In this document: positions 1 to 64,000 of the stretch, piece by piece
Layout: each line of letters opens with the position of its first letter
How positions within the stretch are numbered: position 1 is the stretch's first letter
DNA from: Escherichia phage teqhad
Sequence record: NC_054933.1
DNA: 64,000 nt
Direction: 5' to 3' (one strand)
Notes under the pieces: generated by a model
Database searches by the model: none
Told to the model about the DNA's origin: nothing
The model's input: the letters and a program-made list of their open reading frames with translations, nothing else
Made by a program: the position numbers and the translations under genes

Positions 1-817
1 TAACTTTGAAGCCAAAGCCATGCTCACCACAAGCATCATCCCATGTAATGAAGCCTTTATCTTCAAGTGGGTCTAAGATTTTACTCACATAAGTTTCACG
101 ATCATACTTATACGGAATCTCAGTGATATTCATTTGAGTTCGTGAAGTAAACTTGTACGTTCCACGAATTTCATATTGACCGTCAATCTCAACGACTTCA
201 CCACGAAATTCTGGGAATTCTACCTTCGGTTTAGTTACTTTCTTTCCTTGAATAGCTTGCAGTACAGCTTTCTTGACAGAAGAAACACTATGAGGAAGAA
301 TGTAAGTTGCATAACCAGTTGCAATACCGGAAACACCATTAAGAAGAACAGTAGGAATAATAGGCAAATAGAAAGCAGGCGGAATGTGTTCTTTATCTTG
401 ATGTACTGGAGCATATTCAGTATCTTTATATACGTTATAGAAATTTTTACTTACACGAGCAAAAATATAACGACTAGCTGCTGCCTTTTGGACAGTACGA
501 GAACCGAAGTTTCCTTGACCATCTAACAAAGGAAAGTTATTATTCCAAGTATTAGCCATCAAAGCCCCTGCATCTTGTGCAGAGTTTTCACCATGGTGAT
601 ATCCAAGGTCCGCTACACCACCTGCAATAGAAGCAAGTTTGTGAAACTTATCTTTATTTCCTCGTGCCAAATCAAGAGCTCGAGCAATAACAAATCGTTG
701 AACTGGCTTAAATCCATCAATCATATTTGGAATAGCACGATTTTCAACCGTGTACATAGCATAAGCCAATGCTTCATTATCAATGATACTTTTTAAATCG
801 CGATTATTCAGTTGCAT
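1..817 (-). CDS. 52: DNA topoisomerase II medium subunit (gp52), N-terminal part; 3' end lies beyond the window start
   Basis: Minus-strand frame open to the window edge; ATG at 817..815; N-terminus MQLNNRDLKSIIDNEALAYAMY... is GyrA-like. Not in the ORF track because it is truncated. Confidence 0.85.
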   Translation of the reverse strand, partial: MQLNNRDLKSIIDNEALAYAMYTVENRAIPNMIDGFKPVQRFVIARALDLARGNKDKFHKLASIAGGVADLGYHHGENSAQDAGALMANTWNNNFPLLDGQGNFGSRTVQKAAASRYIFARVSKNFYNVYKDTEYAPVHQDKEHIPPAFYLPIIPTVLLNGVSGIATGYATYILPHSVSSVKKAVLQAIQGKKVTKPKVEFPEFRGEVVEIDGQYEIRGTYKFTSRTQMNITEIPYKYDRETYVSKILDPLEDKGFITWDDACGEHGFGFKV

Positions 818-821
818 AAAT

Positions 822-962
822 TTACCATACTAGTGAATGTAGTGCCATAATAACATCAGAAATGAAAAGCACGACTTGAATCAATCCGAACATTACTCCA
901 TAATATAGTGCTACTAATAAAGTAGCAAGGGCTAATGAATAGCCCAAGATTTTCTTAATCAT
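822..962 (-). CDS. small hydrophobic protein (46 aa)
   Basis: Hand-translated MIKKILGYSLALATLLVALYYGVMFGLIQVVLFISDVIMALHSLVW; its ATG overlaps the stop of the upstream ac-like ORF. Confidence 0.35.
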   Translation of the reverse strand: MIKKILGYSLALATLLVALYYGVMFGLIQVVLFISDVIMALHSLVW

Positions 963-1113
963 TAGTAGATAACAACACAAATGTTAAATATGCACACATA
1001 CCCTGAGCTAAAGCTTGCGAAAACACACTGCTAGCATCGATACAGATAGTTAAAACACATGCTACTATCCAACAAATAAATGAAATAACTCCTAATAATT
1101 TTGCAATATTCAT
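955..1113 (-). CDS. ac: small membrane protein, Ac-like (52 aa)
   Basis: Hand-translated MNIAKLLGVISFICWIVACVLTICIDASSVFSQALAQGMCAYLTFVLLSTND; GAGGAAAAT SD before the ATG; size and position between ndd/stp and 52 match T4 ac. Confidence 0.45.
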   Translation of the reverse strand: MNIAKLLGVISFICWIVACVLTICIDASSVFSQALAQGMCAYLTFVLLSTND

Positions 1114-1120
1114 ATTTTCC

Positions 1121-1201
1121 TCACTGGCGTCCGAAGACGCCTTTAGTTTTAAGATTATTACGATAGAACTGCATCACATGTTCGTTATGGAAATTACTCA
1201 T
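1121..1201 (-). CDS. stp: Stp peptide (26 aa)
   Basis: Hand-translated [26 protein letters not shown], matching my memory of T4 Stp; the ATG overlaps the ndd stop (TAATG). Confidence 0.7.
1124..1140 (-). other. GC-stem UUCG hairpin inside the stp coding sequence
   Basis: Plus strand GGCGTCCGAAGACGCC, a perfect 6-bp stem with a UUCG loop on the mRNA, overlapping the stp 3' end and the SD of the ac-like ORF. Confidence 0.45.
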
Positions 1202-1656
1202 TAATATGCCTGCAAAACAAATTTAAAGTTATCAGCCAACATACGGTTCATTTCTTCAAGTGTTTGATACTCAGAATGATGATTACGAGTAAACGCCAAA
1301 GCTAACTGACCTTTTCCAAATCCTGTCGTCAGAGGTTTCATCTTAGAAGCAGGCAGATAAAATACTGTGTATACCATATTGTTATTTGCAATAGTACGCG
1401 CAAGTTGAGACCGGCGTTGACGAATATGACTTAAAACCGCACTAAATCCTTGCTTAGAACGCTGATTACCTACATAAAATCGTGCAGATACGCATGGATT
1501 ACTAAATGGACCACCGAGTTTACTCACTAAAAAGTAAAATCCAGGTTTAGATAAAATATCTTTATGCGGAGTTCCCAAAAACCATTCACCACCCTTGATT
1601 GTACCAATAACAGTTGCGCCTGCATTATTCAGATCAGTAACAGTCATATATTTCAT
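1201..1656 (-). CDS. ndd: Ndd-like nucleoid disruption protein (151 aa)
   Basis: ORF 1201..1704 in track; preferred start is the internal ATG at 1656 with GAGGAAA SD (MKYMTVTDL...); size and position fit T4 ndd. Confidence 0.6.
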
Positions 1657-1716
1657 ATTAATTTCCTCTAAATTATTTTCTACTCCAAGGCCGCATGAAT
1701 ACACACGGCCATTAAA

Positions 1717-1932
1717 TTAATCGTCGCAGTCGACGCTCAATTCCCAAAACTCTTCTACGGTATAAGTTTCAGTATCATTTTCAATACAGAAACGTTCATT
1801 ACTGTTATTTGCTAAAGTAGCGTTAACTGTCGGTTTCTCGCTAGTGCTCTTAAGAGGTGAAATACGAATTAACTGATCACCGTTATCTAAACAGAAAATT
1901 TCACCAACTTTTACATCTTTAAAAATTTTCAT
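1717..1932 (-). CDS. hypothetical protein (71 aa)
   Basis: ORF in track; GAGGTG SD upstream of the ATG. Confidence 0.5.
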   Translation of the reverse strand: MKIFKDVKVGEIFCLDNGDQLIRISPLKSTSEKPTVNATLANNSNERFCIENDTETYTVEEFWELSVDCDD

Positions 1933-2047
1933 AATTCACCTCAGGGAGTATAAAATCCAAATGCAGTTGTTGACCATCCCATCCAATATGGGAAATTTGC
2001 ACCAATGTAAAACATAAGAATATAAAACCAACCGCTCAGCAAATTCA

Positions 2048-2245
2048 TCATTTTACACCATTCCAAATTGTTTCAACCACAGATTTTAAACCATTTTGAT
2101 GAATATCAATTCCGACTACTGTCATCAAATAGATTCCAACTACAACTGAACCTAAGGCAAAAATCAGCATGAAAATGAATAAAGCCGGAAAAATATTATC
2201 GAAAAACCATTCAATAAATGTAAAAGCACTGCGTTTACGCTTCAT
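2048..2245 (-). CDS. hypothetical membrane protein (65 aa)
   Basis: ORF 2048..2266 in track; internal ATG at 2245 has GTGAGGAAAAT SD; hydrophobic core. Confidence 0.5.
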   Translation of the reverse strand: MKRKRSAFTFIEWFFDNIFPALFIFMLIFALGSVVVGIYLMTVVGIDIHQNGLKSVVETIWNGVK

Positions 2246-2252
2246 ATTTTCC

Positions 2253-2366
2253 TCACATAAATCCAAAGTAAACGTTTAATACATCAATCATTAAAACGAT
2301 TGGGAATATACTCAAAACTATTAGTATTATAACTACATTCCATATAGCTTTAACAATCTTTTTCAT
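2253..2366 (-). CDS. small membrane protein (37 aa)
   Basis: C-terminal part of track ORF 2253..2501 starting MKKIVKAIW...; GGAGGA SD; the early promoter cassette lies immediately upstream, so the longer track ORF is unlikely. Confidence 0.4.
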   Translation of the reverse strand: MKKIVKAIWNVVIILIVLSIFPIVLMIDVLNVYFGFM

Positions 2367-2392
2367 TTTCTGTTCCTCCGTAGTTGATAGGG

Positions 2393-2424
2393 TAATAGTA
2401 CCACGGAAGAACAGTCTTGTAAAC
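2393..2424 (-). promoter_or_regulatory. T4-type early promoter (GTTTAC -35 / TGGTACTAT-type -10)
   Basis: Minus strand reads GTTTACAAGACTGTTCTTCCGTGGTACTATTAC; one copy of the repeated cassette. Confidence 0.5.
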
Positions 2425-2609
2425 AACTTTTTTAAAAATATTCGTAATAAATGTGAATACCAACTACTACCGCTGAAACCTGTGCAACCCACCACGCACA
2501 AGCAATAAGTACAGAATTCAAAATTTTCATAATAACCTCATCACAAAAGTAAATGTTAAACAAATTACTGGAATACTAATTAACCAAACAAAACACCACC
2601 ATAATGAAC

Positions 2610-2873
2610 TCATAGTTCAATCTCAGCGATTTTCATTTCATTACTATTAATAGCCGCTTTAAGACTATCTGAAAGAATTACATTCCAGTGGTCATTCATA
2701 TGACCATTAACTAAGCGTGTAATTTCTTCAGGAGTTGAAAAATAAGGCTGATCAGACTCCCAATGCGATAATCCTAAGCGAGTATAAATCATGCCTTCAT
2801 CATCACTAGAATATTCAACTGACACAAACTCATCAGTTATTTTATGCTTAGCATAATAAAATTTAAATTTCAT
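2610..2873 (-). CDS. hypothetical protein (87 aa)
   Basis: Track ORF 2610..2972; internal ATG at 2873 with GGAGAG SD, downstream of the early promoter. Confidence 0.5.
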   Translation of the reverse strand: MKFKFYYAKHKITDEFVSVEYSSDDEGMIYTRLGLSHWESDQPYFSTPEEITRLVNGHMNDHWNVILSDSLKAAINSNEMKIAEIEL

Positions 2874-2904
2874 TTTACTCTCCAAATCCGTATCAGTTGA
2901 TAGT

Positions 2905-2937
2905 TGTATAGTACCACGGTCCTTGTGGTATGTAAAC
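2905..2937 (-). promoter_or_regulatory. T4-type early promoter
   Basis: Minus strand GTTTACATACCACAAGGACCGTGGTACTATAC. Confidence 0.5.
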
Positions 2938-2953
2938 TGTTTTGTGAAATTTT

Positions 2954-3511
2954 TTAAATGGAAAGATACCATCCGTTGTAGTTGCTTTTTCTTACAACCT
3001 TACGAAGGTCTTCTCTGTCACCGATGAACTTCGGAGTGTACTGGATGACACCTGGATGAATTTCTTTAGTGTTGAATATAATTATACAGTCAGCGACTTG
3101 ATGATTTAGAATGGGCCCTAGATTTATTCCAGAACCGTATGGATACTCTCCGCTGCATCCTGTTGTTACAGAAATCCAACGTGAGCCAGTTTGGTGTGTC
3201 TTAACTTCTACACGAAGCCCGCAGTATTTTGGATGCGCCAATACATCCCATGCATATGTGTAAGGATCATCGACATCTTCTTGGCCTTTATTGACATATC
3301 CGCTTAGCCAATCTGCCACGAAAAACTCTGCGTACACAGCGATACGGCATCTTTCGATAACTTCTGCTTTATCCTGGTTCGGGTTTTGTTTTAAAGAGTA
3401 TCTTGCTGTATCAGCAATTTTGACCTTCATTTCACTAGTCAAGTCACTGTTCGATAGGGTAAATGTCGGAATCTGAAATAGTCTCTGTAAACCCGGATTC
3501 GTTTTCTGCAT
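2954..3511 (-). CDS. denB: DenB-like endonuclease IV (185 aa)
   Basis: 185 aa ORF directly downstream of rIIB, the same size and position as T4 denB; AAAGGAAAG SD. Confidence 0.6.
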   Translation of the reverse strand: MQKTNPGLQRLFQIPTFTLSNSDLTSEMKVKIADTARYSLKQNPNQDKAEVIERCRIAVYAEFFVADWLSGYVNKGQEDVDDPYTYAWDVLAHPKYCGLRVEVKTHQTGSRWISVTTGCSGEYPYGSGINLGPILNHQVADCIIIFNTKEIHPGVIQYTPKFIGDREDLRKVVRKSNYNGWYLSI

Positions 3512-3575
3512 TTAGACTTTCCTTTTATGTCGGAATCACTGATATTCATATATAAATCATAATTTCTCTTAAAAC

Positions 3576-3595
3576 AAAAGGGCCGAAGCCCTTAT
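3576..3595 (-). terminator. intrinsic terminator-like hairpin (GGGC-UUCG-GCCC plus U-tract)
   Basis: Minus-strand RNA AAGGGCUUCGGCCCUUUUGUUUU just 3' of the 64-aa ORF. Confidence 0.55.
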
Positions 3596-3596
3596 T

Positions 3597-3791
3597 TTAT
3601 TTGAATTGTGCAATTCTTTTCTCTAGACATTCAGCATAAGATTTCATTGAGATGAACTGTGAAAGTAACAGTTCTTGCTCAACTGCACTAACTGTTAGAA
3701 ACTTTGCGCTTTCTAAAAATTTACTCAGTGCATTAATTTTGAGCATTAATTGATCGTATTCTTCTTTTACTCGTGCTTGATAACCTAACAT
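3597..3791 (-). CDS. hypothetical protein (64 aa)
   Basis: ORF in track, flanked by UUCG hairpins. Confidence 0.5.
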   Translation of the reverse strand: MLGYQARVKEEYDQLMLKINALSKFLESAKFLTVSAVEQELLLSQFISMKSYAECLEKRIAQFK

Positions 3792-3807
3792 AATTTTCCT
3801 TAATGTG

Positions 3808-3826
3808 ATAAGGGCCGAAGCCCTTA
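3808..3826 (-). other. intercistronic UUCG-tetraloop hairpin overlapping the rIIB stop
   Basis: GGGCCGAAGCCC core with no U-tract; more likely an RNA-stability or processing hairpin than a terminator. Confidence 0.45.
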
Positions 3827-4762
3827 TTTAAATTGTTCAGTAACGTCTTCAACTACTTCGTATTGGCAGGTACGCATTTTAGCATCGTTGTAATCAATCG
3901 GAATTGATACTACATCACGAGGATGAACTTTAACTTTTACAACTCGGCTGGTTGAACTGCCAAAGTGACGAATATAAGATTTAGAACACACATGCAGACC
4001 ACGAGAACAAGTTTGTGTATCATCGTCATTCACACGAGTACGTGGCATTTTAACTACTTTACCAGGACTGTTATCAAAGGTGTTTGAGTGACAGTCAAAG
4101 TAATTGCTGCGAACTACTTTCCAAGCATAGAAGTAACCATCTTCTGTAATTTCAATATCGTTTGCTACCAAGAAATCAAAGAGTCGAGATACCGCTTTTT
4201 GGCTTGGGTTTTCCAGCAGATTTTCCAAGAACGGAAAATAAAATTCAAAGTTTTCGCCTTTTTCCATCGAATCAAGAATACGATCAACCAAACCAGACCG
4301 CAATTCAATATTTTGATAGAACAGGCTTCCACCTTCAATTCGAACATCGCCGGAAATATATTTTTCAACAGCGCGACGAACATTAATTTTTTGTGCCGCT
4401 TCTTCCAGCTTATCCGCTACAAGCAGATTGAGAATTTCCTGGAAGTTTGAATGAGTATTAGGTGTTGCATTATAAGTTACACCATCGACAGTAATCGAAA
4501 TGAATTTTTTAGATGCATTCCAAATAATGTCAGATTTAGTAACTGGAGCAATAACTGCATCGCTATTAACTTTAACTGTAATATCACCGCTAATAGTAAC
4601 TTTAGAGCGTTTAGCTTCTTCAGCATTTTTCAAAACACGACGGATTGTATCAACCGATACACCTTGCCAATCAGCCAATTCCTGCTGAGTATAATTACCG
4701 CTTGAATACAGTTTAACAATTTCAGCTTGTTCGTTTTTGGTCAGGCATTTAATATTGTACAT
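3824..4762 (-). CDS. rIIB: rIIB protein (312 aa)
   Basis: 312 aa, N-terminus MYNIKCLTKNEQAEIVKLY...; adjacent to rIIA as in T4. Confidence 0.9.
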   Translation of the reverse strand: MYNIKCLTKNEQAEIVKLYSSGNYTQQELADWQGVSVDTIRRVLKNAEEAKRSKVTISGDITVKVNSDAVIAPVTKSDIIWNASKKFISITVDGVTYNATPNTHSNFQEILNLLVADKLEEAAQKINVRRAVEKYISGDVRIEGGSLFYQNIELRSGLVDRILDSMEKGENFEFYFPFLENLLENPSQKAVSRLFDFLVANDIEITEDGYFYAWKVVRSNYFDCHSNTFDNSPGKVVKMPRTRVNDDDTQTCSRGLHVCSKSYIRHFGSSTSRVVKVKVHPRDVVSIPIDYNDAKMRTCQYEVVEDVTEQFK

Positions 4763-4773
4763 AATTTTCCTTA

Positions 4774-6951
4774 TTAGGCCGCAAGGGCCTTCATAGTTTT
4801 AGCGATTTGGGAAACTTCATCATCACTTAAAGAGTTGCGATATCCGATGAAGTCGGAAACAATACGGAATTTCTTGGTAAACTCAGCAACCATTTTATCA
4901 CTGTTTTTTGAAGCATTATTTGATAATACATCAAAAAGATTAGTTACTGTCCAGATATCATGACCGATGGTATCTTTTCCACCATTAAAATATACACCGC
5001 GCAATGAACTAACTATATTAGCGAGTCGTGTATATTCTTCAGAAACTTCATCTGTACTGAAGTACTTCATCATAAAATCTAGTTCAGGATACTTGATAAT
5101 TTTATCAATATATCGTTGAGCTGAACTTGAATAACCTACATACTTATCATAATCTACATCATCAAAAGCATCTACATATAAATCACGCAAAGCTTCAAAA
5201 ATACATTGGCACTGACCGAGTTCTTTTACCTTTTTCTGTAAAAGCGGACGAATAACATAAAATTCATTAATGCCAATAAGATTAGCCATACGAATCAAAA
5301 TATTCATAGATGGATGACAAAGTGATGTAGTACCATCCATAGAGAAAATATCAGAACGATGCATATACGCTACATAACCAGTAATTTCATCTGCTTCTGA
5401 CGTAAGTGTAAATAGTTCCTCTTTTTCCCATCGCCCATCTTTAATTTCAAATTTAAATGCTGTAGCAGCTTTAGGACGAGGAGCTTTACTTTTAACTGCC
5501 TTCGGAATATAACTTTTAACTAAAGCTTCAATTTCTGACAAATAATGAATGTTAACTTCATCACTTTCAAACATTGCCATAATATCAGGAAGTAAATCAA
5601 TCTGCGATTCTACTTCCGGATTAATAAACAGAAGACGCTCATTATGATGAATATTCAAAGTGTTATTAAATTCACTATCATCTAACGCATGCGCTAATCC
5701 ACGGACAATATTAACACGATTTTTAATATTATCAATAACGATATTAATTTTTGTTGTATTAATACCAAACAGACGATAACTTGATGCAACGGCTGAAGTT
5801 TCATGGCTTTGCTTAATGCGTTTCAGTCGAGGGTCAAGATTTACTTCATACACAACTCCTGCATTGCATAACTTACTGTCAGGTTCAAACATGCTCTGCA
5901 TTTTCTTATATGACAGATTTTTAGTCGTGAATTTGACTGAATTACTAATCATATAATCTCGAGCAGAATACCCCATCTTCATCAATTCACGATATGTGTG
6001 ACGAGGAGATGTAGATTCTTTAAATCGTTTTACATCTTCATTAAATGCTTTCTCACTAAGCTCTTTAACTCGTTCAATAATATTTTTACGAGTGCGATCA
6101 TCTAATGAAAGAGCTTCACGTGATGGAGCAATATCAAGTGAACCCATTGGAAATTTAATGTAATTCACTTCATTACGAATGCTTAGCCAGTTACGGTCTC
6201 TAATAACACCATCGATAGGATAAACAATACCACCATAGATAGCATATAATCCACCACGATCAGGCCAGTATCTTTCTGGATTTACACCGTAATAGTCATC
6301 AAAATCCGGAAAATAATCAATTTCACGGTCAAGACCATTAATAATAGCTAAATCTTTGAACGGTCGCATGATATAAGAAACTTCATAAGCAAAGTTGCTA
6401 AAATCTTTTTCTTCAACTGGAACTACAATTTCAATACCAGTTTTATCATCTGGACCCATTTCTTTCACGAATGTAGGTTTAATTTGTGGACCATCGCCAT
6501 CCATGTAAGCTACATAACCACGAATTTCACCTTTATGATACGAAGTAATACTAAATGTATCAGTATAACTAAACGGAGATTTAGAACCTAAACCAAATCC
6601 GCCAATGAAATCGTTAGATTCAGCCTTAGATGAACTGAAGTATGAATTATACAAACCAGGAGAATTATCATCACCCTGAATATCAAAATCACTCATACCC
6701 GGACCAAAATCTCGGCAAACAAATCGTGGATCTAAACGTCCAGGAACTTGAATGATAAATTTTTCAGGATTTCCATTGAGAGCATGGGCATCAATCATGT
6801 TGGTAATCAATTCACGAACAACTGCGCGAATTTTGTTTGTATACAAATCAGATGACAGAATTTTAAATACTTTAGGAGATGCTGTGATGCTAAATGCTTT
6901 TGATTTAGAACCATTACCAAGAATTGTTTCTTTTTCAGTGGTGATAATCAT
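4774..6951 (-). CDS. rIIA: rIIA protein (725 aa)
   Basis: 725 aa ORF, GAGGAAATT SD; size and synteny match T4 rIIA. Confidence 0.9.
4778..4795 (-). other. intercistronic hairpin between rIIA and rIIB
   Basis: GGCCGCAAGGGCC, a GC stem with a small loop, directly 3' of the rIIA stop and 5' of the rIIB SD. Confidence 0.4.
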
Positions 6952-6961
6952 AATTTCCTCA

Positions 6962-7165
6962 TTAATTCATATTACGCTTAATAACTTCAGCAACTTCTAG
7001 TAGTTCATCTTTAGTTGCGGTGTCGGATTGAATTTTATCTCTAATATCTTTAAAGCGGTTTTTAAATTCTTCGGCTTCTCCCATATCGAAAAAGCGTTGA
7101 ATGATTCTATATTCTCGATGAACTGCTTTATCAAAAAGTTCTAAATTTACTCTATATGATTTCAT
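6962..7165 (-). CDS. rIIA.1-like small protein (67 aa)
   Basis: Track ORF between 39 and rIIA. Confidence 0.55.
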
Positions 7166-7190
7166 TTCAATATCCTCATTTGCCCAATTA

Positions 7191-7220
7191 ATTATACCAC
7201 ATCCTTGTGGTAAAGTAAAC
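7191..7220 (-). promoter_or_regulatory. T4-type early promoter (overlaps the 3' end of gene 39)
   Basis: Minus strand GTTTACTTTACCACAAGGATGTGGTATAAT; near-identical copy at 54092..54121. Confidence 0.55.
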
Positions 7221-9037
7221 TACTGGCTCATCCATTCTTTGCGAAGGTCAGCATTATCTCCCATGAGCATTTCAAAAAGCTCTTTCCAGTTCTCAGGAAG
7301 TTTAACAACATCATATACTGGATTTTGAATCATCTCACGATATTCAGATTTTTCCAAAGAGCCAAGTCCTTTAATATAACGGATGCTATGTTTAGGTAGA
7401 GCATCTTTGGCACTCTCATATTCAGCGACTGTATAAAACCATTCTTGTTTTTTACCGACCTGAGCGATGATTACAGGAGTTTTGACAAAGCGAATTCGTC
7501 CTTGCTCAAACAATTCTGGCCAATTACTAAAAAACCCGAGCAGAGAAGGATAAATGCTTCCTAGACCATCATGGTCAGCATCAGTCATAATAGCAATATT
7601 ATGATAATTCAAGTTTTCAGCTTTTTCACCAAGAACTAATCCAGTGATTGCGCAAATATCAAACAGTTCTTTGTTTTTAAGCATATCAGCATATGACATA
7701 CCCCAGCTGTTAAGAACTTTACCACGCAATGGATAACCACCATGAAGTTCTTTATCACGAACATCAATAAGATATCCGATAGCAGAATCACCCTCAGTCA
7801 AGAAAAGAGTAGTATCAGCATCTTTACCGCAAAGATTCGCTTTGATATGTTTATGAACCTTAGCTTTAGAAGCCTTTTTAGCTGCTTTAGTTTCTGCTGC
7901 TTTTTCTGCTGCCAATTTACGAGCTAATGCTGCTTCAATAATTGGCATCAAAATTGCTTCATTATTTAGAATAGCGCGTGAAATCTTTTTAGCATCAAGT
8001 TGAATATGACTACGGATTTCACCAAATGGAGAAGTCAAACGCTCTTTAGTTTGAGAATCAAATCGCATGTTTTTCATATCACGAACAAACATAACGATAG
8101 TCAAACATTCTTTGACACGTGCTTTAGTTACATCAATTTTGAACTTACGTTTGATTTGTGGAATAAGGTCTTCACAAATATCATCCATAACACAGTCAAT
8201 GTGATGGCCACCATTCTTAGTGTGAATGTTATTCACGTAAGTTAATTGACGAAATCCATCCGGTGAACGACCAACCGCAATAGAACAATTTTCTTGTTCT
8301 TGAACGATAGCATGTTCATCATACTGTCGTGCATATTTCTTAAAATTGCCCTGAACCTTTTTACCATTAAAGGTAAATTGAATATCAGGATAAACAACAG
8401 CAAGTGTCTGGAGACGATCTAGCGTAATATCAAGATAAACTTGGGACAGCTCATTAGTTTCAAATGACATAAAATCAGGAATGAAAGTAACACGAGTTCC
8501 TTTCCATTTTCCAGGAATAGTTTCCCAGGATTTATTTTCCATGCCGTTTGAACAACGAACTACAATATTATTTTGACCATCGCCAGTTTCACCAACAAAC
8601 ATCACAGAAAAAATGTTTGTCAAACTAGAACCAACACCATTCATACCACCGGTGACGCGTTCTTTATCATCACCGAAGTTACCACCTGCTTTTGGAATAG
8701 TCCACGCAGCAACAGGACCAGGAATTTCTTCACCGGTAGGTGTTTTAACCATCGCTTGTGGAATACCGCGACCATTATCTTCAACTGTTACTTGATTGTT
8801 TTTAATAGTAACATTAATTTTATTTGCGAATTTAAACTTAGTACGAATACCTTCATCTACTGAGTTATCGATAATTTCATCAATAAGCTTAACAAGACCA
8901 GGTACATACTGAACACTTTCCCATTTACCAAACAGAAAGCGCTCATGCATTTCATTAGCAGAAGAGCCAATATACATGCCGCTACGCTTTTTGATATGTT
9001 CAATATCGCTCAGAATTTTAATTTCATTCTTAATCAT
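7220..9037 (-). CDS. 39: DNA topoisomerase II large subunit, uninterrupted (605 aa; equivalent to T4 gp39 plus gp60 as one ORF)
   Basis: Continuous ORF; ATG at 9037 with GAGGA SD; MIKNEIKILSDIEHIKKRSGMYIGS..., GyrB-like ATPase and TOPRIM. Confidence 0.9.
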   Translation of the reverse strand: MIKNEIKILSDIEHIKKRSGMYIGSSANEMHERFLFGKWESVQYVPGLVKLIDEIIDNSVDEGIRTKFKFANKINVTIKNNQVTVEDNGRGIPQAMVKTPTGEEIPGPVAAWTIPKAGGNFGDDKERVTGGMNGVGSSLTNIFSVMFVGETGDGQNNIVVRCSNGMENKSWETIPGKWKGTRVTFIPDFMSFETNELSQVYLDITLDRLQTLAVVYPDIQFTFNGKKVQGNFKKYARQYDEHAIVQEQENCSIAVGRSPDGFRQLTYVNNIHTKNGGHHIDCVMDDICEDLIPQIKRKFKIDVTKARVKECLTIVMFVRDMKNMRFDSQTKERLTSPFGEIRSHIQLDAKKISRAILNNEAILMPIIEAALARKLAAEKAAETKAAKKASKAKVHKHIKANLCGKDADTTLFLTEGDSAIGYLIDVRDKELHGGYPLRGKVLNSWGMSYADMLKNKELFDICAITGLVLGEKAENLNYHNIAIMTDADHDGLGSIYPSLLGFFSNWPELFEQGRIRFVKTPVIIAQVGKKQEWFYTVAEYESAKDALPKHSIRYIKGLGSLEKSEYREMIQNPVYDVVKLPENWKELFEMLMGDNADLRKEWMSQ

Positions 9038-9064
9038 CACTTATCCTCGTTTGGTTTCGGGAAT

Positions 9065-9090
9065 ATTATACTCCGGTAATCATAAAGCTA
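9065..9090 (-). promoter_or_regulatory. middle-promoter-like element (MotA-box-like AGCTTTA, 12 bp, TATAAT)
   Basis: Minus strand AGCTTTATGATTACCGGAGTATAAT upstream of gene 39. Confidence 0.4.
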
Positions 9091-9110
9091 AAGGCCCGAA
9101 GGCCTTTTAT
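9088..9110 (-). terminator. hairpin AAAGGCC-UUCG-GGCCUUU
   Basis: Overlaps the stop of the lipoprotein ORF; followed by U-rich sequence. Confidence 0.45.
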
Positions 9111-9376
9111 TTAAAACGGATAGTCGAATCTTTGAAGAATAGACCAGAACATACTGTTCCTTCTACTTTCTGCCCGGTAGGTCCAACAGCACGAAATCCA
9201 GTATGTTGGAAATCATTTTCAGAACAACCGAACCAATTATATCCAGTGATTTCAATATTAGTAAAACCACTTGAAGACAAAACTTTGGTTGCATTATCAG
9301 CATCAGTACATCCTACTAAAGACACTGTTAATACTAATGCTGCAATAGAACGATTAATATATTTCATAATTTTCAC
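9107..9376 (-). CDS. putative lipoprotein (89 aa)
   Basis: Signal peptide with lipobox ...LTVSLVGC. Confidence 0.55.
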   Translation of the reverse strand: MKIMKYINRSIAALVLTVSLVGCTDADNATKVLSSSGFTNIEITGYNWFGCSENDFQHTGFRAVGPTGQKVEGTVCSGLFFKDSTIRFK

Positions 9377-9744
9377 TTAAATTTAATGGCTTGAAGAAGA
9401 CTAATAATTCTCAAGCGACTTCTTTCATCTTTAACTGTAAAAGAAAGAGGGTCACCAGATTTCATAGTAATAGTACATTCAAAATCAAAATCTTCTGTGA
9501 CTTCTTCGAAGAAGTCAAATTCTTCAGCATAAATTAGAACATTACTCTGCATACTGTGAAGAATTTTTCCGTTATTTCCAGACGCTGTACTAATCATCGT
9601 AACATTATGACCTTTCATATCTTCAACGATAAATTCGCTTGTAGATATTACAGCATTAATAGAACCATTCCTATAAATAGCAGACATTAGATATTTCTTT
9701 TCTTCGCCTTCGCGAATACGATATTTCTTACCGATTTTAAACAT
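9373..9744 (-). CDS. hypothetical protein (123 aa)
   Basis: Track ORF 9373..9750 begins at GTG; the ATG at 9744 is preferred. Confidence 0.5.
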   Translation of the reverse strand: MFKIGKKYRIREGEEKKYLMSAIYRNGSINAVISTSEFIVEDMKGHNVTMISTASGNNGKILHSMQSNVLIYAEEFDFFEEVTEDFDFECTITMKSGDPLSFTVKDERSRLRIISLLQAIKFK

Positions 9745-9923
9745 AATCACCCTTTAAGTAAGTCGTAAAATCCGCCATTCACATGCTTAGGAGCAGAAGC
9801 CCGACGAGTAGACAAACGATGACATTTAGGGCAAACATCATTTTCTCGTTCAGAAATCTTTTTAATTTTTTCATATTCATGCCCGCAATCTTCGGATTGG
9901 CATTTATAATCATACATTGGCAT
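9744..9923 (-). CDS. zinc-ribbon protein (59 aa, CxxC...CxxC)
   Basis: Hand-translated MPMYDYKCQSEDCGHEYEKIKKISERENDVCPKCHRLSTRR...; not in track (<60 aa). Confidence 0.45.
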
Positions 9924-9925
9924 AA

Positions 9926-10351
9926 TTATTCCTTAAAATGAGCTTTCAGCATCTGATACAAGGACCATGCCTGTTCATTATTTTCAATAGTAACTTTCAT
10001 GACAGGAAATTCTGTGAAATCTTCTATTTGTTCTTGCTCTTGCTCTTCCTGCTCTTGCTCTTCAGCTGCCTGATATGGATTTTCCACTTCATCAAAGAAC
10101 TCAGCTTCGTTAGTAGAGAGCCAGATAAAGTTTTCGTCAAGGATATCACCATGTGTTGCATATCCAATTGTGCCAGTAAATGACATAATTTTAGTAGGAC
10201 GACCAAGATGGTCAACATCTAAAATTTTAAAAGGATGCATACCTAAACGTCGTGCATAAATTCCGTTATCAGTATGGTCTTTAATAAAAGCTTCTTGAGC
10301 TTGTTTATTTTTAAATTGATACCATTTATTAACTTCAAATTTAATAGCCAT
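9926..10351 (-). CDS. goF: GoF-like protein (141 aa) with acidic EQ repeat
   Basis: 141 aa, the size and position of T4 goF; contains [12 protein letters not shown]. Confidence 0.5.
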
Positions 10352-10566
10352 TAATAAATTTCCTTCCAGTAAGTTGTGCCATCTTCAGTAATTTCACGAA
10401 ATACACCGTAAATTGGTTGTTTATCACCAACCTTTTCATACACATAAACCGAAGTCAAGTGAGTAAACTTAACGGTATGTTCCTTTTGAACTACTACCAA
10501 ATCTGGATCGAATAATACATCTTCAAATTCGTCATTAGTGCAGTTCTGAACAATTTTACGTTTCAT
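10351..10566 (-). CDS. cef: Cef-like protein (71 aa)
   Basis: 71 aa ORF directly after goF, as in T4. Confidence 0.5.
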
Positions 10567-10579
10567 TACAATTTCCTCA

Positions 10580-10849
10580 TTAATTGAACAGTGGAGCGAT
10601 GCGTTTCAGAAGAGTAGCAGCACCTTTGGCAAATTTTACATCATGAAAAACAGTTTCTTCTTCCGTTACAACACGAGCTTTAATGTTTTCACAATCCCAA
10701 TTTTTGCGAACAATCTTCAAAAGCTGCAGTAAATCTTTACATTCAGCAATATCGATAACACATCCACGAGAATCTTCCATTATCGCACGATAACCGTAAG
10801 CCATACCATAATCATTGAAAGATTGCTCGATGATAATTAAATTTTCCAT
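10580..10849 (-). CDS. hypothetical protein (89 aa)
   Basis: Track ORF starts at TTG inside the conserved leader; the ATG at 10849 follows GGAGAATAAA. Confidence 0.5.
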   Translation of the reverse strand: MENLIIIEQSFNDYGMAYGYRAIMEDSRGCVIDIAECKDLLQLLKIVRKNWDCENIKARVVTEEETVFHDVKFAKGAATLLKRIAPLFN

Positions 10850-10955
10850 TTTATTCTCCAAGTTGTTTTCTGTATCAGTAGTTGATATTGATATAGTACC
10901 ATAATCAACTACTGATGTATATAGTTTTATGAAAAATTTTAAACTTTATGCAAAT

Positions 10956-11375
10956 TTATGCTAAAGCTGCTTCGCACCATTTTTTAATTTGGAATTCAGG
11001 AACTACCATGAACTGGCCTGCAAAAACAATATTGTAGAGCTTGACACCATCTTCTACCCAACGGTCCGAAATAAAACCAGCGACTTGATTCGTTGTCCAT
11101 GGAGTTCCATCTGTTGCCGCCGCAATTGTGAATTTATGGTCTTTTACAACTAAAACTGAAGAACAAAGTTTCCATTTAAATGCGCTTTCTTCTGGCTCAA
11201 TGAACTGACTTGAGACATAACCAATGTTACCATCAGCGTCACGAACTTTAACCTCGTTACGACCAAAAACTGGATCACTTACAGAAAGAACTTCAACCAG
11301 CTTTCCTGCAACTTTAGAACGAGAAGCAACGGATACATATACGTAATCACCAGTAGAGAGATTTACAATATTCAT
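10956..11375 (-). CDS. hypothetical protein, tandem paralog 1 of 3 (139 aa)
   Basis: Shares N-terminal SRSKxAGxLVEV and C-terminal DxWVEDGxKLYNIVF motifs with 11385..11858. Confidence 0.6.
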   Translation of the reverse strand: MNIVNLSTGDYVYVSVASRSKVAGKLVEVLSVSDPVFGRNEVKVRDADGNIGYVSSQFIEPEESAFKWKLCSSVLVVKDHKFTIAAATDGTPWTTNQVAGFISDRWVEDGVKLYNIVFAGQFMVVPEFQIKKWCEAALA

Positions 11376-11384
11376 AATAATTCC

Positions 11385-11858
11385 TTAAGCTTTACGAGGA
11401 GAAGCATAACGAGTGATTTCAGATTCTTCAACAACCCGGAAGTCACCTAAGAATACGATATTGTAGAGCTTTTCACCATCTTCAACCCATTGGTCTGTGA
11501 TGAAGCCACACATCCTATCAGTTTTACTTGGACCAGCGAAATCATCAATATAATCGAATTCTTCATCAGTTACAAATTCAACGCCTTTACACAACGCCCA
11601 TTTAAATTGTGCATTAGACTCAGTGGATTCAACTTCTTCAACAGAAGCAAAATGAGAGCTAACACGAGTTTCCAGAAATTTAGGACTTACGTAAGCGTAC
11701 TGAGTTTCAGTTTTTCCAGAACTAGGAATGATTCGAACTTTAACTTCTATAACACGACCAGTACCATTAGTACGAAGTCCTACCACTTCAACTAGACGAC
11801 CTGCAGCTTTAGAACGAGATGCAGACGATACACGCTTAATTTCACCGATAGTAATCAT
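11385..11858 (-). CDS. hypothetical protein, tandem paralog 2 of 3 (157 aa)
   Basis: See paralog 1. Confidence 0.6.
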   Translation of the reverse strand: MITIGEIKRVSSASRSKAAGRLVEVVGLRTNGTGRVIEVKVRIIPSSGKTETQYAYVSPKFLETRVSSHFASVEEVESTESNAQFKWALCKGVEFVTDEEFDYIDDFAGPSKTDRMCGFITDQWVEDGEKLYNIVFLGDFRVVEESEITRYASPRKA

Positions 11859-11930
11859 AATTTTTCTCTCTTTGTTGTTAAGATTTATTCTCCATGAGAG
11901 CCATTATAACAGGCTCTCTATAAAGTAAAC

Positions 11931-12425
11931 TTAATTAAGGATATTAATTACTGCACTACGTGGAACTACACTAAAATCACCTGCATGAACAACGTTCAGA
12001 AGTTCAACACCGTCTTCAATCCACTGATCAGTTACCCATCCACTCACTGGACCTGCGAACGGACGTCGAATTGAAACAGCTTTACACAACAAATCAGTAG
12101 GCTCAATAGGCTTAACCAGAGTACCGTACATACAAGCGATATCCATATCAATACAGATGTCTTTAACGGGTTCTACTTCTTCAATCAACAGTTCAAAGTC
12201 GGTGCTTGGAAGGGCGGTAGTAGAAATTGTACCGTATGAATTTTTAATTTCTAAGAATAACCAAGGGCCTTCAGCTTGTTTGATGAAGTTAACAATAGTG
12301 AAACTATTACCTTGAGTGGCGCCTAAAATTTCACAAAACTTTTCATAAGCTCGCACTGAAGCACCATACCAGTTGATTTGCTTTTCGTCTTTCAGGATGT
12401 AAGTAGCTGTAGTACTGATATTCAT
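11931..12425 (-). CDS. hypothetical protein, tandem paralog 3 of 3 (164 aa)
   Basis: C-terminal GWVTDQWIEDGVELLNVVHAGDFSVV is related to paralogs 1 and 2. Confidence 0.55.
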   Translation of the reverse strand: MNISTTATYILKDEKQINWYGASVRAYEKFCEILGATQGNSFTIVNFIKQAEGPWLFLEIKNSYGTISTTALPSTDFELLIEEVEPVKDICIDMDIACMYGTLVKPIEPTDLLCKAVSIRRPFAGPVSGWVTDQWIEDGVELLNVVHAGDFSVVPRSAVINILN

Positions 12426-12436
12426 AATGTTTTCCC

Positions 12437-12940
12437 TTAATCTAAGGTAATAAAGCCTTTTAATTCGGCATGTGACTTGCGGAACATTACTTGATGACCG
12501 CCAATGATAACTTGGTCATCAGGTACTTCGTATACAGCGAGATAAAATCCTTTAGAAGCTAATTCTTCACGCTCTTCTCGTGTGAACCATCTCATCATAT
12601 CATATTCGCTAGCGAAAGCAAAATGATAAAGAGCTATAAACCATCCTGGAATATAGTGATCTACGCCTACATATTCTTCTTTCTCAAAATTAGTATTAAT
12701 TGCTATATTAGCATTTTTAACTAATAGTTTGTCTTCGTGCGGAAGAGGAATTCTTTTATTATCATTACTATGATGCATAAAATTAGGTCTGTCATAACCT
12801 ACGTGTAATAACCACTCTTCGCTCCATGAATCTATTATACTCCTGTATGGCGTTATTTGAACACAAAGATCTCGACGTATTGTTATAGCATCTTCATAAT
12901 TAAGAATACTAAATGATGATTCAACACGATAAATTTTCAT
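12437..12940 (-). CDS. hypothetical protein (167 aa)
   Basis: Internal ATG at 12940 with GAGGAT SD downstream of the early promoter. Confidence 0.5.
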   Translation of the reverse strand: MKIYRVESSFSILNYEDAITIRRDLCVQITPYRSIIDSWSEEWLLHVGYDRPNFMHHSNDNKRIPLPHEDKLLVKNANIAINTNFEKEEYVGVDHYIPGWFIALYHFAFASEYDMMRWFTREEREELASKGFYLAVYEVPDDQVIIGGHQVMFRKSHAELKGFITLD

Positions 12941-12964
12941 TTTATTATCCTCAGTAGCTATGGT

Positions 12965-12998
12965 GTTATAGTACCACAACTAACCGAGGAAGTAAACA
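12965..12998 (-). promoter_or_regulatory. T4-type early promoter
   Basis: Minus strand GTTTACTTCCTCGGTTAGTTGTGGTACTATAAC. Confidence 0.55.
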
Positions 12999-13002
12999 AC
13001 TT

Positions 13003-13686
13003 TTATCGTTTTGTTGGAAGAGACAGAGGATCGCATTCTTCCTCTGACGGAGCATCTTCAAGACCCATAGCATATCGCAAAGCATACTTCATCATCAGGA
13101 TGTCTTTCGCACAGTCATGAATAGAATCATGTGCAACGAATCCATCTAAAGTTCCTTTTGGAAGAGGACACGTGGTCATATCACGAACAAGCAGAAGTGC
13201 TTCAATTCTGGTACGAATATCACGCTGATTCCAGAATTTACAAGGTTCTAACTTAAATGTATCAAGCTCATTCTCGGAAACGCCGTTAAGACGTTGAATA
13301 TCGCGAATGAGATCAACTAAAATTGGAAAATCAAACGACATTCCACGGCACCAGCCTTGAGATTTCCAAGGATCGATATTATGCGCATTGATGTAATCAT
13401 TAAATTTTGCAATACCATCGATAGTGCTTACATCTTCATCTGATGGTGCAATATTTTTTCGAGCTTCAGGAGATTGATTTTTCCACCATTCGATAGTGCT
13501 TTTAGTAAAAAGACGATGTCCTTTTTGGCTTTTTAAATCAAATTTGATTTTAATGCCACGTGAAACTAATTCATCAAATGTTTCAACGACTTCTGGATTA
13601 GGGTCAAAAGCAATTACAGCCAAATCAATAACAGCTGCTTTTTCACCGCTTCCCATTGTTTCAAAATCTATAATAAAATCAAACAT
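13003..13686 (-). CDS. dexA: exonuclease A (DEDDh 3'-5' exonuclease, 227 aa)
   Basis: MFDFIIDFETMG... DxE exonuclease motif; 227 aa as T4 DexA. Confidence 0.8.
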   Translation of the reverse strand: MFDFIIDFETMGSGEKAAVIDLAVIAFDPNPEVVETFDELVSRGIKIKFDLKSQKGHRLFTKSTIEWWKNQSPEARKNIAPSDEDVSTIDGIAKFNDYINAHNIDPWKSQGWCRGMSFDFPILVDLIRDIQRLNGVSENELDTFKLEPCKFWNQRDIRTRIEALLLVRDMTTCPLPKGTLDGFVAHDSIHDCAKDILMMKYALRYAMGLEDAPSEEECDPLSLPTKR

Positions 13687-13943
13687 TAAACTTTCCTCGC
13701 TAAATCGCGAATTTGGCCTACAGTATAGTCTTGAATATAAACTTTATTAATAGGCTCATCAATAAATTTTGCCATAGATTCAATATCTTTTTGTATCTCT
13801 TTAAGACTGTATACTATCTTTGAAGCTTTTTCGCGAATAGTAATATTTTCAGGACCTGGATTTTCTTCAATGACAGCTTTAACATTTGTCATAAGAGATT
13901 TAAACTGGTACCAACTCAACTCAATCATTAATAATCGCCTCAT
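13686..13943 (-). CDS. hypothetical protein (85 aa), small tandem paralog
   Basis: Similar in length and motif (..DYxVGxI..) to 13921..14181. Confidence 0.5.
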   Translation of the reverse strand: MRRLLMIELSWYQFKSLMTNVKAVIEENPGPENITIREKASKIVYSLKEIQKDIESMAKFIDEPINKVYIQDYTVGQIRDLARKV

Positions 13944-14181
13944 AAAGATAGCTAATTTCGCCTAAAACGTAATCATTGATTGTAACAGTTTTCACTTCAC
14001 CGCAAAAGAATTCTAACGCAATTAAATCTCGTTCAATTTCTTCTAATTGAAGCATCAACTTATTAGATTCAATTTTTACAGTTTCACGATTTTTACCATG
14101 AGCAATTTCATAAATTTCGCTCACTTTATCTTGAAGCAGATAAAACTGATCTTTAGTTATTTCCACGAATAGCTTCCTCAA
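13921..14181 (-). CDS. hypothetical protein (86 aa), small tandem paralog
   Basis: Track ORF. Confidence 0.5.
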   Translation of the reverse strand: MRKLFVEITKDQFYLLQDKVSEIYEIAHGKNRETVKIESNKLMLQLEEIERDLIALEFFCGEVKTVTINDYVLGEISYLYEAIIND

Positions 14182-14413
14182 ATTTAATTAGTAATTTACA
14201 GACACTTTCATCTAGTGTAATTACCGTATCTGTATTACTGTGATATGATTGTTTTTCAATTCGTTTAATTGCTAATATAGTATCACTTATAAGATAAAGC
14301 TTATGAAGGAGCTCAGCTCCTGTTACCATAACATCGAGATTATCTTGCTTATTAGTATGCTTCCTTATACCATCTATTAGACGATTTAAATATTTTGAAT
14401 TGATGTTAATCAT
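14153..14413 (-). CDS. hypothetical protein (86 aa)
   Basis: Track ORF. Confidence 0.5.
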   Translation of the reverse strand: MININSKYLNRLIDGIRKHTNKQDNLDVMVTGAELLHKLYLISDTILAIKRIEKQSYHSNTDTVITLDESVCKLLIKFEEAIRGNN

Positions 14414-14419
14414 ATAGCC

Positions 14420-15739
14420 TCACACATAAAACACATCATAACGACCACGAGTTACACCAACATAAAGAAGCTGCTGAGCTAGTTCAGCATCTGCATAATG
14501 AATACAAGGCGTATAAATGAAAGCACGGTCTACAGACATACCCTGAGCTTTATGGAATGTTGATGCAGGAAGTGCTTTCACTTTACTGAACTGTGATTTA
14601 GCATCCCAAAAATCACTCCATGGAGCTTTTCCGCCTTTATTCCAATTTTTATATGTTTCTGCCGTTTTACCTAAAAATAAGTTAAACTTATACAGCTCTT
14701 CATCAGATGAAATTATTTTAATCTTTTCACGATAATATTCATCATCGCCGTAAGTTTCTACTGTTAAATCCCAATGACGAATTAAGTATTCTCCAGGAAC
14801 ACCACGAGCTTTAACAAACGTTGATGTATACTCTGCTTCTATAATACGAACTAATTGTCCGTTATTAAAAATAATTTCTGACACAGGCTTTCCATCAATT
14901 TTATATGTTTTAATTAATGGTTCCTGCATTACAATAATTTCACCAACAATAAAATCTTTATCAGTTTCAAAAATCTTTTTACGAATAATGCTATTTAACT
15001 TGTCAACAGATTTATTCGTAAATGCCATTACGCGATTTTCAAACAAATCATCTAGTGATTTGACGATTGAAAAATAATTTACCATAAAATCGCGTAAAGC
15101 GGTATCACCAGTAAATCCACGTACTCCATGCCCGTCAACAACTTTATCATAAATCCACTTACCATTACGAACATCAGTAGCTACATCAATAATAGGAGCA
15201 TTACTGCGTTTAACTTCAGTAAGTTCACACTGATAAAAATCTTTGTGTGTAAAGAATGGACTGATATAAGCAGTATTTTCTCCTGGGTCAACAGGTCTAA
15301 TTTGCTTATTATCACCTATTCCAATTATAGTACACCACGGTGGGATAGTTGAAAGCAAAATTTTGAAGAGCTTTCTATCATACATTGACACTTCGTCGCA
15401 GATTAATACCCTGCATTTAGCTAAATCTGGTACTTCTTTTTGTTCAAAAAGAACGTTTTCTTCATACGTAACTGGGTTAATTTTAAGAATACTGTGAATA
15501 GTACTCGCTTCTTTCCCCGACAGTTTTGAAAGAATCTTTTTAGCTGCATGTGTAGGAGCTGCCAAAATGATACCAGTTTCGCCTGTTGATATTAAAGCTT
15601 CAATGATGAATTTTGTAAGAGTAGTCTTACCAGTACCAGCAGGTCCATTAATAGTTACATGATGTTTCTTTTCTTTAATAGCCCTCATAACGATGTTAAA
15701 GGCATTTTTCTGGCCTTCTGTCAAATCATCAAATGTCAT
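14420..15739 (-). CDS. dda: Dda DNA helicase (SF1, 439 aa)
   Basis: Walker A GPAGTGKT; 439 aa as T4 Dda. Confidence 0.9.
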   Translation of the reverse strand: MTFDDLTEGQKNAFNIVMRAIKEKKHHVTINGPAGTGKTTLTKFIIEALISTGETGIILAAPTHAAKKILSKLSGKEASTIHSILKINPVTYEENVLFEQKEVPDLAKCRVLICDEVSMYDRKLFKILLSTIPPWCTIIGIGDNKQIRPVDPGENTAYISPFFTHKDFYQCELTEVKRSNAPIIDVATDVRNGKWIYDKVVDGHGVRGFTGDTALRDFMVNYFSIVKSLDDLFENRVMAFTNKSVDKLNSIIRKKIFETDKDFIVGEIIVMQEPLIKTYKIDGKPVSEIIFNNGQLVRIIEAEYTSTFVKARGVPGEYLIRHWDLTVETYGDDEYYREKIKIISSDEELYKFNLFLGKTAETYKNWNKGGKAPWSDFWDAKSQFSKVKALPASTFHKAQGMSVDRAFIYTPCIHYADAELAQQLLYVGVTRGRYDVFYV

Positions 15740-16047
15740 CGGAAAGTCCCTGCAATTGGAATACTAACAATACGCCCAGTATCTAGAATTCGTTGATATA
15801 ATCTTTGTGTATCTACATCAGGCTTAACATGTTTAACTTCTATTTTATTAAACCAAAACTTGCGTGGAGTCTCAACTAGTCTTGGAATTCCCATACCTAA
15901 AGCTAGTTTATATTGGTCTTTGAGAGTAGTAAAAACTCTATCAGCAATCTCTCTTTCAAAAAATACAGCAGGACGATGTTCATCAAGTGGAACTGGCGCC
16001 GTAAATCCGTCTTTGTCTCGGTAAACTATCGCATATACATAAACCAT
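15736..16047 (-). CDS. hypothetical protein (103 aa)
   Basis: Track ORF, coupled to dda. Confidence 0.5.
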   Translation of the reverse strand: MVYVYAIVYRDKDGFTAPVPLDEHRPAVFFEREIADRVFTTLKDQYKLALGMGIPRLVETPRKFWFNKIEVKHVKPDVDTQRLYQRILDTGRIVSIPIAGTFR

Positions 16048-16048
16048 A

Positions 16049-16795
16049 TTATCCTCGGATAAGTTTAAAAATTGAACAATTTAGCGGGTATCCTCTTTTC
16101 AGTTTAAGTTTATCAATAAAAGACAAGTTTTGATACCGCTCTACACCTTGAATAATTTTATCACACATATCATATTGCATTTCTGCTTCTGACAACTTTT
16201 TCACAATTTTCCAATCCGAGCCTTTAAGAAGAACGTTCAGTTTAACAACTTCAGCGCCTTCTGCTATGCGAGAACCATCAATACGAGCTTTAAGTGCTAT
16301 AATCCTTAGCTTAATGTCAGAGGTCTGTTTTGATTTAGAAAGCTGAGAAATGTGTTCAATTCGATTTTCACGCTTTTTCTGTATAGCTTTAATTTGATTA
16401 TAAGTCTTTTTGATTTTAGCCCATTTCTTTTCATCTAAATTTAGTTTATGAACTTTTTTCGCAGATGAACGACCAATTCGCAAAGCAAATAAATCACGCT
16501 TTTCAATCAACTCTTCTAAAGTATAATCAGAACGAAATGTATTATACTTTTTCTTTACTGCAATAACATTTCCTTTAATGTATCCAACGTTATTATCAAA
16601 ACGTTCTAATGATAATTTCTCTCCTTCAATACGATTATCAAAAGGTTCTCCTGAATAGGCACAAACTTTCTGATCTAAAATGTTCTTAATGTAATTGAAG
16701 TCTAAGTTAAAATCTTTAGAACGTCTTTTAGCAGATGCCTGAGTGTGCTCTAAACGACGTTTAATTTTACGAATTTGATTATTAGACAGTTTCAT
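16049..16795 (-). CDS. srd: Srd-like protein (248 aa)
   Basis: Basic, helical 248 aa ORF immediately downstream of modA, as T4 srd. Confidence 0.5.
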   Translation of the reverse strand: MKLSNNQIRKIKRRLEHTQASAKRRSKDFNLDFNYIKNILDQKVCAYSGEPFDNRIEGEKLSLERFDNNVGYIKGNVIAVKKKYNTFRSDYTLEELIEKRDLFALRIGRSSAKKVHKLNLDEKKWAKIKKTYNQIKAIQKKRENRIEHISQLSKSKQTSDIKLRIIALKARIDGSRIAEGAEVVKLNVLLKGSDWKIVKKLSEAEMQYDMCDKIIQGVERYQNLSFIDKLKLKRGYPLNCSIFKLIRG

Positions 16796-16827
16796 ATTTT
16801 TCTCACATCTTACGGACGATTGACTAC

Positions 16828-16860
16828 TATACTATAACATTTTTACTTCAGATTGTAAAC
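16828..16860 (-). promoter_or_regulatory. T4-type early promoter
   Basis: Minus strand GTTTACAATCTGAAGTAAAAATGTTATAGTATAG. Confidence 0.45.
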
Positions 16861-16917
16861 AACTTTATGCAAAAATGCTTTAAAACTTTCGTGGTATAAT
16901 GAATCTAAGTCCTTCCA

Positions 16918-17520
16918 TTATAGATTAAATCCTTCAAAATCAAGAGTATAGATAGTATATGTTGAATACTTTTTATACTCATATCTATCTGCAATTCTAA
17001 ATACACTTCCAGCTGGTATCATTACTTCTTGTTCATCTGAAACTAATTCCATATTACGATAACGATGGCTATCCGGAAACTTAAAGTTTGGATTGTATTC
17101 TTTACAGCGTAGAGCTTTTATGGCATACTCCTGGAAATTGAATACCATAGGAGCTTTGAATTCAAAAATAACCTGTGTGTTATACTCTAAACCGGAAGCA
17201 AAATGTAGAGCTATATTTTTATCATATGAAGCTGATACGACTTTATCAAATGTAATAATATCAATTCCTTGATTTAACACCTGCTTAGTCTCAGCTGGAA
17301 CACCTCTCCAAAGAGGTTTATCGTTTGGAACCAAACGAGATTTGATTATTTCATTTAACCAAGTATGGTCATCTGGTTTATTAGTAATACAATGAATTAA
17401 AAGTTCAATTTCAGATAAATTAAACCCTTCAGAAAGTAATTCTTCACGAATAGAAGCACGCACCGATGCATCCATTGATTTTATTTTAAAATCTTTTAGT
17501 TGCATTACTGAGTATTTCAT
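16918..17520 (-). CDS. modA: ModA-like ADP-ribosyltransferase (200 aa)
   Basis: 200 aa, tandem with the 207 aa paralog; the size pair matches T4 ModA/ModB. Confidence 0.65.
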   Translation of the reverse strand: MKYSVMQLKDFKIKSMDASVRASIREELLSEGFNLSEIELLIHCITNKPDDHTWLNEIIKSRLVPNDKPLWRGVPAETKQVLNQGIDIITFDKVVSASYDKNIALHFASGLEYNTQVIFEFKAPMVFNFQEYAIKALRCKEYNPNFKFPDSHRYRNMELVSDEQEVMIPAGSVFRIADRYEYKKYSTYTIYTLDFEGFNL

Positions 17521-18140
17521 TCAACTACCTCAATATCATAAACTTTAAATGTTCCAAATGAATCGTGTAATTTTTCTTTTGAAATAGAAGTTATTCTATA
17601 CTTTCCAATTGGAATCATCCATTCCTGTTCACGCACAATCATCATTAAGTTATCAGTACGCTCTGAATCTAATCCATCAGTATCTTCATACGTGTACTTA
17701 AACTCAGTATTAGGAGAAGAAAGTATAATATCGCTGATATGGTCAGAATAATTAAAAGCTTTATTAGTTTTTAAGCGAAGTATTATTTTAGTAAAATATT
17801 CAGCATAAGAAAAAGAACATGCTGTGAGCAAACTAGTAGTAAATGAATCTACTCTATTCGTTGAAAACACTTCTCCAACTTGTAAATCTTTAATAAGTTC
17901 TTCTGTTGATTTTGATATACCACGATATAACTGATAAGGTGATTTAGTTAAATGCTTTTTAATGATTTTATTCAACTGCCTATGAAGAGCTTCATTCTTT
18001 TTAGCTTCCATACATTGCCAAAGAATTGACTGCTCAAAGTCAGTAAATTTTTCACAGACTTTTTTATACATATCATATTGAAAATCAACGCTTTCAGCTT
18101 TTATAGATAACTGTTCAACATCTGCAAGATTAATAATCAT
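17517..18140 (-). CDS. modB: ModB-like ADP-ribosyltransferase (207 aa)
   Basis: 207 aa, 4-nt overlap with modA. Confidence 0.65.
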   Translation of the reverse strand: MIINLADVEQLSIKAESVDFQYDMYKKVCEKFTDFEQSILWQCMEAKKNEALHRQLNKIIKKHLTKSPYQLYRGISKSTEELIKDLQVGEVFSTNRVDSFTTSLLTACSFSYAEYFTKIILRLKTNKAFNYSDHISDIILSSPNTEFKYTYEDTDGLDSERTDNLMMIVREQEWMIPIGKYRITSISKEKLHDSFGTFKVYDIEVVE

Positions 18141-18165
18141 GATAGCCTCCGTATACTTCAGAAGC

Positions 18166-18196
18166 TATCATATCATCGTTAGAAAGGAAAGTAAAC
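18166..18196 (-). promoter_or_regulatory. T4-type early promoter
   Basis: Minus strand GTTTACTTTCCTTTCTAACGATGATATGATAG upstream of modB. Confidence 0.5.
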
Positions 18197-18207
18197 AACT
18201 TTTTGAA

Positions 18208-18390
18208 TTATTTTGCCCAGGGAGCCCAAGGCGGAGGGTCAAGATGATATGAAGCTAGTTCTTCTAGAAGAGCATCTGGGGCTTCAATTCCATAATTCTG
18301 TAATACTATACGGTACTCTTTCTTATAATCACTAGAATCATTCTGGATATTCGTAGAATGATTATCTTCTAACATCTCAAATAAATCCAT
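18208..18390 (-). CDS. hypothetical protein (60 aa)
   Basis: Track ORF. Confidence 0.45.
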   Translation of the reverse strand: MDLFEMLEDNHSTNIQNDSSDYKKEYRIVLQNYGIEAPDALLEELASYHLDPPPWAPWAK

Positions 18391-18398
18391 ATTAATTC

Positions 18399-18869
18399 CT
18401 AGCGATAAAAACCAAAATGACGATTAGCTTCAATAATCTTTCTTTCTTCTTCGGACATTCTCCATCGTAGTCCAACATCAAAATGAGCCCAGACCATCCT
18501 AACAAATGCATTTATATCTTTAATATCTTCAATAATGAATGTTTTACTTTTAGAAGGTTGACTCGCTAATTTAACTTTATCGTCTTCAAACATGTCAAAA
18601 AGACCATATTCATGAGCTCTTTTATAGCCTTTAATAGTTAAAGCTTCAGAAGAAGAAAATGGTGAATCTGTATTCTGCAAAATATCTTCAGTATGCTTTA
18701 TAATTAGAATAATATTTTCTGGATATTTTCTTTCTTTTATATCTTTAATTAAAATATCCGGATTTTCTGCTAAAGGAATAATTAATGAGCATTTTTTATC
18801 AAGTGTATTTACTGATTTACCTTCTTTAGACATAAATTCTATTGAATAATGTTTTGCTACTTCAATCAT
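18399..18869 (-). CDS. hypothetical protein (156 aa)
   Basis: Track ORF. Confidence 0.5.
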
Positions 18870-19014
18870 GGGATTTCCTTTTGCCTACTAATGGACCATC
18901 GGGAATTTTGTTTTCCTGGATATATTTCTCATTTTCTTCCATCATTTTACTGCCAATTTTAAGAAGCAAATCCAGTGCTTCATTTGCTTTAGCTTTAGCC
19001 TCTTCCAGCGTCAT
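18862..19014 (-). CDS. small helical protein (50 aa)
   Basis: Hand-translated [23 protein letters not shown]...; its stop overlaps the next ATG (ATGATTGA). Confidence 0.3.
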
Positions 19015-19022
19015 ATCTTTGT

Positions 19023-19226
19023 TCACGATTTATCCCCATAGATGTCTCTCATCAATTTAAGCGCTGAGCGTTCTAATTTCTTTTCTTTCTCAGCACTAAT
19101 CATTGATTTCATCCATTCTTCCGATTCGTTCTGCATTTCTTTATTTGCTTGTTCAACCCAACCATCATCAATGTACATTGAGTTTGGTCTATTGAACCAT
19201 TCAAGAATCTTCTTGAGAGCTTTCAT
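19023..19226 (-). CDS. hypothetical protein (67 aa)
   Basis: Track ORF. Confidence 0.5.
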
Positions 19227-19686
19227 TTATTTTACCTAAAACAATAGTAGGAGCATTGTCAAATTTATGAATTTTTAGCAAATTTGGATTTAAATTATTC
19301 CATAAAGAGGTAATAAAATATGATAGCGCACTTTCGTCCGTAATTATAAATTTATTTCCTTTATCTATTTTCCAATCATATATTGAATCATATGAATAGA
19401 AGGATAACGGTTTATTATTATAATATGCTTCAGCAACATCAATATAGTTAGATTTAGTAAATGCTTGAATTGCCATAAATGGAGAATTTTGTACAGTTTC
19501 AATAATTCCGATCTTTTTAAGTTTTATTTCAACATCTTCTGGAATTGGCATTGAAATAAAATCTTCTACTAGATACATGTTATTGTCATATCTTTTATCA
19601 ATCATTACTGCTACTGTAATTGGAACATCCTTGACAAACGCCATACTAATGCTATTGATAGACATTTCAAACAAAATTGCTTCCAT
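19201..19686 (-). CDS. hypothetical protein (161 aa)
   Basis: Track ORF starts at TTG; the ATG at 19686 follows GAGGAAAATT. Confidence 0.5.
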
Positions 19687-19694
19687 AATTTTCC

Positions 19695-20036
19695 TCAATC
19701 ACAAGATGTAGATGAACAACTAGAATCACAAGAACTTCCGCATGAATCACCTGCCCATACATGAACAGGAACATTAGTATCATATGAATCAGAACTAGAC
19801 TGTGTATTCTGTGTGTTAGATGATGTAGTAGGTACTGACCAGCGCCAAGGATTTTTATAATATTCTTGGGCTTCTTCATAAGTCATAGTAACTGCTTCTA
19901 CTGTTCCATCTCCCATATAAACATATTCAACTACAGTTAAAGGGAGATAGTCATTTGAAATAGGAACTACACCTTCCCCAGGAGTTGTAGAGAAAAAATC
20001 CGTAAAGAAACTTTTAAACCAATTAAAGATAAACAT
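19695..20036 (-). CDS. hypothetical protein with Cys/Ser-rich C-terminal tail (113 aa)
   Basis: C-terminus ...[19 protein letters not shown]. Confidence 0.5.
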
Positions 20037-20242
20037 TACAAAAAGCCTCTTTTGAATTCAACTTGTTTATCGCCATAATCATATCGAATCTCTGCATTAA
20101 ATTCGACAGAGCCATCTGCGTACATCATAAATGAATGCACAACAACTTCTGTAGACCATGGTTGTAGTTCATATTTCTTCATTACATGCCGTGAAATGAT
20201 AATATCTAAATCTTCATTTGGTTTAATCCAGCGATTTAACAT
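20036..20242 (-). CDS. hypothetical protein (68 aa)
   Basis: Track ORF; GAGGAG SD; early promoter upstream. Confidence 0.5.
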   Translation of the reverse strand: MLNRWIKPNEDLDIIISRHVMKKYELQPWSTEVVVHSFMMYADGSVEFNAEIRYDYGDKQVEFKRGFL

Positions 20243-20266
20243 AGTGCTCTCCTCTATAAGATAATT

Positions 20267-20298
20267 CTATTATACCATACTCATTGTGGAAAGTAAAC
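20267..20298 (-). promoter_or_regulatory. T4-type early promoter
   Basis: Minus strand GTTTACTTTCCACAATGAGTATGGTATAAT. Confidence 0.55.
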
Positions 20299-20303
20299 CG
20301 GTA

Positions 20304-20335
20304 AAATGAAAAAGGACTCCCGAAGGAGTCCTTGA
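20304..20335 (-). terminator. intrinsic terminator (GGACUCC-UUCG-GGAGUCC plus U-tract) downstream of soc
   Basis: Minus-strand RNA AAGGACUCCUUCGGGAGUCCUUUUUCAUUUU. Confidence 0.6.
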
Positions 20336-20339
20336 ATTA

Positions 20340-20576
20340 TTAACCACCTATTTCTGTTGGCGTAAACATTGCAGCATTCTTAGTTTTCCAGTCAGCTGCA
20401 TCAGAAACTACAGTAGAATATGCCGCCTTTTCAGAAGGAAAGGTCTGATAATGAGAATCTGCAATACGATGCTCGTTAGAATAGATTTCAAACGGAACAG
20501 AAACTTCCATACCTTTAACTTCTTTGCCTTCACCCGCTGGATGAGTAAAGGTCTTGATGTTAACGAAACCACCCAT
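20340..20576 (-). CDS. soc: small outer capsid protein Soc (78 aa)
   Basis: ...VNIKTF...HYQTFPSEKAAYSTV... matches the remembered T4 Soc; late promoter upstream. Confidence 0.8.
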   Translation of the reverse strand: MGGFVNIKTFTHPAGEGKEVKGMEVSVPFEIYSNEHRIADSHYQTFPSEKAAYSTVVSDAADWKTKNAAMFTPTEIGG

Positions 20577-20607
20577 AATAAACTCCTTTATTGTTTAATT
20601 ACAGGTG

Positions 20608-20615
20608 TATTTATA
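20608..20615 (-). promoter_or_regulatory. late promoter TATAAATA upstream of soc
   Basis: Plus-strand tatttata, i.e. TATAAATA on the coding strand about 30 nt upstream of the soc ATG. Confidence 0.6.
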
Positions 20616-20785
20616 TCAGTCTTCAATGAAAACTTGTGCCAGGAATTCGTGTTCATCTTGAATTTGTTTATATAAAGCCATTACAGCATTTATATTAGAG
20701 CTATCTACTTTAAGTTGATAAGCATACCACTCGTGTAAATTAATTAAAGCTTTTTGACGTCTAATAAATTCTTCTTTGGATATTT

Positions 20786-20986
20786 TCATTTTGAATGCTC
20801 TATAATTAATTTTAAGGCTTTTTCACTGACAAAAATTTCATCAGGACCTTCTTCTACAACCCAATCAACCGTACGAAGCTGATTAGATAAGAGCTCACAT
20901 ACGAGCTCCTTGTCATAATCTTTAAATAGCTGGTCAATACGTTTCTTGCGGGCTTTCTTAAGCTGGCGTTTATTTAAACGAGCCAT
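20786..20986 (-). CDS. hypothetical basic protein (66 aa)
   Basis: Track ORF; its start codon overlaps the gene 56 stop. Confidence 0.45.
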   Translation of the reverse strand: MARLNKRQLKKARKKRIDQLFKDYDKELVCELLSNQLRTVDWVVEEGPDEIFVSEKALKLIIEHSK

Positions 20987-21504
20987 TAATAGCCTCTGTC
21001 TTGACGAGCGAAATTTTCAGCATTTTTCAGATAATAAAGTTTAAAGATTTCTTCAGCTGACATTCCAAGAGCAATGAATTTATTCATGAAAAAGTGAAAT
21101 TGATCAATCAGTTCAAATTTAATTTCAAGTTGATCTTCAGGAGATAAATCTTGAATTTTCTTGGATTGCATTTCAGCATAACGTTTCTTCCAAGGTTTCC
21201 ATACAGCAGAAGCTTCTTTTTCACCATTACTCATACCACCAAGAGAAGTATATAGCTCGCGAGTTTCGTCTGCGATATAATCGTCTTGGTTTCGCAACCA
21301 AGCAAGAACTTCTCCTGCGGTTTCAAGTGAATCAGGATGACGATTTGTTTCTGGTTTATCATTAGCCAAACGAATCTGTAAATGCCGCTGCATGTCAAGC
21401 ATAACTTGTAGTGGGTCAATATTGTGCATAATATTCTCAGCATATGCACGATTTGCTTTATCAACACCTTCGATCAAATGAGCACATTCATTAAAGTGAG
21501 CCAT
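20986..21504 (-). CDS. 56: dCTP pyrophosphatase gp56 (MazG-like, 172 aa)
   Basis: MAHFNECAHLIEGVDKANRAYAENIMHNIDPLQ...; the ATG at 21504 has AAGGAAA SD, so the longer track ORF is an N-terminal over-extension. Confidence 0.85.
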   Translation of the reverse strand: MAHFNECAHLIEGVDKANRAYAENIMHNIDPLQVMLDMQRHLQIRLANDKPETNRHPDSLETAGEVLAWLRNQDDYIADETRELYTSLGGMSNGEKEASAVWKPWKKRYAEMQSKKIQDLSPEDQLEIKFELIDQFHFFMNKFIALGMSAEEIFKLYYLKNAENFARQDRGY

Positions 21505-21575
21505 TATTTTTCCTTTCAATTCATGGGTTAGTAGATTAATTATACAATAAATATATAAAGCAATAAGGAGGACAT

Positions 21576-21776
21576 ATGGTACAAAAATTAATGGCACTTG
21601 TTAATGCCATCAAAGGTAATAAAAAGCGTATAGCTTTTACTATTTCTGCTATGGTAGGAATTTTACTCTGGAACTTTATTTTATCACCTGTTGCAATTGC
21701 ACATGGTATTAATATTCCAGTAGTTACTCTTGATACATTCGTAGATTTAGCATTTGCTTTAGTTGGGTTAATTTAA
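21576..21776 (+). CDS. small membrane protein on the plus strand (66 aa, two predicted TM segments)
   Basis: AAGGAGG SD 4 nt before the ATG; hydrophobic; convergent with gene 61. Confidence 0.45.
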   Translation: MVQKLMALVNAIKGNKKRIAFTISAMVGILLWNFILSPVAIAHGINIPVVTLDTFVDLAFALVGLI

Positions 21777-22801
21777 ATCTTAGCATATTTAGATAGCCGC
21801 ATTTTAGCCATCAACCCCTGGGCAATATTATTTTTCATATATTCCATAATTTGTTCAGGGGTTGCACCTTCCTTTCTAATCATATCATTAACATCTTTTG
21901 ATTTCCAGGGAGATTTATCCCAAAACATAACCCTTTCTCCTGCATCAACCAATTTAGTCATTCGTTTAATAGTGTCAGGGTGACGAGGTTCATTATCTAA
22001 AACCCACACACGTCTATCTTTAAATGGAACAACTTCTAGGTCTAATTGACCACCCGTAATAGCTATACCATTTTCAATAAAAAGTGAATCTATAGGTCCT
22101 TCTAGAACATATACATCACCATCTTTAACTCGTTCGACTCCATATATTTTTGTTGCCTCAGGATAAGCTTTAATGGTGATATATTTTTGAGGAGCATCTT
22201 TCTTTAATGCACGTCCTTGAAAAGACTCAGCTTTTCCGTTAGCATTATAAATTGGAATAACAAGACGAGGCTCAGGTATTTCCTTTTTATATGTTCCCGG
22301 TGCTATGCTATTAACCAATTTAGGCCATTCGGTTGTAAACCAAAGATATTTCCATTTATCCTTTGGAATACAACGAGCTTTTACATATTTTATAATTGGA
22401 TGGTCTTCCGCCAGTTTATCTAATCTAATACATGACGGAAGAAATTTAATTATTTTCTTCTCGGGTTGTTTAGGAAGTTCTTTAGGTTTTTCTACTGGAC
22501 GACTTTTACCTTTTTCTTTTCTTATTTCAAAGATATACTCACGATATAAATCAGGTTCAAACTCCTTTAAATATATTCCGATTGGTGCATGATAGTTACA
22601 GTTATAACAATGAATATTTCCTTCATTATTATCACCATAATACCATCCACGAGCTTTATTCTGGTCGGTTTTTGAATCTCCACAAACAGGGCATCTAAAC
22701 CGCAATTTAAAAGTTGAACTATTATTTACTTGTGTGAATTTAGGTAAATGAGCTAATGCACGGTATGCAAATTCATTATCAATCCAAGGTATTGATGACA
22801 T
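21773..22801 (-). CDS. 61: DNA primase gp61 (342 aa)
   Basis: Zn-ribbon CPVCGDS...CYNC plus TOPRIM region; 342 aa as T4 gp61. Confidence 0.9.
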   Translation of the reverse strand: MSSIPWIDNEFAYRALAHLPKFTQVNNSSTFKLRFRCPVCGDSKTDQNKARGWYYGDNNEGNIHCYNCNYHAPIGIYLKEFEPDLYREYIFEIRKEKGKSRPVEKPKELPKQPEKKIIKFLPSCIRLDKLAEDHPIIKYVKARCIPKDKWKYLWFTTEWPKLVNSIAPGTYKKEIPEPRLVIPIYNANGKAESFQGRALKKDAPQKYITIKAYPEATKIYGVERVKDGDVYVLEGPIDSLFIENGIAITGGQLDLEVVPFKDRRVWVLDNEPRHPDTIKRMTKLVDAGERVMFWDKSPWKSKDVNDMIRKEGATPEQIMEYMKNNIAQGLMAKMRLSKYAKI

Positions 22802-22803
22802 TT

Positions 22804-22968
22804 TTACTCTTCTTTTTCTTTAGATTCCTCTTTTTTCTTTTTAGGAATCTGTTCAGGACCTTTATTTACTACAGCGCCTGATGTTGTTCCAGTAGAGATA
22901 TTTTCAGGACTACCACCTGAATCTCCAGCGACCATATCTTCTTTGATAAATTCTTTATATGTTTTCAT
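22804..22968 (-). CDS. small hydrophilic protein (54 aa)
   Basis: Hand-translated MKTYKEFIKEDMVAGDSGGSPENISTG...; its start lies inside repeat copy 1. Confidence 0.35.
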   Translation of the reverse strand: MKTYKEFIKEDMVAGDSGGSPENISTGTTSGAVVNKGPEQIPKKKKEESKEKEE

Positions 22969-22969
22969 A

Positions 22970-23326
22970 TTAACCTCTATTCATAAAAGCATTAAAAATT
23001 TGGTCATCAATAGATAGTGCAGTAATATTTTCTGCATCATTTAGCAAATCATTAATTTCATCAGATAGCATAACACATGTACCTTTATTTCCTGTAATTG
23101 TTACTGCGCAATTACGAACGTTTTCTTTATTAAATTTTAGGTTAATATTTTCGTAATGAAAATCCTTTAATGCTGAATATATTTTTAAAATAAAATTGTC
23201 TTTTACTACAATAAACCCAACCTCACTATTAAAACGTGGTTCATGGAAACTGTAATAAACCTTTTCATCTATAAAATCGTATGAAATTTTTTCCATTTTT
23301 AAATATGAAAATTCAGAACTATACAT
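22970..23326 (-). CDS. 61.1-like hypothetical protein (118 aa); paralog of the C-terminal half of the next gene
   Basis: Ends ...SIDDQIFNAFMNRG; GFIVVKDNFILKIY aligns to GGIFVKDNRITRIIY in 23328..23954. Confidence 0.55.
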   Translation of the reverse strand: MYSSEFSYLKMEKISYDFIDEKVYYSFHEPRFNSEVGFIVVKDNFILKIYSALKDFHYENINLKFNKENVRNCAVTITGNKGTCVMLSDEINDLLNDAENITALSIDDQIFNAFMNRG

Positions 23327-23327
23327 A

Positions 23328-23954
23328 TTAATCTCTATTCATAAAAGCATTAAAAATTTGGTCATCAATAGAAACATTTACTTTAGACTGTTTTTCAGAT
23401 GGCAATTCATATCCACATATTACAATTTTATGATCAATATCAAAATACACAGAAGCAATATGATTAATGCTGTTTTCAGTAAAGTCTAAATCAACATCAA
23501 TATCTTTTTGACCAAAGCCCAAAGGATAAATAATGCGAGTAATTCGATTATCTTTAACAAATATTCCACCGACATACTCTGTGCTGCGTTTAAAGTCTAC
23601 ACGCCGACGAAATGAAAAATATTCAGGCTCTTTATGAGCTCGGCTCATAGGGCACAACGAATAACTAGAATAAGAGATGTCAAATCCTACGCCTTCAATA
23701 TGAACTAAATTGTCATGATTAAACCAATTATAATCATATGCCAAGTCCATTAGATTGTCATATGTGAAAGGCACCGGATTAACATCATTGGTCACAAGCA
23801 TATAATTAGCAACTGCTATAATTTCATTATTTTTAACGAATACAAACCGTGATTGATGCGAATGACCTGGACCCGCGTTTTCACGATTAATGATATAACA
23901 CTGGGCACCTTTATATTTGTATGTATCTTTGCACTTGTGCATTTGATAGAGCAT
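23328..23954 (-). CDS. 61.2-like hypothetical protein (208 aa)
   Basis: Ends ...SIDDQIFNAFMNRD; AGGTGA SD. Confidence 0.55.
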   Translation of the reverse strand: MLYQMHKCKDTYKYKGAQCYIINRENAGPGHSHQSRFVFVKNNEIIAVANYMLVTNDVNPVPFTYDNLMDLAYDYNWFNHDNLVHIEGVGFDISYSSYSLCPMSRAHKEPEYFSFRRRVDFKRSTEYVGGIFVKDNRITRIIYPLGFGQKDIDVDLDFTENSINHIASVYFDIDHKIVICGYELPSEKQSKVNVSIDDQIFNAFMNRD

Positions 23955-24247
23955 TATTCACCTACCACTTCAGCGATGATATTTTTATTATTAAAGTTTT
24001 TATCGCAATACAGAACATAATTATACTGCATTACACCACCAGACTTAAGCTGTTTTTGCACTTCGGCTTTCATTTCAGGACGATCGCGCTCAACGATATT
24101 CATAATATCTGCTTCAATTTGGGTTTCAACCTCAGTCTGATCAGCAGTCATAGACCATTCGCACAAATCTTTATCATAACCTGCCATAGCAGGCTGAGCA
24201 GCACAAGAAGCTAAAGCAAAAATTGCAGCAAAGATAAATTTTTTCAT
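23954..24247 (-). CDS. sp: Spackle-like periplasmic protein (97 aa, signal peptide)
   Basis: Signal peptide MKKFIFAAIFALASCAAQPAMA; 97 aa as T4 sp; position between 61.2 and 61.4. Confidence 0.6.
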   Translation of the reverse strand: MKKFIFAAIFALASCAAQPAMAGYDKDLCEWSMTADQTEVETQIEADIMNIVERDRPEMKAEVQKQLKSGGVMQYNYVLYCDKNFNNKNIIAEVVGE

Positions 24248-24305
24248 GATAATCTCCTCAGTAGTTTATGTTTATAATATCTCAATTTCCAATAAAAGTA
24301 AACAG

Positions 24306-24563
24306 TTATTTTAAAACTTCTGCATAATCACATGTTACAAACTGTTTCTCTAGCTTGACGATTTTACGAAAATACCTTTTGCATTGACGAATCTGCCGCT
24401 TCGTAGGGCGAACAGCAAACTTAATAAATTCCACTCGACCAAATGGAGGGCTTTCTTCTGCTGGAATATCTAACACCAATTCCCACGTATCTGCAATAAG
24501 TGCTTTGAATTGCGTATTTTTCCTGGCGTTATACGGAGTAGGTTTAAATAAAACAATATGCAT
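24306..24563 (-). CDS. 61.4-like small protein (85 aa) adjacent to dmd
   Basis: GAGGAT SD; TAATG coupling to dmd. Confidence 0.5.
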   Translation of the reverse strand: MHIVLFKPTPYNARKNTQFKALIADTWELVLDIPAEESPPFGRVEFIKFAVRPTKRQIRQCKRYFRKIVKLEKQFVTCDYAEVLK

Positions 24564-24564
24564 A

Positions 24565-24747
24565 TTATCCTCGGCAATCTACTTCACATACTTTCTTGTC
24601 ATCAATGAAAGCTTTAACTAATGCTTTATTAACTTCAGCATATTGAGTAGTAGCCCATTGAACGTCATCTTTCATCATTGTGATTTCTTTAGTAAACATG
24701 CTTTCATTCTTAAACCACCCCATAAAAACTACCTTTACCAATTCCAT
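24565..24747 (-). CDS. dmd: Dmd (60 aa)
   Basis: MELVKVVFMGWFKNESMFTKEITMMKDDVQWATTQYAEVNKALVKAFIDDKKVCEVDCRG matches my memory of T4 Dmd; the track ORF is extended 5 codons at the N-terminus. Confidence 0.75.
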   Translation of the reverse strand: MELVKVVFMGWFKNESMFTKEITMMKDDVQWATTQYAEVNKALVKAFIDDKKVCEVDCRG

Positions 24748-24774
24748 AACAATCTCCCCCATTTAACCAACAAG

Positions 24775-24807
24775 ACTACTATACCATAGTCTTGTCAGCT
24801 TGTAAAC
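24775..24807 (-). promoter_or_regulatory. T4-type early promoter upstream of dmd
   Basis: Minus strand GTTTACAAGCTGACAAGACTATGGTATAGT. Confidence 0.5.
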
Positions 24808-26234
24808 TAAAATTTTAATTCATTTGCCAAAGCATCTAACTGGGCTCGAGTGGATTCATTTCTTTGATAGCGATTCTGCTCAGCCTGAATCTGTTGTGAA
24901 CCTGCTACTTCGTTCACTTCAGTTGGAGTAGAATCTTGCTCAATTTCTACCCATTTCTGATTTCCTTTTTGAACACCCATCAAAAACTTATTCCATTTAT
25001 TCTTATCGCCATATCGTGATTTGATTTGCTTAATGAGTTGTTGTTCAGCAGCTGCTAACTCCTCGGTTTCAATGACCGCAAGCATAAAATCGGCTGTTGC
25101 TGGAAGACCGGCAGATTCTGCAATATCGCTCATGTTAACATCAGAAGAATCCCAAGCTTGTTTGCCGACCTGTGCTGCAGTCCAAAGAACAGTTTCGGTT
25201 TCAACAGCCAGAGCACGCAATTCCTCTGCAATAGCTTTAACAGTCGTGTAACTATTTTCTGAATAAACTCTAATGCGGCAAGATTTACAAATACCCAGAT
25301 AGTCAACAATAATGATTGTTGGAACAAAATTCTTCTTGAGCTTCAATTCGTTTAAAAGAGATCGAAATGTATTAGCGTCTGCTCCACCAGTAGGATACTG
25401 TTTAACGATTAAACGACCGAGAGTAGATTTCTCACGCCATTTTTCCATTTTTCCTTTATACTCAGCGTAAGAAATATGCCCATCATCAATGTCATCAAGA
25501 GAAACATCAAGCATATTAGCATCAATACGTTTAGCACAGACTTCTTCTGCCATTTCCATGGAAATGTAAAGAACATTATGTCCAAGCTGCAAATAATCTG
25601 CTGCTAATGAACACAATCCTAATGACTTACCAACGTTAACGCCAGCCATTAAAACGTTCAGCGTTCCAGTCTCAGCTCCGCCTTTAGTAATTTTGTTTAG
25701 AATTCTGAGTTTAAATGGAACCTTACGAGCTTTATTCATATAAGATAGCCAACGTGCTTCGTAGTCATCCATCCAATCATGACCAACGTAGCTATCAAAT
25801 GAAATTGATAATGCTTGACGCATAATGTCAGGAATAGCACCAACATCCGGCATTTTCTTATTTCGTTTTTCCGGAGGAAGCTCAGCATTAGTTTGAATTT
25901 CGATTATTTTAGACGTAGCATTAAACATCGCCCTTTGCTGAACATATTTTTCTGTTTCTTTTATTAACCAACTGTGGTCTTCCGGAGAATCAGCCAGTTT
26001 TGAAATAAGTGTTTTTACACCAGAATATTCTGTTTCAGTAAATGAACTATTTTCTAATGCAACATTTAACGCATTAATAGATGGAACGCTATGATACTCA
26101 TTAACATGAGATTTAATTAATTTGAATGTATTTTTAGCTGGACCACTTTCAAAATATTCTGAATCCATATATGGCCAAACTTTTGAAAAATAAGCTTGAT
26201 CAAATATGAGATGAGAAAGAATAATTTCTACCAC
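24807..26234 (-). CDS. 41: replicative DNA helicase gp41 (DnaB-like, 475 aa)
   Basis: Walker A GVNVGKS; 475 aa; GTG start 5 nt after AAGGAG. Confidence 0.92.
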   Translation of the reverse strand: MVEIILSHLIFDQAYFSKVWPYMDSEYFESGPAKNTFKLIKSHVNEYHSVPSINALNVALENSSFTETEYSGVKTLISKLADSPEDHSWLIKETEKYVQQRAMFNATSKIIEIQTNAELPPEKRNKKMPDVGAIPDIMRQALSISFDSYVGHDWMDDYEARWLSYMNKARKVPFKLRILNKITKGGAETGTLNVLMAGVNVGKSLGLCSLAADYLQLGHNVLYISMEMAEEVCAKRIDANMLDVSLDDIDDGHISYAEYKGKMEKWREKSTLGRLIVKQYPTGGADANTFRSLLNELKLKKNFVPTIIIVDYLGICKSCRIRVYSENSYTTVKAIAEELRALAVETETVLWTAAQVGKQAWDSSDVNMSDIAESAGLPATADFMLAVIETEELAAAEQQLIKQIKSRYGDKNKWNKFLMGVQKGNQKWVEIEQDSTPTEVNEVAGSQQIQAEQNRYQRNESTRAQLDALANELKF

Positions 26235-26243
26235 ACTTACTCC

Positions 26244-26588
26244 TTAAAAGAATTTAAATTTTTTCTTTGACCTTTTATTAAATGCATCTTGCAGTTGCAT
26301 TGTAATACATTTTTCTACATGAGGAGCTAACTCAGCTTTTCTTTCTTGGTCAAGAACAGCAAAGTCCATTACAACCTTTCCATCAACCCAATCCAGTTTA
26401 GTTACATACACTATATGTGTAGAACCATCTTCTAGTTTAATGACAATCTCCTGGATAACATTTTCCATAGCGGATTTAATTATCTTAAGAGATTCATTAA
26501 AAAGACGTTCTTTTCTTTCTTCTTCCCCCTCCGAAGAGGGGGATTCATCGATAATTTCTAGATCTAAATCTAAATCATCTTTATTCAT
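26244..26588 (-). CDS. 40: gp40-like protein (114 aa)
   Basis: Track ORF 26244..26606; the ATG at 26588 overlaps the uvsX stop; size matches T4 gp40. Confidence 0.55.
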   Translation of the reverse strand: MNKDDLDLDLEIIDESPSSEGEEERKERLFNESLKIIKSAMENVIQEIVIKLEDGSTHIVYVTKLDWVDGKVVMDFAVLDQERKAELAPHVEKCITMQLQDAFNKRSKKKFKFF

Positions 26589-27762
26589 TAAATTCTTCCA
26601 TATCACTTAACTGTTCGAGGTCAGTTTCTAAATCAGCTGCTGATTTACTTTTACTTTCTGGAGATTTAAATTTTTCAACCTTTGAGTTAATCAATTCATC
26701 AACTTCAGCTTCAACAATTTCATTACTATCAATAGCACCTAACTGATAAGCACGTTTAATAGCATCTCGGAATGGTTGATGTTTAAATAAAGGACCCCAG
26801 AATGTAGTGCAGTTGGTATCTTTTGCACGCCAAGATTTTTCTTCACGAATCATCTCGCCGGTTTCTTCATCAAGAAATTCACGAGCATACCAGCCATTTT
26901 TAGGTTTTACCACGAATCCTAATTCTAGAGCCATATCTAACAATCCAGAATAAGGATCAATACCACCGTCAAATTTAACATCAATAAAGAATTTACTTTT
27001 TTCTTTAACGGTACGAGATTTTTCTACATTTAGAACAAATTGATACCCCTGAAGATCAGAACCATCTTTAATCTGACGTTTACCGATAATGAATACAGTA
27101 TCAGCCGAATACATTACGCCTGTACCACCTGTCATCACGGTTTTACTAAACATTTCAATTGTTTCAATTGTATGGTTAACCGCAACACATGGAATATTTT
27201 TAATGCTAAAATAAGGAGTAACAATACGGAATAATGACTTCAGTGATTTAGCACGAGTCATATCTGCCACAGATTTTTCATTCAAGGCATCTTCAGTTTC
27301 TTTCTTAGAAGCCATATTACCAATTGAGTCGATGAATACTATAACTTTTTCACCACGCTCAATAGCTTCAAGCTGATTCACCATATCAATTTTCAGCTGT
27401 TCAACTGACTGAATTGGCGTATGAATTACTCGTTCCGGGTCAACTCCCATGGATCGCAAATAAGCTGGAGTAATACCAAATTCACTATCATAGAATAGAC
27501 AAACCGCGTCAGGATATTTGTTCAAATATGCCGCAACCATAGTCAAAGACATATTTGATTTAAAGTGTTTAGAAGGACCTGCAAAAATAGTTAAACCAGA
27601 CTGCATGCCGCCATCAATCGCACCAGAAATAGCAATATTAAGCATTGGAATTTTTGTACGAATTACATCCTTTTCATTAAAGAATTTAGATGTAGTCAGT
27701 TCAGCAGTCATTTTAGAAGTGGAAGCTTTAATCAAACGGGATTTTAAATCTACAATAGACAT
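26581..27762 (-). CDS. uvsX: UvsX recombinase (RecA-like, 393 aa)
   Basis: Walker A GPSKHFKS and RecA fold motifs; acidic C-terminus. Confidence 0.92.
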   Translation of the reverse strand: MSIVDLKSRLIKASTSKMTAELTTSKFFNEKDVIRTKIPMLNIAISGAIDGGMQSGLTIFAGPSKHFKSNMSLTMVAAYLNKYPDAVCLFYDSEFGITPAYLRSMGVDPERVIHTPIQSVEQLKIDMVNQLEAIERGEKVIVFIDSIGNMASKKETEDALNEKSVADMTRAKSLKSLFRIVTPYFSIKNIPCVAVNHTIETIEMFSKTVMTGGTGVMYSADTVFIIGKRQIKDGSDLQGYQFVLNVEKSRTVKEKSKFFIDVKFDGGIDPYSGLLDMALELGFVVKPKNGWYAREFLDEETGEMIREEKSWRAKDTNCTTFWGPLFKHQPFRDAIKRAYQLGAIDSNEIVEAEVDELINSKVEKFKSPESKSKSAADLETDLEQLSDMEEFNE

Positions 27763-27839
27763 TCATTTTTTCCATAGGCATCATTATATTTTCCTCACTG
27801 GTTAAAGATAGAGTAATTATAACACAATAAATTTAGGCA

Positions 27840-28688
27840 TTAATCAACTGCTATTGGATGAATAGCATTAAACTTATGAAATGCTTCTGATTTTTCTTTA
27901 CGTGAAACGCACATGCGAAGAACCTTTAATGGTTCGTCTTCTTCACCCAACGATTTTCGTTTTTCAATATTAGAAGTTTTCCAACGAGCTTGCTCTGGAA
28001 ACTCTCTATTAATCTGCTCAAGCGCTCTATTATGTTTAGAATTACTACGAATTGAACTGCACCCGCCAGGAGCTTGTGCTTTTCCAGATACAACTAGATA
28101 TTTGAACAAGGCCAAATGCGGATAACCTTGATTAATTAAATTGAGAAATGCATACATATCTTCGCATAAATCAATTTTTCCATACCCAATTTGTTCTGTC
28201 GTAAGTTTTCCGAGGTCATACCATGTATTCGTGAATCCATATGAATTTTCACGATAATTACCCCAAGATGAAGTAATTTTAAAAATAGGTAGACGAGCAT
28301 GGCCATGATAATACCCGCAATCCATGGCATCCTCAACATATTGAATCAATTCATAGAACTGTTCACGAGTCAATTGATTGACTTTATCTACGCAACGACG
28401 ATCATCTCTTTTTCGCATTGAACTCATACGAATAGTAGTATCATCGTCAATCATCCAGATTCGTTGACCTGCATACATATCGGTAATTGCTTTACGAGTA
28501 CCGGCAATTCCGTTTACATCATCAGGAATAGTTATAATTTTAGCTCTAGACCCATAAGCGTCATGATAAGCTTTTTCTTCATGTTCACGCACTACAATAT
28601 GCGGTTCATAATCAGTCGGAAACATATCAAGGGCAGAAACTGCCCCGACACGTTGATAACTTGGAATTACGAATTGAATCATTTCCAC
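27840..28688 (-). CDS. putative DNA glycosyltransferase (282 aa) at the beta-gt position
   Basis: Lies between uvsX and 42; has a hydrophobic DDD motif (IWMIDDDTTI) and does not resemble the 351 aa T4 beta-gt that I recall. Confidence 0.5.
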   Translation of the reverse strand: MEMIQFVIPSYQRVGAVSALDMFPTDYEPHIVVREHEEKAYHDAYGSRAKIITIPDDVNGIAGTRKAITDMYAGQRIWMIDDDTTIRMSSMRKRDDRRCVDKVNQLTREQFYELIQYVEDAMDCGYYHGHARLPIFKITSSWGNYRENSYGFTNTWYDLGKLTTEQIGYGKIDLCEDMYAFLNLINQGYPHLALFKYLVVSGKAQAPGGCSSIRSNSKHNRALEQINREFPEQARWKTSNIEKRKSLGEEDEPLKVLRMCVSRKEKSEAFHKFNAIHPIAVD

Positions 28689-29419
28689 TCACCTTTATAG
28701 TCTTTTTTCACAATATGAGTTTCGCCAGTATTCCACCAATGATCAACCAAATAAAAATGACGAGAATATACATGAAGACTTCCAACATTCCATATAATAG
28801 AACCTGCTTTATACTGACGAGTTGAATCGCCTGCATTCAAATCAGATACTAATTTATCTAATACGTATTTTTGCCATGCATAATCATTACGGAATCCGAA
28901 GACCACGTCATTTGAGCGCATGTTAACAACCGCATTAATTTTCTTGTCACGAATCAGATACTGTACGGTATTCGTACACATGAAATCTGACATACCATCT
29001 TTATTGTAGTCAAACTGCATAGATGGACGAGTATAAATCATGATACCACGCCGAGAATCAGGATTTTGACCAAGTTCAGCTAAACACATGTCATATTGAG
29101 CATAGTTATCTTCTGACCAGATAGCCCAACCATAATTCGAGTTAATTTCACCTTTAGAAGATGCTACTTGTTGCCAAATCTTCGGTGTTTCACCTGGAAT
29201 ATCTTTAACAAACAAGCTCTTAGATTTATACCATTCAAGTTCACGCTGAATGTATTCATCATTAAGAGCGCCAAAAATAAACGGTTCATCTGCTACAAAT
29301 GATGCGCCAATAATTTCAATAGTTTTAACACCAGTTTTATCAACTACGAAATCTTTTTCTTTTAATGCAAGCCCCAAATGAAGACGGATTTCTTCAACTG
29401 TCATAGAGTCACTAATCAT
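28679..29419 (-). CDS. 42: dCMP hydroxymethylase gp42 (246 aa)
   Basis: Thymidylate-synthase-like fold; 246 aa as T4 gp42. Confidence 0.9.
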   Translation of the reverse strand: MISDSMTVEEIRLHLGLALKEKDFVVDKTGVKTIEIIGASFVADEPFIFGALNDEYIQRELEWYKSKSLFVKDIPGETPKIWQQVASSKGEINSNYGWAIWSEDNYAQYDMCLAELGQNPDSRRGIMIYTRPSMQFDYNKDGMSDFMCTNTVQYLIRDKKINAVVNMRSNDVVFGFRNDYAWQKYVLDKLVSDLNAGDSTRQYKAGSIIWNVGSLHVYSRHFYLVDHWWNTGETHIVKKDYKGEWK

Positions 29420-29445
29420 TTAAACCTCAATTGATGCATTCATAT

Positions 29446-29577
29446 TTAAATTGTAACAGTAATAAACCCCACCCCTATGATAAGAGTTGGAATCATAGCA
29501 GGAACTGTTACGCTATAGTATATACTTATTATAACCATCAAGATTAAAAGCAATGCTGCTATAATTTTGCTTTTCAT
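29446..29577 (-). CDS. small membrane protein (43 aa)
   Basis: Hand-translated MKSKIIAALLLILMVIISIYYSVTVPAMIPTLIIGVGFITVTI; ATGA overlap with the imm stop. Confidence 0.35.
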   Translation of the reverse strand: MKSKIIAALLLILMVIISIYYSVTVPAMIPTLIIGVGFITVTI

Positions 29578-29825
29578 TCTTTCTCTCTGATGATAATTAC
29601 CTGATTTGGCTGTGCAGACTTTTTAGTTTCACCAGCAATTGACCAAATAAATGTAATAAACCAACCAATAATTGACCAGTTAAACAGTAAAGATGTGAAA
29701 AAGATTCCTACTGTCGATTTTGACCCACGCATCAAGGCGATAAACCATGGAAGCATGTATATAATAATAGCCAACACACCTGAAACTAAAACCATAAAAA
29801 TTGAACCTGCTACTAAAGTTTCCAT
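29574..29825 (-). CDS. imm: Imm superinfection immunity membrane protein (83 aa)
   Basis: Two TM helices; 83 aa; directly upstream of gene 42. Confidence 0.7.
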   Translation of the reverse strand: METLVAGSIFMVLVSGVLAIIIYMLPWFIALMRGSKSTVGIFFTSLLFNWSIIGWFITFIWSIAGETKKSAQPNQVIIIREKE

Positions 29826-29832
29826 CTTTTCC

Positions 29833-30213
29833 TCACTTAGTCAAATTTTTTACGCATGAATTATAAGAATTCACTACATACTCCATCGGAGCATTTTTAC
29901 CAGTACGCCATTGGTAATTATTAGCCCAATTAGCCCAAATTTCGGCGCAGTAGTTTTCAATTTTTTCTTCGCGTGTAATTACATCAGAATTACGATATGC
30001 TTGAGCAGATTCATCTGGACGAATAGCTTCGTCAAAATTCGCCTGCATTTGTTCGACTGTTTGCTTTGGAGCTTCTTTATAACACTTGACATTAGGATTA
30101 TAAAATTTGCTTGAACAGTTTACAATTTTTCCTACATCAGACTGATTTACTACCGGTCCTTGAGCTACACAACCAGTAAGACCTAATGCAATAACCAAAA
30201 TAGCGATTTTCAT
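29833..30213 (-). CDS. putative lipoprotein (126 aa)
   Basis: Signal peptide with lipobox LGLTGC. Confidence 0.55.
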   Translation of the reverse strand: MKIAILVIALGLTGCVAQGPVVNQSDVGKIVNCSSKFYNPNVKCYKEAPKQTVEQMQANFDEAIRPDESAQAYRNSDVITREEKIENYCAEIWANWANNYQWRTGKNAPMEYVVNSYNSCVKNLTK

Positions 30214-30223
30214 AATAATTTCC

Positions 30224-30460
30224 TCAAATGCAAGTAGTAATTACTCCAGTAGTGCTTATGCAGGTATTACCCATTTGCACACCTAAAGATCCATTTGTAT
30301 TCACATGAAGATTATCATCAATTTTTGTTGATACTTTACCATTCATGTGAATAACAGTATTAGATTCAATCACATTCTGAGTATCATTTTCAATATCAAT
30401 AAATGAAACAGCTGCTAATGCAACTAAACACACTGCTAAGCAACCATAAACAATTTTCAT
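30224..30460 (-). CDS. small secreted protein (78 aa)
   Basis: Track ORF starts at TTG in the conserved leader; ATG at 30460 after GGAGAATAAA; N-terminal signal-like segment. Confidence 0.5.
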   Translation of the reverse strand: MKIVYGCLAVCLVALAAVSFIDIENDTQNVIESNTVIHMNGKVSTKIDDNLHVNTNGSLGVQMGNTCISTTGVITTCI

Positions 30461-30491
30461 TTTATTCTCCAAATCCGTATTAGTTGATAGT

Positions 30492-30524
30492 TGTATAGTA
30501 CCACAGAGGAACAGTCTTGTAAAC
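30492..30524 (-). promoter_or_regulatory. T4-type early promoter
   Basis: Minus strand GTTTACAAGACTGTTCCTCTGTGGTACTATAC. Confidence 0.55.
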
Positions 30525-30605
30525 AGTTTTGTGAAAAATTTTTTAGGGAATTCTAAAGGTCCAGAATCATCTGTTTTTCATAAGTATAGATTTATATTAC
30601 TTGTA

Positions 30606-30630
30606 TGAAAAAGGGACCCGGAGGTCCCTA
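30606..30630 (-). terminator. intrinsic terminator (GGGACC-UCCG-GGUCCC plus U-tract) downstream of gene 43
   Basis: Minus-strand RNA AGGGACCUCCGGGUCCCUUUUUCAU. Confidence 0.6.
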
Positions 30631-30641
30631 GATTTATTCTA

Positions 30642-33338
30642 TCAGCCAAACAGGAAGTCTAACGAAGCTTTTTCTTCATAGTCCATACCAGCCGATTCAC
30701 ACATACCCGCAAGCGGTTTAACAAACGATTTTTGGAACAAAGTTGAGTAGTCAATCCAAGACAGTACATCAGAACGAATTTCTTTTGGAAGTTCTGTGCC
30801 CGACGGCCAAGCAATGCACTTGTCACCAAATGGATTTCCTTCACGCAATGGAAGAACCATTACCTTATTTCCATCCAAAATTGGAGCTACACCCAGACCA
30901 CTAACAGCTCGACGATAAGTTAGCACACCACGAATATGGAACGGGCATTTAAATCCTGGCCAACCTTTATCATCATATTTCGCTATATCGTTCGCAGTTT
31001 TTACTTCAGCAATAACTTTATAGTCAAGTTGACGATATTCTTTCTCGAAGTTTTTGTAATATTCTTGGACAGACTCTTCACCTTCCTGAAGAATACGACG
31101 AATACTTTCTTCGAGAGCTTCTTGCACTGCTTTTGGTGTTGAACTCTGCTGAGTTTCCATACCCATGATTTTTAGATGCGGTTCAGCAAATCGCTTATCT
31201 TCCATATCATAAACGTTCAGAGCATAACGCTTTTTCGCTTTCCAAAATCCGCCAATGCCCTTTGAACCAAGTGGAGGGCAAGAAATAGCTTCACGGTCCA
31301 TATGCATCAGATGCTCGCGGTTATTCATATAATCACATAACTCACGATATGCAACATCAATCATAGGTTCCATCTTTTTCTTACCGAACTGATTCATGAA
31401 TTCAACTAAATCGTTCTGCTCTTTGAATCGGTCAAGACCAACTTTTTCAATAACTTTATCTACGCAAACATATACCGAATCAGTATCACCTGCCGCGATG
31501 AAATCTTCACCATTAGTTCCGCATACTTTATTCAGATATTCATTAATTTTACGAGCAATCCACTGAATACCGACTTGACCAAAAATTGTGATAGCAGTAG
31601 CATTTCGCAAATCATAGTAACGGAAATGAATATTACCAAGAGCACCATAAAGACTGTTAATAAGAATTTTACGGTTCAGCTGATTTGTATTAGCAAGTGT
31701 AGCTGCTTTTTCACATTCCTCAATCAGACTATTGAGAACAGATTCAGTATAATTCGATAGTTCATTTAAGAAATCATCACTGAACTTAACATATCGTTCA
31801 ACTTCTGGTTTAGTTGAACAGGACCCTGCGCCTTTCATAATAATCTTTTTAATAGCTTCGGCATTCATTTCTTCAGCGAACATTTTCTTTTTCCAATCTT
31901 TACGCTGGAAAAATACTTTAGCGATTTCCTTTGGAATGATACCTTCTTGATGCTTATCATACATCCATCCATTCGGAGAACAAGAATATTCATCACTCGG
32001 TTTAGGAGCTGTTCCTGCGATATATTCATGAATTGGATAAACTTTAAACTGCCCACGAATAGTCTCAGGACTAATGTTAACCTGACGAATAATGCTCGGA
32101 TACAAAGACGTCAAGTCAAAACTCATAATATATCGACGAGCAATTGGTTTAGGTTCAAATACAAATGCACCCGGAAAACTCTGTTTAACGTGCGAACCTT
32201 GTTGAGGAATAACCTTGTGTTCACCTTTCAATGAGTTAAAAATAATAGCATCCCAGGTTTTAATAGGACTCATTACACCAGAAAAAGGCATTTTAGCGTA
32301 ATAAGACATACTTAAAACTAGATCGATAAACCCGCGAATTTTATCAATTGCTTGAACTGATTCTACGTCAATGATGTTATAACTAATGTATCGTTGATGA
32401 TTAGTCTCACGAAGTTTATTAATAGGACCGTCGTATGGTAATTTACCTTTTTTGGTTTCATGTTGAGCAACTGATTCCAAAGAGAATGACGGCAAATTAG
32501 TAAATGCGAATTTCTTATACAAATCTAAATAATCAAGAATAGATACGCCATCAATAGAATAAATTTCTTTGCTACCGTACATATTTTGGATAAGTTTAGA
32601 TTTTACTCGACCGATTGGAGAGAAGCGTTTCATACTACGTTCACCGAGAACCATTTTAACGCGATTCATGATATACGGAACGTCAAATCCCTCAATATTC
32701 CAACCAGTAAAAATAGCAGGTCGTTTCTGTTCCCAGAGATTGATATATTCCATGAGCATATCACGCTCATTATCGAATGGCATATAAATTACTCGGTCAA
32801 GAATTTCTTGAGGAACTTCATCACCACCTTCACAGTCAAGCTTAGCAGCTAACTTTGCATCCCATTTTGATACTGAACCATACATTGAATTCAAAAGGTC
32901 GAAAACATAAAAACGATCATCAATTGAATCGTAATGAGTGATAGCATCAATTTCATATTCAGCTTTCATTGGGTCAGGAAATTTATCACCAGTAACCTCA
33001 ATGTCACAGTTAGCTACACGAACAAATTTTCGGTCATAAACAATTTCTGAACCGTATGTATCACTGATATAAGCGAGTTTAAAATCGTTCATACCGAGAG
33101 CTTCGAGACCGATGTCTTCCATTCGTTTCATCCAATCTCGAGCATCTTTCATTGATGGAAATTTTTGAGGAGCGCAGTTTTTACCATAGATGTCTTTGTA
33201 CTTTGACTCTTCCTTACAATGCCTAAACATAGTTGGAAGATATTCTACTTCACGAGTACGTTCCTTTCCATTTTCATCAATATAACGTTCAACAATATTA
33301 TTTCCGACTGTTTCAATAGAGATATAAAATTCTTTCAT
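30642..33338 (-). CDS. 43: DNA polymerase gp43 (family B, 898 aa)
   Basis: 898 aa; exonuclease and polymerase motifs (...YGDTDS...). Confidence 0.95.
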   Translation of the reverse strand: MKEFYISIETVGNNIVERYIDENGKERTREVEYLPTMFRHCKEESKYKDIYGKNCAPQKFPSMKDARDWMKRMEDIGLEALGMNDFKLAYISDTYGSEIVYDRKFVRVANCDIEVTGDKFPDPMKAEYEIDAITHYDSIDDRFYVFDLLNSMYGSVSKWDAKLAAKLDCEGGDEVPQEILDRVIYMPFDNERDMLMEYINLWEQKRPAIFTGWNIEGFDVPYIMNRVKMVLGERSMKRFSPIGRVKSKLIQNMYGSKEIYSIDGVSILDYLDLYKKFAFTNLPSFSLESVAQHETKKGKLPYDGPINKLRETNHQRYISYNIIDVESVQAIDKIRGFIDLVLSMSYYAKMPFSGVMSPIKTWDAIIFNSLKGEHKVIPQQGSHVKQSFPGAFVFEPKPIARRYIMSFDLTSLYPSIIRQVNISPETIRGQFKVYPIHEYIAGTAPKPSDEYSCSPNGWMYDKHQEGIIPKEIAKVFFQRKDWKKKMFAEEMNAEAIKKIIMKGAGSCSTKPEVERYVKFSDDFLNELSNYTESVLNSLIEECEKAATLANTNQLNRKILINSLYGALGNIHFRYYDLRNATAITIFGQVGIQWIARKINEYLNKVCGTNGEDFIAAGDTDSVYVCVDKVIEKVGLDRFKEQNDLVEFMNQFGKKKMEPMIDVAYRELCDYMNNREHLMHMDREAISCPPLGSKGIGGFWKAKKRYALNVYDMEDKRFAEPHLKIMGMETQQSSTPKAVQEALEESIRRILQEGEESVQEYYKNFEKEYRQLDYKVIAEVKTANDIAKYDDKGWPGFKCPFHIRGVLTYRRAVSGLGVAPILDGNKVMVLPLREGNPFGDKCIAWPSGTELPKEIRSDVLSWIDYSTLFQKSFVKPLAGMCESAGMDYEEKASLDFLFG

Positions 33339-33394
33339 AGATATTCCTTAGTTTATAGCCCGAGTTATTAGGCTCTTGATATATTATACTCCAA

Positions 33395-33416
33395 ATAAGG
33401 GGCCGAAGCCCCTTTG
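33395..33416 (-). terminator. hairpin GGGGC-UUCG-GCCCC
   Basis: Immediately 3' of the 33419..33655 ORF. Confidence 0.45.
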
Positions 33417-33418
33417 CT

Positions 33419-33655
33419 TTAAATTTCTATTGTACGACGCGATATAACGGACTTGCCATCTGTATTTGTGGTTTTGATAATCGCATGAAATGCGCGTTGG
33501 CGTGGGTAAACTAATCGTTGGAATTCTTTTTGGAATTCTATTTGTTTATCTTCCGGGAGGTCAAAAACCAGTTGGGTAGAAGACAGACCATATGTTTGTT
33601 TTAGATTTTCGAATATTAGAAAAGCTTCGGTAAACTGAATCTCTGATTGTGTCAT
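33419..33655 (-). CDS. hypothetical protein (78 aa) between regA and 43
   Basis: Track ORF 33419..33706; an internal ATG is chosen to avoid overlap with regA. Confidence 0.4.
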   Translation of the reverse strand: MTQSEIQFTEAFLIFENLKQTYGLSSTQLVFDLPEDKQIEFQKEFQRLVYPRQRAFHAIIKTTNTDGKSVISRRTIEI

Positions 33656-33665
33656 ATAATTTACC

Positions 33666-34034
33666 TTAATTACCAATCGTATATTTAGGAACGAGTTTCC
33701 ATTCATGTTTTTGTTTAAAAGAAATAACTCGGAAGTTATTAGTTAAATCTTTCATAAAAGTTCTTTGTCCAGGAACGATTTCAATCAGTCCCCAATCTTC
33801 TAACAGCCATGCAATCGAATCACGACGAACTTCATCTTCTTCTGTCATTTCAACTTGACGGCCATCCATACGAAGCATTTCTTTAAAATGAACGATATAG
33901 TATAGTCCTTTTTTCTGAAGAATATGACAGGACTGATACAGAACTTTATCTTTATTATTAGCAATTCCCATACGAGTCAAAGTTTCTTTTACTTTCAGAA
34001 AATCTTCAGGTTTTTTAAGAGTAATTTCAATCAT
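33666..34034 (-). CDS. regA: RegA translational repressor (122 aa)
   Basis: 122 aa, MIEITLKKPEDFLKVKETLTRMG... Confidence 0.85.
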   Translation of the reverse strand: MIEITLKKPEDFLKVKETLTRMGIANNKDKVLYQSCHILQKKGLYYIVHFKEMLRMDGRQVEMTEEDEVRRDSIAWLLEDWGLIEIVPGQRTFMKDLTNNFRVISFKQKHEWKLVPKYTIGN

Positions 34035-34035
34035 T

Positions 34036-34599
34036 TTACCATTCCAATGCTAGTTTTTTGAGTTGTTTCTGTTCTTTTACGTTCTTAGTCACTTCTTTTA
34101 AAAAATCATCCGTGACTAATCCTTTAAGTTCTTTTAATACTAAAGGTAGTTTTCCATTTTTAGTAAGAATTGATTTATAGTTAATTGCATCATTTGTGTT
34201 AACTTGATACCGCTTAGCAAGTAACTTAATAATCAATACTTCGGTGGAATCTTCAACTAGTTTTGCCCATTTACCATATCTTTTACCACGAGGAACTGCA
34301 GCCATCAGATAATTAAAATGGGCTTCATCGCTTAAACCTGATCCAATTAAATTCATAGCATATACAGCTGGCATGCACTCCGGAAATTGTGATAATGCAT
34401 TTTCAACCATGAATTTTGAATAATCTTTTTGAGCAATAGAGCATTTAGTTTTATTATTAATAGCTCCAATTATTTCAAAAAACTCATTTTCAGCTTTTTC
34501 TTTAAAAGAATCAGCAGCGGATTGGACAGCTGTCCAATCTTTTGAATACCAAGCAACTTGATGCTCGTTTAATTGAATATCATCTTCAAATAAGCTCAT
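34036..34599 (-). CDS. 62: clamp loader small subunit gp62 (187 aa)
   Basis: Internal ATG ([22 protein letters not shown]...) chosen over the longer track ORF. Confidence 0.85.
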
Positions 34600-34600
34600 A

Positions 34601-35560
34601 TCACTTCCACTGCATTTCACATGCTAATTGAATGAAAAGATAAGCTAAATGCAATTCAGTATTAGCTGCAATACCATGATACTGATTATTTTCGCCGACA
34701 ATTTCGTACATACGAATAATACTCTGTGGAGTTACACGTGAATAGATTTCTTCGGCAAGTTTACCCACGAACCACGAATAATCGGCTGCATATTTTGGTG
34801 CTAAAGCTCTGAGTTGTTTAACATCTTTATTTTTGAGAGACTCAAGAACATCATCAATAGCACCACGATCGTTAGTAACCAGTGATAAAATACCAGCATC
34901 CAAAACACCTTTAGATGAATAACTATCGAGCTCGCCAATAGTTTTACGAAAATCAGGAAAATTCTTTTTAACCAAAGCTGCTACAACTTTCATATCAGCT
35001 ATAGCAATTCCTTCATGCTTACAGATTTCAGTCAATCGACGAATCATCTGCTTCATCATTTCAATTTTATCTTCATCGGTCGGTTGACCGAATGTAATAA
35101 CTCGACAGCGTGACTGAAGTGGTTTAATAATACCATCAATATTGTTAGCAGTAATAATAATACTACAGTTTGAACTATAAGCTTCCATAAAGGAACGAAG
35201 ATGTCGCTGAGACTCTGCTAACCCTGAGCGGTCAAATTCATCAATAACGATTACTTTTTGACGACCATCAAATGAAGCGGCGCTGGCAAAATTAGTCAAA
35301 GGACCACGAACGAAATCAATTTTACAATCTGATCCATTCACAAACATCATATCAGCATTTACATCATGACACAATGCTTTTGCTACAGTTGTTTTACCTG
35401 TTCCTGGAGAAGGAGAATGAAGAATAATATGTGGAATCTTACCTTTACTTGTAATAGATTTAAAGGTTTCTTTATCAAAGGCGGGAAGAATACATTCATC
35501 GATAGTAGATGGACGATATTTCTGTTCAAGAATGTGTTCTTTTTCATTTACGGTAATCAT
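34601..35560 (-). CDS. 44: clamp loader large subunit gp44 (AAA+, 319 aa)
   Basis: Walker A GTGKTT; the second ATG follows GAGGAAATT. Confidence 0.9.
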
Positions 35561-35591
35561 AATTTCCTCATTCAAGTTTTAGTGTAAATTA

Positions 35592-35610
35592 TAAAGGGCC
35601 GAAGCCCTCT
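35592..35610 (-). terminator. hairpin GGGC-UUCG-GCCC downstream of gene 45
   Basis: Minus-strand RNA AGGGCUUCGGCCCUUUAUAAUUU. Confidence 0.5.
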
Positions 35611-35611
35611 A

Positions 35612-36298
35612 TTAAAAATCGTGGGTAGAATCAGCTTCAAGAGCTACTACATAATTCGCATGTTCACCTTCAAATTTAGCAGCACCTTGTTTACCTTTTG
35701 CCCAGAGCAGAAGTTTATAATTTCCTGGTTGCATTTTCATATTTGCCATATTGATAATGAAATTAAATGTATTTTCACCATCATAATCACCAAGAGTCAA
35801 AGAATATTTAACACGGGTCAGAGCAGAATCTTCTACTTTATTAAAACCGTTAATTACGATTTTACCTTCTTTTACCGTGATAGCAATTGTATCAATTTGC
35901 AGACCACGAGATACACGCAACAGCTGTTGAAGGTCTTCAGCTTTAATTTCAGTAACAACAGATGCTACCGGGAATGGAATTGGTTTATTAGGAGCAACTA
36001 CTGTACTCGGATCGGCTGCTGGCCAAAAAATTGTTGAACGAGCATCAGCAATTTTAATATTTCCATCTTCTGACTGGGAAATTTCTGCATCATCATTAAC
36101 TAGAGACAGAATACCGAGAAAACCGTTCAAATCGTAAATTGCTACATCAAAATCAATAGTGTCAGAAATATTTGCTTCCGCATAAGTTGTACCATTAACT
36201 GCACGAGTCATAATAAATTGACCTGATTTAAGCATAATACCAGAGTTAATAGTAGCGAAATTTTTAAGCAGAGCAGTAGTATCTTTAGACAGTTTCAT
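35612..36298 (-). CDS. 45: sliding clamp gp45 (228 aa)
   Basis: 228 aa, MKLSKDTTALLKNFATINSGIM... Confidence 0.9.
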   Translation of the reverse strand: MKLSKDTTALLKNFATINSGIMLKSGQFIMTRAVNGTTYAEANISDTIDFDVAIYDLNGFLGILSLVNDDAEISQSEDGNIKIADARSTIFWPAADPSTVVAPNKPIPFPVASVVTEIKAEDLQQLLRVSRGLQIDTIAITVKEGKIVINGFNKVEDSALTRVKYSLTLGDYDGENTFNFIINMANMKMQPGNYKLLLWAKGKQGAAKFEGEHANYVVALEADSTHDF

Positions 36299-36353
36299 GT
36301 AATTTCCTTCAATTCAAATGAGATTTAATTTTATAACTAATTTAATAAAGCAA

Positions 36354-36743
36354 TTAACGATTAAAATCAGCCGCAATTGTTTCCGCAACAATTTGTGCAG
36401 CAACAATTAGACGTTCATCTGCATTACCGCAATAATCATCTTCAAGGCGTTCACCGCATGAAGTCATAATAAATTTAGCACCGGCGTTTAGGGATTCTGT
36501 AGTATGTTTGCGCATTAATTCAATCCATTTATTACTTACTTCACGATCGATAGCTTCATAATACGCATGACGAGCAGGTGCAGATTTAATTTTGTTCTGA
36601 ATAACTTCCATTGCATTATCAGAAAGAGACAAAACCCATGCTCGACGAATTTTATTTTGGTTTTGTGGATTTGATTCAGAACGCACGTGTTTTGGCTGAA
36701 TATCTTTTACATCAACAGTATAATTCACAGTAATTTTAGTCAT
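36354..36743 (-). CDS. rpbA: RpbA-like RNA polymerase binding protein (129 aa)
   Basis: 129 aa ORF directly downstream of gene 45. Confidence 0.65.
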
Positions 36744-36752
36744 AATACACCT

Positions 36753-36944
36753 TTAGTCATAATAATCAGTAACAGTCCAAGCTTCATTTCTATTGGACAT
36801 TATTTTTGTATATTCTGCTTTAAATGCATTCCTAAGCATAGATTCAGTAACTATATGCTCTTCATTAGAAAAATTATTTCTCAGAATATATCGTTTTATT
36901 TCAGGAAAAGTTAATAGATGCTGTCCGGTTGAATATTCTGCCAC
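36753..36944 (-). CDS. 45.2-like small protein (63 aa)
   Basis: Track ORF. Confidence 0.5.
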   Translation of the reverse strand: MAEYSTGQHLLTFPEIKRYILRNNFSNEEHIVTESMLRNAFKAEYTKIMSNRNEAWTVTDYYD

Positions 36945-36954
36945 AGTTCCTCCG

Positions 36955-36962
36955 TATAAATA
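36955..36962 (+). promoter_or_regulatory. late promoter TATAAATA (plus strand) upstream of the HNH endonuclease gene
   Basis: Exact TATAAATA 33 nt upstream of the ATG at 36996. Confidence 0.55.
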
Positions 36963-36995
36963 TGTTTATCACTCGCTGTATCAAAAGGATATGTT

Positions 36996-37712
36996 ATGAA
37001 TTATAAACTAATTTATGAAAAGTTAATCTCTAATGCTAAATCTCGAAAACTTGATTGCTATACTGAATCTCATCACATTATACCACGCTGTTTAAATGGC
37101 AGCGATGATGCTTCAAACTTAGTAGAGTTAACACCAGAAGAGCACTATGTAGCTCATCAACTTTTAGTAAAAATTTATCCTTCTGAACCAAAATTAGTCT
37201 ATGCTGCTAACATGATGACAGTTTCCACGAAATACGCTAAACGCAACAATAAAACTTTCGGTTGGATTCGTCGTAAACTCTGGGAAATAGAAAAGAACAA
37301 AGAATTCTCCCAGGAGACACGAAAGAAAATGTCTGATGCAGTAGCTAATAAAGCAAGACTAACTTGTCCTCATTGCGGTAAGTCTGGATTAAGCGGGAAT
37401 ATGAATCGTTGGCATTTTGATAACTGCCCAAATCACCCTAATCCTAAAGTTAGACCACCAATGTCTAAAGAACACAGAAATAATATCTCAAACGGACTTA
37501 AAGCAATCGTTCTTGAAGAAACATCCTGCGAATTCTGCGGAATGATAGGCAAGAAATGCGTTATCGCAGCGCATAGAAATTTCTGCAAGAAAAATCCAAA
37601 TGGACGCAAGAAAACTGAAAAGACTGGTACTTGCGTCCATTGTGGTAAAGTTACCACTTTCGGAAATTTATCAAGATGGCATAATGATAACTGTAAATAT
37701 AAACCTAGCTAA
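36996..37712 (+). mobile_element. free-standing HNH homing endonuclease gene (238 aa) on the opposite strand, with repeated CxxC zinc-ribbon motifs
   Basis: HNH motif ...ESHHIIPRCLNGSDDASNLVELTPEEHYVAHQ...; C-terminal repeats CPHCGKSGLSGNMNRWHFDNC and CVHCGKVTTFGNLSRWHNDNC. Confidence 0.8.
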
Positions 37713-39393
37713 TCTTAGCTAAACTAAATCTACCAACTTTTTCCATTTGAATATGCTGACCGTATTCTTGTGGGTCATGGTCTTTATGCGAAATTATGAA
37801 GAAGTTGGTATCCTTCAAACCATCTAAAATTTTAGCTACATTTTTAATACCTTCAGCATCAAATGCACCGTCATACACTTCATCAAGAAATAAACAACTT
37901 ATTTTAACACCTGAAACTTTTTCAGCAATATCACGCCAAGTAAATAAAAGAGCAATATCAATTCGTGCTTTTTCACCTTGACTGAATGAAGCATAACTAA
38001 AATCTTCACGACCACGGGATTTAATTGTCTCATTAAATTCTTCATCTAATGTAAACACATAATCCGCTTCCATTATTTTAAGATAATAATTAATCTGTTT
38101 ATTAAATAATGGAATGTACTTTTTAATAATAGCACCTTTAATACCAGAATCTTTGAGCATATCAGTCAAAATTCCTCGGTGGTATTTTTCCATTACTAAA
38201 TTAGTTTTTGTCTTAACAATTTTATCAAGTTCTTCTTGAAGCAGTGCTATTTCATCAGCATGGTCAATAAACTCAGAAGATGCTTTTTCTATAGCTGCTT
38301 TAACTTTTTTAGCTTTATCTACCGTCGTGATTAAGGATTGCTTTTTATTGCGAATATCATTTGCTAATGACTGTTGGGTTTTAATATTATCTCGGTATTC
38401 ATCAACAAGAACTTTTAAATTATCGCGATGCGTTGAAAGCTGTTCAAACGAATGCGTGCATTCAGAAACTTTATCTTTAATTTTAGAAACAACTTTATCA
38501 CCGGAACTTAATTGTGACAAACAGGTTGGACATAATCCACCTTCATGATACATATTAATGACTTTATTATACGAGTCAATTTTTGATTTAATTAAAACTG
38601 CTTCTTGACCGATTTTATTAAATGCATCAGTCGGGTCTTCGTCTAAAACAATATTAACTAATCTTTCATTAGCTTCTTCTATTTCTGATTTTAGCGTTCT
38701 AGCTTCTTTTGCCAAATCATCATACATATTTTGAAGACGAGTAAGGTTGTCACCAGACAATTTTTTCTGACGTTCAACATTATCATTATATATTTTAATT
38801 TGTTGGATAATACTATCTTTTTTAACATCAAGCACTTGGTTTTGTGAATTTAATTCACGTATTAGTGCTTTATTAAGCTTATCCATTTCAGCTAATGTTC
38901 CTACCTCAAGCAGGTCTTCCACAAGCTTTCTTCGTGCAGGGGTCGACAAACCCATGAAAGGGGTATACCCTGCTGTACCAAGGACAACAATCTGCTTGAA
39001 ACTGGCATATGACATTCCGATAAGCTGTTCAAATTCTGCTTGGAAATCTTTACTGCTGGCAGATTCATTAAGACGTGTACCGTTAACGGTGATTTCGAAA
39101 ACGTTTGGTTTTTGTCCTCTTTTGATATAGTACTTTTTCTCATCATATTCCATCCACAGTTCAACTAAAAGTTCTTTCTTATTTGTGCTGTTTATTAATT
39201 GACCTTTCTTTACATCACGAAATGGCTTGCCAAAAAGCCCAAACGTGATGGCTTCTAACATAGTAGACTTACCACCGCCATTTCGTCCAGTAATAAGAGT
39301 TTTTTGAACCTTATCTAATTGAATGTCAATAGGATTTCCACCTACTGACATTATATTTTGATACCTAACTCGGTTTAGTTTAAAATTCTTCAC
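37705..39393 (-). CDS. 46: recombination nuclease subunit gp46 (Rad50/SbcC-like, 562 aa)
   Basis: Walker A GRNGGGKST; coiled-coil middle; C-terminal signature/Walker B. Confidence 0.9.
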   Translation of the reverse strand: MKNFKLNRVRYQNIMSVGGNPIDIQLDKVQKTLITGRNGGGKSTMLEAITFGLFGKPFRDVKKGQLINSTNKKELLVELWMEYDEKKYYIKRGQKPNVFEITVNGTRLNESASSKDFQAEFEQLIGMSYASFKQIVVLGTAGYTPFMGLSTPARRKLVEDLLEVGTLAEMDKLNKALIRELNSQNQVLDVKKDSIIQQIKIYNDNVERQKKLSGDNLTRLQNMYDDLAKEARTLKSEIEEANERLVNIVLDEDPTDAFNKIGQEAVLIKSKIDSYNKVINMYHEGGLCPTCLSQLSSGDKVVSKIKDKVSECTHSFEQLSTHRDNLKVLVDEYRDNIKTQQSLANDIRNKKQSLITTVDKAKKVKAAIEKASSEFIDHADEIALLQEELDKIVKTKTNLVMEKYHRGILTDMLKDSGIKGAIIKKYIPLFNKQINYYLKIMEADYVFTLDEEFNETIKSRGREDFSYASFSQGEKARIDIALLFTWRDIAEKVSGVKISCLFLDEVYDGAFDAEGIKNVAKILDGLKDTNFFIISHKDHDPQEYGQHIQMEKVGRFSLAKIS

Positions 39394-39653
39394 AAAAGAT
39401 TCCTTTTAATGTATCTTTTAGACCATTCTATCATATCATCATAATCTAAAAAGTATTCATCAAATTCAGCCACGCAAACAACACCTTGTGCTGTTTTTGA
39501 TGTAATATAAATTATTCCAACATATCTAGAATCTTCTTCGGTATAATCAATATTTGCTATGAATTCATCATTAATGTCAAATGTCGAAAACTTCACAGTA
39601 TGCATCCTTAATACAAGATACAGCCATATCTTGTAATGATTTAGGTGTGTCAT
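39390..39653 (-). CDS. hypothetical protein (up to 87 aa)
   Basis: Track ORF; start codon uncertain. Confidence 0.4.
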   Translation of the reverse strand: MTHLNHYKIWLYLVLRMHTVKFSTFDINDEFIANIDYTEEDSRYVGIIYITSKTAQGVVCVAEFDEYFLDYDDMIEWSKRYIKRNLL

Positions 39654-39840
39654 TATCTAAAATGTTGAAGTTAAAAGATACAGCCCAGTCAGTGCAGACT
39701 GTAACCTTTTTAATACAATTATCTTCAACCTCTAGTGGTTCAAACCAATATTCAATAATTTCTTTATGCCCAATATCATCTTTTACTTCGCATTCAAAAT
39801 GCTGACTCATCATAACATTTTTAAATTCATCAAAAGTCAT
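39577..39840 (-). CDS. hypothetical protein (87 aa)
   Basis: Track ORF coupled to gene 47. Confidence 0.45.
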   Translation of the reverse strand: MTFDEFKNVMMSQHFECEVKDDIGHKEIIEYWFEPLEVEDNCIKKVTVCTDWAVSFNFNILDNDTPKSLQDMAVSCIKDAYCEVFDI

Positions 39841-40856
39841 TGTGTTGCCTCTACATATAACTGATTTGCATATTGAATAAGTGCTTCACGGTCAGAATCA
39901 GTGATGTCTGGAATTGCATTAATGTATTCTTCCATCAACGTCTGAAGAGATTGAACTTCAACTTCTTCACTGTCATCTGACTCGACAGAGTTATCAATCT
40001 TTGACACAACTCGTAATGAATGCACAACTTTTTCTAGTTCAGATTCGAACTTCGTCAGATTTTTGTCTACTTCAGTTACTATAACACGTACTGATAGATT
40101 TGTAAAATCTTTATAGTCAATTTTTCCTTTAAACGGATAATGAATTCTACGATGCCAGGTAGTATTGTTTGGAATAAATTCCATTCGTTCTGTTTCTGTA
40201 TCAAACATCCAGAACCCACGAGGGTCATTCTCGTCACCTGCTGTTAGTGTCCATGGTGTCCCAATATATCTGACGTTAGCAGCCTCAGAGATAGTATGGA
40301 AGTGACCAGACCACACCTCTTTATAAGTCTTAAGGAAATCAGGTTCAAGACCGTGAGATTTCATTCCTTTATAAAAATAAAATCCATTCAGTTCCCAGTG
40401 ACCAACACAAAAAGAAGCAGATGAAGTTTTGATGTGTTCAAGAATTTCACCAGTATTTTCTTCGCACATCCAAGGAATCAAATCAATCAAACACCCGTCA
40501 AAATCTACTGTAGTAGGCTTATCATACACTTTAACATTATGATATTTAGCCAAAAGCTCAGTAGAGGCATTTGGATGCATTACATTTTTGTAGTGGAGAT
40601 CGTGATTTCCTACAATAGTATGTAATGTGATTCCAGCGTCATCAAGCATTTGAACTATTTCACGGGCAAACTCCATAGTTTTATGCGTGATTGCTTTTCG
40701 CACATCAAAAATATCACCATATTGAATCCATACAGTAATTCCATTTTTCTTAGAATATTCTATCGCTTGCTTAATTCCATCAATTTGAATACCGCGAATC
40801 CACTCATCATCAGCTTTAACGCCTAAATGCCAATCACCCAAGTTTAGTATTTTCAT
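39837..40856 (-). CDS. 47: recombination nuclease subunit gp47 (Mre11/SbcD-like, 339 aa)
   Basis: Phosphoesterase motifs (GDWHLG, GNHD); 339 aa. Confidence 0.9.
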   Translation of the reverse strand: MKILNLGDWHLGVKADDEWIRGIQIDGIKQAIEYSKKNGITVWIQYGDIFDVRKAITHKTMEFAREIVQMLDDAGITLHTIVGNHDLHYKNVMHPNASTELLAKYHNVKVYDKPTTVDFDGCLIDLIPWMCEENTGEILEHIKTSSASFCVGHWELNGFYFYKGMKSHGLEPDFLKTYKEVWSGHFHTISEAANVRYIGTPWTLTAGDENDPRGFWMFDTETERMEFIPNNTTWHRRIHYPFKGKIDYKDFTNLSVRVIVTEVDKNLTKFESELEKVVHSLRVVSKIDNSVESDDSEEVEVQSLQTLMEEYINAIPDITDSDREALIQYANQLYVEATQ

Positions 40857-41457
40857 GGTGTCTTTTCCATCCTAATTTAGCTGCTTTTGAAACCAGTTCT
40901 TTAATTTTTCCTTTTGTCCATTCAGGACCAGGAGGTTCATGACATAACATTTGCTTAACTCCGTTATTATACCATTTTTTACCTTTATTATGTGATGAAG
41001 CTTTAAATTTATTTGACCTTCCTTTTACATAACCTTCTGGAATATAAGGCAAAAAGGCAGATTTTCCTGTTAATGGATCATGTGAATGTATATTTCCTTT
41101 ACAATTATGAGAACCATATAATGGATGATTTTGTCCTTTATTATCTCTTCCAAATGAACCTTTTGGAGCAGCATATGACATATTAAAGAATAATGGATTT
41201 TTAACTGCATCATGCAATCGTTGATAATATAACTCGCATTTAATAGCTTCTTCACGCGTATCAAATTCAGCTAAAATGCATGAATCAAATAAGTGAGGAT
41301 TATCTGAAAGCTCTTTATTATAAATTTTCTTATACTTTTTAGATAAAACTGAACCATGATATCCAGCTAAATGCCTATCTAAAGACGTAGATCCAATATA
41401 AAAAGGAGGAAGTTTATCTCCACTATATATTGTTAAATAAGTTATATATTTTTTCAT
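40834..41457 (-). mobile_element. free-standing GIY-YIG (Seg-like) homing endonuclease gene (207 aa)
   Basis: YLTIYSGDKLPPFYIGST (GIY...YIG spacing), conserved R and E, and ...FDSCILAEF... which parallels I-TevI ...FECSILEE...; basic C-terminal DNA-binding region. Confidence 0.7.
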
Positions 41458-41594
41458 ATATCAAGAACCGTCATTGAAATGCAAAATAAAATTATTGAAA
41501 TAAACCCATCTGGTGTGCTAAAGAACCCAATCCAACATGCTTTAGTGAATAGATAAAATGCAAGAAAAAGTATCACATATCCAAGAAATATCAT
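41454..41594 (-). CDS. small hydrophobic protein (46 aa)
   Basis: Hand-translated MIFLGYVILFLAFYLFTKACWIGFFSTPDGFISIILFCISMTVLDI; ATGA overlap with the endonuclease start. Confidence 0.3.
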   Translation of the reverse strand: MIFLGYVILFLAFYLFTKACWIGFFSTPDGFISIILFCISMTVLDI

Positions 41595-41618
41595 TATATC
41601 AAACTCCGTATAAAGCTA
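41593..41618 (-). promoter_or_regulatory. middle-promoter-like element (AGCTTTA, 12 bp, TATAAT)
   Basis: Minus strand AGCTTTATACGGAGTTTGATATAAT upstream of the GIY-YIG gene. Confidence 0.4.
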
Positions 41619-41635
41619 AAGGGCCGAAGCCCTTT
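41618..41635 (-). terminator. hairpin GGGC-UUCG-GCCC immediately 3' of alpha-gt
   Basis: AAAGGGCCGAAGCCCTTT. Confidence 0.45.
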
Positions 41636-42836
41636 ATTTTGTAATAATGTCAAACTGTTCTTTAAAGCAGAAGCTTGAATCTTGATGCTGATACAAAAAT
41701 TCATATGCTTTTTCTCGCTCACGGTCATAAAGAGCTCGGTCAGATGACAGTTCTTTAATACGCTCAAATGTTGATTCCATATCATTTTCATCAAACCAAA
41801 TGATACCGCTATCATGCGAGGTCAAAGGAGTATTATCAACACGGAATTTTAAATTTTCGCCAGTAGATTTCCAAAATACCGGAATTGTTCCACATGCACC
41901 AAGCTCGAGATGAGTATATTCTAAAGAACGTTGTAGATATTTTTTATCCAACTTACTCAACTGATAACCAAAACCGGATTTACTCATGCGTTCAAGCATT
42001 TCGCTATTTACATAACGATCAAGAATTTGCGTTGGCAAATTAGGAGCAATTTTAATTTGGTCTACTTGATGAAGACGATAATACTCGTATGGAATTCCTT
42101 TTTCTTTAATAGGAATGAACGCTGGAGAACGTTCCAGACCTTCCATAATAGTACTTAGTCCTGCAGGTTTAAGATGTTTTTCATGAAAATCAAACATCTG
42201 ATAAAAACCTTTCCATGTAGTCGTACGACCAATCCATCGGTTGACATTCATGTTAATTTCAGAAACATCTTTCCAGTAGGTTGACCGAACCTTCGCAATA
42301 TCCATAGGAGGCTGAAAGTTATATACGGTCGGCGCTTCTTCAATATCATCAAACAAAGAAACTGTTTCAGGATACCATTCTTTCATCAGAACTTTATTAA
42401 AATCGCCATTATCAGAATGACTAAAAATAACATCAGCTCGACGAACAGTTTCTTCTAATCCCAAATTTCGGCGCAAAGAAAGAGAAGAATGGTCATGTTG
42501 ATAAACTACAACACGAACCGAAGGTTTAATGTTATCAATAATTTTTTTATAGTTATTAATAGTGTCTTCTTCAACTGAAGTAGCAGGAACTGAATTGATA
42601 ATTAGAATATCACAATCATTTACCAGCTTAAGTGTTTTATCGTATTCTTTTGCCAATAAAACCGGAATTGAAAATGATTTATAATCATGTGCGCAATTAC
42701 GAGTAAATGATTTATCTTTAGCATAAACCAAAGTTACTTCATGACCATTTTTAATAAACCAATCACGTTGCTCAAGAGAAAATTTAGTTACACCACAACC
42801 TTCAAGACCTCGAGCCATAAAAATACATACTTTCAT
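41634..42836 (-). CDS. a-gt: DNA alpha-glucosyltransferase (400 aa)
   Basis: 400 aa, MKVCIFMARGLEGCGVTKFSLEQRDWFIKNGHEVTLVYAKDKSF... matches the remembered T4 alpha-gt. Confidence 0.85.
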   Translation of the reverse strand: MKVCIFMARGLEGCGVTKFSLEQRDWFIKNGHEVTLVYAKDKSFTRNCAHDYKSFSIPVLLAKEYDKTLKLVNDCDILIINSVPATSVEEDTINNYKKIIDNIKPSVRVVVYQHDHSSLSLRRNLGLEETVRRADVIFSHSDNGDFNKVLMKEWYPETVSLFDDIEEAPTVYNFQPPMDIAKVRSTYWKDVSEINMNVNRWIGRTTTWKGFYQMFDFHEKHLKPAGLSTIMEGLERSPAFIPIKEKGIPYEYYRLHQVDQIKIAPNLPTQILDRYVNSEMLERMSKSGFGYQLSKLDKKYLQRSLEYTHLELGACGTIPVFWKSTGENLKFRVDNTPLTSHDSGIIWFDENDMESTFERIKELSSDRALYDREREKAYEFLYQHQDSSFCFKEQFDIITK

Positions 42837-42887
42837 TTAATATCCTCATTGTTTTTGGTTTATTTTACCAAAAATTTATAAAGCAAT

Positions 42888-42907
42888 ATAGGAGCCGAAG
42901 CTCCTAT
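42888..42907 (-). other. hairpin GGAGC-UUCG-GCUCC
   Basis: ATAGGAGCCGAAGCTCCTAT upstream of alpha-gt. Confidence 0.4.
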
Positions 42908-43080
42908 CCGCATAATACGCCATACAAAGGCTCATTAGAGCTTCTAAATTTTATGCGCTTATATGTTATAGTTCCTTCTGCTTTAGCTTTATCGTAAGAC
43001 TCTTTAAAGCGTCTCATCATTTCTACTTTAGAGGAACGAATTTTATTATAATCTATTTCAGAAGTCTGGATGTTCATCTT

Positions 43081-43287
43081 TCATAACTGCCACCATTTTT
43101 TGACTTGATAAGAATCAACCCACACTTTCATATTAGGGTCTGCTCTTACAATAGGAGGATTAACTTCTTTAATTGAACTATCATGGTATTCTTTTTCAGA
43201 AATTTTCACACAAAGATGACCATTCAAAGATTCAGTAAATCCTGCATTAATTTTAAGACGCTTGAATTTTACGTGTGTAAGCATCAA
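43081..43287 (-). CDS. hypothetical protein (68 aa)
   Basis: Track ORF. Confidence 0.45.
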   Translation of the reverse strand: MMLTHVKFKRLKINAGFTESLNGHLCVKISEKEYHDSSIKEVNPPIVRADPNMKVWVDSYQVKKWWQL

Positions 43288-43570
43288 TCATATCCTCAAT
43301 TTGCGATCTAGTAGTCTTCCAAAGAATACTGATGAGTTCATCGTTATATGGCTGTTTTAGAATATCCCGACTTTTCTTGATAGCATATTCGTATTGAGCA
43401 AAATTATTGTTTTCAGCTGCGATCTGAGCGTGCTTATAAAGACGATTCAGTTCGCGTTTGTTTTTAGACAATAACTTATTTGCTTTTCTTTCTGCTTCAA
43501 GACGGTTCTTTTCTTCAATAGAAGAAATAAGCTTTTCCACTTCATCATTAATTTCGGGTTTATCAGTCAT
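43253..43570 (-). CDS. hypothetical protein (105 aa)
   Basis: Track ORF. Confidence 0.5.
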   Translation of the reverse strand: MTDKPEINDEVEKLISSIEEKNRLEAERKANKLLSKNKRELNRLYKHAQIAAENNNFAQYEYAIKKSRDILKQPYNDELISILWKTTRSQIEDMIDAYTRKIQAS

Positions 43571-43571
43571 A

Positions 43572-43790
43572 TTATTTCTCTAATATAAAATAAAAATCAT
43601 CATCTGTTAAATGATACCTGTAATTTAATTCTACACCATTAGATTTAAAAGCGGTATCATACGGATTTTCTGGATCAATATCAATGTCAAGAGCTAAAAC
43701 TTCCCTGAGATACATTTTAAGTAAATAGGGAATAGCTTCAACTTCAGGTATTTCTTCCAAGAATCCGGAGAGGTTAATCGTTAGCCTCAT
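43572..43790 (-). CDS. hypothetical protein (72 aa)
   Basis: Track ORF. Confidence 0.45.
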
Positions 43791-44331
43791 ATAAAAAATC
43801 CAAACTAGGAGAATCGTCTACAACACTTTTCTTTTCAGCCCCCGGTGTTCTATAGGTTGATTCTTCGTAATGCGTCATTTTATCGTAGATGTCTTGAATA
43901 AAAGTTTCATCTACTAACGCAACCATATCGTCGTCACGACTGTCATAGACATTGTGAACGAAGTAACTATATTTCTTTGCAACTTCCTTACGTTCTTTTT
44001 TAATACGCTGGACGAATGCATTAAAACAAGCTTGAGTTATATATGCATGTGGGTTTTTATATTTCGTTTCATCAAAATTATGAAGCCCCTTAATAGAAGC
44101 TTCTATACCATCTGCAATCATTTCTTGTTTCCAAGACTGGGTGTATCCTGAAAAGTTGAAACGTTTAGATAAGCCTTCTGCAATAAGCATAATGGCTAAT
44201 CCGATAGTATCATTCTGACGAACTACTTTATTTGGGTCTTTATTATTTGCTAATTCTGTTTTCCAATCAATAATAGCTTGTAAAAGCTCTTTATTGTTTA
44301 CGTAATTATATTTAGGCTTAGTTTCTGACAT
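43774..44331 (-). CDS. 55: late sigma factor gp55 (185 aa)
   Basis: [30 protein letters not shown]...; the third ATG follows GAGGTGA. Confidence 0.85.
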
Positions 44332-44409
44332 TTTCACCTCTTAGCTCAATTCATAGATCTATTATATCATAATATTTGAAGATCTATCTTAAAGCATAGA
44401 GAATATCAG

Positions 44410-44679
44410 TTATCTAAGTAAACAGTATGCTTGGAATACTTTCTCCATCATCTTTTTAAATTCATGAATATCTATATAATGACTAGTTAAATCAGCATGA
44501 TATAAAAAGTCTAAAAACTTTTCATGTGTGCTAACATATTCACTTTCATTTAATTCAGAAACATGACTTTCCCAATATCCAACACCAGTCTTATTTGGGA
44601 AAAATGAAATTTTCATATATTGGTCAACATAGAAAATGCCATAATTTTCAATAGTAATAGAAATATTAATAAATTTCAT
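44410..44679 (-). CDS. hypothetical protein (89 aa)
   Basis: Track ORF. Confidence 0.45.
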   Translation of the reverse strand: MKFINISITIENYGIFYVDQYMKISFFPNKTGVGYWESHVSELNESEYVSTHEKFLDFLYHADLTSHYIDIHEFKKMMEKVFQAYCLLR

Positions 44680-44891
44680 ACATTCATCAACTTAGCCGCT
44701 TCAAGAGCTGCATCTAGTGAATCAAATTGGTCAACATATTCAATCAATTCGCCATAATTGGCATATAACCACCATTGGCTAAATTCATACTCAAGGATGA
44801 ATCCGTTTCCTTCAATTTGAGTTAAACCAATGCCATTTGTATTTACTTCATATCCAGCAAGACGCAAATCGTTAATAAGAGCTTCGTTCAT
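44676..44891 (-). CDS. hypothetical protein (71 aa)
   Basis: Track ORF. Confidence 0.45.
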   Translation of the reverse strand: MNEALINDLRLAGYEVNTNGIGLTQIEGNGFILEYEFSQWWLYANYGELIEYVDQFDSLDAALEAAKLMNV

Positions 44892-44893
44892 AA

Positions 44894-45220
44894 TTATACC
44901 TTAGTAATTTTCAGGTCTGCAAATTTTTTCTTGCGTTGATTTTTCATGCGACGAATAGTTTTATCGGAAATTTCATGCTTTTGATAAGCTTTAGATTCTA
45001 CACCAAAAGCTTTAACATCAAATTCTGACAAGATATATTGAACCAACAATTCACGGACAGTATTGCGTCCAATCTTCTGATCATTCTGTTTCATCGTTTG
45101 ATGAAGCTCTTTTTCCCATTTATCCAAACTTTGAGGAGTTACAATATCGCCTTTTTCTAGCAAAGAAACTACTTTATCATATGCGTAAGAATTAATGACG
45201 TTTTTAATTTGAATAGTCAT
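44894..45220 (-). CDS. hypothetical protein (108 aa)
   Basis: Track ORF. Confidence 0.5.
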   Translation of the reverse strand: MTIQIKNVINSYAYDKVVSLLEKGDIVTPQSLDKWEKELHQTMKQNDQKIGRNTVRELLVQYILSEFDVKAFGVESKAYQKHEISDKTIRRMKNQRKKKFADLKITKV

Positions 45221-45249
45221 ACATTATCCTCAATTACGTTAAAATTTTA

Positions 45250-45275
45250 TTATCCAAAAAGGGCCGAAGCCCTTA
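45250..45275 (-). terminator. intrinsic terminator (GGGC-UUCG-GCCC plus U-tract)
   Basis: Minus-strand RNA AAGGGCUUCGGCCCUUUUUGGAUAAUAAAAUUUU. Confidence 0.55.
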
Positions 45276-45473
45276 GCTAAACTTTTTGGCACCCTTCCAG
45301 CCTTCATACATCATTGCGGCTGATATTAATATTGCTCCTGAGCAACTTGAATATTTGTGATTCCAAAACCAGTTCAGAAAAACTTCGTCATCAATACCTT
45401 GGGCTATCATATTTTCAAAGAACTGACGACGAGCTTCGGCAATTCGCTGCGATAATTTAGATTCAGGATTCAT
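45273..45473 (-). CDS. hypothetical protein (66 aa)
   Basis: Track ORF. Confidence 0.45.
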   Translation of the reverse strand: MNPESKLSQRIAEARRQFFENMIAQGIDDEVFLNWFWNHKYSSCSGAILISAAMMYEGWKGAKKFS

Positions 45474-45605
45474 TTAAATTTTCCAATTACCATTTTCATC
45501 AATAAATTTAATCCAGTCATTTACTGACCACTTAGTTGTATCACCTTTTGGAGTAACATTTAAAGTGTATAACCCCTGCTTAAAAAGCATTCGTTTGATA
45601 TTCAT
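45474..45605 (-). CDS. small protein (43 aa)
   Basis: Track ORF 45474..45689, trimmed to the ATG at 45605 after GAGGAAAAT. Confidence 0.35.
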   Translation of the reverse strand: MNIKRMLFKQGLYTLNVTPKGDTTKWSVNDWIKFIDENGNWKI

Positions 45606-45612
45606 ATTTTCC

Positions 45613-45906
45613 TCAGCTGTAACGATAACACTCGTTTGATTTACGTTTAGCAACTCGTTGAGAAGTATTATAATCAAAATCATCGTCAATGTAAACTGAT
45701 TTTTTCAACTTTCTTACTTCACCGCGTAATTGACGATTTAGCTCATCTTTAACTTCTGAATCAATACCTTTCATTCTACGCCATTTATCTGAGCGAAAAA
45801 TGTTTTCAACCATATCTTTATGACTTACACCATCAGGAGCTTTACGCTTTCCGAAATAGTCATAATCACGTACTTTTAAATCTTTACGACGATACGTTTT
45901 ACCCAT
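45613..45906 (-). CDS. hypothetical basic protein (97 aa)
   Basis: Track ORF trimmed to MGKTYRRKDLK...; ATGGGTAA coupling with the upstream small ORF. Confidence 0.45.
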   Translation of the reverse strand: MGKTYRRKDLKVRDYDYFGKRKAPDGVSHKDMVENIFRSDKWRRMKGIDSEVKDELNRQLRGEVRKLKKSVYIDDDFDYNTSQRVAKRKSNECYRYS

Positions 45907-46075
45907 GGAGTTTAATTTCCTTAGCAACTGAACTAAATACAGCACGATCACAAACCATGCGTTTGTTCCATTTAATCACAGTATAATGAACATCTAGATC
46001 ATCGACTGCTGTAACAATAACGATATGTCCGTTAACACGATAGTACTGGTCAATTTTAATCTCTTTATCAACCAT
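45899..46075 (-). CDS. small protein (58 aa)
   Basis: Hand-translated MVDKEIKIDQYYRVNGHIVIVTAVDD...; downstream of the early promoter at 46104..46134. Confidence 0.35.
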   Translation of the reverse strand: MVDKEIKIDQYYRVNGHIVIVTAVDDLDVHYTVIKWNKRMVCDRAVFSSVAKEIKLHG

Positions 46076-46103
46076 ATCAATTCCTCAAAGGTAATTCATA
46101 TGT

Positions 46104-46134
46104 TAATAATACCACGGTTTGAACCTGTTGTAAA
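46104..46134 (-). promoter_or_regulatory. T4-type early promoter
   Basis: Minus strand GTTTACAACAGGTTCAAACCGTGGTATTAT. Confidence 0.45.
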
Positions 46135-46204
46135 CAACTTTGTGAAAAATATTTTAGGGAATGATAAGAAAGGAACGATAGCTTAGAATGGTAATATACA
46201 GAAT

Positions 46205-46233
46205 GTGAGAAAGAAAGGCCCAGAGGGCCCGTC
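46205..46233 (-). terminator. terminator-like hairpin (GGCCC-UCU-GGGCC plus U-tract)
   Basis: Plus strand AAAGGCCCAGAGGGCCCGTC, directly 3' of the glutaredoxin-like ORF. Confidence 0.45.
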
Positions 46234-46557
46234 TTAATCTTCTATGATATCTCTATCATATCCAAGTGAAATGAGAGTTTCTTTGAAGTGTTTAATGTTC
46301 TTTTGTCTAGAATCATTAATGAAAATGACTGGATAACGAATGTTAAGAGATGTGAATCCAGCGCGTTTAGCAAGAGATACAATCAGAGGACGATCATACT
46401 CAATCTTACCGTTATTTGTAAGAACTTTATAGAAAGTAAAAGGAGCATTGAGCTCCTTTAGAAGTTTTGTAACTGATTGACATCCAGGACAACGACCTAC
46501 TTCATCTGGAATTCCATAGACTTCAATCTTATTCTTTAAGTTCGAGTTTTGTTCCAC
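46234..46557 (-). CDS. glutaredoxin-like protein (CPGC motif); start codon uncertain, possibly GTG
   Basis: ...KIEVYGIPDEVGRCPGCQSVTKLLKELNAPFTFYKV...; no in-frame ATG before the redox motif. Confidence 0.45.
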   Translation of the reverse strand: MEQNSNLKNKIEVYGIPDEVGRCPGCQSVTKLLKELNAPFTFYKVLTNNGKIEYDRPLIVSLAKRAGFTSLNIRYPVIFINDSRQKNIKHFKETLISLGYDRDIIED

Positions 46558-46840
46558 GAGAAATAATTCCTTGGTAAGCCCAATAAGGAGGATTAACAGA
46601 ATCCTCACCAGAGTTTTCTTCAGGAAAATAAACCTGGATAACAAATCCAGACGCATCAAAGGTAAAATAAACCGTAGGCAATTCACCTAACAATTCGGCA
46701 CGAGCATTAATTTCTTCTAGATCTCGTTCACGTCCAGCCCAAAAACTAGGATTTAGATTACATTCGTAAAAATAATAGTCATTACCGAACATATCAAAAC
46801 CCTTCCAACTCTCTACCACGTACCGCTCAAAACTAATCAT
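46529..46840 (-). CDS. hypothetical acidic protein (103 aa)
   Basis: Track ORF. Confidence 0.45.
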   Translation of the reverse strand: MISFERYVVESWKGFDMFGNDYYFYECNLNPSFWAGRERDLEEINARAELLGELPTVYFTFDASGFVIQVYFPEENSGEDSVNPPYWAYQGIISRGTKLELKE

Positions 46841-46842
46841 AA

Positions 46843-47058
46843 TTAAGCCTTTTTATCAAGAACAGAATTCAGTTTGTTAGTAATTTTATCCAGACGCTCA
46901 TTAAACTCACTAGAAGATAAGCCCTTTTCTGGAGAAATTAAACTAATAACGAAAAATATAGCAATAAAAGGAATAAGGAAAATAGCTCCAACTGCCATAA
47001 ACAGAAAGAATGTTACAGTTGTAAGAAAATCAGCTAAACCTTTACGAAATTTATACAT
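46843..47058 (-). CDS. small membrane protein (71 aa)
   Basis: Hydrophobic N-terminal half. Confidence 0.5.
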   Translation of the reverse strand: MYKFRKGLADFLTTVTFFLFMAVGAIFLIPFIAIFFVISLISPEKGLSSSEFNERLDKITNKLNSVLDKKA

Positions 47059-47173
47059 ATTTTACCCTTAATTAATTAACAAAGCATTGATAAGTACTAA
47101 ACTATATTGGGAATAAAATTCTGGACCAAAATGAAAAATCATATCATTTATAGTATCCATAATGCAATTCAAT

Positions 47174-47644
47174 TTAATCATGTTTCCACACCCCATCGGT
47201 ATTTGACCAAAGTCGCTGATTATCTGATCCTCGCCACAGCTTTTTAGTCGGAAGATTTTTCTCATACTTCCCATCAATAATAACATCAACATATTTAAGC
47301 ATTTCTAGTTGTTTAATATCTTCAAACTTATATCCTGTCCACAACCAAATGCTTTTATTGGGATAAAGATTTTTAATAGTTTGAACCACAGAGTGAATCA
47401 CGTCTCTGTTATCAGGATAAAGAGGGTCACCTCCGGTTATAGTCAATCCTTCTATATAATCATTATTCAAACATTCAATTAATTGTTCTAGTGTTTCACC
47501 AGTGAATGGAACACCATTTCTAGCATTCCATGTTGATTTATTATAACACCCTTCGCATTTATGCAAACAACCTGTAACGAAAAGAACGACCCTGCATCCA
47601 GGGCCATTCACAAAATCACAGGGATAAAATCTATCGTAATTCAT
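47174..47644 (-). CDS. nrdG: anaerobic ribonucleotide reductase activating protein NrdG (radical SAM, 156 aa)
   Basis: Cys cluster CLHKCEGCYN; 156 aa; 4-nt overlap with nrdD. Confidence 0.85.
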   Translation of the reverse strand: MNYDRFYPCDFVNGPGCRVVLFVTGCLHKCEGCYNKSTWNARNGVPFTGETLEQLIECLNNDYIEGLTITGGDPLYPDNRDVIHSVVQTIKNLYPNKSIWLWTGYKFEDIKQLEMLKYVDVIIDGKYEKNLPTKKLWRGSDNQRLWSNTDGVWKHD

Positions 47645-49458
47645 TGGTGTTTAACCCTATGCATGATTTCTTTATTTTTACCGAGATTAAATCCGCGTTC
47701 GTTCGGATTTCCCAAATAGCCGCATGTTCTTCTTATTGTGTTCATCTTTTTAGGATCAGTTTCTCCACAAATAGAACAAACAAATCCGTTTTCAGTAGGA
47801 GTCATTTCATGGGTACTTCCGCATGTAAAACACTTATCTACTGGCATATTAACACCAAAATAATCTAAATGCTGTGCAGCATAATCCCACACGGCCTCAA
47901 GACCTTTTAAGTTATTTTTCATATCAGGAAGTTCAACATAAGAAATGTGACCGCCGGTCGCAATGAAATGATACGGCGCTTCACGAGAAATCTTTTCAAA
48001 CGGAGTAATATTTTCTTCTACTGAAACATGGAAACTGTTGGTGTACCAACCTTTATCGGTAACATCCTTTACACTTCCATATTTTTCGGTATCAAGTTTA
48101 CAGAAGCGATAACAAAGGTTTTCAGCAGGAGTAGAATACAAGCTAAAAGCAAAACCAGTTCTTTCAGTCCACTGCTTAAGACGAGCATTCATTTTAGTTA
48201 AAATTTCTTGTCCAATATCACGACCGACAAGAATATTCAATTCGTGAATACCAATGTATCCTAAGGACACTGAACTTCTACCGTTTTTAAATAACTCAAT
48301 TATATCATCATCAGGTTTAAGACGAACCCCGAATGCACCTTCTTGGTAAAGAATAGGAGCAACAGTCGCTTTAACTCCTTTTAAGGAACTAATTCTACAC
48401 ATCAAAGCTTCAAAACATAAATCCATTCGCTCATTGAACAATTCGATAAATTTCTGTTCATTGAACTGTGTTCCAATATAAGAATCTAACGCGATACGAG
48501 GAAGATTCAGTGTTACAACACCGAGATTATTACGTCCATCAAGAATTTCATTACCAGTCGAATCTTTCCATACGCTCAAGAAACTACGGCAGCCCATTGG
48601 AGAAACAGGAACAGATGAACCAGTGATATCTTTATTGTTCTTAGCTGAAATAATATCAGGATACATTCTTTTGCTTGCGCACTCTAGAGCAAGCTGTTTA
48701 ATATCATAGTTCGGATCGTCTTTATAAAGATTAACACCTTCTTCAACAAACATAACAAGCTTAGGGAAAATAGGAGTTATCCCATCACGACCAAGACCTT
48801 TAATACGATTTTTCAGAATTGCTTTCTGAATCATTCGTTCAGTCCAGTCAGTTCCTGTACCAAATGTAATTGTTACAAAAGGTGTTTGTCCGTTTGAACT
48901 AAAGAGAGTATTTACTTCATATTCATAAGCTTGGAATGCATCGTATACATCTTTTTCTGTTTTAGATTGAGCATAATTCAACGCATCAGCGATTTGCCAT
49001 TTTTCTGCATCCTCAATATGTTTTGCATAGGTGCGTTTAACATAAGGAGAAAGTACTTTATCTACATTCGCAAAAGTCGTTCCGCCGTATTGGTGAGAAG
49101 CAACTTGCGCAGTAATTTGCGCCATAATTGCAGTAGCAACTCCAATTGATTTAGGAGTTTCAATCTGTGCATTACCTAGCTTAAATCCGTTCTCAAGCAT
49201 TCCTTTTAAATCTACTAAACAACAATTAGTAAATGGAAGAGCAGGGGAATAATCAATATCGTGGAAATGGATAATTCCGCTTTCATGCGCTTTCATAATA
49301 AAAGACGGGACCATATTTTTGGCAATGTGTTTAGACACAATACCAGCCATAAGGTCCCGTTGAGTTGGAAAAACACGAGAATCTTTATTAGCATTCTCGT
49401 TCAAAAGGTCTTTATTAGTTTTATGAATCAATCCTTCAATTTCTTTTTCAATTGTCAT
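47641..49458 (-). CDS. nrdD: anaerobic ribonucleotide reductase NrdD, uninterrupted (605 aa)
   Basis: C-terminal glycyl-radical region ...TCGYLGNP... and Zn site CxxC...CxxC; continuous ORF. Confidence 0.92.
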   Translation of the reverse strand: MTIEKEIEGLIHKTNKDLLNENANKDSRVFPTQRDLMAGIVSKHIAKNMVPSFIMKAHESGIIHFHDIDYSPALPFTNCCLVDLKGMLENGFKLGNAQIETPKSIGVATAIMAQITAQVASHQYGGTTFANVDKVLSPYVKRTYAKHIEDAEKWQIADALNYAQSKTEKDVYDAFQAYEYEVNTLFSSNGQTPFVTITFGTGTDWTERMIQKAILKNRIKGLGRDGITPIFPKLVMFVEEGVNLYKDDPNYDIKQLALECASKRMYPDIISAKNNKDITGSSVPVSPMGCRSFLSVWKDSTGNEILDGRNNLGVVTLNLPRIALDSYIGTQFNEQKFIELFNERMDLCFEALMCRISSLKGVKATVAPILYQEGAFGVRLKPDDDIIELFKNGRSSVSLGYIGIHELNILVGRDIGQEILTKMNARLKQWTERTGFAFSLYSTPAENLCYRFCKLDTEKYGSVKDVTDKGWYTNSFHVSVEENITPFEKISREAPYHFIATGGHISYVELPDMKNNLKGLEAVWDYAAQHLDYFGVNMPVDKCFTCGSTHEMTPTENGFVCSICGETDPKKMNTIRRTCGYLGNPNERGFNLGKNKEIMHRVKHQ

Positions 49459-49928
49459 TTTAAACTCTTTCTAAGCTGCTTCTTGAATGAAGCTATTAAT
49501 TGTGTTTTGGTGTCAGATTCATTATATTCAAATCCTCTTTGAAGCATCTCGGCCATCATTTCCTCTTTTCCTAAACGAGAAAATTCCTTTGATTTATCTC
49601 CAACGAAGTTAGGGTGAATATTATTTTGGGTGTAATCGGATTTTAAATAAGTAAGTAAATTTTCTAACCATTCAAGATAATCAACACCTTGTCCCTTTAA
49701 GCCAGAACGATTAAATTTATGCTTCATTTGACCTTCTGCGGCATTGCAGAGATTACAAAGCAATCCACGTACCTTTCCTGCTTTTGGTCCATTTAATTCA
49801 TGGTCATGGTCGAGGTGATTAGCTTGAACGTCAGGATTTAGTTCTCGTTGGCAAATTAAGCATTTACCATTTTGTGCATCATAAAATTTCTGTTTTTCTT
49901 CTTTGTATAATTTGCCAGTCAATAACAT
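49455..49928 (-). CDS. 49: endonuclease VII gp49 (Holliday junction resolvase, 157 aa)
   Basis: 157 aa, CxxC...H-N-H-type motifs (DHDHELNGP). Confidence 0.85.
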   Translation of the reverse strand: MLLTGKLYKEEKQKFYDAQNGKCLICQRELNPDVQANHLDHDHELNGPKAGKVRGLLCNLCNAAEGQMKHKFNRSGLKGQGVDYLEWLENLLTYLKSDYTQNNIHPNFVGDKSKEFSRLGKEEMMAEMLQRGFEYNESDTKTQLIASFKKQLRKSLK

Positions 49929-49970
49929 AATAAAACCCTTACCTTAAATAGATAAGGGTATTTATTATTT

Positions 49971-50456
49971 TCAAGTATTGTAAAACATTTGATTCAATCG
50001 CTTATATTGCCGAATCTTTTGGTCAGAAAAAGAAATTTGGGTTTCAAGCCATTCAATATATTCTGCCGCAGCTTGCATCAAATTTCCTTCATAGCCATCG
50101 TTATTTTCTTGTGCAGCTAATTTAGCTAATGCGTATGAAATACGTTCACCTTGAAAATCAGCTTTAGGCTTCTGAACAACTTGATTAGTTCTCTCTACAA
50201 CTTCTTCAATTTCGCCATTTTCTACTGATTCAGTATTCCACAAGCACCAATACGTAATTGGCTTATCGTAGATGTTAATAATCTTTCCATCAGAAAGTTC
50301 AATTTCAATAATTCCAGTGTCAGGCTCTATATCATCTTCACATTCTTTTGCAAGTTCACGAACTTTAAAGACAGTACCTGCACTAAGTTCCGGCCAGTAA
50401 TTACACAGCCCTGTATCAGCACGATTAATTCTAAACCACTTATCTACTGTAATCAT
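49971..50456 (-). CDS. pin: Pin-like protein (161 aa)
   Basis: Size and position downstream of gene 49, as T4 pin; internal ATG chosen. Confidence 0.5.
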   Translation of the reverse strand: MITVDKWFRINRADTGLCNYWPELSAGTVFKVRELAKECEDDIEPDTGIIEIELSDGKIINIYDKPITYWCLWNTESVENGEIEEVVERTNQVVQKPKADFQGERISYALAKLAAQENNDGYEGNLMQAAAEYIEWLETQISFSDQKIRQYKRLNQMFYNT

Positions 50457-50579
50457 GTCCCATCTCCATATCAATTAAGTCATTTATCGTTGGTTCATTA
50501 TATACTGTTTCTTCATCAGTGTAAACCGGTTCTTCCGGCTCTGGCTCTACAGTTTCCCATCTAGCCGCCCACCAAGGTT

Positions 50580-50900
50580 TTATAGCGTAATCCATTCTCG
50601 TACTATCTGAGTTACTACACGTTCACGGGGCTCGACTAGTTCAACAGTCGGAACTGCATAATACCAGTCAGAATGATAAGAACCTGACCGAGATTCATTT
50701 ACCGCTACATGTACATTATGTTTTGGACTAAAGTAAACACACTGACGATATTGGCATTTACCATCTTGCACCCAGTCTTCTATTTCGATAGGTTTAAGAT
50801 AATCGGAAAAATCGAAATCATAGTTTTCCGAAAATGCATCATGGTCTTCAATGATTTCGCTCAGAACTGCATCAACATCTAATTTATTTTCAATAGTCAT
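50580..50900 (-). CDS. hypothetical acidic protein (106 aa)
   Basis: Track ORF. Confidence 0.5.
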   Translation of the reverse strand: MTIENKLDVDAVLSEIIEDHDAFSENYDFDFSDYLKPIEIEDWVQDGKCQYRQCVYFSPKHNVHVAVNESRSGSYHSDWYYAVPTVELVEPRERVVTQIVREWITL

Positions 50901-50910
50901 TTTTCACCAA

Positions 50911-51120
50911 TTAATTTCGCAATTTATTAAGTTCTTCATCATCAATCCAGGATTCTAGTCCTGTTGGCAGGTCACATTCAATTTCCCAAAGAAGTTCTTC
51001 AATTTTATGAAGACGATCTAGTTCTTCAGCAGGAATAGTAACCATTGACGGAGCTCTTGCTACATTAATATCGTAAATCATATTTACCCCAGTTTGACCA
51101 TACAATCGCCGTATTTCCAC
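50911..51120 (-). CDS. hypothetical protein (up to 69 aa)
   Basis: Track ORF; start uncertain. Confidence 0.4.
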   Translation of the reverse strand: MEIRRLYGQTGVNMIYDINVARAPSMVTIPAEELDRLHKIEELLWEIECDLPTGLESWIDDEELNKLRN

Positions 51121-51299
51121 TTAGAAATAGACTTTTCACCATTAGAATAATAAACTTCGAGTTTAGCACGATTATTTTTAATTTGAATAACCTTGGCTGT
51201 CATCAAAGTTCCATACCCATAATAAACTGCAACTTCATCACCTACATATACCGCGCTTCCGCGGTAATCATGAATATAGTCATTTCCTTCGAGCATCAT
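51084..51299 (-). CDS. hypothetical protein (71 aa)
   Basis: Track ORF. Confidence 0.45.
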   Translation of the reverse strand: MMLEGNDYIHDYRGSAVYVGDEVAVYYGYGTLMTAKVIQIKNNRAKLEVYYSNGEKSISKWKYGDCMVKLG

Positions 51300-51559
51300 T
51301 TAAAATATTCTCGCAGTTGGTCAAATCCACCAATATGACTTCCATCAGGAGCAAATACTTGTGGCATTGTCAAACCAATTTGAGTATCACGACCTAGTTT
51401 AGTCAGAAGCTCAGCGATTTTCTCATCATCAAAAACACCTTTTTCCGGCATAATGTTGATAAATTCAAACGGCTGTTTCTTCACGGTCAAAAGACGTTTT
51501 GCATTATCGCAATACACACATTTATGAATGTTGCTATCATAACCATATACTTTAAACAT
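51296..51559 (-). CDS. nrdC: thioredoxin NrdC (87 aa, CVYC)
   Basis: MFKVYGYDSNIHKCVYCDNAKRLL...; 87 aa. Confidence 0.8.
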   Translation of the reverse strand: MFKVYGYDSNIHKCVYCDNAKRLLTVKKQPFEFINIMPEKGVFDDEKIAELLTKLGRDTQIGLTMPQVFAPDGSHIGGFDQLREYFK

Positions 51560-51560
51560 A

Positions 51561-51803
51561 TTATTCCTTAATTCCTAGTACTTGTTTAAAAGTCTCGTCG
51601 TAATCAAGACTTTGGCCCGTTTGTTCTTTATGTTTGTATATAATATCACTTACTTCTGATAGCATATTTTTATATGAACGAGTTAAAGCAGATTTAAGCA
51701 CGCTGTATCTATCAGGAAATTTACCATGTTCATTATAATACGCTATTGCTAATTCACGGACTGCCTTTTCAGCAGTCTCCATATATTCTTTACGCTTTGT
51801 CAT
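51561..51803 (-). CDS. hypothetical protein (80 aa)
   Basis: Track ORF trimmed to the internal ATG ([15 protein letters not shown]...). Confidence 0.4.
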
Positions 51804-52086
51804 TTTCTTCTCGGTCAAATCGGTGTTTACAATGGCGGCATTTATAACGAAGATTACTAGTCTGCCAATGAACCAATTGCACCTGTTCAGTTCCACATTC
51901 AGGGCAATTAGGAACGTTTTTAGAAGCCCTTTCGCGACGTTTAACCATAGCCATAATGGCATCCCATGCTGGAGGTTTAAAATCTAAATCGTCAGTAACT
52001 AGCAGTCCTTTATCAAACCCAACGCATGGAGTCCATTCAGGAAAATCTGAAGCTTCGGCAATATCTTCTAATAAACGCTTTTTCAT
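51790..52086 (-). CDS. zinc-ribbon protein (98 aa)
   Basis: CPECGTE...CRHCKHRF. Confidence 0.5.
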
Positions 52087-53009
52087 TTCAGTACCTCAAT
52101 AGCATCACGTAAACCATTTGCTTTGGCGGTTAAAGCCTTAATAACTTTAGTATGCTCTTCAATCTGTTTTTCAACTTCAATCAAACGGGCACTGAGATAT
52201 TCGCGTTCTTCTTTCATAGTATCATTCCCATGATTGGGCTTTGGCGTAGGTTTAAATTTATTAGGGTCCTTTAACTTAATAACAACTTTAGTTTCAAACA
52301 GTGAAAGACCATAATTCGTATTATCATCAAAGGATTCAACTACGTCCATTTTAGACAATAACGTACGAAGATTATAAGTCAAAGAACGAATCGTTTTATT
52401 ATGTTTATTAGCTTCACATGGTTTCATATATGGAAGATTTTTATATATTTCATGCGGAGCACAAACAATAATTGACAATTCAAATGGTCCATTCTGTGAT
52501 GATGGAATGAATTTAGCCGTAACCCAATCTTTTACATTTACATTAATAGTACGATCATCGCCATGACAAAACAGTCTACGAGAATGCTTAAAAATCATAT
52601 TCACATTATTATTAAATTCGTGTGAAAACTCGCTGGCAAATTTTTCTTTACTATTTTTAGAAAACCATTCTTCTAAATAAGTTCTTTTCACGTCATTAAT
52701 AATATTAAATGTAACAACATTAGCATTTGATACATTAGTCTCAATGTAGCTTGGATACATAAATTTTTTAACATTATTAACAGCTATCACAGAAGATAGT
52801 AATCGGGAACGTTTGAACCACTCGAGCAAAGAACCAAGAGAATGTGAATACGCATTTTGTGTATCTTTACAAATATGGTTTTCCCATCCAATATAGTCTA
52901 AAAAATCACGAAGAATATTATTGATTACTGCTCTGTGTCCTATCTGATAATTACGATGTTTAGTAATAAGACTGTCAAAATAATCAATATAATGTTTACG
53001 AGTTTTCAT
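52083..53009 (-). CDS. paralog A of a 4-gene tandem family (308 aa), C-terminal coiled coil
   Basis: Starts MKTRKHY...; central ..L..L...KxMDVV.. segment shared with paralogs B and C; heptad-like C-terminus. Confidence 0.6.
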   Translation of the reverse strand: MKTRKHYIDYFDSLITKHRNYQIGHRAVINNILRDFLDYIGWENHICKDTQNAYSHSLGSLLEWFKRSRLLSSVIAVNNVKKFMYPSYIETNVSNANVVTFNIINDVKRTYLEEWFSKNSKEKFASEFSHEFNNNVNMIFKHSRRLFCHGDDRTINVNVKDWVTAKFIPSSQNGPFELSIIVCAPHEIYKNLPYMKPCEANKHNKTIRSLTYNLRTLLSKMDVVESFDDNTNYGLSLFETKVVIKLKDPNKFKPTPKPNHGNDTMKEEREYLSARLIEVEKQIEEHTKVIKALTAKANGLRDAIEVLK

Positions 53010-53061
53010 GTTCTTCTCACTTGGTTAATGATTTATACTCCGAGCCATCCTTGGCTTTAAA

Positions 53062-54063
53062 TTACTTAATTAACTGTAAAGCTTGTTCAAGACGATCCAG
53101 GCGATTAACAGATTCTTCCCAAATCCTTTTAGCCTGCTCATATTCTTTCTGCGCTTTATTAGAAATTTCTAGAACTTCTTTATAAGCTTTTTCTAATGCA
53201 ATAACTTCTGGACGAATTTCTACCGGTTCAGGCGAATCATCAAGATTATCCATTAGTTCCTCAAGTGTAGTTTCTTCTTTAGGAGTATTCACAATTTCTT
53301 CACATTTTTGTTGGTAAATTTCTTTATCAGTTAGTGAATAAGCACATTTCACTTCACGAAGGCTAATTACGAGTTTATATCCTTCCCAACCGCATATATT
53401 CTTAAAAGGATATGTATGAATATTTTCTACTGTTTCCATACAAAGTAATGCGGTCTCTAATTGACGAGTTATAGTGCTAGCAATTGAGAAAAATTTATTA
53501 ATATTCTTTTGGTTAGTTTCTGGTGTAAAAAATCCATAATTCACAAAAATAGCTACTTTATTTTTATCAAGTTCATATTCTTTTATGATAATCATATCAG
53601 AAGCCAAAGGATGAATTTGACGATAATCGCCATAACATAATTTAGAAGCTGATTTTAGAATTTGCTTCTTGAAAAGTCTGAAATTACTAATCCAACGACG
53701 AGTAAAAATATTCTCAGGGTCTTCTTTATTATTGAGATGATAAGAATTAACATCACCGAACCAATTATATCCTACTACATCTTTAGTTCGTTTAATTTCT
53801 TTCCCAAAATTACCAAGAATATCCCGATTAACCAAATATGAAAGAAGACGAGACTCTTTAAAGGTTTTCTTGATAACATCTTTATCTACACGGCTAGAAA
53901 TTTTACGAATTTCATGAATAAATTTAGTAGAAGAAACAATACCTGCATCAACACTATTGAGCCATTGATTGATAATAGAAAGAACGCTATTTTGGCCAAA
54001 CATCGGTATAGCTTTATCATCAATAACGCTATTGAATGATTTGATATATTCGTTACGAGTCAT
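53062..54063 (-). CDS. paralog B of the 4-gene tandem family (333 aa)
   Basis: Track ORF trimmed to MTRNEYIKSF... (GAGGAG SD); C-terminal coiled coil. Confidence 0.6.
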   Translation of the reverse strand: MTRNEYIKSFNSVIDDKAIPMFGQNSVLSIINQWLNSVDAGIVSSTKFIHEIRKISSRVDKDVIKKTFKESRLLSYLVNRDILGNFGKEIKRTKDVVGYNWFGDVNSYHLNNKEDPENIFTRRWISNFRLFKKQILKSASKLCYGDYRQIHPLASDMIIIKEYELDKNKVAIFVNYGFFTPETNQKNINKFFSIASTITRQLETALLCMETVENIHTYPFKNICGWEGYKLVISLREVKCAYSLTDKEIYQQKCEEIVNTPKEETTLEELMDNLDDSPEPVEIRPEVIALEKAYKEVLEISNKAQKEYEQAKRIWEESVNRLDRLEQALQLIK

Positions 54064-54091
54064 ATTAATCTCCTCAGTAGAAAGTAAGAAC

Positions 54092-54121
54092 ATTATACCA
54101 CATCCTTGTGGCAAAGTAAAC
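54092..54121 (-). promoter_or_regulatory. T4-type early promoter, near-identical to the copy at 7191..7220
   Basis: Minus strand GTTTACTTTGCCACAAGGATGTGGTATAATG. Confidence 0.55.
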
Positions 54122-55140
54122 TAGTTCAGTGCATTTAGTGCATTGTTCAGTTTAGAACGTTGCTTCATGAGATTTTTGACTTTTTCTTGTGCTTTTTCTA
54201 GCATCTTTTCAGCTTCTAGCACTTCATTGGTCGCTTTAACGAGTTCATCATCTACTGCCTTAAGGGACTTCTCAATCGCATCCGCGTGCCATTTTTCAAC
54301 AGGTTTAAGACTCGGATTTTCAATAGGAAGAAAATTCACTTTATTGAATTTCCATGCATCTTTATTGCCTGAACTATACATCCAAAATTTAGGATCGTTT
54401 GATGAGTAATTAGATAAATTTAAGTTATCTTGCACTTCTTGCTTTTTCTCTTGCGGGACTTCGTCCTTTCTCAAAAAATCGTATTTAAATGAAACGATCA
54501 TATCAAGTTCATATGTTGTTGTATGTTCCCAATTTCGCTCAAAACGAGGTAAAATCTTAGAATGAACAGCGGCAACAACATCCATATACTTAAATGCTTC
54601 TGTCAACTGCGATTTAAGGCATTCGCAAATTGAAAGAGAATTTTTTGTATTAGGTTTAAAGCTAATTCGTGCAGTTCTATTATTTTCTTTTAATGGTCTT
54701 ACTTCCATCTGAAGAGTATAACCATCAAATTTCAGGTTCTTTAAGTTAATGTCAGAACCTTTTAATCGACTAGCCGTCGACAAAATTTGCTTTAATTGTT
54801 TACGGAATAGAGCAATAAATCTCCATTCAATACGATAATGATTTGGATTGAAAAATCCAGATGATAAATCGACCTTACTCTGACCAACACCTTGAACAAA
54901 CAGAGGATTTTTATAATCAATAGTTTTACAGAAATCGGTGAGCTGCTCACGAGCAGTCATTTGTGTAATATACCCCGCTTTACTAAAATGACGTAACCAT
55001 TCACTGCTATTCATATATTTAAAGTGAATATCACGATTAACTTTATCAGGGTCTAAATTATTTTGGCACAAAAATGTCATAACATCACGAGTATAGCTGG
55101 CATTACGAACCATATCTTCAATTTGAGAACGAGTTTTCAT
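54121..55140 (-). CDS. paralog C of the 4-gene tandem family (339 aa)
   Basis: Starts MKTRSQIEDM...; C-terminal coiled coil. Confidence 0.6.
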   Translation of the reverse strand: MKTRSQIEDMVRNASYTRDVMTFLCQNNLDPDKVNRDIHFKYMNSSEWLRHFSKAGYITQMTAREQLTDFCKTIDYKNPLFVQGVGQSKVDLSSGFFNPNHYRIEWRFIALFRKQLKQILSTASRLKGSDINLKNLKFDGYTLQMEVRPLKENNRTARISFKPNTKNSLSICECLKSQLTEAFKYMDVVAAVHSKILPRFERNWEHTTTYELDMIVSFKYDFLRKDEVPQEKKQEVQDNLNLSNYSSNDPKFWMYSSGNKDAWKFNKVNFLPIENPSLKPVEKWHADAIEKSLKAVDDELVKATNEVLEAEKMLEKAQEKVKNLMKQRSKLNNALNALN

Positions 55141-55148
55141 GGTGTTCC

Positions 55149-56051
55149 TTAAGATTTAAGTAAATCAACAATTTTAATTAACTTTTCACGCTCAGATTTA
55201 GCTTTACTACTCAATCCAGATAGTCTAAAGATTTCATCGTCATATTGTTGAATAGAAATATTCAGCTCTTCAATTTGCTTATTAAAATAATCAATTTGTT
55301 CAGAATGTTTTTCGTTACTACGAACTGGTACAGGTTTTGTAGGAAATTTAGTTAAACTGGATTCATCCGGGCGATAAATTAAAATACAATTTGAACCAAT
55401 CGGGCATTTAGCACCAGACACATATTCTAATGTTCCAGCTTCCTTTAAAACTTCAAAAGCTAAACAGAGATGATGCCCCATATTGACATAATCTGTAGAG
55501 TGAGCTCTGACGTAATAATCATCTCCACGAGTGCTAAATTTAAAGCATTTAAGGTCTTCTGTATTATTAGTTTTAAAAATCATTTGTTTATCTAAACCTT
55601 TAGCTAATCGAGCGCCTAATGCTAATAATCGTCGTTGATTTTCCCACAAATCCGCAATCATTTGATCGAATGACAATTTCGGCATTAGTCGACCATAAAG
55701 GTCATATCCTTTATTATAATTGCGAAGGATTTCACTCGCATTAATACGAGACAACGCTCCAATTTTATTAAGGGCTTTCATGATGCGATTAGATAAACCC
55801 ATTCCAGACCCATTTGTTCGTTGTAAATGTTTTTCTAATCCAAATCCAATATCAACTTTAAATTTATCTAAAATTTCAGCATGAACATCTCTGTCAATAA
55901 CATTCAAATCCAAAGTTGGGTTAAATCTATGAAAAAATTTATCTGGCTCTCCACGACGAAGTACAGTCCATTCATTTAATTTTTTATTAACTAAAGATTT
56001 AATTACTGCATTGACATTATTAATTACTACTGACATATTTTTCTCACTCAA
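55149..56051 (-). CDS. paralog D of the 4-gene tandem family (300 aa)
   Basis: Similar architecture with a C-terminal coiled coil; the most divergent member. Confidence 0.5.
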   Translation of the reverse strand: MSEKNMSVVINNVNAVIKSLVNKKLNEWTVLRRGEPDKFFHRFNPTLDLNVIDRDVHAEILDKFKVDIGFGLEKHLQRTNGSGMGLSNRIMKALNKIGALSRINASEILRNYNKGYDLYGRLMPKLSFDQMIADLWENQRRLLALGARLAKGLDKQMIFKTNNTEDLKCFKFSTRGDDYYVRAHSTDYVNMGHHLCLAFEVLKEAGTLEYVSGAKCPIGSNCILIYRPDESSLTKFPTKPVPVRSNEKHSEQIDYFNKQIEELNISIQQYDDEIFRLSGLSSKAKSEREKLIKIVDLLKS

Positions 56052-56452
56052 TTTTCAATTTTACTAAATACACAGAATATGATGGAAAAGACTATATAAG
56101 CACCGCATACAGATTGAACTAATACCATTCCAAAGAACCAAACAATATTATCAAACAATGTCTGTTTTACGTCGAAAGGACGTAAACTTACAGTAATATT
56201 ATCGCCTTTTTCTATTGATGAATACATCTCTGGTGAAATATATTCACTAAATCTATAACCGTCTTTGAGTTCATATACGGCAATAAACGATAAACTAGAC
56301 CCCTTTCCTTGAGTTCCTGTAAGGGTATTAACTACAGTAACATCATAATCTTTATAATGCATATAATCATTAATTGCGTAATAACCATATGCAACTACTA
56401 CACATAAACAACATATCAATAAATTCAATCTTTTAATTATCAACTGTTTCAT
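56048..56452 (-). CDS. membrane protein (134 aa)
   Basis: N- and C-terminal hydrophobic helices. Confidence 0.5.
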   Translation of the reverse strand: MKQLIIKRLNLLICCLCVVVAYGYYAINDYMHYKDYDVTVVNTLTGTQGKGSSLSFIAVYELKDGYRFSEYISPEMYSSIEKGDNITVSLRPFDVKQTLFDNIVWFFGMVLVQSVCGAYIVFSIIFCVFSKIEN

Positions 56453-56482
56453 AATAATCTCAATTAAAAGGGCTTAGAACCA

Positions 56483-56506
56483 TTATACCATCCTTGGTAT
56501 AAAGCG
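56483..56506 (-). promoter_or_regulatory. promoter-like element (CGCTTTA box, 11 bp, TGGTATAAT)
   Basis: Minus strand CGCTTTATACCAAGGATGGTATAATGG. Confidence 0.35.
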
Positions 56507-56507
56507 G

Positions 56508-57035
56508 TTATGCGAGTACCGTCTTTAACCGTTCTTCAAACTTCCGAAGAGTATTCTGGCGTTCAGCTCTTTGCTTTTTGTAAGTTTCAATACGCTCTGA
56601 AATGAGAGTGTATCGTTCATTTACTGATTCTTTCATAAAATCAGGAATTTCACGAGAAGCTTTAATCTCATCAAATTTATCAATAACAGCTTGCTCTTCA
56701 GCAATTAAGTTATCATACATCAAAATATCTTTCTTGATGAACTCAATATCTTCTTGAGTTACACGAGATAATTTAGATGCTTTATCCTTTTTGTACTGTT
56801 CGTTAGTATCACGAGACCAGTGTAATGTACGATTTTTATTCGTATTTTTGTAAATTTCTACAATACCAATCTCATCAATAATAACGATCCAATTCCAACG
56901 GGATTTGTAAATTTGTCCTCCATCAACCGTGATTTCACCTCCGATTGAGATGTCATTAAAGAACTTGCTTTGTGCTTCTGATTTAAATTTACCATCATTG
57001 TAATTTACCAGGTTGAAAATATCTTTAGCGTTCAT
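56508..57035 (-). CDS. hypothetical protein (175 aa)
   Basis: ATG after GGAGGAACAGAAA in the conserved leader. Confidence 0.5.
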   Translation of the reverse strand: MNAKDIFNLVNYNDGKFKSEAQSKFFNDISIGGEITVDGGQIYKSRWNWIVIIDEIGIVEIYKNTNKNRTLHWSRDTNEQYKKDKASKLSRVTQEDIEFIKKDILMYDNLIAEEQAVIDKFDEIKASREIPDFMKESVNERYTLISERIETYKKQRAERQNTLRKFEERLKTVLA

Positions 57036-57061
57036 TTTCTGTTCCTCCGTAGTTGATAGTT

Positions 57062-57093
57062 GTATAGTACCACAGAGGAACAGTCTTGTAAAC
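57062..57093 (-). promoter_or_regulatory. T4-type early promoter
   Basis: Minus strand GTTTACAAGACTGTTCCTCTGTGGTACTATAC. Confidence 0.55.
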
Positions 57094-57095
57094 CA

Positions 57096-57410
57096 CTAAA
57101 AGAAACTTCTTTCACAATTTTTTCCACTGAACCATGCGCTCACTGCTTTCTTAGTCTCAGGAGCAGTGTTATCCATAAACCATTCAAAGGCAGCCTTTTT
57201 ATGATTCTGGAGGGCTTCTCGGGCTTTAATCTGCTCACGGTCTATTAACACTAACATATGAGCCTTTCTTGTCACCAAGGGCTTCTTATGATTCTTGGAG
57301 TATTCCCAGTCATTTGTCCAACGCATTGTCGTTGCGAACTGAAATACTGCTTCTTTAATTTTAGTTTCGTAAATTTCACGAGCCTTTGAGTATAACATCA
57401 TTACCTCCAT
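57096..57410 (-). CDS. hypothetical basic protein (104 aa)
   Basis: Track ORF. Confidence 0.5.
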   Translation of the reverse strand: MEVMMLYSKAREIYETKIKEAVFQFATTMRWTNDWEYSKNHKKPLVTRKAHMLVLIDREQIKAREALQNHKKAAFEWFMDNTAPETKKAVSAWFSGKNCERSFF

Positions 57411-57499
57411 TTATCAGTTTAATTCTAGTCATCTTTTTGATGGCAGTCCATATAATCTATTTCTGAACTGCCTTTTTATCTTAGAAGGCCTCTTATGAA

Positions 57500-58468
57500 T
57501 TATTTCAGAAGAGTAACCTCAGCGATTTCTTCCCAACCGTTTTTGTCGGTCATAATAAAGTCAGCAAGATAAAGAGCAGTACGCAGTGAAACATTGCGTA
57601 AACGATTAACATTGACTTTCATCCATGATAATGCTTTATAAGTTTCTTCATCAGAAAGACCACGCTTTTGCATCATGTCAGTTGAAAGAATAACATCTTC
57701 AACCCTGACCATAATTTCTTCATTAGTGTGAACACCCAAATCCAAATAAACTGAGCGGGACACTAATGCTTGTAAATGTGGAGCAAGTTTAGTACCACGG
57801 TCTAATTCGCGGTCAATGTCAACGTTTGTGATAAAAACAATCGTTCCTTTAAATTCAAACTCACGCTCAATGCCTTTTTCTTCTAAGTAAGAAGATGCAG
57901 TGCTCCAGCAGACTTTACGGGTCTCTCCAGTGTCCAGAGCAGCTTTCAGAAGATTAAGAATGTCCATATCAGAGAAAACATCCACATCATCAATCAAAAG
58001 GACAGAATTCTCTTCACGATTATTCCAAAGTTGTTCATAAAGACCGATACCGGAGATTTTACCGTTAATGCTTTTATATTCAATGTATCCATTATCATTT
58101 GCTTTATTTAAAGCTTTATCTAAAGAATACGTTTTACCAATACCTGCTGCTCCCGAGATAATTAATGAACGAATGTTTCCGTTAATAATACCATTCGTCA
58201 TCATTCCCATAACATTAAATCTTTTATTAATGCGGGTTTTCATATCTTCATATGATTCTTTAACTTCTTCAACTTTTACACCATCATATGAAATGTCTGA
58301 TTTGTAAACCCAAACACCGCGACGTTTACCGTCAATTTCAACAAAAACTTTACCATCTCCTTGTGCATCTACCGGAGCATTATCTGGGAACCATTCACCT
58401 AAGAGCTCAAAAGTTCCAGAGATTTCTTTACCGAAGTAGATACCCTTATTGATAGTTACAGTTTTCAT
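57500..58468 (-). CDS. P-loop NTPase (322 aa)
   Basis: Walker A GAAGIGKT and Walker B LLIDDVD; track ORF trimmed at the TTG/ATG artefact (MKTVTINKG...). Confidence 0.6.
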   Translation of the reverse strand: MKTVTINKGIYFGKEISGTFELLGEWFPDNAPVDAQGDGKVFVEIDGKRRGVWVYKSDISYDGVKVEEVKESYEDMKTRINKRFNVMGMMTNGIINGNIRSLIISGAAGIGKTYSLDKALNKANDNGYIEYKSINGKISGIGLYEQLWNNREENSVLLIDDVDVFSDMDILNLLKAALDTGETRKVCWSTASSYLEEKGIEREFEFKGTIVFITNVDIDRELDRGTKLAPHLQALVSRSVYLDLGVHTNEEIMVRVEDVILSTDMMQKRGLSDEETYKALSWMKVNVNRLRNVSLRTALYLADFIMTDKNGWEEIAEVTLLK

Positions 58469-58499
58469 TTTATTCTCCAAATCCGTATCAGTTGATAGT

Positions 58500-58532
58500 T
58501 GTATAGTACCATAAAGCTTTATGCTTGTAAAC
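58500..58532 (-). promoter_or_regulatory. T4-type early promoter
   Basis: Minus strand GTTTACAAGCATAAAGCTTTATGGTACTATAC. Confidence 0.5.
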
Positions 58533-58552
58533 CGTTTTGTGAAAAATTTTTG

Positions 58553-58582
58553 AAATAAAAAAGGGAGCCCGAAGGCTCCCTA
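58553..58582 (-). terminator. intrinsic terminator (GGGAGCC-UUCG-GGCUCCC plus U-tract)
   Basis: Minus-strand RNA AGGGAGCCUUCGGGCUCCCUUUUUUAUUUC. Confidence 0.6.
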
Positions 58583-59596
58583 TCATTTATAATAACTTCG
58601 GTGGTTTTCAAGATAGACCTTCTCAAGGAAGTCATCCCAGAAACCCATGTCTACTTTTTGCTGCATACCGTTCTTAGAAGCTTCAGTAGATGCTGCTTCT
58701 ACTTGATCGACCACATCTTCCAAAAACTTTTGAACCGTTTTAAATGGATGTTTACCCAACTTCACGTCGAGAATAAATGGAGCGTCTTGAAGTGGATAAA
58801 CCAAGTCACCAGTTTTGTAAATTTCCAATAGTTGAAGTCCACCACGACAAGCATGGCTCAGAGCTTTCCAGTCAATGCCTTCATTGGCTTCGGCCTTTCG
58901 AGCGCGTTCACCATATTCAGCATCTAATTTGTTCAGTGACTGCTTAAGCTCAATAAGAGAAAGCGTTGTCTGATATTTACGACCCAGCACTGTATAGAAC
59001 GTTTGTGGACCTGTTTTCTCATGATTATGGAACACCCATTCACAGAATTCGTTTTCTGGAAGACGATGCTTAATATCTTCAACTTTAGTACGACGCTGCT
59101 TAATGGAACCGTCTTCTTGGTAATCAACCCATTGCTCAGGGATTTGATTAACTACTTTCAATACATCACGTAATGCAGCCAAACGAGAACCCTTGACGCC
59201 GTATTTAGAAGCTTGCTTGCGGACATATCCTAAATAGGATTTCATGTTAGTCGTATAAAAACGAGAACGGTTGTCTTGAATAAACTTCCACACATCAGGC
59301 AAATCAGATTTAACCACTAGTTCAGGTGGAGTGTGAAGCATATCCAATGCTACAGTTTCACCATCTGCTGCTAATTTAAAGAAATATTTAAGACTGTATA
59401 GTTCATGGTCAATATCATCTTTAGTGTTTTTAGATGATGTGTTGTTAGTGTTTTTACTCATGTGCTCTTTGACATTTCCGACAAGAATATCGCGAGCAGG
59501 AGGAACAAAGATTTCTTTAAAATCTACATCAGATTCTGGGGTAGAAGTTCCATAAAGATGACTACCAAAATAGCTTTTCATTACTGTTTTCATCAT
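58583..59596 (-). CDS. predicted nucleotidyltransferase (Pol-beta superfamily, 337 aa)
   Basis: GS...DxD motif: FGSHLYGTSTPESDVDFKEIF. Confidence 0.6.
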   Translation of the reverse strand: MMKTVMKSYFGSHLYGTSTPESDVDFKEIFVPPARDILVGNVKEHMSKNTNNTSSKNTKDDIDHELYSLKYFFKLAADGETVALDMLHTPPELVVKSDLPDVWKFIQDNRSRFYTTNMKSYLGYVRKQASKYGVKGSRLAALRDVLKVVNQIPEQWVDYQEDGSIKQRRTKVEDIKHRLPENEFCEWVFHNHEKTGPQTFYTVLGRKYQTTLSLIELKQSLNKLDAEYGERARKAEANEGIDWKALSHACRGGLQLLEIYKTGDLVYPLQDAPFILDVKLGKHPFKTVQKFLEDVVDQVEAASTEASKNGMQQKVDMGFWDDFLEKVYLENHRSYYK

Positions 59597-60054
59597 TCAG
59601 CCTTATATTCAATAACAGGACATACTTTAGCTTTACGAGCTTTTAAAAATTCAACGATAATCGATTTCTTGGGTTGAATAGGAGGTAAACCTTTATTTTT
59701 CCTATCAATGTTTTCTACGTGTAAAGCATAATCCTTTTTCCATTTATAATCTTTATATTTTTCACGCAAATGTACAGGAATAACAAATGAACCAATAATA
59801 AGTAAAACAACCAAAAGCGCAAGTATAAATGCTGATGGAAGCAAAGTCCATAAACTACCAAAAATAAGCCAACGCTGTAAACTTTCTGCACAAATAATTG
59901 TTAGCCCTACGAGTATAGCACATCCAAAAATAGAAACGAAAAATGTAGGAATGGCAATAGACCAAAAATATGCGCATAGTGTCTTAGGTCGTTGCCATTC
60001 ATCGTTAAACAATTTGAATAATTTATAATGCCAAGAGTTTTCATTAATAATCAT
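59593..60054 (-). CDS. membrane protein (153 aa)
   Basis: Three hydrophobic segments; AAAGGA SD. Confidence 0.5.
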   Translation of the reverse strand: MIINENSWHYKLFKLFNDEWQRPKTLCAYFWSIAIPTFFVSIFGCAILVGLTIICAESLQRWLIFGSLWTLLPSAFILALLVVLLIIGSFVIPVHLREKYKDYKWKKDYALHVENIDRKNKGLPPIQPKKSIIVEFLKARKAKVCPVIEYKAE

Positions 60055-60056
60055 AA

Positions 60057-60578
60057 TTATCCTTTCATTGAAGGTGTAACAGTTGTTAAATACTTAATCA
60101 TAGCCTCAGCTTCTGATTTTGATAGTGAAATTTCTTCACCGTTTTGGCGAATAGAAACAAAATCTGGATGACGATCACCACCAGCTTTTAAAACACACAT
60201 ATAAGTATCAGCTTCGCCTTCAATATTTGAAATGATTGAAGCAGTTCCACACGAATGTGGTTTTTGATAAATCAATACAGCTTTTCTTCCACCATTTGAC
60301 TGTTCATAGGCTTTTAATACATCAAACAAATCAGTTCTTTTATCAATAGCTAAGATGTTATTTTCATCTTCAATATTAAATCCTTCGGATACTTCATAAA
60401 GAGTTACCCATAAATCACCGATGTCAATAACAGCATTTACTTTTCCACGGCTTTCAAGAGTATGACAAATTTTCTTGATTTCGTCATAACTCATTTTAAT
60501 AATATCATCTCCTTGACTAAGGAAGATGTCATTTTTAAATTCAACACGAATTAAACCACTTCCACTTGAAATAAACAT
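60057..60578 (-). CDS. hypothetical protein (173 aa), tandem paralog 1 of 2
   Basis: ...GFNIEDENN... and ...SKSEAEAMIKYLTTVTPSM align with the next ORF. Confidence 0.5.
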   Translation of the reverse strand: MFISSGSGLIRVEFKNDIFLSQGDDIIKMSYDEIKKICHTLESRGKVNAVIDIGDLWVTLYEVSEGFNIEDENNILAIDKRTDLFDVLKAYEQSNGGRKAVLIYQKPHSCGTASIISNIEGEADTYMCVLKAGGDRHPDFVSIRQNGEEISLSKSEAEAMIKYLTTVTPSMKG

Positions 60579-60584
60579 ATTTCC

Positions 60585-61139
60585 TCACTTTGAAATCATA
60601 ATTGGAATGACAGAATCAAGATAAGTCTTTAGCGCAATAGCTTCGTCTTTGGTAAATGTGACAATATGTGCTCGAAAATCGTCAATTTGACGAATAGATA
60701 CTACATCTCCCTCTTCATAGCATTTTGACACATTTAAAATAGTTTCATCATTCTGATTGCAAGCGTTAGTAATAATAGCATTGCAATTTTTAAACCATTT
60801 TAAACTGTGTTTTCTTTCATTAGAATAATAAAAATATTTAATCTTATCTATAAAACTATCCCAATGGATAACTGATAAGCATATTGACTCGCTTTCAATA
60901 TTAAATCCTGGGCATGAAGAATAAAAATGAATTTTATGCTCATCATTAATGCTTACAATTTTATCAGTATAAGGATTTTCAATTTGGGTTAAATGAATGA
61001 TTTCACTAGGCGTAAAATATAGCATATCATCTTCTTGTGTCAAACGATACATATTATTTACTTTTTCTATAGCCAATTCACCAAAAAGTGAACTAACTTC
61101 TAATACTAATCGTTTCATATTAATCCTTTTTATTGGCAC
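60585..61139 (-). CDS. hypothetical protein (184 aa), tandem paralog 2 of 2
   Basis: ...GFNIESESI... and ...TKDEAIALKTYLDSVIPIM. Confidence 0.5.
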   Translation of the reverse strand: MPIKRINMKRLVLEVSSLFGELAIEKVNNMYRLTQEDDMLYFTPSEIIHLTQIENPYTDKIVSINDEHKIHFYSSCPGFNIESESICLSVIHWDSFIDKIKYFYYSNERKHSLKWFKNCNAIITNACNQNDETILNVSKCYEEGDVVSIRQIDDFRAHIVTFTKDEAIALKTYLDSVIPIMISK

Positions 61140-61386
61140 GAATTTGTTCTAAAATTTTAGAGTATTCCTTTGTATCAGATTTACGTACAATCGATACACT
61201 ATACGGCATACTATCGGTGTCTTTTATAAAGCGTTCCAAATGACACTCTAATAAAATTTCTGGATTATAAATCGTGTACATCAAATTACCTGTTGCTCCA
61301 CGATATTGACAGATTTCTACTGATTGAACACCATTCCATAATTTTGTTAAGACCAAATCACCTACTTCTAATTTAGGAAAGCCCAT
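61120..61386 (-). CDS. hypothetical protein (88 aa)
   Basis: Track ORF trimmed to MGFPKLEV... (GGTGA SD). Confidence 0.45.
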   Translation of the reverse strand: MGFPKLEVGDLVLTKLWNGVQSVEICQYRGATGNLMYTIYNPEILLECHLERFIKDTDSMPYSVSIVRKSDTKEYSKILEQIRANKKD

Positions 61387-61387
61387 G

Positions 61388-61573
61388 TTATTCACCAATT
61401 AAAGTTTCAATATAAGAATCAAGATTTACTTTAGCTTCTTCCATAAGAGTTTTGTATTTAATCTTGTTAGCATGTCCGGAGAAAGCTGATTCATCAATAA
61501 CTGTTGATGTATGAACAGCTCTACTATACGTCTCAATTAATTCTCTTAATTTAAAAGCCTGCTCACTTGTCAT
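61388..61573 (-). CDS. hypothetical protein (61 aa)
   Basis: Track ORF. Confidence 0.45.
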   Translation of the reverse strand: MTSEQAFKLRELIETYSRAVHTSTVIDESAFSGHANKIKYKTLMEEAKVNLDSYIETLIGE

Positions 61574-61677
61574 TACATACTCCTTTGAATCATATCAATA
61601 ATATTGTTCACCAGATTATAGGTAAACATTGGGTAATTATATTGAATCATCACATATATAACAAACAAAACTTTCAT
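61573..61677 (-). CDS. small hydrophobic peptide (34 aa)
   Basis: Hand-translated MKVLFVIYVMIQYNYPMFTYNLVNNIIDMIQRSM; TAATG coupling to the next gene. Confidence 0.3.
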   Translation of the reverse strand: MKVLFVIYVMIQYNYPMFTYNLVNNIIDMIQRSM

Positions 61678-61704
61678 TCTCTTCTCCTTGACAGTTGACA
61701 AGAT

Positions 61705-61734
61705 TACTATACCATAACCTTGCCAACTTGTAAA
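61705..61734 (-). promoter_or_regulatory. T4-type early promoter
   Basis: Minus strand GTTTACAAGTTGGCAAGGTTATGGTATAGT. Confidence 0.5.
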
Positions 61735-61900
61735 CCGTTAAATGTTGTTTTCAATAAAATTCTGAAGCTTTGTGTGAGCATCAACCATGATTTTCATTTC
61801 TTCCTTTGCGAAAGCTGTACCTCTTTCCCGAGCAGAATACTCATAGTCAGAAACTGCATTAGCATATTCTTCAATTAGCTTCATTAAAAACATCTGCTTT

Positions 61901-62095
61901 TCAGTTTTCATTATTCCACCTAATCATTTCAAGATATTGAACTAACTTAGCTTTAGATTTATCCAAATCCTTTTTAGCTGCTTCTATACCGTCGTATGAA
62001 TATCCTTCACAATGCTCAACTGCTAATTGATATGAATCTATTTCAATATCACGTGCTAATTTAATGATTTTTTCAAACTGTTCACGTGTTAGCAT
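61901..62095 (-). CDS. hypothetical protein (64 aa)
   Basis: Track ORF. Confidence 0.45.
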   Translation of the reverse strand: MLTREQFEKIIKLARDIEIDSYQLAVEHCEGYSYDGIEAAKKDLDKSKAKLVQYLEMIRWNNEN

Positions 62096-62097
62096 AC

Positions 62098-62301
62098 TTA
62101 AACTCTCGTATTATGATCGATAATTTCATCAAGAAACATATCTAACGCTTCTAAAGCATTATCAACTTTAGCTTCAAGTTCATCAATGCCTTTATTTGCA
62201 ATGCCTGACGAAAACCAAGCAAAGTCACTAAGTTCCTCGTCTGCTTTACGAATTAAAGCTACCAATTCTTTAATCTTATCCGCTTGTTCGATACTAATCA
62301 T
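62098..62301 (-). CDS. hypothetical protein (67 aa)
   Basis: Track ORF trimmed to [13 protein letters not shown]... (GGTGGA SD). Confidence 0.45.
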   Translation of the reverse strand: MISIEQADKIKELVALIRKADEELSDFAWFSSGIANKGIDELEAKVDNALEALDMFLDEIIDHNTRV

Positions 62302-62489
62302 TATTCCACCACATATGAAAGAGAGAATATTGCACACGCCATGTGAGTTGCAACTTCATCACACATATTATAACGTTTCTTAAGAAGTTCTACAAGTTCT
62401 TCACTAGTAACTTCATCCATGTCGACGAAAAAATCACCATTAATGATGACGTAGATATTTCCTTCTTGATTAAGTGCTTCAATTTTCAT
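62301..62489 (-). CDS. hypothetical protein (62 aa)
   Basis: Track ORF. Confidence 0.45.
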
Positions 62490-62514
62490 GATGTTCTCCT
62501 CTTTATCCGATGGT

Positions 62515-62547
62515 TGTATAGTACCACGGCTCAGACGGAAAGTAAAC
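62515..62547 (-). promoter_or_regulatory. T4-type early promoter
   Basis: Minus strand GTTTACTTTCCGTCTGAGCCGTGGTACTATAC. Confidence 0.55.
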
Positions 62548-62554
62548 CGGTAAA

Positions 62555-62582
62555 ATGAAAAAAGTCTCCCGAAGGAGACTAA
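62555..62582 (-). terminator. intrinsic terminator (GUCUCC-UUCG-GGAGAC plus U-tract)
   Basis: Minus-strand RNA AGUCUCCUUCGGGAGACUUUUUUCAUUUU. Confidence 0.6.
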
Positions 62583-62584
62583 TG

Positions 62585-62971
62585 TTATTCGAGGGAAAGA
62601 AGATACTTACTCTGGTAAAACATTCCAGTAATATCATCTATCGTGCTTTGAATGGCTGGAGGCATTTCTTTATAAATGCTGTTAGATTGGTCTAGTATGC
62701 GATCAATCATTTTAATTATGTCGGTAGGAAGTTTACTGGCATCTGGAATTGAAGGTGTGTATTTTCTACCAGAATACCCCAAATATTGCTCACCAAATTT
62801 ATCAATCAAATCTGGCAACTCGGAGAAAATAAAATCGTATGCTTTGTGTCTAGCATAACTTTTAGTTTCAAAATGTGCAGAATGAAAATAAGCTTGTGCA
62901 GCCATTAATAAACCTAAGTATTCATCTGCCTTTGAAGGTTTTCCACTTTGTGAAAAGTCGCTGAATTTCAT
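62585..62971 (-). CDS. hypothetical protein (128 aa)
   Basis: Track ORF. Confidence 0.5.
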
Positions 62972-63261
62972 TCAGTCTCCAATTTAATGTTCATAATTCT
63001 AGCGTATGATTGTGCCATCTCCGCGCCTCGTTCTATACATTCAAAATCAGAAGAGCACGGGTCATTTTTATAGGTCGTTCTCATAAAACTATAGAACTGT
63101 TCAGATGATTCTACACTTTTATTTTCAAAAAGCATATAAACGTGTCTAATACCAGATTCCATAAATTTATCAAAATGAGGATCGACATTCGCTTCAATCG
63201 ATGGAGATAAAACAAATGACAATCCTAGCATGGCAAATAGTGCCGTTGCTTTTAAGGCCAT
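62968..63261 (-). CDS. rI: RI-like lysis inhibition protein (97 aa, N-terminal signal anchor)
   Basis: MALKATALFAMLGLSFVLSPSIEA...; 97 aa; close to tk, as in T4. Confidence 0.6.
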   Translation of the reverse strand: MALKATALFAMLGLSFVLSPSIEANVDPHFDKFMESGIRHVYMLFENKSVESSEQFYSFMRTTYKNDPCSSDFECIERGAEMAQSYARIMNIKLETE

Positions 63262-63273
63262 AAAGGCCTCCTA

Positions 63274-63486
63274 TCATTTTTGTCCTGTATTTACTTTATG
63301 CCGATGCACGGCCTTAACTTTATCAAGGTATTTTTCAAAATTTCGCAATCTAGTATAGTCTGCCGGAGATTGGTTGAGTGATACTTCTCGACGCAAAGCT
63401 GAAATAACATTTCCAACTTCCCTACGAATTTCATCTAATTGAAGAACAGTAAGATTGCGAAGTTGCTTTTCAGTTAATTGTAGCAT
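63274..63486 (-). CDS. hypothetical protein (70 aa)
   Basis: Track ORF; late promoter upstream. Confidence 0.45.
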
Positions 63487-63512
63487 ATATACCCCTTTAG
63501 TTAGATAAACCT

Positions 63513-63520
63513 ATTTATAA
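63513..63520 (-). promoter_or_regulatory. late promoter TATAAATA
   Basis: Plus-strand tatttata about 26 nt upstream of the ATG at 63486. Confidence 0.5.
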
Positions 63521-63528
63521 CTTTTGCA

Positions 63529-64000
63529 CTAACCAAGCTTTTTAGTTAATTCATTCCAATGTTTTCTACACAAAGAAACATAAATTTCATCACCAATACA
63601 GATTTGATTACCTTCTTTAACTGGTGTTCCATCTTCCATTAATCGAGCTGTCATAATCGCTTTTTTACCACAATGACAAACTGCCTTTAGTTCAATAAGT
63701 TTATCTGCAATCGCTAAAAGTTCTTTAGAACCTTCAAACAATTTTCCAGCGAAATCAGTCCTTAATCCATAAGCCATAACAGGAACATTATATGTATCAA
63801 CAATTCGACTCAATTGATGCACTTGTTCAGTTTTTAAAAACTGAGCTTCATCTACAAATACGCAATGAATATCTTTTTGTGCTTCAGCCCATTTATAGAA
63901 CTCAAAAATATCCATATCATCCGTAATAATATTCGCTTCCTGCTTAATTCCAATACGAGAAACGACTTCACAGACAGAATCGCGAGTATCAATAGCAGGC
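63529..64000 (-). CDS. tk: thymidine kinase, C-terminal part (5' end beyond the window)
   Basis: ...DIFEFYKWAEAQKDIHCVFVDEAQFL... and Zn site CHCGKKA...C; the frame stays open to the window end. Confidence 0.85.
   Translation of the reverse strand, partial: PAIDTRDSVCEVVSRIGIKQEANIITDDMDIFEFYKWAEAQKDIHCVFVDEAQFLKTEQVHQLSRIVDTYNVPVMAYGLRTDFAGKLFEGSKELLAIADKLIELKAVCHCGKKAIMTARLMEDGTPVKEGNQICIGDEIYVSLCRKHWNELTKKLG

Follow-up and report, generated by a model that had tools for sequence, protein, structure and literature searches.

A C(UUCG)G hairpin encoded by the last codons of stp in a T4-type phage

The stp locus

The window analyzed here, a 64,000-nt stretch of Escherichia phage teqhad (NC_054933.1), carries on its minus strand the gene order ndd-stp-ac-52.1-52, which is the order of T4 (Table 1). 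Over the 951 nt from 800 to 1750 the identity to T4 is 97.3%, and hundreds of relatives match likewise. The genes are tightly packed. The ndd stop codon UAA (1203-1201) and the stp AUG (1201-1199) share bases as UAAUG, and the 7 nt between the stp stop and the ac AUG (1113-1111) are occupied by the ac Shine-Dalgarno (SD) sequence. A preliminary description of this DNA had placed the stp feature at the correct coordinates and left its strand unstated.

The same description had recognized the 26-codon ORF as T4 Stp, and the comparison bears this out. The peptide shares 26/26 residues with T4 Stp, the DNA differs at two synonymous sites, synteny is kept, and the T4 reference annotates the corresponding position as stp. 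Furthermore, the peptide matches the anticodon nuclease activator family Nuclease_act (Pfam PF08133) with 75.3 bits over residues 1-26 of 26, where the curated cut-off is 25 bits, and PHROG 6763 with E = 4e-21. The peptide, the overlap with the upstream ndd and the downstream genes ac, 52.1 and 52 are thus shared with T4 and we see no difference of substance; the window carries T4 stp, in a phage closely related to T4.

Stp is the 26-residue T4 inhibitor of type IC restriction (EcoprrI) and activates the PrrC anticodon nuclease. Its functional core comprises the N-proximal 18 residues, whereas the tail is polymorphic and loss of the 8 C-terminal codons cuts activity just moderately (PMC3014915, a review, after Penner et al., 1995). 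The N-proximal 18 residues encoded in the window are identical to those of T4 Stp. Given the 100% peptide identity, the protein probably inhibits EcoprrI/EcoR124I and activates PrrC as well.

Table 1. Features at the stp locus and their positions in the window.
Feature	Position	Strand	Remarks
ndd, nucleoid disruption protein	1201..1656	minus	directly 5' of stp
stp CDS, 26 codons + UGA	1121..1201	minus	translation, T4 identity, Pfam PF08133, PHROG 6763
C(UUCG)G hairpin GGCGUC-UUCG-GACGCC	1126..1141 (reads 1141->1126)	minus	stp codons 21-26
hairpin 5' arm GGCGUC	1141-1136	minus	
hairpin loop UUCG	1135-1132	minus	
hairpin 3' arm GACGCC	1131-1126	minus	
stp stop codon UGA	1121..1123 (1123-1121)	minus	overlaps ac SD; direct sequence reading
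ac Shine-Dalgarno GAGG	1119..1122	minus	3 nt 3' of hairpin, 5 nt 5' of AUG
ac, acridine resistance, small membrane protein	955..1113	minus	52 aa here vs 51 aa in T4
gene 52.1, small membrane protein	822..962	minus	3' of ac
gene 52, topoisomerase II medium subunit	start near 818, continues past window start	minus	

Stp-like peptides are also found outside the T4 family, as small and mostly unannotated ORFs in Kagunavirus, Veterinaerplatzvirus and Tunavirus (L080 1501-1578 in Kagunavirus K1ind2; L081 1501-1581 in Tunavirus LHE71; further loci L019-L023, L026, L030-L045 and L054-L076). All match PHROG 6763, and they keep an N-terminal core of ~14-18 residues followed by variable tails. The form in Kagunavirus and Veterinaerplatzvirus has 18 residues followed by (T/A)KGVFGK, and the form in T1-like Tunavirus reads MS(S/N)WHNEH(V/I)MQFYRxRIKK(I/M/L)LNSTNC. 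A literature search returned no paper linking Stp with any of these three genera.

A UUCG hairpin in the coding tail of stp

The last six sense codons of stp, GGC GUC UUC GGA CGC CAG (GVFGRQ), contain the perfect UUCG hairpin that had been pointed out in the preliminary description. It has a 6-bp stem, and the local fold reaches a minimum free energy (MFE) of -11.5 kcal/mol with z = -3.25 against shuffles. Every stem base has a pairing probability of 1.0 in a 201-nt context, and the fold of the whole region (121 nt, 1095-1215) has a z of -1.21. All 16 nt lie within the stp CDS, 2 nt lie between the stem and the stop codon, and the T4 reference genome has the identical 16 nt. The hairpin had also been thought to overlap the SD of the next ORF, which the sequence does not confirm: the stem ends at 1126 and is followed by A1125, G1124 and U1123 before GAGG begins (1122-1119), so that the ac SD is overlapped by the stp stop codon and not by the hairpin. 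One further candidate interaction, a long-range one between stp codons 4-5 and the ac SD, is present in the MFE structure of the 121-nt fold, is absent from its centroid and was rejected. A search of window positions 800-1800 with the Rfam 15 covariance models gave no match at E <= 1.

The hairpin is one of a group. The minus strand has 12 perfect UUCG hairpins with a stem of 6 bp or more and the plus strand none, where ~0.2 are expected for both strands together, and UUCG accounts for 12/55 perfect tetraloop hairpins in the window, the runner-up loop for 3. All 12 are strand-specific C(UUCG)G hairpins with UUCG on the early (minus) strand. Hyperstable CUUCGG hairpins were reportedly described in T4 mRNA by Tuerk and colleagues in 1988. 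The T4 class is also recounted in a later publication (PMC4371310). The stp hairpin resembles that class in its UUCG loop, C-G closing pair, G+C-rich stem, early strand and position at a cistron 3' end. It differs in three respects: it lies wholly inside a CDS whereas the T4 class is mostly intercistronic, its stem is GGCGUC instead of the usual (A)AGGGC...GCCCUU, and its stem is followed only by a ribosome-binding site (RBS), without a U-run or promoter. The majority of the other UUCG hairpins in the window begin within -3 to +6 nt of the stop codon that closes the upstream ORF; downstream of them stands a U-run, an RBS or a MotA-box-like promoter. Located at the 3' end of its gene, the stp hairpin belongs to the T4 CUUCGG class and is stable, strand-specific and codon-engineered.

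Further UUCG hairpins in the window lie at 41617-41636, 42888-42907, 9090-9107, 62563-62580, 58562-58581, 20312-20333 and 3578-3593. The stems apart from that in stp are mainly of the (A)AGGGC...GCCCUU type, and some take in the UAA stop codon of the upstream gene. Subtypes can be told apart by what stands 3' of the stem. In some, a MotA-box-like GCTTTA and a -10 element follow directly, resembling a unit of hairpin plus middle promoter; in others, T-runs follow and give a terminator-like appearance. A second C(UUCG)G hairpin within a CDS is located in gene 40 (26524-26543, minus strand; UCCCCCUC-UUCG-GAGGGGGA, 8-bp stem), at about codons 16-22 of the reading frame for the gp40 head vertex chaperone and ~50 nt past the uvsX stop. 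Its rare codons are TCC (0.046), CCC (0.021), TCG (0.042) and GGG (0.057).

Peptide and probable RNA constraints on the stp tail

The peptide GVFGRQ can be written in 1536 synonymous ways, all of which were evaluated, with probabilities weighted by codon usage. The native encoding ties for the most stable, and it draws on the rare codons GGC (0.116), GTC (0.077), TTC (0.259) and CGC (0.102). A perfect Watson-Crick stem has a weighted probability of 2.8e-4, and a stem with the UUCG loop in addition one of 7.3e-5, both values referring to a hairpin that was chosen post hoc from the 64-kb window.

Part of the structure comes with the peptide, and the hairpin might thus be functionless, an accidental or hitch-hiking result of a palindromic peptide (G-V-F-G-R-Q) in a young clade. 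The amino acids fix 2/6 pairs, and for each other pair one side is given by the first two codon positions of Gly, Val, Gly, Arg and Gln; with G·U allowed, 9% of codon-weighted encodings pair throughout. Against this by-product stand the weighted probability of 7e-5 for an all-Watson-Crick encoding with UUCG loop, which takes four rare codons, and a loop type and strand that fit a class enriched ~50-fold. Other phages provide an independent view of the same peptide. Kagunavirus K1ind2 and many contigs of ~44 kb end their Stp-like peptide in ...KTKGVFGK, written GGR GTG TTT GGA AAA, and this coding, checked for structure, gave no hairpin (fold z -0.56). Since these phages write the same GVFG(K) without a hairpin, the peptide does not force the structure. 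The codons of the GVFG tail differ synonymously between lineages, and therefore the tail is under protein-level constraint. At the level of sequence comparison, this shows the hairpin to be an RNA-level feature of the T4 lineage that is additional to the peptide constraint.

Conservation and variation among relatives

The hairpin is kept in three genera of the Tevenvirinae. It is identical in T4-type Tequatrovirus including PST and UFV-AREG1, and the other relatives carry single changes: position 16 C>U in Dhakavirus MX01/WG01 and contig L062, 15 C>U in Gaprivervirus ECML-359 and 3 C>U in contigs L024/L025 (each giving G·U), 12 A>G in contig L065 (U·G) and a UUUG loop in Gaprivervirus SP18. 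In Dhakavirus MX01/WG01 the stop codon becomes UAA and Stp has 25 aa. Among 16 distinct sequences from Tequatrovirus, Dhakavirus and Gaprivervirus, 100% of the alignment cells pair. Stem variation affects four pairs, on one side only and always toward G·U, and no compensatory double change occurs among the 16. Scans of metagenomes and IMG/VR added more variants, none of them stem-disrupting or compensatory within the hairpin-bearing clade.

This one-sided G·U variation is consistent with a conserved structure and is not proof of it. The stem changes are all transitions, mostly toward preferred U-ending codons, and hence mutation bias and codon preference could suffice without selection; shuffle controls for covariation are uninformative because every variant still pairs. 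Third-position diversity in 22 related sequences is 0.106 in the hairpin codons vs 0.19 in invariant N-terminal codons, which is suggestive of an additional constraint on the former.

Conservation of the hairpin, on which the preliminary description had made its interpretation depend, does not extend to all relatives. T6, T2, ZCEC15 and LF73P3 have no stable structure at this place (fold z -0.72), their Stp tail reads NFG(I/V)LGFK.., and their ac SD is GAGGAG. As these T6/T2-type phages manage without the hairpin, it is not essential. A 61-nt probe centered on the hairpin matches ~534 phage records and Stp is matched in ~612, so most but not all stp-bearing phages have the T4-type junction. 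The SD of T6 (L003 540-560) and T2 (L077), which lack the hairpin, contains GGAG, which is not present in the T4-type GAGGAA. GGAG is the target motif of the RegB endonuclease.

The absence of compensatory covariation and the existence of T6-type phages without the hairpin agree with a structure that merely accompanies the peptide. Yet the hairpin persists over three genera while flanking codons and neighbor genes turn over, and together with the codon statistics above this leads us to consider a functionless by-product quite unlikely. The hairpin appears to be under selection as RNA.

Relation to ac translation

The preliminary description had proposed structured-RNA control of the downstream ac gene, and some features of the junction speak for it. 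The stem ends 3 nt from the SD, which the stp stop overlaps, and the ac AUG follows 7 nt past that stop. Furthermore, conservation across the junction is highest in a block of 31 nt that runs from the hairpin through stop, SD and spacer to the AUG, and downstream genes diverge right after the ATG. T4 hairpins that sequester an RBS control translation, for example in the early transcripts of the lysozyme gene e. The stp hairpin resembles these as a stable local hairpin near a translation start. It differs in that at stp-ac both SD and AUG lie outside the stem and are predicted to be unaffected by it, and thus it is not an operator that occludes the RBS. The mean unpaired probability from SD to AUG, modeled in the 201-nt context, is 0.33 for the native sequence and on average 0.344 for the 1536 recodings, among which the native ranks at 0.49. 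In the model the hairpin thus neither exposes nor hides the ac RBS, and with an accessibility that is average among the recodings, the idea of an insulator or occluder was dropped.

Comparison of relatives points in the same direction. The ac gene owns a normal RBS (GAGG with 5-nt spacing), and T6/T2-type phages maintain the stp-ac arrangement without the hairpin. In contig L062, stp with its hairpin is followed by TGAGGAAATTATG and then by CAACCGATTT...; in phage VR5 that gene and its TGAGGAAATTATG RBS recur behind an unrelated ORF, with neither stp nor hairpin. The comparison of VR5 with L062 indicates that stp, and not the gene behind it, is what the hairpin travels with. Neither the predicted accessibility nor the relatives therefore support direct structural control of ac by the hairpin. 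Translational control in a wider sense, in which the hairpin would limit access of free 30S subunits and so couple ac to stp, or would act as a backstop after termination, faces the same observations and is in our estimate rather unlikely. A kinetic effect of the hairpin on termination-reinitiation would be compatible with these computations. In a more specific variant, the dual-coded stp tail would refold at once in the wake of a ribosome terminating at the UGA within the ac SD and channel it to the AUG 7 nt on, or else would delimit immediate-early from delayed-early RNA; we give this a slim chance.

Possible gene exchange and termination at the stp-ac junction

The junction block TGAGGAAA(A/T)TATG is invariant in 16 distinct relatives save one A>T change in the spacer, and the gene that follows the block of hairpin and TGAGGAAAATATG varies. 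It is ac, an ac paralogue (MKFVHGIAFF..), or a gene starting MVILVFIEL.. or MQSVFTFIW.. (L004 548-703 in PST; L006 714-866 in UFV-AREG1; L007/L008 548-709; L009 545-682). These are small predicted membrane proteins of ~45-55 aa whose sequences part right after the ATG. A tandem duplication of the module occurs in two IMG/VR genomes (L024 and L025, positions ~400-1080; a 170.5-kb Tevenvirinae genome), with the order ndd, stp, ac-like gene, a truncated 52.1 joined to an stp remnant without start codon, a membrane ORF, 52.1 and 52. The stp remnant retains hairpin and RBS, and the duplication junction is the microhomology GAGTAAT.

Such turnover raises the question of whether the block of hairpin and RBS acts at the DNA level, as a homology patch for swapping the small membrane-protein genes 3' of stp. 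The divergence of the downstream genes straight after a conserved ATG, the extra ac paralogue in PST and UFV-AREG1, and the duplicated remnant with its hairpin and RBS in L024/L025 all fit a recombination junction. PeSL cassettes of T4-type phages are likewise stem-loops placed where downstream gene content varies between relatives (PMC2839356; PMC4122927), and they are documented in the T4/PST pair (PMC4122927). However, a PeSL has a sigma-70-like early promoter after its stem, whereas only 12 nt of SD and spacer separate the stp stem from the ac ATG and a scan of this interval for promoter-like sites listed none; moreover, the stp stem-loop is part of a gene. It is hence not a PeSL, and the stp-ac junction is not discussed in the PeSL paper. 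The L024 junction lies at GAGTAAT and not at the hairpin, any conserved RBS would yield the 31-nt block as a by-product, and a strand-specific UUCG loop indicates a function at the RNA level. To a role as recombination junction we accordingly assign a low probability.

Some GenBank records tag the hairpin automatically as a putative terminator, and a consensus scan calls the plus strand terminator-like. The hairpin could then act either as an antisense terminator on the plus strand (GGCGTCCGAAGACGCC followed by TTTAGTTTTA) or as an inefficient terminator on the early strand that parts immediate-early ndd/stp from delayed-early ac/52.1/52. On the early strand the stem is followed by AGUGAGGAAAAU and thus by no U-tract directly 3', as an intrinsic (Rho-independent) terminator would have. 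On the plus strand the T-rich tail corresponds to Lys-Thr-Lys codons, Gaprivervirus and L059/L062/L063 do not conserve it, the loop is CGAA and not a special tetraloop, and the genes within ~1 kb upstream are all antisense. The plus-strand candidate was rejected on its unconserved T-tail and its loop, which is ordinary on that strand, and we regard termination in either form as very unlikely.

A proposed role in the early transcript

Taking the observations as a whole, we favor, with confidence a little above even, the explanation that stp has a tail that doubles as a UUCG hairpin for mRNA punctuation at the end of the cistron. The last six codons do two jobs, encoding the GVFGRQ tail and, via rare C-ending codons, giving the early mRNA from the minus strand a C(UUCG)G hairpin of 6 bp; members of this class seem to punctuate early T4 transcripts just past stop codons. 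The 7 nt from the stp stop to the ac AUG are filled by the SD and leave no intercistronic room, which accounts for the placement of the hairpin inside the stp tail. This tail is a portion of Stp that is fairly tolerant of deletion.

As mRNA punctuation or protection, the hairpin may serve as a fast-folding, exonuclease-resistant clamp. Such a clamp would shield the upstream ndd-stp segment from 3'->5' decay, and after cleavage in the AU-rich AAUCUUAAAACUAAA just upstream it would cap the 5' end of the ac-52.1-52 segment. The ac ribosome-binding site would not be occluded in the process, and the net effect would be stabilized segments of the ndd-stp-ac-52.1-52 early transcript. A literature search for T4 Term-seq or 3'-end data on which this could be mapped found none.

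Implications for T4-type phages

The stp gene with the function of its peptide, and likewise the CUUCGG hairpins, belong to classic T4 biology and are already known; with the same 16 nt present in the T4 reference, the discovery value is small. The locus nevertheless illustrates cleanly how rare synonymous codons can build an RNA structure into a coding tail, with unrelated phages encoding the same tail unstructured, and the comparison of relatives speaks against direct control of ac. If the stp tail did channel the terminating ribosome or mark a transcript boundary, T4 would use a hyperstable tetraloop within a CDS as a device for translational coupling or transcript boundaries, and a further case of it would be the UUCG hairpin within gene 40, which closely follows uvsX. 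Finally, the Stp-like ORFs in Kagunavirus, Veterinaerplatzvirus and Tunavirus bear on the spread among coliphages of anti-type-IC restriction and hence of PrrC triggering.

Follow-up and report, generated by a model that had tools for sequence, protein, structure and literature searches.

In bacteriophage T4, the large subunit of DNA topoisomerase II is divided between genes 39 and 60, with mobA associated with the split and a 50-nt ribosomal hop in gene 60. The locus described here raises the question of whether the same arrangement exists in the 64-kb stretch of phage DNA that we analysed (the window), or whether the subunit is encoded by an undivided gene and, if so, what this implies for the origin of the gene and the identity of the phage. 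The original prediction, drawn from the sequence without database searches, favored an undivided gene 39 without gene-60 split, mobA or translational bypass, and regarded it as an ancestral, insertion-free allele of a non-T4 lineage. Our comparisons agree with the description of T4 and bear out each of these points. We estimate a probability of roughly 95% that positions 7220..9037 (minus strand) carry an intact, never-split or parental-type T-even gene 39 allele, which provides a complete GyrB-like subunit on one polypeptide chain.

The ORF listing shows gene 39 at 7220..9037 (minus) as 605 codons followed by a stop codon, without interruption, and the predicted coordinates and length are thus correct. 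Its assignment to the large (GyrB-like) subunit of DNA topoisomerase II is provided by Pfam, PHROG 543 and PDB 8ylu_C. With the base composition of the window (about 35% G+C), the probability that 605 codons remain open by chance is approximately 4e-22. The longest form of the ORF spans 7220..9040 (minus) and encodes 606 amino acids from a GTG codon, and initiation at the ATG at 9037 yields 605 amino acids. The ATG is likely to be the start codon rather than the GTG at 9040, because a GAGGA sequence is located 6 nt upstream of it and because the resulting N-terminus, MIKNEIK, is found in gp39 of T4, T2, T6 and RB3. The GAGGA sequence itself (9044..9048, minus) is read directly, and its role as a Shine-Dalgarno element for ribosome binding is putative; its spacing to the GTG is merely 3 nt.

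Further upstream, a candidate T4 middle-type promoter of gene 39 can be read at 9065..9090 (minus), composed of a MotA-box-like TAGCTTTA at 9090..9083, a 12-nt spacer and TATAAT at 9070..9065. We take TAGCTTTA to resemble the MotA-box consensus, and the site is proposed as a candidate only; it is not among the sites listed by a sigma-70 scan. Adjacent to it, the sequence AAGGCC-TTCG-GGCCTT at 9091..9106 (minus) would form a hairpin with a UUCG tetraloop directly after the stop codon of 39.1, which may act as an RNA stabiliser or a weak terminator.

The neighborhood of the gene is also as predicted, a single ORF extending between rIIA.1 and a lipoprotein gene. Downstream, rIIA.1 (6962..7165, minus) is recognized by Pfam T4_RIIA1 with E = 2.2e-33, and rIIA (4774..6951) is the next gene after it. 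The upstream neighbor (9107..9376, minus; phrog_902) is a homologue of 39.1 that is predicted to be a lipoprotein on account of a signal peptide and an LVGC lipobox recognized by inspection, and related records label it either '39.1' or 'putative lipoprotein'. Among its possible lengths of 86-89 amino acids, 86 is the most probable, with initiation at the ATG at 9367, in line with the annotation of T2, T6 and RB3. The genes that flank the locus in T4, namely rIIA, rIIA.1 and 39.1, are the same as those found here.

The 605-residue product contains all of the elements anticipated for a GyrB-like subunit. The hit to PHROG 543 ('DNA topoisomerase II large subunit') extends over residues 1-605 (E = 1.6e-295), and residues 1-605 of the T6 gp39 structure (PDB 8ylu_C) align end to end with residues 1-605 of our ORF at 1388 bits. 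The GHKL ATPase domain is identified by Pfam HATPase_c above its cut-off (E = 1.9e-9), and a motif scan locates the N-box (EIIDNSVD, aa 54), G1 (DNGRG, aa 87) and G2 (GMNGVG, aa 131). The transducer domain follows (Pfam DNA_gyraseB, E = 1.5e-13), with the QTK loop at aa 329, and Pfam TOPRIM_C spans aa 519-604. The two catalytic motifs of the TOPRIM domain bear on the split. The catalytic-Glu motif EGDSA (aa 415-419; 7781..7795, minus), found by motif scan, has its T4 counterpart on gp39, whereas the acidic DxDxD motif, DADHD (aa 486-490; 7568..7582, minus), found by motif scan and by alignment with T4 gp60, has its counterpart on gp60. The whole TOPRIM domain is therefore on a single polypeptide here, both motifs lying in one ORF, in contrast to the two polypeptides of T4.

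The domain order, i.e. GHKL ATPase, transducer and TOPRIM, is shared with GyrB/ParE and with the N-terminal half of eukaryotic Topo II, and the catalytic motifs are conserved. Structures of human Topo II alpha/beta and of bacterial ParE/GyrB give significant matches with E values of 1e-60 to 1e-36. The phage subunit is, however, far shorter than GyrB, and the T-even enzymes relax DNA instead of supercoiling it.

Alignment with the T4 reference (NC_000866), which covers both T4 proteins, demonstrates how the single frame corresponds to the two genes. Residues 1-473 match T4 gp39 1-473 at 98.3% identity, and residues 472-605 match T4 gp60 27-160 at 95.5%, with no gap between them. One frame here thus holds the topoisomerase-derived parts of both gp39 and gp60. 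At the nucleotide level, the homology to T4 is divided into three blocks: window 9369..7620 to T4 5661..3911 (95.8%), window 7611..7566 to T4 2899..2854 (76%), and window 7555..6900 to T4 2793..2138 (99.1%). T4 homology ends at 7620 and resumes at 7555, so that the 64-nt stretch at 7556..7619 (minus; gene nt 1419-1482, codons 473-494, A-ENLNYHNIAIMTDADHDGLGS) is the part that is swapped in T4 for a MobA element of approximately 1.1 kb. The higher T4 identity of the third block relative to the first (99.1% vs 95.8%) might be read as a T4-derived co-conversion tract in the 3' part of the gene; we rejected this reading, since T2, T6 and RB3 are also 98.5-99.1% identical there.

Both edges of the swapped stretch can be defined precisely. 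Ala473 is the last codon common with T4, after which T4 proceeds to the gp39 tail, FEEKEDGEW..., and our sequence to ENLNYHNIAIMTDADHDG, the ORF reading ENLNYHN in frame. At the other edge, the site equivalent to the T4 hop consists of Gly491 (GGT) and Leu492 (CTA), which are contiguous in the codon alignment (7562..7567, minus). The sequence around it reads GAT GGT CTA GGA AGC in frame, whereas T4 has GAT GGA, a 50-nt gap ending in GGA, and then TTA GGT TCT; T4-like identity picks up again 9 nt past the landing codon. The T4 substitute for the 64-nt stretch, HomR, is 76% identical to it over 46 nt and 60.6% over 66 nt. Altogether, the T4 element (Huang 1988; Bonocora et al. 2011, as summarised by Manning & Atkins 2022) adds a 43-aa gp39 tail, the mobA pseudogene with 60.1, a 26-30-aa gp60 N-terminus and HomR as a divergent copy, and it places a coding gap of 50 nt behind Gly46 (GGA). 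According to Manning & Atkins (bioRxiv 10.1101/2022.08.31.505936), the MobA element is inserted at aa 466-473 and its 3' end in clade 1 is at G491 + 9 nt, and a 64-nt deletion is filled by the element-borne HomR with 67-81% identity. The breakpoints observed here (aa 473, 9 nt past G491, 64 nt) agree with these published boundaries of the MobA/bypass element to the nucleotide.

None of the parts that the element adds to T4 was recovered elsewhere in the window. The T4 hop sequence, whose search had been proposed as a check of the original prediction, has 0 matches in the 64 kb at up to 3 mismatches, and the window has no coding gap of ~50 nt flanked by matched GGA codons for take-off and landing, with a stop codon behind the take-off site. 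The T4 insert of 1.06 kb yields only chance-level matches by blastn against all 64 kb, except for the HomR-equivalent stretch. By tblastn over the same 64 kb, the C-terminal tail of T4 gp39 (CTE, ~44 aa) finds nothing (best E = 2.6), and gp60.1 together with the gp60 N-terminus gives chance-level matches only. At the gene 39 locus there is neither mobA nor a remnant of it, and no intervening DNA. With the gp39 and gp60 parts in one frame and the parts of the element absent from the 64 kb, the predicted lack of a split, of mobA and of a bypass is confirmed.

A single significant MobA-like match does occur in the window, at 37035..37127 (plus; E = 7e-6). Its source is a separate, free-standing HNH endonuclease gene (36996..37712, plus) located between the homologues of 45.2 and 46. 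T4 is not known to have an HNH gene between 45.2 and 46, which would be a further difference between the window and T4.

These searches also bear on the reading that had been named with the prediction as its refutation, in which the ORF corresponds to gp39 alone while gene 60, hop-containing or not, is encoded at another place. Such an arrangement has a precedent in Campylobacter Firehammerviruses, which do have ORF2 elsewhere (bioRxiv 10.1101/2022.08.31.505936). Here, however, the C-terminal 134 residues are themselves the gp60 homologue (95.5%), including DxDxD. Moreover, tblastn of T4 gp60 and gp39 against the whole 64-kb window matches this locus alone, with no second gene 60 or 39, and the window lacks the hop sequence. 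A gp60 paralogue within the remaining ~100 kb of the genome would be redundant. This reading is refuted for the 64-kb window and, in our view, extremely improbable overall, and the undivided gene accounts for the topoisomerase-derived parts of both T4 proteins.

The undivided form is the same as that found in the classical relatives of T4. The gene 39 products of T2, T6 and the RB series (e.g. RB3, RB14, RB32) are likewise 605 aa in length, and their genes are likewise located between rIIA.1 and 39.1. Our gene aligns with those of T2 (two records), T6 and RB3 across 1818 columns without a gap, at 96.8-98.3% nucleotide identity, which completes, for T2 and T6, the comparison proposed with the prediction. 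The substitutions are scattered and mainly synonymous, and the structure and organisation are alike. At the protein level, there are two differences from T2 (T173D and F70L), one from T6 (Q526H) and one from RB3 (T173D).

Beyond the gene, collinearity with T2 extends over 4774..10952 of the window (96.4% identity, 4 gaps). In the database, non-T4 Tequatroviruses match best, at ~96% over 25 kb, and T4 is not among the top matches. Together with the one or two amino acid differences above and with 9370..9741, which T4 lacks, the T2 collinearity supports the predicted assignment of the window to a Tequatrovirus of a non-T4, T2/T6/RB-like lineage.

The same data speak to the idea that the window might derive from T4 itself, or from a laboratory derivative of it that has lost the insert. 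Identity to T4 does reach 97-99% in rIIA, rIIA.1 and the 3' portion of gene 39. Within gene 39, however, there are 87 nucleotide differences from a virtual fusion of the T4 genes, and the 64 nt are of T2 type. The region of window 9370..9741, lacking in T4, carries a 125-aa ORF, identity in the motB region falls to 69-88%, and the best database matches are, as noted, the non-T4 Tequatroviruses at ~96%. The idea that the window is T4 or a derivative of it is refuted by these data, and the non-T4 Tequatrovirus assignment is retained.

The allele type by itself should be interpreted more narrowly than the lineage. The 5' 1416 nt of gene 39 are 96.0% identical to T4, 96.5% to T2 and 96.3% to T6, and over the 3' 336 nt the identity to each of T4, T2, T6 and RB3 is 98.5-99.1%. 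Since gene 39 outside the element is about equally near to T4, T2 and T6, and the genomes are mosaic, the unsplit state does not mark a deeply separate lineage; it indicates that no element is present.

To describe how widespread the unsplit state is, we used a 131-nt probe spanning the junction (window 7530..7660). The junction is contiguous in 450 phage records, and element-bearing records match the first ~40 nt of the probe alone. The T4 element is found in 43 records, comprising T4 strains and relatives such as RB55, RB59, HY01 and HY03, and the unsplit state thus represents ~91% of close Tequatrovirus records. An earlier figure of 520 records at a coverage of at least 80% gives no clean unsplit count, pieces up to 1750 nt apart having been joined, and the junction probe was used instead. 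At the protein level, a 150-aa junction-spanning peptide is covered to at least 80% in 2040 of 2154 records, as one piece in all of the rows sampled, and such single-piece matches extend to other Straboviridae genera and to far more distant phages. The unsplit state is ordinary, the majority condition and long published: other T4-related phages were described as having this subunit as a single ORF in 2010 (PMC3014915), and the literature, dating from at least 2010-2011, received additions in 2022 and 2024.

The predicted 'ancestral, insertion-free' character of the allele is supported by this distribution (450 unsplit against 43 element records, with distant phages also unsplit) and by the clean breakpoints without remnants of the element. 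The term 'ancestral' is drawn from distribution and breakpoints rather than from a rooted phylogeny, and a lineage freed of the element by gene conversion with an unsplit donor would be indistinguishable in sequence.

Such a loss is the substance of the remaining alternative, a scar-free secondary reversion in which an ancestor was invaded by the MobA/bypass element and later restored when a co-infecting unsplit phage served as donor in gene conversion. Other clades provide documented cases of element loss, among them Aeromonas phages with a re-fused ORF (bioRxiv 10.1101/2022.08.31.505936), and Tequatrovirus genomes are mosaic, with gene 39 outside the element being as near to T4 (96.0%) as to T2/T6. 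Nevertheless, the documented hit-and-run alleles retain residues derived from the CTE/NTE, and none are found here. The protein has the T2/T6 length of exactly 605 aa, the 64-nt stretch is 100% of T2 type and not of T4-HomR type, and the unsplit state is held by the large majority of records. We thus regard reversion as unlikely, with only a small chance of being correct; if true, it would document loss of the element within Tequatrovirus. The never-split or parental-type allele remains the preferred reading, and no result of the analysis speaks against it.

With respect to function, the partner A-type subunit, gp52, is encoded in the same genome. The 5' part of gene 52, which encodes the topoisomerase II medium (GyrA-like) subunit, is visible at 2..817 (minus), cut by the start of the window, and matches T4 gp52 aa 1-272 at 98.9% identity by tblastn. 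The gp39 described here and gp52 would assemble into an A2B2 type IIA topoisomerase as in T2/T6, in which GyrB-like gp39 would supply the ATP gate and the metal-binding acidic residues of TOPRIM, and GyrA-like gp52 the catalytic tyrosine. The A2B2 enzyme would transiently cleave both strands of one duplex and pass a second duplex through the break, and presumably carries out ATP-dependent relaxation during phage replication. Neither subunit reassembly nor translational bypass would be needed.

The three-subunit layout of T4 originated from insertion of the MobA homing-endonuclease element, which brought the gp39/gp60 extensions, mobA, HomR and the 50-nt bypass cassette. The topoisomerase has two subunits in T2/T6 and three in T4 (PMC11461880). 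In the same work, the T4 and T6 enzymes were both assayed, and T6 Topo II is active with its two subunits; the ~70 extra residues of T4 hang outside the TOPRIM domain, and the fused and natural T4 enzymes are alike in activity (PMC11461880). Because it is only one amino acid away from the characterised T6 gp39, the 605-aa protein should act like the T6 enzyme in ATP-dependent relaxation.

For annotation, the correct designation of the gene is '39, DNA topoisomerase II large subunit' and not 'gyrB', and there is no missing gene 60 to be sought. The allele type can serve as a quick marker that the phage is neither T4 nor one of its ~40 element-bearing relatives. Otherwise, the locus provides one further 'parental' sequence of the type used to delimit the MobA/bypass element, and its import beyond annotation is small.

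The only inference that our analysis adds concerns the phage as a target of MobA homing. In the summary of Bonocora et al. 2011 given in bioRxiv 10.1101/2022.08.31.505936, intact MobA nicks T2 gene 39 in the HomR-equivalent region, ~20 nt upstream of the position of the bypass cassette. The nick leads, according to the same summary, to transfer of the split gene together with the hop cassette, and the cassette shields invaded genomes from re-cleavage. In our sequence, the region equivalent to the nick site falls inside 7556..7619, and the junction is contiguous across the insertion/deletion site of the element at its published breakpoints. Gene nt 1401-1500, which cover the 64-nt stretch, are 100% identical to both T2 records. 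Given this identity with T2 over the 100 nt that surround the insertion site, the phage is predicted to be a susceptible, naive recipient of MobA homing, and co-infection with a mobA+ phage would be expected to convert its gene 39 to the split-plus-hop form.

At codons 326-328 of gene 39, which encodes the large subunit of DNA topoisomerase II, the T4 reference record (NC_000866) reads LIR, whereas the window, T2, T6 and RB3 all read FDS. The difference lies directly N-terminal of the QTK loop of the transducer domain. With three residues in a row altered, the T4 reading has the look of a frameshift that was later compensated, or else of a sequencing mistake in this old record. The medium subunit, gene 52 (2..817, minus strand, identified by its match to T4 gp52), is cut by the start of the window, and its visible part, amino acids 1-272, is 98.9% identical to T4 gp52.

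Upstream of gene 39, the 39.1 gene (9107..9376, minus strand) is intact and encodes a predicted lipoprotein of 86-89 aa with an LVGC lipobox. Comparison with T4 positions 5398..5670 shows that the signal-peptide part of the T4 gene (MKYISRSIAALVLAVSLINSTDAD*) falls in a different frame and has lost the lipobox cysteine that the window copy retains; from its sequence, the 65-aa 39.1 annotated in T4 looks like a frameshifted remnant. Immediately 3' of the 39.1 stop codon, a perfect tetraloop hairpin, AAGGCC-UUCG-GGCCUU, can be read from the sequence (9091..9106, minus strand), and a MotA-box-like sequence and a TATAAT, both ahead of gene 39, come shortly downstream of it.

Between 39.1 and 39.2 lies a 125-aa ORF of unknown function (9373..9750, minus strand), which matches phrog_622 and bears weak similarity to goF-family PHROGs. 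T2, T6 and RB3 all carry this ORF, whereas T4 is devoid of it, its homology jumping over window positions 9370..9741. Divergence is also seen in the motB / motB.1 / motB.2 region, where identity to T4 is only 69-80% and the T2 sequence is mostly unalignable. Three adjacent paralogous ORFs are located here on the minus strand, of 139 aa (10956..11375), 157 aa (11385..11858) and 164 aa (11931..12425), sharing the C-terminal motif GFI[ST]D[QR]WVEDG..L.N[IV]V..G.F.VV.

A free-standing HNH homing-endonuclease gene of 238 aa (36996..37712, plus strand) sits between 45.2 (36753..36944) and gene 46 (37705..39393), on the strand opposite to both (minus), and overlaps the end of gene 46 tail-to-tail by 8 nt. 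PHROG comparison assigns it to phrog_655, 'homing endonuclease' (1e-68), and the N-terminus of its product is 48% identical over 31 aa to the T4 remnant of MobA, the HNH endonuclease of the mobile element that divides the large-subunit gene into 39 and 60 in T4. The gene is an optional element, being covered in 58 of the 502 related records, RB32, RB33 and Aplg8 among them.

Follow-up and report, generated by a model that had tools for sequence, protein, structure and literature searches.

Do three adjacent genes in the early region of a T4-like phage represent three copies of one gene, and what might they contribute to infection? We addressed this in Escherichia phage teqhad (NC_054933.1) within a 64,000-nucleotide stretch of DNA (hereafter the window), where a sequence-only reading had described ORFs of 139, 157 and 164 aa as serial duplicates sharing terminal motifs. 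Our analyses revealed that these ORFs are the motB.1 - motB - second motB cassette of Mosigvirus and a subset of Tequatrovirus, such that both the gene family and its arrangement were known beforehand and the original finding is correct yet ordinary. The family, its shared C-terminal domain, its differing N-terminal domains and the combination of two MotB with one MotB.1 are already in the literature. Specifically, Patterson-West et al. 2021 aligned 102 phage homologs, described a C-terminal domain common to MotB and MotB.1 alongside N-terminal domains that differ, suggested duplication for the pair, and in Table S6 listed RB51 with three homologs, namely two MotB and one MotB.1 (PMC7827196).

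A motB cassette between dexA and cef/goF

The window comes from a T4-like phage (Tequatrovirus). Region 9300-13700 has 99.1% identity to Shigella phage KRT47 and 94% to RB51, a close relative of the window, among about 700 matching records from Tequatrovirus and relatives. The genes considered here all lie on the minus strand. Upstream of the trio are dexA (exonuclease A; 13003-13686, 227 aa, from the annotation of matching records) and a motB.2 homolog (12437-12979, 180 aa as listed; phrog_1106 E 6e-57), which lacks the MotB motif and probably begins further in, at the ATG at 12940 (MKIYRVESSF...); RB51 motB.2 is annotated at 167 aa. The trio then follows at exactly the positions first claimed for it, as the motB.1 homolog (11931-12425, 164 aa; phrog_2333 and Pfam PF17613), motB (11385-11858, 157 aa; PF17613 and phrog_1671) and a second motB copy of the RB51ncORF010c / RB69ORF010c type (10956-11375, 139 aa; PF17613 and phrog_1671). 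Downstream are a small ORF of the RB51ncORF009c type (10580-10861, 93 aa as listed; phrog_3720 E 1e-46), cef (10351-10566, 71 aa; Pfam T4_Cef E 5.5e-35) and goF (9926-10351, 141 aa; phrog goF families). These PHROG and Pfam neighbours, together with synteny of the dexA-cef/goF early region with T4, RB51, Aplg8, Mizar and PhAPEC2, bear out the proposed location in a dexA-goF accessory region and place the trio at the location seen in Tevenvirinae.

Gene content and ancestry at this locus vary among relatives. Mosigvirus PhAPEC2 has the identical order of motB.1, motB and the 139-aa gene, and the window is a mosaic in which motB.1 shares 98% amino acid identity with PhAPEC2 versus 76% with RB51, and motB and the 139-aa gene are 99-100% identical to their RB51 counterparts. 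The comparison with the T4 motB region that had been suggested as a check revealed motB.1 and a single motB in the same locus of T4, without the 139-aa gene, such that motB copy number is one in T4 and two in the window. Alignment with T4 and RB51 further showed that the 3' flank of T4 motB is the 3' flank of the window's 139-aa gene, and that a deletion has left T4 with no more than an out-of-frame remnant of the small 93-aa ORF.

Profile matches assigned each protein to the family to a different extent. Against Pfam MotB (PF17613, gathering cutoff 25 bits) the 157-, 139- and 164-aa proteins scored 140.4, 72.1 and 35.0 bits, all past the cutoff. The 157-aa protein covered positions 2-158 of the 162 in PF17613 (phrog_1671 E 1e-67), and the 139-aa protein matched phrog_1671 (E 1e-50) over positions 2-166, thereby covering both domains. 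The 164-aa protein matched PF17613 through aa 84-159 only (profile positions 78-153), short of full length, and its full-length match was to the MotB.1 family (phrog_2333, E 1.1e-82, residues 1-164).

A shared C-terminal core and one full-length duplication

A regular-expression scan of all six frames recovered the C-terminal motif in all three ORFs (FISDRWVEDGVKLYNIVF, FITDQWVEDGEKLYNIVF, WVTDQWIEDGVELLNVVH) and the N-terminal SRSK.AG.LVEV motif in the 139- and 157-aa ORFs only, both as claimed, and neither motif occurred anywhere else in the 64-kb window. Alignment statistics backed these motif matches. The 139- and 157-aa proteins aligned over their full length (BLASTP E 4e-29, 40% identity), and the 164-aa protein aligned to the 157-aa (E 1e-11) and 139-aa (E 6e-11) proteins through only its last 29-42 residues. 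We also compared profiles built from family alignments of database homologs that had been split into domains beforehand; the C-terminal domains of MotB and MotB.1 matched over 36 columns (hhalign probability 98.9%, E 2.2e-17), and their N-terminal domains did not (probability 0.5%).

The resulting 36-residue core has the consensus G(F/W)(I/V)(S/T)D(Q/R)W(V/I)EDGxxL(Y/L)N(I/V)V and lies on the minus strand at 11943-12050 in MotB.1 (aa 126-161, PVSGWVTDQWIEDGVELLNVVHAGDFSVVPRSAVIN; from hhalign), 11409-11516 in MotB (aa 115-150, RMCGFITDQWVEDGEKLYNIVFLGDFRVVEESEITR; from BLASTP and a three-way C-terminal alignment) and 10980-11087 in the 139-aa protein (aa 97-132, QVAGFISDRWVEDGVKLYNIVFAGQFMVVPEFQIKK; from hhalign). 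Among the 1642 six-frame segments of the window, C-terminal-domain HMMs matched just these three proteins, with cross-matches of E 1e-12 to 1e-13 and a runner-up at E 0.3. Taken with the regular expressions, four domain HMMs run on all six frames found no further family members in the window.

Could the shared C-terminal motif reflect convergence or chance instead of common descent? The stretch that MotB.1 has in common with the other two proteins is indeed short, at 29-42 residues, yet the BLASTP and hhalign E values, a Pfam match over the cutoff, HMM cross-matches that are unique within the window, and the equal position of the motif in proteins encoded by adjacent genes all speak against chance resemblance. 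As judged from the sequences, we regard convergent or chance origin as refuted and its probability as vanishingly small.

How, then, did three genes arise? The alignments identify the 139/157 pair as full-length duplicates with both domains in common, and the 164-aa protein (MotB.1) as a relative produced by domain shuffling instead of a third complete copy. Because the N-terminal domain of the 164-aa protein is unrelated and its C-terminal core shared, the locus reflects one gene duplication plus domain shuffling. Serial duplication, as originally proposed, thus stands for the 139- and 157-aa ORFs and falls away for the 164-aa ORF. Ratios of dN/dS against Mosigvirus orthologs were 0.10-0.21 for all three genes, which indicates that all three are under purifying selection and maintained. 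A separate idea, that the two barrels of MotB arose by internal duplication, was rejected, with no signal between the N- and C-terminal domains (hhalign probability 0.6-2.6%).

Searching the C-terminal-domain profile of the three proteins against 1.84 billion representative proteins returned 26 clusters, in which every match was 43-251 aa long and carried the domain C-terminally; all matches with a named source came from T4-like phages. The N-terminal parts of these matches vary between KOW-like domains, one or two LSm-like domains and short leaders. As the matches are confined to such proteins, there is no outside relative to lend the family a function.

Predicted folds and domain charges

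AF2 models of the 139- and 164-aa proteins each comprised two small beta-barrels, and in every domain the sole helical turn follows strand 4 and precedes strand 5, an SH3-like order. In these predicted models all domains are SH3/Tudor/KOW-like barrels, with the C-terminal motif forming strands 2-5 of a C-terminal SH3/Tudor-like barrel. The modelled C-terminal barrel disagrees with the published HHpred assignment of the MotB C-terminal domain to a cold-shock DNA-binding-like OB-fold (PMC7827196): an OB-fold topology has five strands with a connection, usually helical, between strands 3 and 4, and the models do not show it. For the N-terminal domain, published as KOW, the AF2 models agree. The likeness to KOW, Tudor and SH3-like barrels (the NusG C-terminal domain, Spt5 KOW, the 53BP1 and PHF19 Tudor domains, and PsaE) is one of fold and not of family membership: none of the three proteins matched Pfam KOW (PF00467; NusG, Spt5, L24) or Tudor at E values up to 0.1, and the only KOW-related match was a weak one of the 139-aa protein to SH3_3 (E 0.079). 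PDB sequence searches returned nothing for MotB and, for MotB.1, only a chance-level match to the SH3-like domain of FYN-binding protein (E 0.044). Matches in BFVD included T4 P39415 (MotB.1), MotB relatives and GoF, with the aligned domain unspecified.

The domain layout of motB consists of an N-terminal KOW-like barrel (aa 1-64, 11667-11858, net charge +6), an acidic linker (aa 65-84) and a C-terminal barrel (aa 85-157, 11388-11606, net -7). Its N-terminal KOW-like motif, located by regular expression at 11784-11819 on the minus strand (SRSKAAGRLVEV), has positions that are at least 90% conserved in a 56-sequence family alignment; the corresponding motif of the second copy lies at 11289-11324 on the same strand (SRSKVAGKLVEV; regular expression). 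The 139-aa protein repeats this two-barrel layout; its linker is very short, its N-terminal domain is not basic (net -2), and its AF2 model has a mean pLDDT of 85.2 and a pTM of 0.66.

The MotB.1 homolog begins with a predicted LSm/SH3-like domain (aa 1-85, 12171-12425), modelled with strands at 8-11, 42-49, 55-61, 67-73 and 80-82 and a helix at 26-37, followed by a linker (aa 86-108, 12102-12170) that carries IDMDIACMYGTLVKP and has pLDDT values below 50, and by the C-terminal barrel (aa 109-164, 11934-12101). In this model (mean pLDDT 79.7), DSSP places C-terminal strands at 127-137, 140-147, 150-155 and 159-163, such that the core at aa 126-161 corresponds to strands 2-5 of the barrel. T4 MotB.1 (P39415 / NP_049627; "Category 2" in PMC7827196) has the same type of N-terminal domain, the C-terminal core and a position between motB.2 and motB; it differs in that 21 extra linker residues, IDMDIACMYGTLVKP among them, are inserted in the window protein, and T4-type proteins of 143-145 aa lack this insertion. 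That insertion holds a linear motif (hydrophobic-D-x-D-V/I-A-S/C-M-Y-x-T-...-P-L) that recurs before MotB.1-type C-terminal domains whatever the N-terminal domain, and is missing from the same T4-type proteins.

Net charge separated the three protein types. Primary MotB proteins (n=41) had N-terminal domains of +2 to +7 (mean +5.2), an acidic linker and C-terminal domains of -7 to +3, and 139-aa-type proteins (n=15) had N-terminal domains of -3 to 0 and C-terminal domains of -1 to +3. For MotB.1-type proteins the ranges were -7 to +3 (N-terminal), -1 to -6 (the acidic linker) and -4 to 0 (C-terminal), with totals of -11 to 0. The only consistently basic domain was the N-terminal one of primary MotB; with net charge as a proxy, neither the 139- nor the 164-aa protein of the window has any domain that is basic.

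motB and its counterpart in T4

The 157-aa MotB has 99% amino acid identity to RB51 MotB and 48% to T4 MotB (NP_049626), which is of the same family, has the same two-domain layout, lies between dexA/motB.1 and cef, and keeps the SRSKAAGKLVEV and ITDQWVEDGVKLYN motifs. The two differ in overall charge, with the window protein being acidic (net -4, pI 5.2, versus net +6 and pI 9.2 in T4) because of its acidic C-terminal domain and linker. T4 MotB might be a recombinant between the 157- and 139-aa types, yet its last 29 residues have 14/29 matches to each type by hand count, and the 3' flank that T4 motB shares with the 139-aa gene would be equally expected if one ancestral gene had simply been duplicated in tandem.

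Directly upstream of motB, in a 72-nt spacer, we found a promoter-like site, GTTTAC-N16-TATAAT (11903-11930, minus strand), which we take to match the T4 early-promoter pattern. The more general GTTTAC-N15-18-TATAAT had seven exact matches in the window, six of them on the minus strand, against 0.11 expected, and T4 has an equivalent GTTTAC...TATAAT at the same place upstream of its motB. A generic sigma-70 and terminator scan did no better than on shuffled sequence and missed this type of site. Over the promoter-like site lies a hairpin (11890-11925, minus strand; stem GAGAGCC/GGCUCUC, MFE -17 kcal/mol, z -3.3), and T4 has a hairpin at the same position with a different stem (GGGACC/GGUCCC).

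A second motB copy without a basic N-terminal domain

The 139-aa gene is the same gene, in the same position directly after motB, as RB51ORF010 / RB69ORF010c, "similar to motB"; its product shows 100% identity with the proteins of RB51 and RB68 and 86-89% with those of Mosigvirus. What we add on this copy is only that its N-terminal domain is non-basic clade-wide. Orthologs at 80% identity or above occurred in 206 of 772 MotB-carrying phage records, with none at 60-80%. A motB of the 157-aa type, counted at 60% identity or above, occurred in about 200 records, and among the matches listed all showed two matching places; the closeness of this count to 206 and the paired matching places suggest that the two types travel together.

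One explanation for the second copy is that it is a redundant duplicate drifting to loss, with no role of its own. It is absent from T4 and, among phage records that carry MotB, from about 73%; its basic N-terminal surface has been lost; and deletion scars abound at this locus, including the T4 remnant of the 93-aa ORF and a 43-aa MotB.2/MotB.1 fusion (P0240). Redundancy nonetheless fits poorly with an intact ORF that has a ribosome-binding site and starts 9 nt past the motB stop, with a dN/dS of 0.13-0.20, with 83-100% identity across the 206 records in two genera and no intermediates to motB, and with the confident AF2 model, such that we consider drift to loss quite improbable. Downstream of the gene, a 13-bp stem-loop (10874-10916, minus strand; MFE -20.8 kcal/mol, z -4.8) has no U-run following it, and the identical sequence follows motB in T4.

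Proposed function of the cassette

Function had been described as unknown for this trio, which is outdated for the family founder. T4 MotB is an early protein with tight, non-specific binding to host DNA and to modified T4 DNA alike; it co-purifies with DNA, H-NS and StpA, is toxic when over-expressed and doubles burst size (PMC6070864). In addition, it changes H-NS footprints and relieves the repression of host genes under H-NS control (PMC7827196). Building on these studies, our overall reading, to which we give a probability of roughly 60%, is that the trio is a MotB-family cassette in which the 157-aa protein would act on DNA and the other two would be specialised variants. By analogy with T4 MotB, the 157-aa protein probably binds DNA without sequence preference and probably reshapes H-NS/StpA-DNA complexes early in infection, with phage yield modestly raised. 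At 48% identity and with a pI of 5.2 versus 9.2, however, tight non-specific DNA binding may not transfer from the T4 protein. Judging from net charge, DNA contact probably lies in the basic KOW-like N-terminal barrel, and the C-terminal barrel, never strongly basic, would more likely serve all three proteins as a module for partner binding or oligomerisation. The 139-aa copy, with its basic surface lost, and MotB.1, acidic throughout, would then be specialised variants with a different nucleic-acid ligand or none.

Counting against this DNA-directed reading, T4 motB knock-down left the transcriptome barely altered, and T4 motB.1 deletion had no burst phenotype (PMC6070864, PMC12152347).

An RNA-directed alternative would have the KOW, LSm-like and Tudor-like barrels of the three proteins engage transcripts, or host proteins that handle RNA, and act post-transcription, as proposed for GoF. 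The genes adjoin goF and cef, two genes with effects on mRNA and tRNA, and StpA, which co-purifies with MotB, is an RNA chaperone. Support from PHROG and BFVD is weak: GoF appears among the BFVD matches of MotB.1 at rank 36 only (E 0.03), and a GoF-like 125-aa ORF in the window matches phrog_2333 at E 5e-4. Kim et al. 2025 placed the N-terminal domain of MotB.1 in one LSm-like fold family together with GoF and Frd.2, a family marked by a bent five-stranded antiparallel N-terminal sheet (PMC12152347). Against an RNA-directed role, DNA co-purifies with T4 MotB, which is a direct DNA binder (PMC6070864), both MotB.1 and the 139-aa protein carry an acidic charge, and MotB.1 was without effect in an RNA-stability reporter (PMC12152347), though the tested protein was apparently a 119-aa form. 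We therefore judge an RNA-directed role unlikely.

A further, speculative suggestion has, in our view, a low probability of being right. The 36-residue core might be a docking or oligomerisation module for one partner (e.g. H-NS/StpA or a MotB-family member), with N-terminal barrels swapped among basic KOW-like, non-basic KOW-like and single or double LSm-like kinds, such that the three genes would form an adaptor system linking one partner to different ligands. If so, the published T4 MotB.1 nulls would have come from a 119-aa form without most of that module.

As a discovery the cassette carries little weight; three points are possibly useful for work on T4 host take-over. A C-terminal barrel that is SH3/Tudor-like in the models and never strongly basic points to the KOW-like N-terminal domain for DNA binding. 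The second MotB copy, having lost the basic surface, would not simply be extra dosage. Lastly, the 119-aa form of T4 MotB.1 is without strands 3-5 of the conserved domain, and resequenced T4 genomes encode 143 aa.

The T4 reference allele of motB.1

The T4 reference (AF158101.6 / NC_000866.4) has one extra G within the motB.1 WIEDG codons, which yields a 119-aa reference MotB.1 that ends in GRWR and is cut inside WIEDG. A search of IMG/VR gave no exact match to either T4 motB.1 allele pattern. In the published assays the motB.1 constructs were gene-synthesised, NC_000866.4 was cited and a monomer mass of 13.8 kDa was stated (PMC12152347), from which it appears that the truncated 119-aa form was the one assayed. 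In the phage GenBank collection, the extra G is missing from 11 other T4 genome records as well as from RB55 and RB59, and in the records MT984581 and HM137666 the annotated MotB.1 is 143 aa long and has a complete C-terminal domain.

Mosaicism and deletions at the motB locus

Comparing the MotB-family genes with those of related phages revealed a split in their affinities, with motB.1 being 98% identical to Mosigvirus PhAPEC2 and 76% to RB51, whereas motB and the 139-aa gene (the second motB copy) were 99-100% identical to RB51 and 85-89% to PhAPEC2. Because motB.1 is closer to PhAPEC2 and the other two genes to RB51, these identities imply a putative recombination junction near the motB.1/motB spacer (11859-11930), which contains a promoter-like site and a hairpin whose stem sequence differs between T4 and the window while its pairing is kept in both.

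The locus is also deletion-prone. Between motB and cef lies a small ORF (10580-10861); compared with it, the T4 reference (NC_000866.4, 2484-2653) showed an out-of-frame deletion of ~210 nt with GAAAATT/TAAAATT microhomology at its junction; the 139-aa gene is entirely missing from T4, and in another phage a 43-aa protein (P0240) joins the MotB.2 N-terminus to the MotB.1 C-terminus. On the 3' side of the 139-aa gene lies a perfect 13-bp stem-loop (10874-10916) that has the same sequence in T4 and RB51 and no U-run 3' of it, and that might function in RNA processing or stability.

MotB.1 and its relatives

Aligning T4 reference motB.1 (NC_000866.4, 3292-3651) with that of the window (11931-12425) and with two further DNAs (L006/L007, 150-581) revealed a single additional G within the conserved WIEDG codons of the reference that yields a 119-aa MotB.1. 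This G is absent from 11 other T4 genome records, RB55 and RB59, with two of the records lacking it (MT984581 and HM137666) annotating a 143-aa MotB.1 with a complete C-terminal domain. Kim et al. 2025 (PMC12152347) used a synthesised motB.1 that appears to encode the 119-aa version.

Evaluating the linker of MotB.1, we found a conserved short linear motif, …D-x-D-V/I-A-S/C-M-Y-G/L-T-L/P-x-K/x-P-L…, in a low-confidence region (aa 86-108; 12102-12170) preceding the MotB.1-type C-terminal domain. In relatives (P0138, P0228, P0229, P0234, P0237-P0239 and alignment A4), the motif is found again either N-terminally or separating two LSm-like domains; it is missing from T4-type MotB.1. The motif resembles the PTDLLCKAVSIRRP segment that comes next, so a local repeat is one possibility and a peptide docking site another.

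Nearby, a 125-aa ORF of RB32ORF005c type (9373-9750) and GoF (9926-10351) both match phrog_622 and goF PHROGs, with the former also matching the MotB.1 PHROG phrog_2333 (E 5e-4) and, weakly, Pfam FRD2 (E 0.014). These matches fit the published GoF/Frd.2/MotB.1 N-terminal domain family, such that several members would be grouped within 3 kb.

Further promoter-like sites

Beyond the site upstream of motB, six more exact GTTTAC-N15-18-TATAAT matches occur in the window, at 7191-7220, 20269-20298, 45667-45696, 50497-50526 and 54092-54121 on the minus strand and at 28512-28538 on the plus strand. These are probably the early promoters of Escherichia phage teqhad, and three of the six share a longer form, GTTTACTTT(A/G/C)CCACAA…TGGTATAAT.

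What the first reader, a model, noticed from the sequence alone, without database searches (positions are those of the whole stretch)
19695..20036. Small protein ending in a Cys/Ser-rich tail
The 113-aa ORF ends ...[20 protein letters not shown], a low-complexity Cys-Ser-Asp tail reminiscent of metal-binding or lipidated tails, after a hydrophobic N-terminus. It is unusual for a phage early gene.
Basis: seen in the sequence. Interest (0 to 1): 0.4.

Follow-up and report, generated by a model that had tools for sequence, protein, structure and literature searches.

The report
Conserved Cys-Asp tail of T4 Mrh.1
The ORF is the already catalogued but uncharacterised early gene mrh.1 of T4-like phages; its odd serine/cysteine tail is real and conserved in over a hundred relatives (they almost all end ...SCD...SCD), so the phage needs it, but what it binds is unknown.

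Summary
Observation confirmed. Window 19695-20036 (-) encodes a 113-aa protein ending [18 protein letters not shown]. It is 112/113 identical to phage T4 Mrh.1 (Pfam DUF7206, PHROG 2031, both of unknown function). It lies in the early operon mrh.2-mrh.1-mrh-srh, downstream of soc.

The tail is not a frame artefact. Of 111 full-length relatives (cluster representatives, down to about 25% identity), 109 end in Cys-Asp and 102 in Ser-Cys-Asp. 106 have exactly two tail cysteines, and 103 have no cysteine anywhere else. Each tail Cys is usually preceded by Ser and followed by Asp. The gap between the last two tail cysteines is 4-10 residues; overall the tail is mostly Ser, Asp and Gly. Synonymous codon changes, including TCN/AGY serine switches, show selection on the amino acids. 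The T4 group has two extra cysteines.

AlphaFold2 gives an N-terminal amphipathic helix, a beta-hairpin on the invariant EYVYMGDG block, and a disordered C-terminal half. No fold, PDB, NCBIfam or PADLOC match was found. In T4 the transcript is early; shotgun proteomics did not detect the protein, but its tryptic peptides are poor.

Best guess (about 0.35): a flexible thiol-carboxylate clamp that holds a metal ion, possibly shared with a partner protein. Lipidation is not supported. The gene is known; the function is open. Interest is modest.

The parts
19695..20036 (-). mrh.1 coding sequence (113 codons plus TGA), orthologue of T4 Mrh.1 / DUF7206
   Evidence: ORF list. Pfam DUF7206 E=1.7e-29, 103 bits against a 25.6-bit cut-off. 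PHROG 2031. 112/113 identical to T4 AAD42613.1.
19698..19751 (-). C-terminal tail, residues G96-D113 ([18 protein letters not shown]). The family-conserved cysteines are C103 (19728-19730) and C112 (19701-19703); C99 and C107 are extras of the T4 group.
   Evidence: Alignments A1/A2; tail statistics on 111 members; codon table showing synonymous variation. The DNA contains the 10-nt direct repeat TCTTGTGATT twice, once for each Ser-Cys-Asp unit.
19752..19838 (-). Ser/Thr/Asn/Gln-rich linker, residues 67-95, predicted disordered. This is the variable or mosaic part of the family.
   Evidence: AlphaFold2 mean pLDDT 42-48 per 10-residue block from residue 71; most of residues 69-109 lie in segments below 50. 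The region is not alignable between subfamilies and is replaced by a charged helical module in JS98-like relatives.
19839..19937 (-). Small folded core: beta-hairpin (residues 34-40 and 46-52) around the invariant EYVYMGDG block (residues 37-44 = 19905-19928), followed by a helix (residues 53-66).
   Evidence: AlphaFold2 pLDDT 75-84 here and only here. E37, Y40, G42, D43 and G44 are invariant in 52 sequences.
19989..20036 (-). N-terminal amphipathic helix ([15 protein letters not shown]; family consensus M-I-x-W-L-K-x-L-F ... P)
   Evidence: AlphaFold2 helix 3-15; hydrophobic moment 0.44-0.62; K8, F15 and P19 nearly invariant. A similar N-terminal motif occurs in Srh.
20036..20242 (-). mrh.2, the upstream gene. 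Its TAA stop overlaps the mrh.1 ATG (TAATG). An AGAGG Shine-Dalgarno at 20046-20050 lies 9 nt before the mrh.1 start.
   Evidence: PHROG 1873. The same overlap occurs with mrh.2 homologues in L008, L014 and L019/L020.
20269..20297 (-). Sigma-70-type early promoter candidate (TTTACT, 17 nt, TATAAT with an extended -10 TG) driving mrh.2-mrh.1-mrh-srh
   Evidence: 10 of 12 consensus matches with TG. It sits between the soc terminator and the mrh.2 ribosome-binding site. This is a consensus match only; promoter-like matches in this region were not enriched over shuffled controls (15 found against a mean of 13.5). The early transcript class of T4 mrh.1 is consistent with it.
20312..20333 (-). Intrinsic terminator-like hairpin after soc, separating the late soc transcript from the early operon
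   Evidence: 9-bp stem with 5 GC pairs, followed by TTTTCATTTT.
19201..19686 (-). mrh (T4_MRH family), the downstream gene. Its Shine-Dalgarno GAGG overlaps the mrh.1 TGA stop (TGAGGAAAATTATG).
   Evidence: Pfam T4_MRH E=1.1e-41; RB14 and T4 annotation; sequence.

Best explanation
Identity (near certain): this is the T4 early gene mrh.1, family DUF7206. It encodes a small acidic protein (12.6 kDa, pI 4.05) with no signal peptide or membrane-spanning segment, so presumably cytoplasmic.

Mechanism (inferred, about one chance in three): Mrh.1 is a mostly disordered adaptor. Its N-terminal amphipathic helix and the EYVYMGDG beta-hairpin dock it on a partner. That partner is plausibly in the RNA polymerase / sigma-32 heat-shock axis served by its operon neighbours mrh and srh. 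Its flexible C-terminal tail carries two Ser-Cys-Asp units, the second ending in the free carboxylate. Brought together by a Ser/Gly spacer, these act as a thiol-carboxylate clamp around a metal ion (Zn2+ or Fe2+, or an Fe-S cluster). The missing ligands would come from a second Mrh.1 chain or from the partner protein. In the T4 group, two further cysteines (C-x3-C-x3-C-x4-C) would allow a four-thiolate site within one chain.

Shown: identity, early operon context, conservation and purifying selection on the tail, disorder prediction. Inferred: metal binding, the partner, the pathway. The confidence figure of 0.35 refers to the mechanism; the identity as mrh.1 is above 0.99.
For: Identity.

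Tail under selection:
- 109/111 members end in CD.
- 106/111 have exactly two tail Cys.
- 103/111 have no Cys elsewhere.
- Asp follows 209 of 230 tail Cys, and Ser precedes 215 of 230.
- Ser codons switch between TCN and AGY, Cys between TGT and TGC, and Asp between GAT and GAC, while the amino acids stay.
- The tail is kept when the downstream gene and its ribosome-binding site differ (T4: mrh; JS98-like: srh) and when a 50-aa foreign middle module is inserted (P0003).

The spacing between the last two tail cysteines is variable (4-10 residues), and the last 20 residues are 45% Ser, 17% Asp and 15% Gly. Together with the predicted disorder, this fits two ligand groups that must meet, not a rigid fold. 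From general knowledge, invariant cysteine pairs in cytoplasmic proteins are nearly always metal, Fe-S or redox sites.

Operon context: early promoter and translational coupling. mrh and srh affect T4 late transcription at 42 C and in rpoH mutants (PMC6070864). Mrh.1 and Srh share an N-terminal motif.
Against: - No experiment bears on metal binding.
- Only two cysteines are universal, there is no histidine, and no canonical spacing (no CxxC).
- No hit to any metal-binding family in Pfam, NCBIfam or PDB.
- A two-Cys, two-carboxylate site on a disordered tail would be weak against the tightly buffered cytoplasmic zinc pool (general knowledge).
- That the chain ends exactly after Cys-Asp in 109/111 members is as well or better explained by recognition of a free C-terminus by a partner protein.
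- The link to the sigma-32 axis is guilt by association. The upstream neighbour is not always mrh.2, and mrh is missing in JS98-like phages.
- The protein was not detected in T4 shotgun proteomics.
Confidence: 0.35

Rival explanations
1. Metal-free short linear motif. The disordered tail is a docking peptide or pseudosubstrate whose two Ser-Cys-Asp units and free C-terminal carboxylate fit a pocket of a host (or phage) protein, blocking or redirecting it. The cysteines are contact residues or substrate mimics, not metal ligands.
For: The chain stops exactly after Cys-Asp in 109/111 members, and the last three residues are SCD in 102/111. This is typical of motifs read from the free C-terminus. 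The tail is predicted disordered. The motif is duplicated with a variable spacer, as in bivalent linear motifs. From general knowledge, phage early proteins commonly act through such peptides.
Against: Conserved cysteines are uncommon in purely steric docking motifs. No partner is known. There is no similarity to known C-terminal degrons or clamp, SSB or PDZ-type ligands (by inspection; nothing found).
Confidence: 0.25
2. Redox or covalent thiol chemistry. The two cysteines form a reversible disulfide loop, or attack or accept a group (persulfide sulfur, a thioester, a mixed disulfide with a host thiol enzyme such as a thioredoxin/glutaredoxin-type or sulfur-relay protein). The Cys-Asp-COOH end would resemble the thiol plus two carboxylates of glutathione.
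For: Exactly two cysteines, separated by a flexible 4-10 residue loop, with none elsewhere in the protein. The flanking Asp and Ser could tune thiol reactivity (inference). T4 encodes its own glutaredoxin and thioredoxin-like proteins: nrdH is listed in PMC9697503 Table S2; nrdC is general knowledge.
Against: The cytoplasm is reducing. No enzyme fold or partner was identified. The T4 group tolerates four cysteines and others three, which a defined single disulfide would not favour. Entirely inferential.
Confidence: 0.12
3. Ser/Tyr/Asp-rich decoy. The tail and the preceding SYDSG repeats act as a substrate decoy for a host protein kinase or another modifying enzyme connected with sigma-32 regulation. 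The cysteines are secondary.
For: The pre-tail region is rich in Tyr/Ser/Asp (SYDSG, sometimes repeated). The RB14 record annotates the neighbouring mrh as 'affects phosphorylation of host sigma32'.
Against: The tyrosines next to the tail are not conserved in the T4 group, where Cys or Gly replace them. The invariant residues are the Cys and Asp. No kinase link was shown.
Confidence: 0.04
4. Lipidated or membrane-anchoring tail. The cysteines are acylated and, with the hydrophobic N-terminus, hold the protein on the membrane.
For: Aromatic and hydrophobic N-terminal helix with a sizeable hydrophobic moment. Cysteines at the end of the chain.
Against: There is no signal peptide and no lipobox ([LVI][ASTVI][GAS]C after a signal sequence). 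There is no CaaX box; the chain ends C-D. From general knowledge, E. coli has no known C-terminal S-acylation or prenylation machinery. The tail is strongly polar and acidic, and the N-terminal helix is too short and too charged to span a membrane.
Confidence: 0.02
5. Frame artefact or neutral low-complexity sequence. The tail is not translated or has no function.
For: The protein was not detected in T4 shotgun proteomics. Low-complexity DNA contains a 10-nt direct repeat. Occasional frameshifted copies exist (L007, P0006), and the region is dispensable in the laboratory (PMC6070864).
Against: The tail is conserved at the amino-acid level across about 111 cluster representatives, with synonymous and TCN/AGY codon changes and different flanking genes. 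It is part of the Pfam model, which matches through residue 113. The proteomic silence is explained by tryptic peptides of 8, 53, 4 and 48 residues.
Confidence: 0.01

Closest known systems
Phage T4 Mrh.1 (AAD42613.1; listed as UniProt P20706 in PMC9697503 Table S2), Pfam DUF7206, PHROG 2031
   Same: 112/113 identical, with the same tail, the same position between mrh.2 and mrh, and the same overlapping start and stop codons.
   Different: Nothing of substance; one Val/Thr difference at residue 68. The family itself has no assigned function and no mention in the searchable literature.
Flexible cysteine-rich metal-handling tails of bacterial proteins (for example the ZntA N-terminal CCCDGAC segment, the MerA C-terminal Cys pair, the SlyD and HypB tails). 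Recalled from general knowledge, not tested here.
   Same: Disordered terminal segments in which cysteines, sometimes paired with Asp, capture a metal ion and hand it on. No fixed fold is needed.
   Different: No sequence relationship. Those tails are attached to an enzyme, transporter or chaperone domain of known function. Mrh.1 has only two universal Cys, each in an S-C-D unit, and always ends at Cys-Asp.
Phytochelatins, (gamma-Glu-Cys)n-Gly (general knowledge)
   Same: Alternating thiol and carboxylate groups on a flexible chain, which is the chemistry proposed for the tail.
   Different: Phytochelatins are made enzymatically, not by the ribosome, and occur in plants, fungi and some bacteria. 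This is analogy only.
YxzE-like putative bacteriocins (Pfam PF25184), and, from general knowledge, Ser/Gly-rich C-terminal tails of microcins
   Same: Gly/Ser-rich C-terminal region with cysteines near the end. Two family members give weak hits to the C-terminal part of the YxzE model (E=8.9e-4 and 0.033).
   Different: Scores of 20.7 and 15.6 bits are far below the 40-bit cut-off. Only 2 of 54 members hit. There is no leader peptide or export context. The hits probably reflect composition.
SCIFF / radical-SAM-modified Cys-rich peptides and radical-SAM CxxxCxxC clusters (general knowledge)
   Same: A cluster of cysteines in a short Ser-rich C-terminal stretch. The T4 type has C-x3-C-x3-C.
   Different: No NCBIfam hit. 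The spacing is not CxxxCxxC. No maturase gene is nearby. Most family members have only two Cys.
T4 Srh (proposed decoy of sigma-32 for RNA polymerase core)
   Same: Same early operon; a small acidic protein with a similar N-terminal motif, M-x-W-[IL]-K-x-[WL]-[FL]-x-x-P. BLASTP gives 9/13 identities, E=1e-6 for one pair; hhalign gives E=3e-4, probability 40%.
   Different: The rest of the proteins are unrelated. Srh has no EYVYMGDG block and no Cys tail. The profile similarity is weak.

Membership tests
Mrh.1 / DUF7206 (PF23836) | Scores above the Pfam gathering threshold over the full model | tested here: met
   E=1.7e-29, 103 bits against a 25.6-bit cut-off; residues 3-113 match model positions 1-107 of 107. 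All 54 relatives tested also match.
Mrh.1 / DUF7206 (PF23836) | Invariant EYVYMGDG block and N-terminal M-x-x-W-L-K-x-L-F ... P helix | tested here: met
   E37, Y40, G42, D43 and G44 are invariant; K8, F15 and P19 are nearly invariant in 52 sequences.
Mrh.1 / DUF7206 (PF23836) | C-terminus S-C-D, then a 4-10 residue spacer, then S-C-D-COOH (signature derived here) | tested here: met
   The window protein has S102-C103-D104 and S111-C112-D113. 109/111 family members end in CD.
Mrh.1 / DUF7206 (PF23836) | Position in the T-even early region between soc/mrh.2 and mrh/srh/modA-B | tested here: met
   Window order is 56, soc, mrh.2, mrh.1, mrh, srh. The same holds in RB14 and T4, with variations in distant phages.
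Zinc ribbon / zinc knuckle / DnaJ-type zinc fingers | Two CxxC (or CxxH) pairs forming a tetrahedral site in a small fold | tested here: not met
   No CxxC anywhere. The T4 type is C-x3-C-x3-C-x4-C and most relatives have only C-x(4-10)-C. There is no Pfam hit and the tail is predicted disordered.
Metallothioneins | High Cys content in CxC/CxxC clusters throughout, and a match to a metallothionein family model | tested here: not met
   2-4 Cys only, with no Pfam or NCBIfam match at E<=1.
Actual metal binding (any class) | Stoichiometric metal in the purified protein that depends on the tail cysteines | not testable with these tools
   Needs ICP-MS, spectroscopy or native MS on wild type against C103S/C112S protein.
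Radical-SAM cluster / SCIFF-type peptide | CxxxCxxC motif in a radical-SAM fold, or a SCIFF model match with an adjacent maturase | tested here: not met
   The spacing differs. NCBIfam gives 0 hits. The neighbours are soc, mrh.2, mrh, srh and mod genes.
Bacterial lipoprotein | N-terminal signal peptide followed by the lipobox [LVI][ASTVI][GAS]C | tested here: not met
   The N-terminus [22 protein letters not shown] has no cysteine and no signal-peptide layout. All cysteines lie in the last 15 residues.
CaaX prenylation / C-terminal S-acylation | C-terminal Cys-aliphatic-aliphatic-X box and the corresponding transferase in the host | tested here: not met
   The chain ends ...S-C-D. From general knowledge, no such machinery is known in E. 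coli.
YxzE-like putative bacteriocin (PF25184) | Score above the 40-bit gathering threshold | tested here: not met
   The window protein gives no hit. The best relative scores 20.7 bits, and only 2 of 54 members hit.
Known anti-phage-defence or counter-defence components (PADLOC models) | Match to any model | tested here: not met
   0 families at E<=1 for four members.

The most novel reading that the evidence does not exclude
The S-C-D ... S-C-D-COOH tail is a previously undescribed, T-even-phage-specific functional module. It would be a disordered thiol-carboxylate clamp that binds a metal or Fe-S cluster jointly with, or strips one from, a host protein. Alternatively it would covalently trap a host thiol enzyme. 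In either case it would be delivered by an N-terminal targeting helix shared with the sigma-32 decoy Srh. That would make Mrh.1 a new kind of small host-takeover effector in the heat-shock / RNA polymerase axis.
Probability: 0.15. Interest if true: 0.6.

Novelty: already known. Interest (0 to 1): 0.3.

Why it matters
T4 is the best-studied phage, yet about half of its early genes, including mrh.1, have no function. This work turns 'a hypothetical protein with an odd tail' into a sharply defined and testable signature. The signature has two parts: an invariant EYVYMGDG hairpin, and a disordered tail that ends S-C-D, spacer, S-C-D in 102 of 111 relatives (109 end in Cys-Asp), with cysteines almost nowhere else. 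If the tail proves to be a metal-dependent or thiol-dependent hook for a host factor, it would add a new mechanism to the host-takeover repertoire and a new handle on the poorly understood mrh/srh heat-shock module. If not, it remains an ordinary conserved accessory gene. For the genome scan itself, the result is that the finding is real but already catalogued.

Tried and rejected
- Frame artefact: rejected.
- Tail conserved only because it overlaps the mrh ribosome-binding site or a promoter: rejected. JS98-like, Serratia and Edwardsiella phages keep the tail with different downstream sequence and different codons.
- Paralogy between Mrh.1 and Mrh.2, suggested by YMGDGTVE against MYADGSVE: BLASTP finds nothing at E<=100.
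- Structural homology: both AlphaFold2 models have low confidence (pLDDT 58 and 60). Foldseek against PDB gives a best E of 1.7, and the 'tungbindin' matches cover only 29 columns at E>5. A profile search against PDB sequences gives a best E of 0.77.
- NCBIfam and PADLOC: no hit for the window protein, and only sub-threshold NCBIfam chance matches for one relative, P0056.
- Exhaustive HMMER search of 1.84 billion representatives: only 10 hits at E<=0.001. Nine are family members or fragments. Two of the ten, weak hits to long (over 1000 aa) proteins, look spurious.
- The 'molybdate-binding ModA' annotation in phage TB37 is a gene-name confusion for modA.3/modA.4 and does not concern mrh.1.
- Literature: no paper mentions mrh.1 or DUF7206 in its text. 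The Emp (AV110 gp94) paper concerns a different gene, next to motA. The CRISPRi-ART supplement held does not list mrh. The PNAS 2026 anthracycline paper is irrelevant. The Miller 2003 T4 review is not held.
- N-terminal-motif HMM against all ORFs of the window and loci: it recovers only Mrh.1 genes, and Srh falls below significance. A regex scan finds the motif in Mrh.1 and Srh only.
- A collection scan for the tail on other scaffolds could not be run, because a degenerate pattern has too few fixed bases.
Full report
OBSERVATION

The product ends ...[25 protein letters not shown], followed by TGA. I scanned all 186 ATG-started ORFs of at least 50 aa in six frames. Only two other ORFs, both on the strand opposite the annotated genes, reach four or more Cys in 18 residues with more than 4 of 18 residues Cys/Ser/Asp (5 Cys with 9/18; 4 Cys with 6/18). 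This ORF has 4 Cys with 15/18. A fourth ORF, at 47174-47644 (-), has 4 Cys but only 4/18. This ORF is also the only one ending in Cys-Asp.

The N-terminus ([15 protein letters not shown]) is aromatic and hydrophobic but contains Lys and Asp. It is about 15 residues long, is modelled as an amphipathic helix, and has an Eisenberg hydrophobic moment of 0.45. It is not a signal peptide or a transmembrane segment.

IDENTITY

The window is a Tequatrovirus (T4-like) genome. The 2.6 kb around the ORF is 94.7% identical to phages TB37 and Ozark and 94.4% to RB14, and 698 phage records match it.

- The protein matches Pfam DUF7206 over the whole model (E=1.7e-29, 103 bits against a 25.6-bit cut-off) and PHROG 2031, 'unknown function'.
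- RB14 and T4 annotate the orthologous gene as 'mrh.1 hypothetical protein'.
- The window protein is 112/113 identical to T4 Mrh.1, including an identical tail.
- tblastn found it in at least 500 phage records, all at 80% identity or more. The alignments stop at residue 95 only because BLAST masks the low-complexity tail.
- The 90%-identity cluster around it has 515 member sequences.

CONTEXT AND EXPRESSION

The gene order on the minus strand is 56 (dCTPase), two small ORFs, soc, mrh.2, mrh.1, mrh, srh.

- After soc there is a terminator-like hairpin (20333-20312).
- It is followed by a strong sigma-70-type promoter with an extended -10 (TTTACT, 17 nt, TG-n-TATAAT; 20297-20269), then the mrh.2 ribosome-binding site.
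- The mrh.2 stop overlaps the mrh.1 start (TAATG), and an AGAGG lies 9 nt upstream.
- The mrh.1 TGA is embedded in the Shine-Dalgarno sequence of mrh (TGAGGAAAATTATG).

This is the layout of a translationally coupled early operon. In T4, time-resolved transcriptomics classes the mrh.1 transcript as early. Shotgun proteomics detected Mrh.2, Mrh and Srh but not Mrh.1 (PMC9697503, Table S2). That silence is weak evidence, because trypsin would cut Mrh.1 into peptides of 8, 53, 4 and 48 residues.

The region is dispensable in the laboratory. mrh and srh affect T4 late transcription at 42 C and in rpoH mutants (PMC6070864).

THE FAMILY AND THE TAIL

An exhaustive HMMER search of 1.84 billion representative proteins found only a handful of representatives, all phage-like apart from two weak hits to long (over 1000 aa) proteins that look spurious. 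A profile search of the 5.8-billion-protein collection returned 125 proteins. Nearly all carry DUF7206, and the named ones come from T-even-type phages of Escherichia, Salmonella, Enterobacter, Serratia, Cronobacter and Edwardsiella.

Among 111 full-length cluster representatives:

| Feature | Count |
|---|---|
| End in Cys-Asp | 109 (the other 2 end in Cys-Asn) |
| End in Ser-Cys-Asp | 102 |
| Exactly two Cys in the last 22 residues | 106 |
| No Cys anywhere else | 103 |
| Tail Cys followed by Asp | 209 of 230 |
| Tail Cys preceded by Ser | 215 of 230 |

The gap between the last two tail cysteines is 4-10 residues, with modes at 6 and 8. The last 20 residues are 45% Ser, 17% Asp, 15% Gly, 10% Cys and 8% Tyr.

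The family consensus is ...S-Y-D-S-G-S-C-D-S-S-x-S-x-S-C-D-COOH. The universal cysteines correspond to C103 and C112 of the window protein. C99 and C107 are additions of the T4 group, where other members have Tyr, Ser or Gly.

The other conserved elements are:

- the block EYVYMGDG (E37, Y40, G42, D43 and G44 invariant in 52 sequences);
- the N-terminal M-I-x-W-L-K-x-L-F ... P-G-E-G-x-V-P-I.

Between hairpin and tail the sequence is unalignable between subfamilies. The T4 type has a Ser/Thr/Asn/Gln-rich stretch. JS98-like proteins have a charged helical module and a short hydrophobic stretch. One T4-type variant (P0003) carries the JS98-type module as an insertion and still keeps the tail.

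SELECTION

In the loci I could read, the tail's amino acids are kept while the codons drift. Ser is encoded by TCA, TCG, TCT, TCC, AGT and AGC at equivalent positions, Cys by TGT or TGC, and Asp by GAT or GAC.

The sequence downstream of the stop differs: T4-like phages have the mrh ribosome-binding site, JS98-like phages have TAAATG running straight into srh, and PS2 and PEi20 have unrelated sequence. The conservation is therefore on the protein, not on a nucleic-acid signal.

Rare frameshifted copies exist (L007, P0006), consistent with a non-essential gene.

STRUCTURE AND REMOTE SIMILARITY

I ran two AlphaFold2 predictions with 52- and 54-sequence alignments: the T4 type (pLDDT 58) and the JS98 type (pLDDT 60). 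They agree on three points:

- an N-terminal helix;
- a beta-hairpin whose turn is the GDG of EYVYMGDG, the only part with pLDDT of about 75-84;
- a low-confidence, disordered tail.

What follows the hairpin differs with the subfamily. In the T4 type a helix follows directly (residues 53-66). In the JS98 type there is a 16-residue non-helical gap, then two helices (60-71 and 78-87).

The remote-similarity searches gave nothing:

- Foldseek against PDB: best E of 1.7.
- A family profile against all PDB sequences: best E of 0.77.
- NCBIfam and PADLOC: no significant match.
- Scanning all 54 aligned members against Pfam at E<=1 found only DUF7206 consistently. The one curiosity is two sub-threshold hits (20.7 and 15.6 bits against a 40-bit cut-off) of the tail region to the C-terminal part of the 'YxzE-like putative bacteriocin' model. 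I attribute these to Gly/Ser/Cys composition.

HOW IT MOST LIKELY WORKS

What is shown: Mrh.1 is an early-operon, acidic (pI 4.05), largely disordered small protein. It has three selected elements: an N-terminal amphipathic helix, a small hairpin, and a C-terminal pair of Ser-Cys-Asp units ending in the free carboxylate.

What I infer: a pair of invariant cysteines, absent from the rest of the protein, sits on a flexible spacer of variable length, and each is followed by a carboxylate. This is most simply a ligand set that has to close around something. I therefore favour a thiol-carboxylate metal clamp (Zn2+, Fe2+ or an Fe-S cluster). The coordination sphere would be completed by a second chain or by the partner protein. 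The T4 lineage would have gained a self-sufficient four-Cys version. I put this at about 0.35.

The main rival (0.25) is a metal-free linear motif read from the free C-terminus. The near-absolute rule that the chain ends right after Cys-Asp speaks for it. The two are not exclusive.

Other readings:

- Redox or covalent thiol chemistry: 0.12.
- A Ser/Tyr decoy: 0.04.
- Lipidation: 0.02. It fails every defining feature I could check (no signal peptide or lipobox, no CaaX).
- Artefact: 0.01.

The remaining probability is 'something not thought of'.

The pathway assignment (RNA polymerase / sigma-32 heat-shock axis) rests on two weak supports. The first is operon neighbourhood. The second is a weak but intriguing shared N-terminal motif with Srh. 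One Mrh.1 family member (P0098) and the Srh-like protein of PEi20-type phages share 9 of 13 N-terminal residues (pairwise E=1e-6). A profile-profile comparison of the two families aligns their N-termini with E=3e-4 but only 40% probability.

COMPARISON WITH THE KNOWN

Membership in Mrh.1/DUF7206 is met on every feature tested. Membership in zinc-finger, metallothionein, radical-SAM/SCIFF, lipoprotein, CaaX, YxzE or defence-related families is not met.

Functionally, the nearest analogues are flexible Cys(/Asp) metal-handling tails such as those of ZntA, MerA, SlyD or HypB, and the thiol-carboxylate chemistry of phytochelatins. These are analogies recalled from general knowledge, not tested relationships.

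NOVELTY AND VERDICT

The gene and its family are already catalogued, so for the scan this is 'already known'. I could not find the tail signature described anywhere in the searchable literature, and the function is open. That gives the finding modest residual interest (0.3). It would rise to about 0.6 if the tail proves to be a new metal- or thiol-based host-takeover module (probability about 0.15).

Noticed in passing
window 19023-19226 (-) srh and 19989-20036 (-) mrh.1 N-terminus; L014 1071-1259; L017 2316-2504; protein P0098: Mrh.1 and Srh families share an N-terminal motif, M-x(1-6)-W-[IL]-K-x-[WL]-[FL]-x2-3-P. P0098 (Mrh.1 family) and the Srh-like protein of PEi20-type phages are 9/13 identical at the N-terminus (pairwise E=1e-6). 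hhalign of the two families gives E=3e-4, probability 40%. This could be a shared targeting peptide or a recombination footprint.
   Followed up: partly
L016 and L017 724-2238 (Enterobacter phage, ON630910.1): A 504-aa gene with both Soc (small outer capsid protein) and GDSL lipase/esterase Pfam domains sits next to a normal 81-82-aa soc gene. It looks like a capsid-decoration protein fused to an esterase.
   Followed up: no
protein P0003 (Escherichia phage 235Ecol030PP, 164 aa): Mosaic Mrh.1: a T4-type N-terminal half and a four-Cys tail, with a roughly 50-residue JS98-type middle module (MEEIIRQPEKAGNVG...ATAVSSW) inserted. This shows recombination inside the gene that preserves the tail.
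   Followed up: partly
L007 1480-1587; protein P0006 (141 aa, from a 175-kb NCBI phage record): Frameshifted mrh.1 copies that lose the tail. P0006 reads into the overlapping frame seen in the window as the 70-aa ORF 19667-19879 (-). These are either pseudogenes or sequencing errors.
   Followed up: no
window 19698-19751 (-): The tail DNA contains the 10-nt direct repeat TCTTGTGATT twice, 27 nt apart, one per Ser-Cys-Asp unit. Replication slippage is a plausible route for the observed variation in spacer length and Cys number.
   Followed up: partly
L008 1501-2034 (JS98-like phage) compared with window 19023-20036: JS98-like phages lack mrh altogether; the mrh.1 stop abuts the srh start (TAAATG). 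In Enterobacter phages the gene upstream of mrh.1 is srh-like rather than mrh.2, and in a Cronobacter phage it is unrelated. The operon is therefore reshuffled around a constant mrh.1.
   Followed up: partly
L015 1-212 (phage vB_Eco_TB37, OZ035850.1): The homologues of T4 modA.3 and modA.4 are annotated as 'Molybdenum ABC transporter, periplasmic molybdenum-binding protein ModA'. This is a gene-name confusion propagated by automatic annotation.
   Followed up: yes
protein P0007 (150 aa, 647-bp ENA contig): The first 30 residues of Mrh.1 are fused behind about 110 residues that, from memory, resemble a mammalian repeat-encoded ORF (not checked with any tool). This looks like a chimeric metagenome assembly.
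   Followed up: no
window 20986-21597 (-): The mechanical ORF for gene 56 (dCTPase) starts at a GTG, giving 203 aa. RB14 and TB37 annotate 519 nt (172 aa), corresponding to the internal MAHFNEC... start. A terminator-like hairpin at 21613-21588 overlaps the longer version.
   Followed up: no
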